NCBI GenBank assembly: GCA_046318155.1
Contig: JBKCUU010000101.1
Coordinates: 1-14,105, forward strand
Length of the DNA stretch: 14,105 bases
Direction: 5' to 3'
Origin: Bdellovibrio sp.
GTDB lineage: Bacteria; Bdellovibrionota; Bdellovibrionia; Bdellovibrionales; Bdellovibrionaceae
The notes beneath the pieces are model-generated. The model ran no database searches. It saw nothing but the letters and a program-made list of their open reading frames with translations, and was not told the DNA's origin. Position numbers and translations under genes: made by a program. Position 1 is the first letter of the stretch; every line of letters starts with the position of its first letter. This document shows positions 1-14,105 of the stretch, piece by piece.

Positions 1-2
1 GT

Positions 3-1040
3 GTTATTTATGGTGGTGCTGAAATTAGCCCTCAATTTCGTGAACTTGAAAAAGGTTGTGATTTTTTAATTGCAACTCCAGGTAGATTAATTGATATGTT
101 TGATAGAGGTAGAATTTCACTTGCTGAAACAAAATATTTAATTTTGGATGAAGCTGATCGTATGTTGGATATGGGATTTGCTCCGCAGTTGCGCGAAGTC
201 GTGAATCATTTGCCGAGAAAACGGCAGAATTTGCTGTTCTCGGCAACTTTTCCCGCCGCACTGATCAAGCTCACGCGTGAATTTATGCACGAGCCCACAC
301 GTATTGCGGTCAAGGGTGAGCAAGCATCGCCCCGGCAAATCACGCAAAAGACTTTGGATCTGCGTCCGGATCAAAAACCAGCGGCCCTTCTTAATGAGCT
401 GGACAAGCGCCAAGGCACTCTTCTGGTGTTTGTTCGCACTCAGCGCAACACCGAAAAAATTGGCAATTACTTGCTTGATGCCGGGAGCGACGTTTCGATT
501 ATTCATGGTGGGCGTTCGCAAGCTCAGCGCTCGCGTGCTTTGCAGCAGTTTCGTGATGGTCTGACTCGCGTTCTTGTCGCAACAGATGTCGCGGCACGAG
601 GCTTAGACGTTCCTCACGTCGAGCACGTGATCAATTACGACCTCCCTGAGGTTGCTGAAGATTACGTTCACCGCATTGGTCGTACCGGAAGGAACGGAAA
701 GTCAGGACAGGCGATCTCTTTCATCACCTCGCACGAGCGTGGTTTATGGAAAGCCATTGAGCGCCTGATGAACCCGCACCTGAAAGATCAACCTGAGCGT
801 TTTCAACCGGATCGATCACTGAACCAAAACACCCGCTCTGAGAAGAGCCGCACCGGCGCCTTTGGATCAAACCGCAATGGCTATAAATCCGTCGCCGAAA
901 AACGTGGCTATGAGCGTCCTCGCGGAGCTGAGGCGCGCTCGGCTCGCCCGGACCAGAGAGACACGAGCGATCAACCCCAGAGATTTGGTGGGCGCCGTCC
1001 TGCGAAACCCGCAAACAATAGCATTTTCAAAAACGGCTAG
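3..1040 (+). CDS. DEAD-box ATP-dependent RNA helicase (RhlE/CshA-like C-terminal part), 5'-truncated at the window edge
   Basis: Frame is open from nt 3 (VIYGG...), upstream of the ORF-track Met at 96. Motifs in order: GG, TPGR, LDEADRMLDMGF (II), SAT (III), LVFVRT (IV), HGGRSQAQR, ATDVAARGLD (V), YVHRIGRTGR (VI), then a basic low-complexity tail. Q motif and Walker A lie outside the window. Confidence 0.96.
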   Translation, partial: VIYGGAEISPQFRELEKGCDFLIATPGRLIDMFDRGRISLAETKYLILDEADRMLDMGFAPQLREVVNHLPRKRQNLLFSATFPAALIKLTREFMHEPTRIAVKGEQASPRQITQKTLDLRPDQKPAALLNELDKRQGTLLVFVRTQRNTEKIGNYLLDAGSDVSIIHGGRSQAQRSRALQQFRDGLTRVLVATDVAARGLDVPHVEHVINYDLPEVAEDYVHRIGRTGRNGKSGQAISFITSHERGLWKAIERLMNPHLKDQPERFQPDRSLNQNTRSEKSRTGAFGSNRNGYKSVAEKRGYERPRGAEARSARPDQRDTSDQPQRFGGRRPAKPANNSIFKNG

Positions 1041-1078
1041 ATCGCTGACTTCATCGACAGTTCAGTGGTGAAGAGTTA

Positions 1079-1127
1079 GGCGATAAACTCGGCTTTCCTA
1101 AAGGCTTGATTTATCGTCGTTTTTTTT
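1079..1127 (+). terminator. Rho-independent terminator downstream of the helicase
   Basis: GGCGATAAA (1079-1087) pairs with TTTATCGTC (1110-1118), with a bulged inner stem at 1089-1109, followed by G and a T8 run (1120-1127). Confidence 0.8.
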
Positions 1128-1221
1128 GATAGTCGACCATTCCAACCTGATCCAAAGTCCTCAAGTTTCTAACACCTTTTTTCATCATTTGCCAAAATGG
1201 AGTGAGTAAATGGATGTCACA

Positions 1222-1238
1222 AACGGGAGGACTCCGTT
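1222..1238 (+). promoter_or_regulatory. Shine-Dalgarno site (GGAGG) of the Hint lipoprotein gene, within a small hairpin
   Basis: GGAGG at 1226-1230, 8 nt before ATG 1239. AACGGG (1222-1227) can pair with TCCGTT (1233-1238), leaving an AGGAC loop. Confidence 0.7.
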
Positions 1239-4058
1239 ATGAGTCAAAAGAGAACGAACCTCTTACTGGTCTCAGGACTATTGGTACTACTGGCTGGCTG
1301 TAATCAAGCGCCAAATTCGAGCCCAAGCCTCGAAGAGGGCATGAACAGCGCAATCAATTGTAAGTCCGGGACCGGGCCCGTCGATCCTAGTGAGCTTGAA
1401 ATTCGCGGAACGGTCGCGCTTCAAAAAGGCGAGACCGCTCACTATCAACTCAGCCAGGACCTCAGTTGCTCGAACAGCCAAAAGGTTATCTGGAAGACGG
1501 TCGCCGTTGCGGGATCGAATCGCATCGGTTCAGAAATGAATTCGACCTTTAATAAAGTCGGGAATTATGTCATCAGCGCGCAAGTGCTCACGGCAAAATC
1601 AACGATCCCCTATGAATTGTCTTTTAAAACGACCGTCATCAATGATGCTCCCACTTTGATTGGTCCGCAAATCACGATGGTTGGTGTAGAGAACAATTTT
1701 GACCTCGGTATTCCGAGCAACATGGACGTTGCCTCAGTCGACTGGAACTTTGGCGACGGGTCCGCCGTTCAAAACAGTCTTGGACCGCTCACGCACACCT
1801 ACGGCAGGGCCGGAACCTATCAGATGTCAGTGATGATTAAAGATGGCGCGGGTTCGGTCACGACACTGAATCGCAGCCTGCTTGTCTTGCCTTTGCAGGA
1901 TGGACAGGAATGCGTTTACCAGCTTGGAGTTTCGGGACCTTATGAAGTGACGGTGGGACAGCCGGTCTTGATGTCAGTTTTTATTCCCTCGTGTGTCTCT
2001 TCCAAGGTCACCGCGATCAGCTGGAACTTTGGTGACCAGTCGCCTTTGGCTTCAAACCAAACTGTTGAACACACTTTTACAGAAATCGGCGCATCGACCG
2101 TGACTGTTCAGCTGTTTACGACTTCAACGACAAATCCATGGGTGACGCTCACTCACAGAGTAAATGTGATTGCTAAAATCGAAGTACCATCACCCACGCC
2201 GACTCCTGGGCCCACGCCAGATTTAAACGAATGCCCCTTAGCGGGACAACAGCGCCAAGGCAAAAGCGATCTTTATTCAGAGACTGAAGCTTGCGGTGTG
2301 AACGGAACCAAGATCAAGTCCTTCCGTGACGTTGTGGTTGATGAGTGCCGCAATCAAAGTGGAATTTTAAAATGGATCGAAGTTTCTAAAAACAAGGAAC
2401 TTCAAAGCGAAGGTGCCTGCCAAGGCTTAGCTTGCGAAGTTCCTGCGGCCTCGCTGTCTGGAGTCGATCCCCAAGGTGCGGGTTTTTCCTTGATTAATGG
2501 CAAGTACTACCTTTTGGATGGAGCAAGCAAGACGTTCTTCTCTTCGACTTCACCGACCGGATCATGTGCGTCAGTTTCTGAATCCCGCAGCTGCGCAAAT
2601 GGCCAGCTCGGTGGATCAAGCGCGCACCAATTTTTGAACTGTAACAATGGCTGCGAAGGTTTTGGCTTGCACGGAACGGTTAAGACTGGAGTCACAACTG
2701 GCGAGATTAAAGTCTCGCTCACTTGTGGGTTTGGCGAACAAGGATTCTTCAACTTGTTCCACCAGGTTTCGGATCAAACGTGCCAAAACGGGCAGATCCA
2801 AACGACGAACACGCGCCAAGGAGACTTAAAAACGGCAGGTTCTTGCCCGACGTATTCGCATGTTGGAACAGATGTTTGGTCTGAGTGTTCGGACAATTGC
2901 GGCGGCAAGCAAACACGAATCTTTCAATGTCAAAGCAACTTAGGGGACGTCGTTAGCAGTGACCGCTGTGTTGGAGCTGCACCCTCTGACGAGCGTCTGT
3001 GCGATGCAAATCCAGCTGCGGTCGCGCGCGAAGACCGTGAGACGTCTGTCGAGGAAGCCGGCGCCTCGAACCTGTGCCCGGCCAACCAGATCGGTGTCAT
3101 CATCAACAAGCGTGATGTGACTTTGATCAAGTCTTATGCCTGCATTGAGCACTCGGTGCAATTGGCCGGGACGCAAACGACTTACGGTGCTTGGACGACT
3201 GAAAATTACTGCCGCAATTACGTTCCGAACCGTTGTAATCATGACAGCTTGAGCAATACCGAAGCCAAGGGTCGCTACAAATGGATGCAGAAGTGCCGCT
3301 CTCAAGTTCCCTTGATCGAAGAGTTTCTGACAAAGTTTGATGATGTGAGTGTCGAGACGAAGAAAAAAGGGCATTACGGTATCGACGAAGGTAGTCGCTT
3401 CTTGTACCCCACCTTTATGGACCGCTCGAAAATGCCTGAAAAAGCGTGGATTGCTCCTAAAGGAGAAGCCGGAAGCTGCACTGTTCCCTCTAGCGTTTAC
3501 GTTGCGGCCGTCTGTGTGTCTTCATGTGCGACTCCTGAGCAGCAGATTCTGACGCAGGTCAAGAGTGAGAGAATGAAGTACTCAACCTTTATCGAAGCAT
3601 TGACTCAAAAGCATGATTTCGTCATGACTTTACAAAGCAGCAGTTCGATCAGTAGCAAAGACCTCCAGAAAACTCGCGTTGAGAATTGGGTGACCGAGCT
3701 TTTGGACACCGAACATGACATCTTGATTTTCAAAATGAAGTCAGGTGGACAACTTAAAGTGACGCCAAACCACCCACTTGTCTCGGGCGATGGTCAAATG
3801 GTCATGGCTCGCGAGTTTAAGGTCGGTCAGTCCCTGGTCCGAGTGGGCGGTCAGGGCGATCAGATCTTGTCGATCACGCCAGGCAAGCATTTTGGCAAGG
3901 TCTACAACGTTTTCGTGAAGTCGGCCGATTTGCATAAAAACATCGTGGTCACAAATGGATACTTGAACGGGACGGCATTTTATCAAAATGAGGGCGCTAA
4001 AAATATGAACCGCGACCTGTTCCGCCAGAAACTTGTTCGAGGAGTTCTTGAAAAATGA
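1239..4058 (+). CDS. Lipoprotein with PKD/Ig-like domains, Cys-rich/TSP1-like modules and a C-terminal Hint (Hedgehog/intein) domain; putative autoprocessing surface adhesin
   Basis: Lipobox LAG-C21; PKD signatures WNFGDG/WNFGDQ (W169, W262); linker PSPTPTPGPTP; TSP1-like WSECSDNCGGKQTR; Hint block A (SS|C763-ATPEQQILT), block B (LKVT842PNH845PL) and block F (GKVYNV...NIVVTNGYL). Confidence 0.88.
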   Translation: MSQKRTNLLLVSGLLVLLAGCNQAPNSSPSLEEGMNSAINCKSGTGPVDPSELEIRGTVALQKGETAHYQLSQDLSCSNSQKVIWKTVAVAGSNRIGSEMNSTFNKVGNYVISAQVLTAKSTIPYELSFKTTVINDAPTLIGPQITMVGVENNFDLGIPSNMDVASVDWNFGDGSAVQNSLGPLTHTYGRAGTYQMSVMIKDGAGSVTTLNRSLLVLPLQDGQECVYQLGVSGPYEVTVGQPVLMSVFIPSCVSSKVTAISWNFGDQSPLASNQTVEHTFTEIGASTVTVQLFTTSTTNPWVTLTHRVNVIAKIEVPSPTPTPGPTPDLNECPLAGQQRQGKSDLYSETEACGVNGTKIKSFRDVVVDECRNQSGILKWIEVSKNKELQSEGACQGLACEVPAASLSGVDPQGAGFSLINGKYYLLDGASKTFFSSTSPTGSCASVSESRSCANGQLGGSSAHQFLNCNNGCEGFGLHGTVKTGVTTGEIKVSLTCGFGEQGFFNLFHQVSDQTCQNGQIQTTNTRQGDLKTAGSCPTYSHVGTDVWSECSDNCGGKQTRIFQCQSNLGDVVSSDRCVGAAPSDERLCDANPAAVAREDRETSVEEAGASNLCPANQIGVIINKRDVTLIKSYACIEHSVQLAGTQTTYGAWTTENYCRNYVPNRCNHDSLSNTEAKGRYKWMQKCRSQVPLIEEFLTKFDDVSVETKKKGHYGIDEGSRFLYPTFMDRSKMPEKAWIAPKGEAGSCTVPSSVYVAAVCVSSCATPEQQILTQVKSERMKYSTFIEALTQKHDFVMTLQSSSSISSKDLQKTRVENWVTELLDTEHDILIFKMKSGGQLKVTPNHPLVSGDGQMVMAREFKVGQSLVRVGGQGDQILSITPGKHFGKVYNVFVKSADLHKNIVVTNGYLNGTAFYQNEGAKNMNRDLFRQKLVRGVLEK
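2187..2219 (+). repeat. Pro-Thr linker-coding repeat (PSPTPTPGPTP)
   Basis: CCCACGCC occurs twice (2193-2200 and 2211-2218); separates the PKD region from the Cys-rich region. Confidence 0.75.
3525..3974 (+). other. Hint domain within the 939-aa lipoprotein (about C763-T912)
   Basis: N-terminal Cys nucleophile, TxxH motif at 3762-3773, block F VYNV at 3900-3911. Ends NGYLNGT instead of the intein-type ..VHN|C/S/T. Confidence 0.85.
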
Positions 4059-4825
4059 AAACGATGATTTTTCGCTCGCTGTTGATAGTTGCCGGCATCG
4101 GAACGATTTTTGGATTCGTCGGTTGGAATCATCCACAAAGTCCCGGCAAGGAGGCTGGGCCACTTTCTCCGTTCAAGGTGAAAGGCTCTGTTGCCAGTAA
4201 AAATCCCGTGCTCATCTCTCAGGATAAGCTTGGGGAAATCGCTTCGGCAGTGACCGATTCCAGCGATCTGGAGAAAGTCCAAGGGCCGCGGGCGGTGCCC
4301 CTCAAACATGAAGTCCTTGAGGCTTATGCCTACCGCGATCAAATTGAAAGTTTTCGATCGCTCAGCAAAAAAGTCTTTCTCAGCGACGAGGAACGCAGAA
4401 CTAAGCGCGAGTTGCTCGAGAGCAAAGATTTTCTAAAGTCGTTGGCTGGCCTTTTAAAAGTCGGAGCCGGTCAGAGTACCGAGATGAAGCAAACGCAAGA
4501 TGCCGCGCTGGACGTTTTGTTCGAGTCTCTTCGTGCCGACCAAGCGAGCCCCGGCGTCGAGGTTTTAGCTGAAGTTGTCAGCGACGGGCAGATTGAAAAT
4601 GAGGCGACGGATATGGTAACCAAACGTGACCTTGCCGGTGTCAAAGCTGAGGTGCTCTACTACTGGTCTTCGCTTGATCCGGCGAGTGCAGGCCGCATCG
4701 AGCAGGCTTTACCCGGTCCCATCAGCCGCCGGATTTGGGAAAACGTGATCTCGGTTCAAAAAAACAATCTCGCCGAGTCGACTCTCGAGGCCGCAAGTTA
4801 CCCCGCATTTGCTGACGCGCTCTAA
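4055..4825 (+). CDS. Hypothetical exported or membrane-anchored, probably alpha-helical protein coupled to the Hint lipoprotein gene
   Basis: 256-aa ORF; ATGA start/stop overlap at 4055-4058; N-terminal basic + hydrophobic segment (MKTMIFRSLLIVAGIGTIFGFVGW), Pro/Gly/Ser linker, Cys-free charged body. No family recognised. Confidence 0.82.
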   Translation: MKTMIFRSLLIVAGIGTIFGFVGWNHPQSPGKEAGPLSPFKVKGSVASKNPVLISQDKLGEIASAVTDSSDLEKVQGPRAVPLKHEVLEAYAYRDQIESFRSLSKKVFLSDEERRTKRELLESKDFLKSLAGLLKVGAGQSTEMKQTQDAALDVLFESLRADQASPGVEVLAEVVSDGQIENEATDMVTKRDLAGVKAEVLYYWSSLDPASAGRIEQALPGPISRRIWENVISVQKNNLAESTLEAASYPAFADAL

Positions 4826-4863
4826 ACCAATAGTAATGTAGGTCCACGAGGTCAAGTTCGGAT

Positions 4864-4894
4864 CAAGAATCCGTCAGTTTATGGCGGATTGTTG
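4864..4894. terminator. Stem-loop between convergent genes, possible terminator
   Basis: AATCCGTCA (4868-4876) / TGGCGGATT (4882-4890), extended by CAA/TTG after one mismatch. U-tracts are weak on both strands. Confidence 0.45.
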
Positions 4895-4922
4895 GGTAAA
4901 TGACGTCCAACGAGAGGGCGGA

Positions 4923-6218
4923 TTACTGACGGATTGTGACGGGAACCATGTCGATCGCGAACCGTGCACCTTGTTGGTAGTTGTATTCAACGTCACCAGA
5001 CAATTTGACCGAGTTGTTATCGGGATCATACAGCCAGCCACCTTTCTGTGATTGAGCGATGATCTGACCTTTTCCCTGCGCCAAAACTTCGGGACTTCCG
5101 TAGCGAACACGCAACATCAAAGTGCCATTGGCATCTTGACGAGGTCGCTGAGGCAAACGGATGTCTTTCGCCAAAGTTTTGATCGAGATGTCCGCCCCAA
5201 TTTTTGCCAAGTCCTTGCCGAAGTCAGTCTGGACAAGGCTCATAATGTGCTGAGCGCGAATATCTGAGGGCGAACCTTGGCCTTCATTCGCTGCCAAGAT
5301 AAAATTCTCGAGACGGTCAGGACCAAAGCCCTCTTTGCACTGACCGTTGTTCTTAGCCGTCGTCACCTTGCGACCATTGCGACCCGTGGCTTGAACAAAG
5401 TCGAAGCACTCAGGATGGTATCTTTCGTGAACACGAAGACCCCAGTCTTTTTTATCCTCGGGATCTGATTTTTTGACCAAAGCGCCGTAAGCCGACACTT
5501 TCTCGCGTTTGCCAGCTTTAAAGTTAATCAACTCTTGAGCCATTTGTTCGGGAGTGATCGAGGCTGTCGAGTCATCCGCATCAGAAATCATCACGACCAC
5601 CAGTTGGGCGTCTTCTCGAAAAAAGTCCTTTGTATCGGGGTTGTCCGCGGTGTTTTTCAACGTCGCTAACAAGGGTGAGAACATTTCTTCCCTCTCAGGT
5701 CCACCCTCGGCATAAGGGGCGATCCCAATTTTTAACGTGGCGGCTAAAACTTCGGAGGCCCCTTGAAAGCGAGAAACGAAGCGGCTTTTTGAGATTTGGC
5801 CGCTGGCGTTCTTCAATTTGCGAAGCTCGCCAATGGCATACCCATCTTTTTTGGTTTTGACGAAGCGCTCTGAGGAGTCCCAGACCGACACAACACCGAT
5901 GTGGTAATCAATCATCTTGTTTTTTTGAAATGCATCAACAAAGCGATTAATATTACGGCTCAAGTTCTCTTGAGCGCTCTTCATCGACTCAGAGTTGTCC
6001 GAAACAAACAAAATGTCCACTTTAGGATTAAAATCCAATTCGCTTTGACCGCCATCCAGGGTGATCCAACGAATTTGATCCGCCGGAATCGGGTCGTATT
6101 TTGGAATGATTGGTTTTTGTGGCGGTGGAACGTCCCGACGACCCTGTACGGTCGCTGTTTCTGGGCTGCAGGCGGCCAGAAGCGTCATCGCCATAATGGG
6201 TAGAATTAGGTGTTTCAC
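4923..6218 (-). CDS. VWA/MIDAS-domain lipoprotein, CglB-like adhesin
   Basis: Start revised to GTG 6218 (GTGA overlap with upstream stop; GGAGG 5 nt upstream). Lipobox MKHLILPIMAMTLLAA-C17; VDILFVSDNSESM gives MIDAS DxSxS (5985-5999); downstream FFREDAQLVVVMISDADD; last gene of a glt-like operon. Confidence 0.85.
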   Translation of the reverse strand: MKHLILPIMAMTLLAACSPETATVQGRRDVPPPQKPIIPKYDPIPADQIRWITLDGGQSELDFNPKVDILFVSDNSESMKSAQENLSRNINRFVDAFQKNKMIDYHIGVVSVWDSSERFVKTKKDGYAIGELRKLKNASGQISKSRFVSRFQGASEVLAATLKIGIAPYAEGGPEREEMFSPLLATLKNTADNPDTKDFFREDAQLVVVMISDADDSTASITPEQMAQELINFKAGKREKVSAYGALVKKSDPEDKKDWGLRVHERYHPECFDFVQATGRNGRKVTTAKNNGQCKEGFGPDRLENFILAANEGQGSPSDIRAQHIMSLVQTDFGKDLAKIGADISIKTLAKDIRLPQRPRQDANGTLMLRVRYGSPEVLAQGKGQIIAQSQKGGWLYDPDNNSVKLSGDVEYNYQQGARFAIDMVPVTIRQ

Positions 6219-7282
6219 ATTCTCCTCCGAATATTTTGCGGGCAAGAATTCACTTTGACTTGGTACTTATCGAGCTCGTCCATCCAAGGGTGGCCATCAT
6301 CCGGGAACACCAATTGGTCTGCACCGACTTGAGCAAACTGACCCTTATGAAAAGATTCGCGGTCCATTTGGCGGTCTGAGTGGATGCGCTGAATGGTTTC
6401 AACTTCAATCAAGTTGAGCTTTTGCAAAATTTTAAAGTTCTGCTCGTTCTCGCGAGTCGCCAATTGCTTCAAACGAGTTTCTGCCGAACTTTGTCCGCGG
6501 GCCGCGATTTTTTGCAACTGAGACAAGGCTGACTTGGCCTTTGCTGATAACTTCGGCTGAGCTTCTAGCACGGGGATCGCGGTCGCTGCCAACTTCATTT
6601 CAAGCACTGCGCGCTGAAATTTGACGTCCCGAAAAAAGAGACGGGGCATGCTTTTCGCAAACTTGCCGGCTTGATCAAAACTCAAGGGAAACTGATCTGC
6701 TTTTTCCAACAATTTTGCCAAGGCTTCCGATTTACCCGACTCTGACAATCTTTGAAGATCAACCAGACGTTGCTTTTGCGTCTCTTTGAAAAGTTTGTGC
6801 GTCTCGAGGATTCCTTTGTAGTCGCAAATTTTCAATTGCGAGAGCGATTGCAAGAAAAAGGGCTCTGAGCCTACGATCGACAAAAAGGGAGCACTTAAGA
6901 GAGTTTTAGTTTGAGCCAAAGCTTTCTCAAAGTCCTTTTCGCGATGGTAGGCCCAACCTTTCTCTTCAACGGCCTCGAGCCACCAATCAGAGCCTTTGGG
7001 AACTTCGTTGTACTTCACCAAAGCTTGATCGAGCTTGTTCGCAGCAAAGAGGGACCGAGCCTGATTCATTGAATCGCGGGCGGCAGTTTTTTCTTGGTTC
7101 AGAGTGCGCTTGGTGATTTTATCAAAATCAAGGAGGGCGTCGGCTTGCTTGGGTTTTGATGCCAAAGCGACAGCGAGGTCTTTCGACCAAGCCTTCACCG
7201 AGAAGGTCTCGGCCCGGCTTGTTGTCGCCGTACCAAAAACAAACGCGAAGATGAAGAGGGGCGAACCTAGTCTTGGGATCAT
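6215..7282 (-). CDS. gltC: GltC-like periplasmic TPR-like protein
   Basis: Signal peptide; WLEAVEEKGWA...AL...TLLSAPF...E...LKICDY core and C-terminal FPDDGHPWMDELDKYQVKVNSC match the GltC family pattern; directly follows a Glt-type beta-barrel gene with an ATGA overlap (7279-7282). Confidence 0.78.
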   Translation of the reverse strand: MIPRLGSPLFIFAFVFGTATTSRAETFSVKAWSKDLAVALASKPKQADALLDFDKITKRTLNQEKTAARDSMNQARSLFAANKLDQALVKYNEVPKGSDWWLEAVEEKGWAYHREKDFEKALAQTKTLLSAPFLSIVGSEPFFLQSLSQLKICDYKGILETHKLFKETQKQRLVDLQRLSESGKSEALAKLLEKADQFPLSFDQAGKFAKSMPRLFFRDVKFQRAVLEMKLAATAIPVLEAQPKLSAKAKSALSQLQKIAARGQSSAETRLKQLATRENEQNFKILQKLNLIEVETIQRIHSDRQMDRESFHKGQFAQVGADQLVFPDDGHPWMDELDKYQVKVNSCPQNIRRRM

Positions 7283-8076
7283 AGTAAGAATCCCAAACCA
7301 AATGTTCCAACAACCGTGTCGATATTGCGCGAACCGGTGATGATTTGGTCTTTGTAGTTTTGGTACCGGATTTCAGCTCGGGCCGAAAGATGTTTGGTCA
7401 TCCAGACGCCCAAGCCCGCACCGCCTGTCAAGATAGGAGCAGAGCCTGATGACATCTGAATTTGTCCACCACCAGCGAGCAAGTACATGTCAAATTGGGC
7501 AATGCCCCAGTCCATCAAATTGGTTTTTCCGTAAATAGGGTACCAATTCAAAATCGCCATCGCCGAATTCAAAGGATAGTCAATGTCTGGAATCTGGTAG
7601 CTACGACCGCCAGCTTCGTACGCCGCTTTCGCCTGTTCAAATGAACGGCGTCCTTCGGGCGTCAAATCATTGCCATAGTCATAGTAACGAACACCGAGGG
7701 ACCAGCGTGGAGTGAAGTGAAAGTCAATCGAAGCACCTAAGCTTTGAGTCTTCATGTAAGCATCGCCACCAGCCACGCCGCCATAGCTTACGCCAAGCTC
7801 AAAGCGGTTGTACCGATCAACCAGTCGACTTTGTACGATGCGCGCGCGGTTATCTGGATCCATCGAGCTGGCCATTTGAAAAAGAGCTTCGTTGCCACCA
7901 AGAGTATCAACGTCTTGGGCGACATTGATCTTTTTCTCGATATTCTTCTTTGGTGATTGTTGAGCTACAGTCTTCTTAGCAGTCGGACGCGGCGTTGATT
8001 TTACGGGTTTCGCAAAGCCGACCGAACTCGCTAAGAGTATTGTCAGAGTCAAAAGGCTGACAGATTGAAGTTTCAT
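7279..8076 (-). CDS. Outer-membrane beta-barrel protein, GltA/GltB/GltH-like
   Basis: Start revised to ATG 8076 (ATGA overlap 8073-8076, AGGTG upstream, signal peptide MKLQSVSLLTLTILLASSVGFA). Amphipathic beta-strands, family-typical WYPIYGK and FDMYLLAGGG motifs, terminal strand VVGTFGLGFLL. Confidence 0.88.
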   Translation of the reverse strand: MKLQSVSLLTLTILLASSVGFAKPVKSTPRPTAKKTVAQQSPKKNIEKKINVAQDVDTLGGNEALFQMASSMDPDNRARIVQSRLVDRYNRFELGVSYGGVAGGDAYMKTQSLGASIDFHFTPRWSLGVRYYDYGNDLTPEGRRSFEQAKAAYEAGGRSYQIPDIDYPLNSAMAILNWYPIYGKTNLMDWGIAQFDMYLLAGGGQIQMSSGSAPILTGGAGLGVWMTKHLSARAEIRYQNYKDQIITGSRNIDTVVGTFGLGFLL

Positions 8077-9479
8077 CGTGCACCTACTTGTTGAGGACGA
8101 ACGGCTTGAGGAGCCGCGCATCCCACTTTTTCTTTTTTTGAGCGAACCGTGTTCAAAACTTGTTGAACGGGTTCGGAGTTGCGGCCAGCAATCACGGCCG
8201 TTGCTGACATCGAAATCTCTTGTTTGAGCTCGGCATCGGTCGCTGCGCAAGGAACGTTCCACTCAAGAACACATTCTTGTTTTGCTGGCTTGTTTATGAC
8301 CGACTTGCAGGCGATTTTAGGAGCGCCGACCAGAGTCTTGAGGTCGGGGAGCTCGAGCTTAACTGTCGAAGAGGCATCAGCTGAACTGACGATGAAGTTA
8401 AACTTCATTTTCTCGCCAGGGGTGAGCTCAAGAGCGGGTCCCGTCAAGCCTGCGAAGTCAAAGCGGGGAGCTGACACGGGTCGGTTCAGACCAATTTTGA
8501 CCAATTTCAAAATTTGGGGTGTCACAGTTCCAAAGGGGCTTGTGACAAGCAGGTTGAAACGGACATTCGAAGTCGCCGACTGCGATAAAGTTTGACCGCG
8601 GCTATCCAAATCAGGGCGAGCCGAGATATTTTTCGTGTCAAAAATCAGCGAGAACTTCCATTTCAGGTCGCCAACGTAAATCGCTTCACGGGCGGTTGGA
8701 TCGATCATCACATGGCGAGTTCCATCTTGCTCAAGGTAAGCGACGCCAGCTGTTTGACCCAAGTCATTAAAGACCGTCAGCATCGGCTTGCGAGGAGCTT
8801 GTCCATCGATACCGGGGATTTTAACGGTCACTTGAAACTTGGTGATGGTGCCTTCGGCAACTTCAGCGCCCAGGCCCTCGATGGCAAGTTCCGTCGGAAC
8901 CGCTTGAGTGCGTTTGACTTGTAAGGTGACTTCGCGCTCGCGAGTGATTCCAAACAAAGCCTTTTTCACTTTCTCGCTGGGAGTCTCGGTCACTTCGATT
9001 CCAAACTTCACGTCGATTTCTTTTAAAGAATCATTCGCTGGGACCGTGTAGATTTTAGGAGTCCAAGTCAATAGGTAGACATCTGCTTCGGTCGGAGATT
9101 TCTCGAGCTTCGCACCTTCGGGAAGATTTTTCGCATTCAAGCGAACTTTCACTCCCGCGATTGTCGAGCGCGCGCCGACTTTATAAGTGGCAGGCATTCC
9201 TTCAGTAAAAACCAGGCGGCGATCAGGAGAGATGATCAACGCGTTTTCATCGATCGTTGCTTGCTCACGCACGACTTCCACCGGTTTTTCCACAATGATG
9301 GTCTCGGTGCGAGTCTCTTGTTTTTCGGGGCCCTTCTCGAGTTCTTTGCGCCCGTTGTCACGGTACGTGTCGATGTTCTCAACGGGGTGCTTTTCGTATT
9401 TGCCGCAACCTAACATCACAACAACTGATAAAGTTGTTAAAGAGAGACCAAGAGTTGTTAAGAAATTGACTGTTTTCAT
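8073..9479 (-). CDS. Lipoprotein with beta-rich Ig/cadherin-like domains, function unknown
   Basis: Probable start is the second ATG (9479; AAGGA 6 nt upstream), 9485 also possible. Lipobox-like VMLG-C; NLPEGAKL...YLLTWTP resembles bacterial Ig-like repeats; roughly three domains starting FTEG/VAEG/LTPG; four Cys in the C-terminal domain. Confidence 0.78.
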   Translation of the reverse strand: MKTVNFLTTLGLSLTTLSVVVMLGCGKYEKHPVENIDTYRDNGRKELEKGPEKQETRTETIIVEKPVEVVREQATIDENALIISPDRRLVFTEGMPATYKVGARSTIAGVKVRLNAKNLPEGAKLEKSPTEADVYLLTWTPKIYTVPANDSLKEIDVKFGIEVTETPSEKVKKALFGITREREVTLQVKRTQAVPTELAIEGLGAEVAEGTITKFQVTVKIPGIDGQAPRKPMLTVFNDLGQTAGVAYLEQDGTRHVMIDPTAREAIYVGDLKWKFSLIFDTKNISARPDLDSRGQTLSQSATSNVRFNLLVTSPFGTVTPQILKLVKIGLNRPVSAPRFDFAGLTGPALELTPGEKMKFNFIVSSADASSTVKLELPDLKTLVGAPKIACKSVINKPAKQECVLEWNVPCAATDAELKQEISMSATAVIAGRNSEPVQQVLNTVRSKKEKVGCAAPQAVRPQQVGAR

Positions 9480-9492
9480 AAACATTCCTTCC

Positions 9493-10770
9493 TTACCGGC
9501 TGCTCACGCGGCGGAGTTCAAAGGGATACAACACGTCCACATTGACGCTGCCAACGGGGCGGGGAAACTGCCACGTGCGCATTTTAGCGACCATGCAAGA
9601 TTCAACTGACTTTGATTCTAAAGAAGACTGAGCCACCTTGGCTGAAGTGATGCGTCCATTCGAGCCGATCGTGAAATCAACCGACACACGTCCACGCAAA
9701 TCGGGTTCGCGTTGCAGACCTTGCTCATAGCAGTAAATGATCTGACCTTTATGCCGGTTGATGACCGCCGCGATTTGATCCCGGTCTAAGCCGCCTTCGA
9801 CAAGGGCTTCTTCAGACATCGGAAGGCTTAAACCAGAAGTTCCACCAATCAGCGAGATTTTGCCGTAGCCAGCTTTGCCGCCGCCAGCACCTTTCGTGCC
9901 GTAGCCGCCTGCTGATTGCGCGCGCCCGCCGCCACCCGCAGAGCCTGCGATCAAGCCAGATCCAGGCATCATTCCGCGGATCCCGCCAGAGCCCGCATCA
10001 CCAACTCCGCCGCCGCCCGAACCAACGCCAGCAGATCGAATGTTTTTAAGAGACTTCGAATCAAGGCCTTCGGCATTGCGTGCGCCGGTCTTGATCCCGC
10101 CTAAGGCTGCAAGTGCACCGACGCGCTCCAGTGAACGCTCGGGAGCATTGCGAACAGCTGAATGGTATTTGGGAGTCACGGGTGGAGCTTTGCGAACGAT
10201 GTTGCGAGTGACGATCTTCGGCTTTGTCGTGCGGTCCGCAACTTTGGCTTTGGTTTTTTCCTTGATCGGCTGGATTTTCTTCTCGGAGACCTGAACGCGC
10301 TCACGAACAGCCACTTCTTTTTGTGGGATCACGATCGTAACCAGTTGAGGCTCATCTTTTTTCTGCGTGAAGTAACCAACAAGCGCCGAAACACCGATCA
10401 TCAATACAACGGCAACCAAGTGCCCCACCGCAGTTTTTTTCATCACGTTTTTAAGTTGTTCTTCGTCATCTTCAACCGCAAGCTCGTAAGATGGTGTGTT
10501 GATCTTTTCGAGCTCTTCAGCCATGCGCAAGCGGCCAAGTCCCGTTAGAGAGACGGAACCTTTTGTTAAAGTCGACATCGTGACGGTTTTTAGAATTTGA
10601 TAATCAATTTGAGAGTCATTAAGACCAGAGAGGTCCGAGAGGATTTCAACACGTCGGTTGTCCAAGCGGTAGATGACGTGCATTTCAGCTTGACCAAGGT
10701 TGGACTCCACTTGAAAAGCACGGACCTTTTGGCCCAGTTTGTTTTCGAGAATCAGTCGTCGTGCCGTCAT
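9493..10770 (-). CDS. gltG: GltG-like (AgmX/PglI C-terminal, TonB-C-like) inner-membrane transducer
   Basis: Start revised to ATG 10770 (GAGG 5 nt upstream). Cytoplasmic N-domain, single TM helix with His, Lys/Pro-rich then Gly-rich linker, C-terminal GGLDRDQI...YCYEQGL..P.L.GRV...WQFPRP...V.V.YPF; follows gltF. Confidence 0.85.
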   Translation of the reverse strand: MTARRLILENKLGQKVRAFQVESNLGQAEMHVIYRLDNRRVEILSDLSGLNDSQIDYQILKTVTMSTLTKGSVSLTGLGRLRMAEELEKINTPSYELAVEDDEEQLKNVMKKTAVGHLVAVVLMIGVSALVGYFTQKKDEPQLVTIVIPQKEVAVRERVQVSEKKIQPIKEKTKAKVADRTTKPKIVTRNIVRKAPPVTPKYHSAVRNAPERSLERVGALAALGGIKTGARNAEGLDSKSLKNIRSAGVGSGGGGVGDAGSGGIRGMMPGSGLIAGSAGGGGRAQSAGGYGTKGAGGGKAGYGKISLIGGTSGLSLPMSEEALVEGGLDRDQIAAVINRHKGQIIYCYEQGLQREPDLRGRVSVDFTIGSNGRITSAKVAQSSLESKSVESCMVAKMRTWQFPRPVGSVNVDVLYPFELRRVSSR

Positions 10771-10783
10771 ACTCACCTCTGTA

Positions 10784-10853
10784 GCGCCCGTGTTAAGGGC
10801 GCGGGGTTCACACCCGTTTTACAGGGTGTTGGTCACCCCAAACCAGGGGTGCC
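10784..10853 (-). promoter_or_regulatory. Three tandem stem-loops filling the gltF-gltG intergenic spacer
   Basis: Perfect 6-bp inverted repeats at 10834-10851, 10810-10829 and 10784-10802, directly upstream of the gltG Shine-Dalgarno site. Confidence 0.7.
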
Positions 10854-11141
10854 TTAGAAAGTCTGCCGCTCTTGGTCCTCTTTGAGGCGATCATCAAAGT
10901 GCTTTCTGGCACCGAGAAGATCCTCAAGGAACTTGTCATTTTCCACGGTCGCCGTTGTACTGGGCGAATTCTGGAACTTACCGTGGAGCGAACTTCCATC
11001 AAACCGAAACGAGGTCCCAAGTTTTGCTCGATCTCTCGAGGGACTAGCGTGGGCCTTCGTCTTCGAATTCGAAGAACCGGAAGCGGCGTTTGCTGCATGG
11101 AACATGAGCAAAGCCCAGGCCAAGAGAAGAATCGTCTTCAT
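10854..11141 (-). CDS. gltF: GltF/CglF-like small secreted protein
   Basis: 95 aa; signal peptide ending AANA; T.F.F....L.G....P...L...R..F...L pattern recalled for GltF; immediately upstream of gltG; ATGA overlap at 11138-11141. Confidence 0.72.
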   Translation of the reverse strand: MKTILLLAWALLMFHAANAASGSSNSKTKAHASPSRDRAKLGTSFRFDGSSLHGKFQNSPSTTATVENDKFLEDLLGARKHFDDRLKEDQERQTF

Positions 11142-14104
11142 AGTGCTGTCCTCTTCTGAGTTTGAATTAAGCGGCCATCCAAGTATGAAATCATCAAGGG
11201 ATGGCCAATTTTTGTTTCAAGGTTTTTCAATTTTTCAATTGCTGCGATATCAGAAGGGTTTTCGCTCACCAAATCGCGAGCCGCCTTCAAATCACGAGTG
11301 CTTGGCGTCGATGCTTCAAGCGCATTTTCAAGTTGGGAGCGCAGCTCTGAAGTCGGCGCAAGAGCCGCCAGGAAACGGGCCTCTTGTGCCAAATAAGGGT
11401 GAACTTCAGGACGCGCCTTCATCAAGTCCTTGATCAAAGCCTGGAGTGCTCGCTGATTTTTCCAGAACTCTGACAACTTTTGCGAGGCAAATTTAGCTTT
11501 CACCAAGAAGGGCTTTGCTTGCTGCTTGAGTAAGTTGCCATAGCGGACTTGTTCATTGGGTTTGAGCCCCTTGGGCATCGGTGTCTGGAGCAAATCTTGA
11601 GTAAAGCGTTCATTTTCGCGGCTCATCGTGGTGAGTGCCATCACTTGGGCCGTGTAATCACGCAGACGGATGGCTTCAGACAATGACGTTTCAGCCGAAT
11701 TCAAGAGCTTCACGCGCTCTTGAATCGTGCGGCCCATTTGACGGTCATTCGACGTGTTTAACTTATGAGCAGACAACTTTTTGTCCAAGTTCAAGTGGGC
11801 TTGGTAGAAAGGCTGCTTTTTGATGAATTGAATTGCGGCCATGCGCTCGAGGCTACGGCTATTGAGGAAGCTCTCGAGTCCACGTGTTGAGTGGTTACGA
11901 GCGTAGACCAACAAAACAGTCTCGCTCAAAATTTGGGGTGATCGCGAAAGGCCTTTGGCTTGCTTTTTAAGTTCAGCGACCGTATTGCCTGCGAGCAAGA
12001 CCAAGCGGCTACGAACCGAAAGTTCGCTCGAACCACGAAGGCCGGCTCGAAGAGCGGCCTCGTAATGTTTCTGAGGACGAACGCCGCCCAAGTCTGCCAA
12101 AGTCGCTAATTTTAATTCGCGCTCAGCTGTTTTAAGTTTGGGGAACTTCATGCGCAAGGCCGTCTCGTAAGCCGACTTGAATTCGAGCTTTTTCTCGAAA
12201 TAACCCACCTGGCGAGCCAAGGCTTGTTCACGGTCTTCACTTGAGAGCGATTTGATCGCCAGGAGTCCTGCGATTGAAGCCAGCAGCGCTTTTTCGTCAC
12301 TGGTCTTCTCGGCAAGCACACTCATATTTCGGTAATGAATCATTTTTTCCGAATCAGAAGCACCGGCAAGGTTCGCCGTCTGCATCTTTTCGAGTGCCTT
12401 TTTGAGTTCGCGCGAAGACGAGCTGGTATCATTCGCCGTCAGAGCCACTTGGTTGGTCAGGGCTTTGCGCGAAATCTGTTGGAACTCGAGCGCGTGAGCA
12501 GGAAATACCAGGGCGTACTCATTTGCCCAGGTCTCGAGATCCGCATCGCGCTTTTGAATCGCCAAGGCGTCCAAAGAGAGATCCGCAGACTTTTTGCGCA
12601 AATCCGCAGGTCCCGCTTTTTCCAAAGCTAAAGTTCGGAACGAGTCCGCCGAACCTGACCAGTCTTTGCGGTCATAAGCGACTTGAGCCCATTGATAGCG
12701 AACGTTGTAAGCGTTGGGACCTTTGGGCATCAAGCTCAGGTAATGTTTGTAAGCAAGCTCACGGCGCCCGAGGTCTTTTGATTTCTCGGCGGCTTCGATT
12801 TCGCCCATCAAGGCCATTTCGCGTAGTTTATCTTCTTTAGCCGTTCGAGCAGCTTCGTGGTACATCGAGGCTGCTATCTCATGTTTGTTCAAATCAACGG
12901 CAACCTGAGCGCCAAGAACGGCCATCTCGGTCTCTTCAGGGAAGGTTTTCACATAGATGTCGTACGCGCGCAAAACGATGGAGTCCGGTTTGACCTTTTT
13001 CGAGCGGTGAACCTCTGTTACATAACGCTTCATTTTCTTTTGCAGCTCGAGGCACTTCGCATCGTCAGAGCAGCGCACTTTCTTATAGGCTTGAGCGGCG
13101 AGGGCAAAGTCCTCAATCGAGTCTGCAGAGCCTTTGTCATAATTGGTCTGAGCGATGAGCACCATCACTTCGAGGTGTTCATCATTGGTCAATCCAGGAG
13201 TTTTTAAGTACGCACGGTAGATTTCAGAGGCCGCTTGTTTTTGACCTAGGCGGTCCACTTCGCCAGCAAAAAAGAACAAGAGCTCTTTGCGCTGGCTGTT
13301 TGAGGCCAGCCCTAGAGGCCGACTGTTTGGAATGAGCTTAACAAACTGTGCGATCTCTTTTGAGGTCACGGGCCTGCGCGAGTAAAAAGTGGCCAAATCA
13401 CGCAAAACATCGCCTTGAAAAGCGACGTCCGCGACGACGCCAGTGGCTGTTTCTTTTGTTAACAGAGCGGGCGTCTGCGCCAAAGATTGTAAAGTCCAAA
13501 TCGCGAGAGCTAAACGGTCCAGGTTAAACTGGCACCAAGCGATGCGGTACTTGATCAAACCTTTGTTCAAAGTTTGCGAATCTTTCATCGCGATTTCGTA
13601 AGAAGCCAAGGCCTCTTTAAACTTTCCTTTTTGAAAAAAAATATCGGCAAGGGCTGTCCTTGCGCGAGTGACGACATCAGCGCTGTAAACCCCTTTCTTC
13701 GCTTTCAAGATGCTTTCAAACAAAGAGATCGCTCTGGCTTCATCGCCCGCGATTTCAAATAAGTGAGCCATTTGAAACATGATCACGCCTTGAGTTTGAA
13801 TGGGCGTTTCTTTTTGAATGGCTTGATAAATTTTAATCGCGCGCTGGCGGTCGGCCGATGAACCTTTGCAGTCCTTGCAGTCCGCTTCGATCTCATTCAT
13901 AAAGCGCAAACGAGCGCGCTCGGCCAGAAGGTCAGCCATCCGCAAGTTCGAGCGGACCCACGAGGGGTCAGAAGTTTCCATGTTGGTCAAAATGCGGTCC
14001 AGCCGGTCAATGACTAAGTTCTGAGTTTCAGAATCCATCTTCTCCGCGAGTGCTGGCGCCGGGGCCATGCCCGCCAAAACTGCCATCAAAATCAAAGAGA
14101 AAAG
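11138..14104 (-). CDS. Large periplasmic TPR protein, GltD/AgmU-like; true start lies beyond the window edge
   Basis: Frame is open to the edge (LFSLILMAVLAGMAPAPALA|EK is a signal peptide missing its N-region). Many TPR-like helix pairs (e.g. ALADIFFQKGKFKEALASY, YRIAWCQFNL); C-terminal PMPKGL...E...Y...L.....P...KA pattern as in GltD. Confidence 0.8.
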   Translation of the reverse strand, partial: LFSLILMAVLAGMAPAPALAEKMDSETQNLVIDRLDRILTNMETSDPSWVRSNLRMADLLAERARLRFMNEIEADCKDCKGSSADRQRAIKIYQAIQKETPIQTQGVIMFQMAHLFEIAGDEARAISLFESILKAKKGVYSADVVTRARTALADIFFQKGKFKEALASYEIAMKDSQTLNKGLIKYRIAWCQFNLDRLALAIWTLQSLAQTPALLTKETATGVVADVAFQGDVLRDLATFYSRRPVTSKEIAQFVKLIPNSRPLGLASNSQRKELLFFFAGEVDRLGQKQAASEIYRAYLKTPGLTNDEHLEVMVLIAQTNYDKGSADSIEDFALAAQAYKKVRCSDDAKCLELQKKMKRYVTEVHRSKKVKPDSIVLRAYDIYVKTFPEETEMAVLGAQVAVDLNKHEIAASMYHEAARTAKEDKLREMALMGEIEAAEKSKDLGRRELAYKHYLSLMPKGPNAYNVRYQWAQVAYDRKDWSGSADSFRTLALEKAGPADLRKKSADLSLDALAIQKRDADLETWANEYALVFPAHALEFQQISRKALTNQVALTANDTSSSSRELKKALEKMQTANLAGASDSEKMIHYRNMSVLAEKTSDEKALLASIAGLLAIKSLSSEDREQALARQVGYFEKKLEFKSAYETALRMKFPKLKTAERELKLATLADLGGVRPQKHYEAALRAGLRGSSELSVRSRLVLLAGNTVAELKKQAKGLSRSPQILSETVLLVYARNHSTRGLESFLNSRSLERMAAIQFIKKQPFYQAHLNLDKKLSAHKLNTSNDRQMGRTIQERVKLLNSAETSLSEAIRLRDYTAQVMALTTMSRENERFTQDLLQTPMPKGLKPNEQVRYGNLLKQQAKPFLVKAKFASQKLSEFWKNQRALQALIKDLMKARPEVHPYLAQEARFLAALAPTSELRSQLENALEASTPSTRDLKAARDLVSENPSDIAAIEKLKNLETKIGHPLMISYLDGRLIQTQKRTAL

Positions 14105-14105
14105 T

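Follow-up and report, generated by a model that had tools for sequence, protein, structure and literature searches.

The locus analysed here raises the question whether a large lipoprotein ending in a Hint domain, together with the gene coupled to it, forms an undescribed self-processing system in Bdellovibrio, and what the second gene contributes. Both genes lie in a window of 14,105 nucleotides, the whole stretch of DNA that was analysed. The first gene, ORF1, belongs to a family named in 2009, and the reading favoured here is that its product, a lipoprotein of the Bd2400 type, is cut by its own Hint domain between Ser762 and Cys763, while the co-inherited and probably inner-membrane-anchored product of ORF2 grips its tail and thereby sets where and when the cut occurs.

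Organization of the locus

1239 to 4058, plus strand: ORF1, 939 aa, Bd2400-orthologous lipoprotein (three PKD domains, stalk, PPS-1 and Hint domain of a C-type BIL)
1239 to 1301, plus strand: lipoprotein signal peptide with lipobox LLAGC and Cys21, read from the sequence
1380 to 2180, plus strand: three PKD-like domains, aa 48-136, 137-220 and 226-314 (Pfam PKD_4 for two stretches, and hhalign)
2187 to 2222, plus strand: Pro/Thr (PT) linker, aa 317-328, read from the sequence
2223 to 3224, plus strand: Cys-rich stalk, aa 329-662 (Pfam and Cys count)
2874 to 3011, plus strand: TSP1-like repeat within the stalk, aa 546-591 (Pfam TSP1_ADAMTS)
3225 to 3524, plus strand: pre-Hint domain taken as PPS-1, aa 663-762 (four conserved Cys; name from the literature)
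3525 to 3974, plus strand: Hint domain, aa 763-912, with C763 as Cys1 (fold model and conservation)
3762 to 3773, plus strand: TxxH of the Hint domain, T842 to H845 (conservation)
3975 to 4055, plus strand: post-Hint tail of 27 aa, aa 913-939, predicted to be helical and to bind the partner (conservation and model)
4055 to 4825, plus strand: ORF2, the partner, Bd2399 orthologue, 256 aa (ORF call and homology)
within 4055 to 4825, plus strand: putative N-terminal membrane helix of ORF2, aa 8-24, followed by a disordered linker (hydropathy and model)
4310 to 4798, plus strand: predicted HEAT-like helical domain of ORF2, aa 86-248 (model)

The original prediction had described ORF1 as a lipid-anchored protein with three PKD/Ig-like domains, a PT linker, a disulfide-rich stalk with a TSP1-like repeat, a pre-Hint domain and an intact Hint domain, coupled by ATGA to a second gene in a probably predatory host, and this organization was largely borne out. 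Of 96 long homologues with a complete N-terminus, 79 have a motif similar to the lipobox of ORF1. Two PKD stretches were recognized by Pfam (E 4e-18), and the first, N-terminal PKD-like domain matches domains 2 and 3 with 97% probability in an hhalign profile comparison. The PT linker is evident directly from the sequence. ORF1 contains 30 Cys in total, namely Cys21, 28 further residues and Cys763, with none downstream of Cys763, and TSP1_ADAMTS matches the stalk with an E value of 1.4e-4, slightly below the Pfam cut-off. The ATGA overlap of the two genes was located at 4055-4058. A host of the predatory type is supported by relatives in the Bdellovibrio family.

A neighbouring gliding-type operon and a DEAD-box helicase were rejected as members of the system, the flanks being variable among the 12 loci listed. 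Upstream of ORF1, no FliA-type site with fewer than 3 mismatches to the published consensus was identified, and scans for sigma-70 promoters and terminators gave matches at chance level.

ORF1 as an orthologue of Bd2400

ORF1 aligns over its full length with the protein P0071 (46% identity over 927 aa, with the same domain order). P0071 was assigned as Bd2400 by annotation and by the published Bd2400 primers, which encode ATPEQQI and TMQSAD, both of which occur in P0071. Region aa 640-939 of ORF1 is 56% identical to Bd2400, and the junction CVSS/C is the same in both proteins. Judged by sequence, ORF1 is a full-length orthologue of Bdellovibrio bacteriovorus Bd2400, and the earlier claim that no characterized protein has this architecture does not hold. 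Like ORF1 and ORF2, Bd2400 forms a two-gene operon with Bd2399; it differs in having neither the PT linker nor a 16-aa stalk insert of ORF1. Bd2400 is reportedly the founding member of the bacterial intein-like proteins of type C, the BIL-C/PPS-1 family (Dori-Bachash et al. 2009, PMID 19153786). Its signal peptide and PKD domains, its secretion and processing, and autocleavage at the N-terminal side are reported to have been shown in that work. In the later literature found, Bd2400 appears as a qPCR marker or as an entry in gene lists, and the family has been little followed since 2009. The literature searched, which did not extend to the text of the 2009 founder paper, assigns no role to Bd2399.

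The pre-Hint domain contains four conserved Cys and is common to ORF1, Bd2400 and the short forms of the family. Pairing of residues 666-759 and 686-747 is likely from the sequence, with C686 and C747 being jointly absent from 8 of 150 representatives. According to PMC9185962, PPS-1 is found in C-type BILs. The pre-Hint domain of about 100 aa in the original prediction is most likely this published PPS-1.

The Hint domain and its predicted chemistry

A fold prediction had been proposed as a check on the Hint assignment. In the model of aa 640-939, the Hint fold begins at Cys763 and matches the structures of inteins, BILs and Hedgehog with Z scores of 17-18 and an rmsd of about 2 Å over 133-139 residues. 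The catalytic residues named originally, Cys1 and TxxH, are intact, with C763 being kept in 145 of 148 representatives and both T/S842 and H845 in 150 of 150. Thioester formation by Cys1 and TxxH is established Hint chemistry. N890 is located at the block-F Asp position, and G911-T912 is found where inteins have His-Asn, T912 (model residue 273) being aligned with the final intein residue. G911 is conserved in 148 of 150 representatives, and the +1 residue after the Hint domain is variable (A in 61, S in 29 and V in 17 of 150). Since neither the His-Asn of inteins nor the second Cys of Hedgehog is present, these sequence features make N-terminal cleavage at S762/C763 likely and protein splicing not likely, in agreement with the self-processing originally proposed.

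The Hedgehog autoprocessing domain (1at0) is similar to the C-terminal Hint domain of ORF1 (Z 17.4, rmsd 2.1 Å, 135 aligned residues), and shares with ORF1 the Cys1, the TxxH, the lack of His-Asn, a helical extension after the Hint domain and a retained N-terminal product. In contrast to Hedgehog, ORF1 lacks a Cys at the C143 position, an invariant equivalent of D46 and a Hedge domain; its tail is 27 aa long, and the partner is encoded by a gene of its own. The Hedgehog/Hog catalytic set consists of C1, D46, T69, H72 and C143 (PMC12054796). An invariant D46-like acid was sought among 150 representatives and was not found, the nearest residue being E/D in 100 and Ser in 48. Hedgehog/Hog membership was thus rejected, although C1, T and H are present, as no Cys follows C763 and the acid is found in only 100 of 150. 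Ligation to an alcohol is weakened as a possibility for the same reasons. Inteins and A-/B-type BILs (PT-HINT, BIL2) share the fold (Z up to 18.1) and the N-terminal motifs, whereas the ORF1-type Hint domain is always located behind PPS-1 in its host protein. Membership in the inteins was rejected, since a C-terminal His-Asn (or Gln) followed by Cys, Ser or Thr is absent. A-type BILs/PT-HINT have His-Asn at the Hint C-terminus (PMC7765530), and here membership was rejected by the lack of His-Asn and by a Pfam PT-HINT score of 20.2, below the cut-off of 27.7. By its sequence features, namely homology to the founder, the upstream PPS-1 and the Hint domain with Cys1 and TxxH, ORF1 falls into the C-type BILs.

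Behind the Hint domain, nothing functional except a tail of 24-54 aa was identified in nearly all representatives, which favours activation of a C-terminus as the purpose of the reaction. Within the tail, Q916 is conserved in 148 and R929 in 133 of 150 representatives.

ORF2 as a dedicated partner

ORF2 shares 40% identity over 158 aa with P0147 and is an orthologue of Bd2399, which is annotated as 'hypothetical'. In a 2025 proteome table, Bd2399 is represented by 3 peptides with no significant change, and Bd2400 is not among the matches listed. The second protein had been predicted to be exported; the coupled gene was confirmed, but free export was not, since an A-x-A-like cleavage site was found in only 1 of 30 ORF2 homologues. 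The hydropathy profile and a simple test for motifs make it likely that ORF2 is anchored in the membrane, probably the inner membrane, by an uncleaved N-terminal helix, and its action would therefore be periplasmic. For its fold, no Foldseek match at E ≤0.001 was obtained, and the ORF2 model is a generic HEAT-like solenoid (best Z 8.4). No PDB sequence matched below E 0.07, all Atlas matches were under 0.9, and no Pfam family matched more than 2 of 30 family members.

The co-occurrence of the two genes, raised originally as a neighbourhood question, was analysed in several samples. In each of the 29 family loci examined, the next gene downstream encodes the partner. Among 151 genomes of the Bdellovibrio-family sample, 47 contain the BIL-C domain, of which 45 have a partner match, as compared to strong matches in 0 of the 104 others; these positive counts are partly circular, because adjacent genes were chosen to build the partner profile, and kin are non-independent. 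Weak matches of the ORF2 profile in genomes without BIL-C (E about 1e-4; G014, G046, G058) were rejected as matches to the linker or the membrane helix. In four genomes with two copies, partner and BIL-C numbers are equal, copy for copy. In a phylum sample of 301 genomes, 45 have a full PPS-1 and Hint match, with eleven weaker or partial matches kept separate, and all 41 partner genomes are among those 45; 3 of the remaining 4 show the partner with an improved profile. For metagenome loci with enough downstream DNA, the partner was found within 3.5 kb downstream in 37 of 45, and since it is absent from 8, mostly of high GC, it is not obligatory in cis. Two of 260 proteins are natural fusions of Hint domain, tail and partner domain without the membrane helix, both singletons on a single contig each. 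Word-indexed ORF2 searches returned 5 and 8 proteins, the missed homologues being recovered by genome searches, and a single-protein scan of genome contigs returned 1 locus.

In the complex model, the HEAT-like groove of the partner is placed on the post-Hint tail with a score of 0.84, as compared to 0.59 for the best control; the contacts agree between runs to at least 89%, and the partner pLDDT is at least 86. Of 157 solved complexes, 116 reach the score mark for complex models, as do 2 of 215 mismatched pairs. The conserved tail residue R929 contacts the conserved partner residue E199 (90 of 96) in the model. The groove seems to be sticky in the model, since the partner scored 0.59 with an unrelated protein. 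The partner is thus predicted to grip the post-Hint tail, and the model makes it likely that it controls Hint cleavage. Together with adjacency, genome counts and fusions, this supports the dedicated partner of the original prediction. No Hint family is known to depend on a dedicated partner, and none was found in the literature searched.

Lipase-specific foldases (Lif) consist of an N-terminal membrane anchor, a disordered linker and a helical domain, and are encoded next to their client. By analogy to this layout, which ORF2 appears to share behind its own client gene, the partner might be a dedicated foldase or retention factor, holding the tail until 14 disulfides have formed and shielding the free Cys763; hydrolysis of the thioester would then set the mature protein free, with PPS-1 exposed and without an adduct. 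This possibility, although clearly the less probable one, is consistent with the lack of an invariant Cys, Ser or His, and of any invariant nucleophile, in the partner, and with the Hedgehog transesterification residues not being conserved in the family. However, short forms with only 2-4 Cys before Cys1 still keep the partner, and Q916, N917 and N924 are strongly conserved outside the listed predicted interface. No Lipase_chap Pfam match was found in 30 members, nor was Lif among the matches listed in the fold searches.

Another reading starts from the N-terminal lipid anchor and an inner-membrane partner at the opposite end: the lipoprotein would stay inside and, anchored in the outer membrane, bridge the periplasm, where a peptidoglycan amine or a partner lysine would resolve the thioester into a covalent envelope link. 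BIL2, a Hint domain ligating to lysine, is a precedent, and K106 lies in the predicted interface and is kept in 83 of 96 partners. This is regarded as very unlikely, given that K106 varies among partners, that short forms carry a plain signal peptide without a stalk, that the pair is dispensable and that secretion was reportedly described in 2009.

Expression, fitness and related operons

In B. bacteriovorus, Bd2399-Bd2400 is a single attack-phase transcript, with RPKM values of 185 versus 8.9 and 69 versus 5.7 for the two genes, and expression drops on prey entry. This timing would suit the original proposal of covalent prey capture, extended here to an intact precursor that offers its thioester at the cell surface to a prey or surface nucleophile, and to a partner acting as a safety catch until export; so would the MACPF/CDC-like genes adjoining short relatives in 18 of 27 author-chosen loci. 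However, published Tn-seq in four predation screens gave W values of 0.74-2.16 for both orthologues, assigned by synteny, against a defect threshold of 0.1, and thus no predation defect, although rescue by neighbours is possible because the screens were pooled. The pair is also patchy, with 18 of 35 genomes carrying it in one genus and 7 of 35 in another, and the domain occurs in less than a third of the family genomes. Moreover, such capture would require the thioester to last through export, the location of the partner in the inner membrane suggests that the event is periplasmic, and no S8-like or MACPF-like homologue was found in the source genome with 7 queries. Prey capture is therefore considered improbable.

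The short BIL-C relatives are organized in operons with the partner, a subtilase-like lipoprotein and a MACPF/CDC-like protein. For the latter, no PDB sequence match and no Pfam MACPF match was obtained, and only Atlas supports the putative assignment.

Proposed mechanism

For the favoured reading of tail-gripped cleavage, ORF1 would be exported and lipidated at Cys21, as its lipobox suggests. The 28 Cys of stalk and PPS-1 would pair and leave Cys763 free, as parity and co-loss indicate. The tail helix (aa 922-937) is predicted to be held in the helical groove of the partner, and by analogy to other Hint domains a thioester would form at Ser762 via Cys763 with T842 and H845. Without His-Asn and a +1 nucleophile no splicing would follow; the 20-kDa Hint domain with the tail would depart, and the 79-kDa anchored stalk would end in PPS-1. 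Within this scheme, the nucleophile slightly preferred over water for resolving the thioester is a small one from the envelope of the predator itself, either an amine or a lipid head group. The tail-partner module would position this nucleophile, as a split counterpart of the sterol-recognition region of Hedgehog.

Implications

ORF1 alone adds a member to the family named in 2009. A more tentative and rather doubtful extension is that C-type BILs are a two-component Hedgehog-like ligation system, in which the HEAT-like partner, acting in trans and sometimes fused, is a split adduct-recognition module that couples cleavage by the Hint domain to the covalent joining of PPS-1 to a membrane or cell-surface nucleophile. 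If true, the thioester tag, subtilase-like lipoprotein and MACPF/CDC-like pore-former of the short operons would constitute a complement-like weapon of predatory bacteria, and ORF1-ORF2 would be a stalked two-gene derivative of it. The linkage to MACPF/CDC-like and subtilase-like genes in other Bdellovibrionota may lead towards an antibacterial system that forms pores. Should proteins of the Bd2399 type gate or aim the Hint reaction, studies of the isolated domain would have overlooked half of what is at work, and the reaction product could be sought in a tractable organism.

Domain structure and identity of ORF1

The gene pair is placed in the window as follows:

96-1040, + strand: DEAD-box RNA helicase gene, 3' part
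1239-4058, + strand: ORF1, lipoprotein gene, 939 aa
4055-4825, + strand: ORF2, partner gene, 256 aa, with an ATGA overlap with ORF1
4923-14095, - strand: adventurous-gliding-type operon, from Pfam- and NCBIfam-type matches

A DEAD-box helicase gene is also present upstream of the ORF1 orthologue in locus L001. The gliding-type operon, coding for a TPR protein, a GltG/AgmX-like TonB C-terminal protein, an outer-membrane barrel (TIGR04565), a GltC-like protein and a VWA/MIDAS lipoprotein, is nothing unusual for this group and unlinked to ORF1 at other loci.

The anatomy originally described for ORF1 was confirmed by Pfam, profile comparison, sequence features and modelling. ORF1 contains an N-terminal lipobox with Cys21, two PKD stretches identified by Pfam, a third PKD-like domain identified by profile comparison, a PT linker and a stalk rich in cysteine, in which a TSP1 match falls below the threshold. 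Weak matches to PT-HINT, Intein_splicing and TIGR01445 were obtained, the last beginning at residue 763. The proposed Hint fold is also predicted by AlphaFold2: the model of residues 640-939 (mean pLDDT 75.9) resembles inteins, bacterial intein-like domains (BILs) and the Hint domain of Hedgehog, with Foldseek E values from 5e-9 to 2e-6 and Z scores of 17-18.

Residues 640-939 matched 205 proteins among 1389 candidates, the named ones being PKD or cell-surface proteins of the Bdellovibrio family. CAE80217.1 (P0071) from B. bacteriovorus HD100 aligns with ORF1 over the full length at 46%. The qPCR primers printed for Bd2400 in PMC11271337 encode ATPEQQI and TMQSAD, both located at the Hint start of CAE80217.1, and occur with zero mismatches in locus L026. 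Because of this full-length alignment and the primer match, ORF1 is identified by sequence as the orthologue of Bd2400. Bd2400 was reportedly the subject of the 2009 work of Dori-Bachash, showing processing in vivo and N-terminal autocleavage in vitro, so ORF1 does not have an undescribed architecture. PPS-1, most likely the pre-Hint domain of ORF1, and the C-type BILs are named in PMC9185962.

Conserved residues of the Hint domain

Conservation was analyzed in 150 representatives, the best 150 of 315 clusters (E 1e-30 or better). C763 is kept in 145/148, T/S842 and H845 each in 150/150, N890, which aligns with the intein block-F Asp, in 149/150, and G911 and Q916 each in 148/150. For Hedgehog, the catalytic set was given as C1, D46, T69, H72 and C143 (PMC12054796). 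No cysteine follows residue 763 in the ORF1 sequence, and the position nearest D46 is not invariantly acidic: of the 150 representatives, 100 have E/D there and 48 have Ser.

In the structural alignment, T912 corresponds to the last residue of several inteins, so that a His-Asn pair is absent from the Hint end of ORF1; the next residue is variable. For these reasons, splicing and C-terminal cleavage are unlikely. Between Cys21 and Cys763, 28 cysteines are present, an even number as in 67/84 long forms. Eight representatives have lost C686 and C747 together, and neither C666 nor C759 varies. From the even number and the joint loss, Cys763 is likely a free thiol.

Co-inheritance of the partner

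Neither Pfam nor NCBIfam gives a match for ORF2. Its orthologue CAE80216.1 (P0147, Q6MKJ1; 40% over 158 aa) is Bd2399, an uncharacterised protein for which a 2025 proteome supplement lists 3 peptides. According to the supplement of PMC3627812, Bd2399-Bd2400 form a two-gene operon that is expressed in the attack phase and has a single start site, labelled FliA. In the supplement of PMC2797640, both genes are at about 0.6-fold upon prey entry.

The co-occurrence of both genes was borne out. A partner homologue follows the Hint gene in 29/29 family loci (the 29 best matches). The PPS-1+Hint profile was found in 47/151 family genomes, with a strong partner match in 45/47 and in 0/104 of the others. 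These and the following counts include kin, which are not independent samples, and the first partner profile was built from genes adjoining Hint genes. In the two misses, the Hint gene sits at a contig end; four family genomes contain two PPS-1+Hint genes and two partners apiece. In a phylum sample of 301 genomes, a full PPS-1+Hint match is present in 45 and a partner in 41, all within these 45. Of 43 partner matches, 41 are located no more than about 3.2 kb downstream of the Hint gene, and an improved profile identified the partner in 3 of the 4 remaining genomes. For metagenome loci with at least 800 bp downstream, a partner is present in 37/45, the 8 others being mostly high-GC. PPS-1+Hint genes lack an adjoining partner in L096-L099 and L106 (high GC) and in L072; the related high-GC loci L088, L094, L101 and L104 have one.

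Predicted structure and tail binding of the partner

In the ORF2 model, a disordered linker joins a helix (2-24) to an all-alpha domain (86-248) that is modelled with confidence and has the generic form of a HEAT-like solenoid; its best structural match has Z 8.4 and an rmsd of 3.8 A over 122 aligned residues. Since the N-terminus is hydrophobic and just 1/30 homologues has an A-x-A-like site, this segment probably stays uncleaved and anchors the protein in the inner membrane.

In 2/260 Hint proteins, the helical domain, lacking both helix and linker, is fused behind the tail that follows Hint (P0205, E 1e-37; P0245, E 5e-10; each a singleton on one contig). One of these natural fusions is long-form, the other short-form. 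Modelling of ORF1 661-939 with ORF2 84-250 gave a score of 0.84 versus 0.59 for the best control; runs share at least 89% of contacts, with a partner pLDDT of at least 86. The score mark is attained by 116/157 solved complexes and 2/215 mismatched pairs, figures that apply just roughly to our own alignments. In the best-defined predicted contacts, residues R929, L932 and V933 of the 27-aa ORF1 tail occupy a groove that the partner forms with residues 194-202 and 223-234; R929 faces E199, the most conserved partner residue. The model supports the predicted binding of the tail by the ORF2 domain.

Short forms and their operons

Short relatives, consisting of signal peptide, PPS-1 and Hint, are numerous. 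In 27 selected loci (26 short or mid-length, one long), the partner is present after the Hint gene in 26, a subtilase-like lipoprotein directly after it in 21, and an LRR and Kelch repeat protein with an unnamed N-terminal domain in 18. The serine motif is kept in 12/18 aligned subtilase-like proteins. In the Atlas, this N-terminal domain is similar to MACPF/CDC models, with a feature score of 0.96 and a TM of 0.5-0.6 against models named as MACPF; Pfam and PDB sequence comparison gave no match.

A four-gene operon of short PPS-1+Hint, subtilase-like lipoprotein, partner and MACPF/CDC-like LRR-Kelch protein recurs in Bdellovibrionota (L033-L038, L085, L102, L110-L112, L118, L119, L121, L122, L127) and has the look of a complement-style system. 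A single Hint gene and a single partner are present in the window's genome, which is 95% complete and gave no match to the subtilase-like and MACPF/CDC-like genes. In one subgroup, another small gene, coding for a membrane-anchored product of about 165 aa, lies between the partner and the MACPF-like gene:

L033: 8917-9402
L034: 8827-9318
L036: 8688-9185
L118: 8316-8816

In L115 (genome G339), a short Hint gene is followed by a fragmented subtilase-like gene, with the partner absent within 16 kb; this operon is possibly decaying. Hint-less PPS-1-like domains adjoin complete PPS-1+Hint genes (L039: 1115-1447; L105: 3761-4321 and 4352-6085). In a family genome, L044 (1476-4571) codes for a secreted 1032-aa protein that lacks PPS-1 and whose C-terminal Hint is of another kind (PT-HINT/Vint-like).

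Proposed mechanism and role in the cell

We favour, with somewhat better than even confidence, a mechanism in which ORF1 and ORF2 would meet in the periplasm, the partner would gate N-terminal self-processing of ORF1, and the thioester formed would be ligated to an envelope nucleophile. Cleavage at S762|C763 would release 19.9 kDa and leave 79 kDa, as computed. A handle-and-hydrolysis form, sharing all but the last step with the favoured mechanism, is considered less likely. A periplasmic tether is very improbable.

Capture of prey by ORF1, as originally suggested, is improbable. In the four screens of the Tn-seq supplement of PMC6561027, where the defect threshold is W = 0.1, W is 1.12-2.16 for EP01_RS08110 ('cell surface protein') and 0.74-1.91 for the neighbouring RS08105. 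From the gene order, which is that of locus L051, the former was mapped to Bd2400 and the latter to Bd2399. According to PMC5941755, one Bdellovibrio isolate lacks Bd2400. The Bd2400/Bd2399-type pair is accessory, at least under laboratory conditions.

The openly accessible literature searched contained no text on Bd2399 function, a Hint partner or Hint-MACPF operons in these bacteria. ORF1 is a further member of an already known family, and what is new is the two-component reading, in which a partner would take part in Hint autoprocessing.
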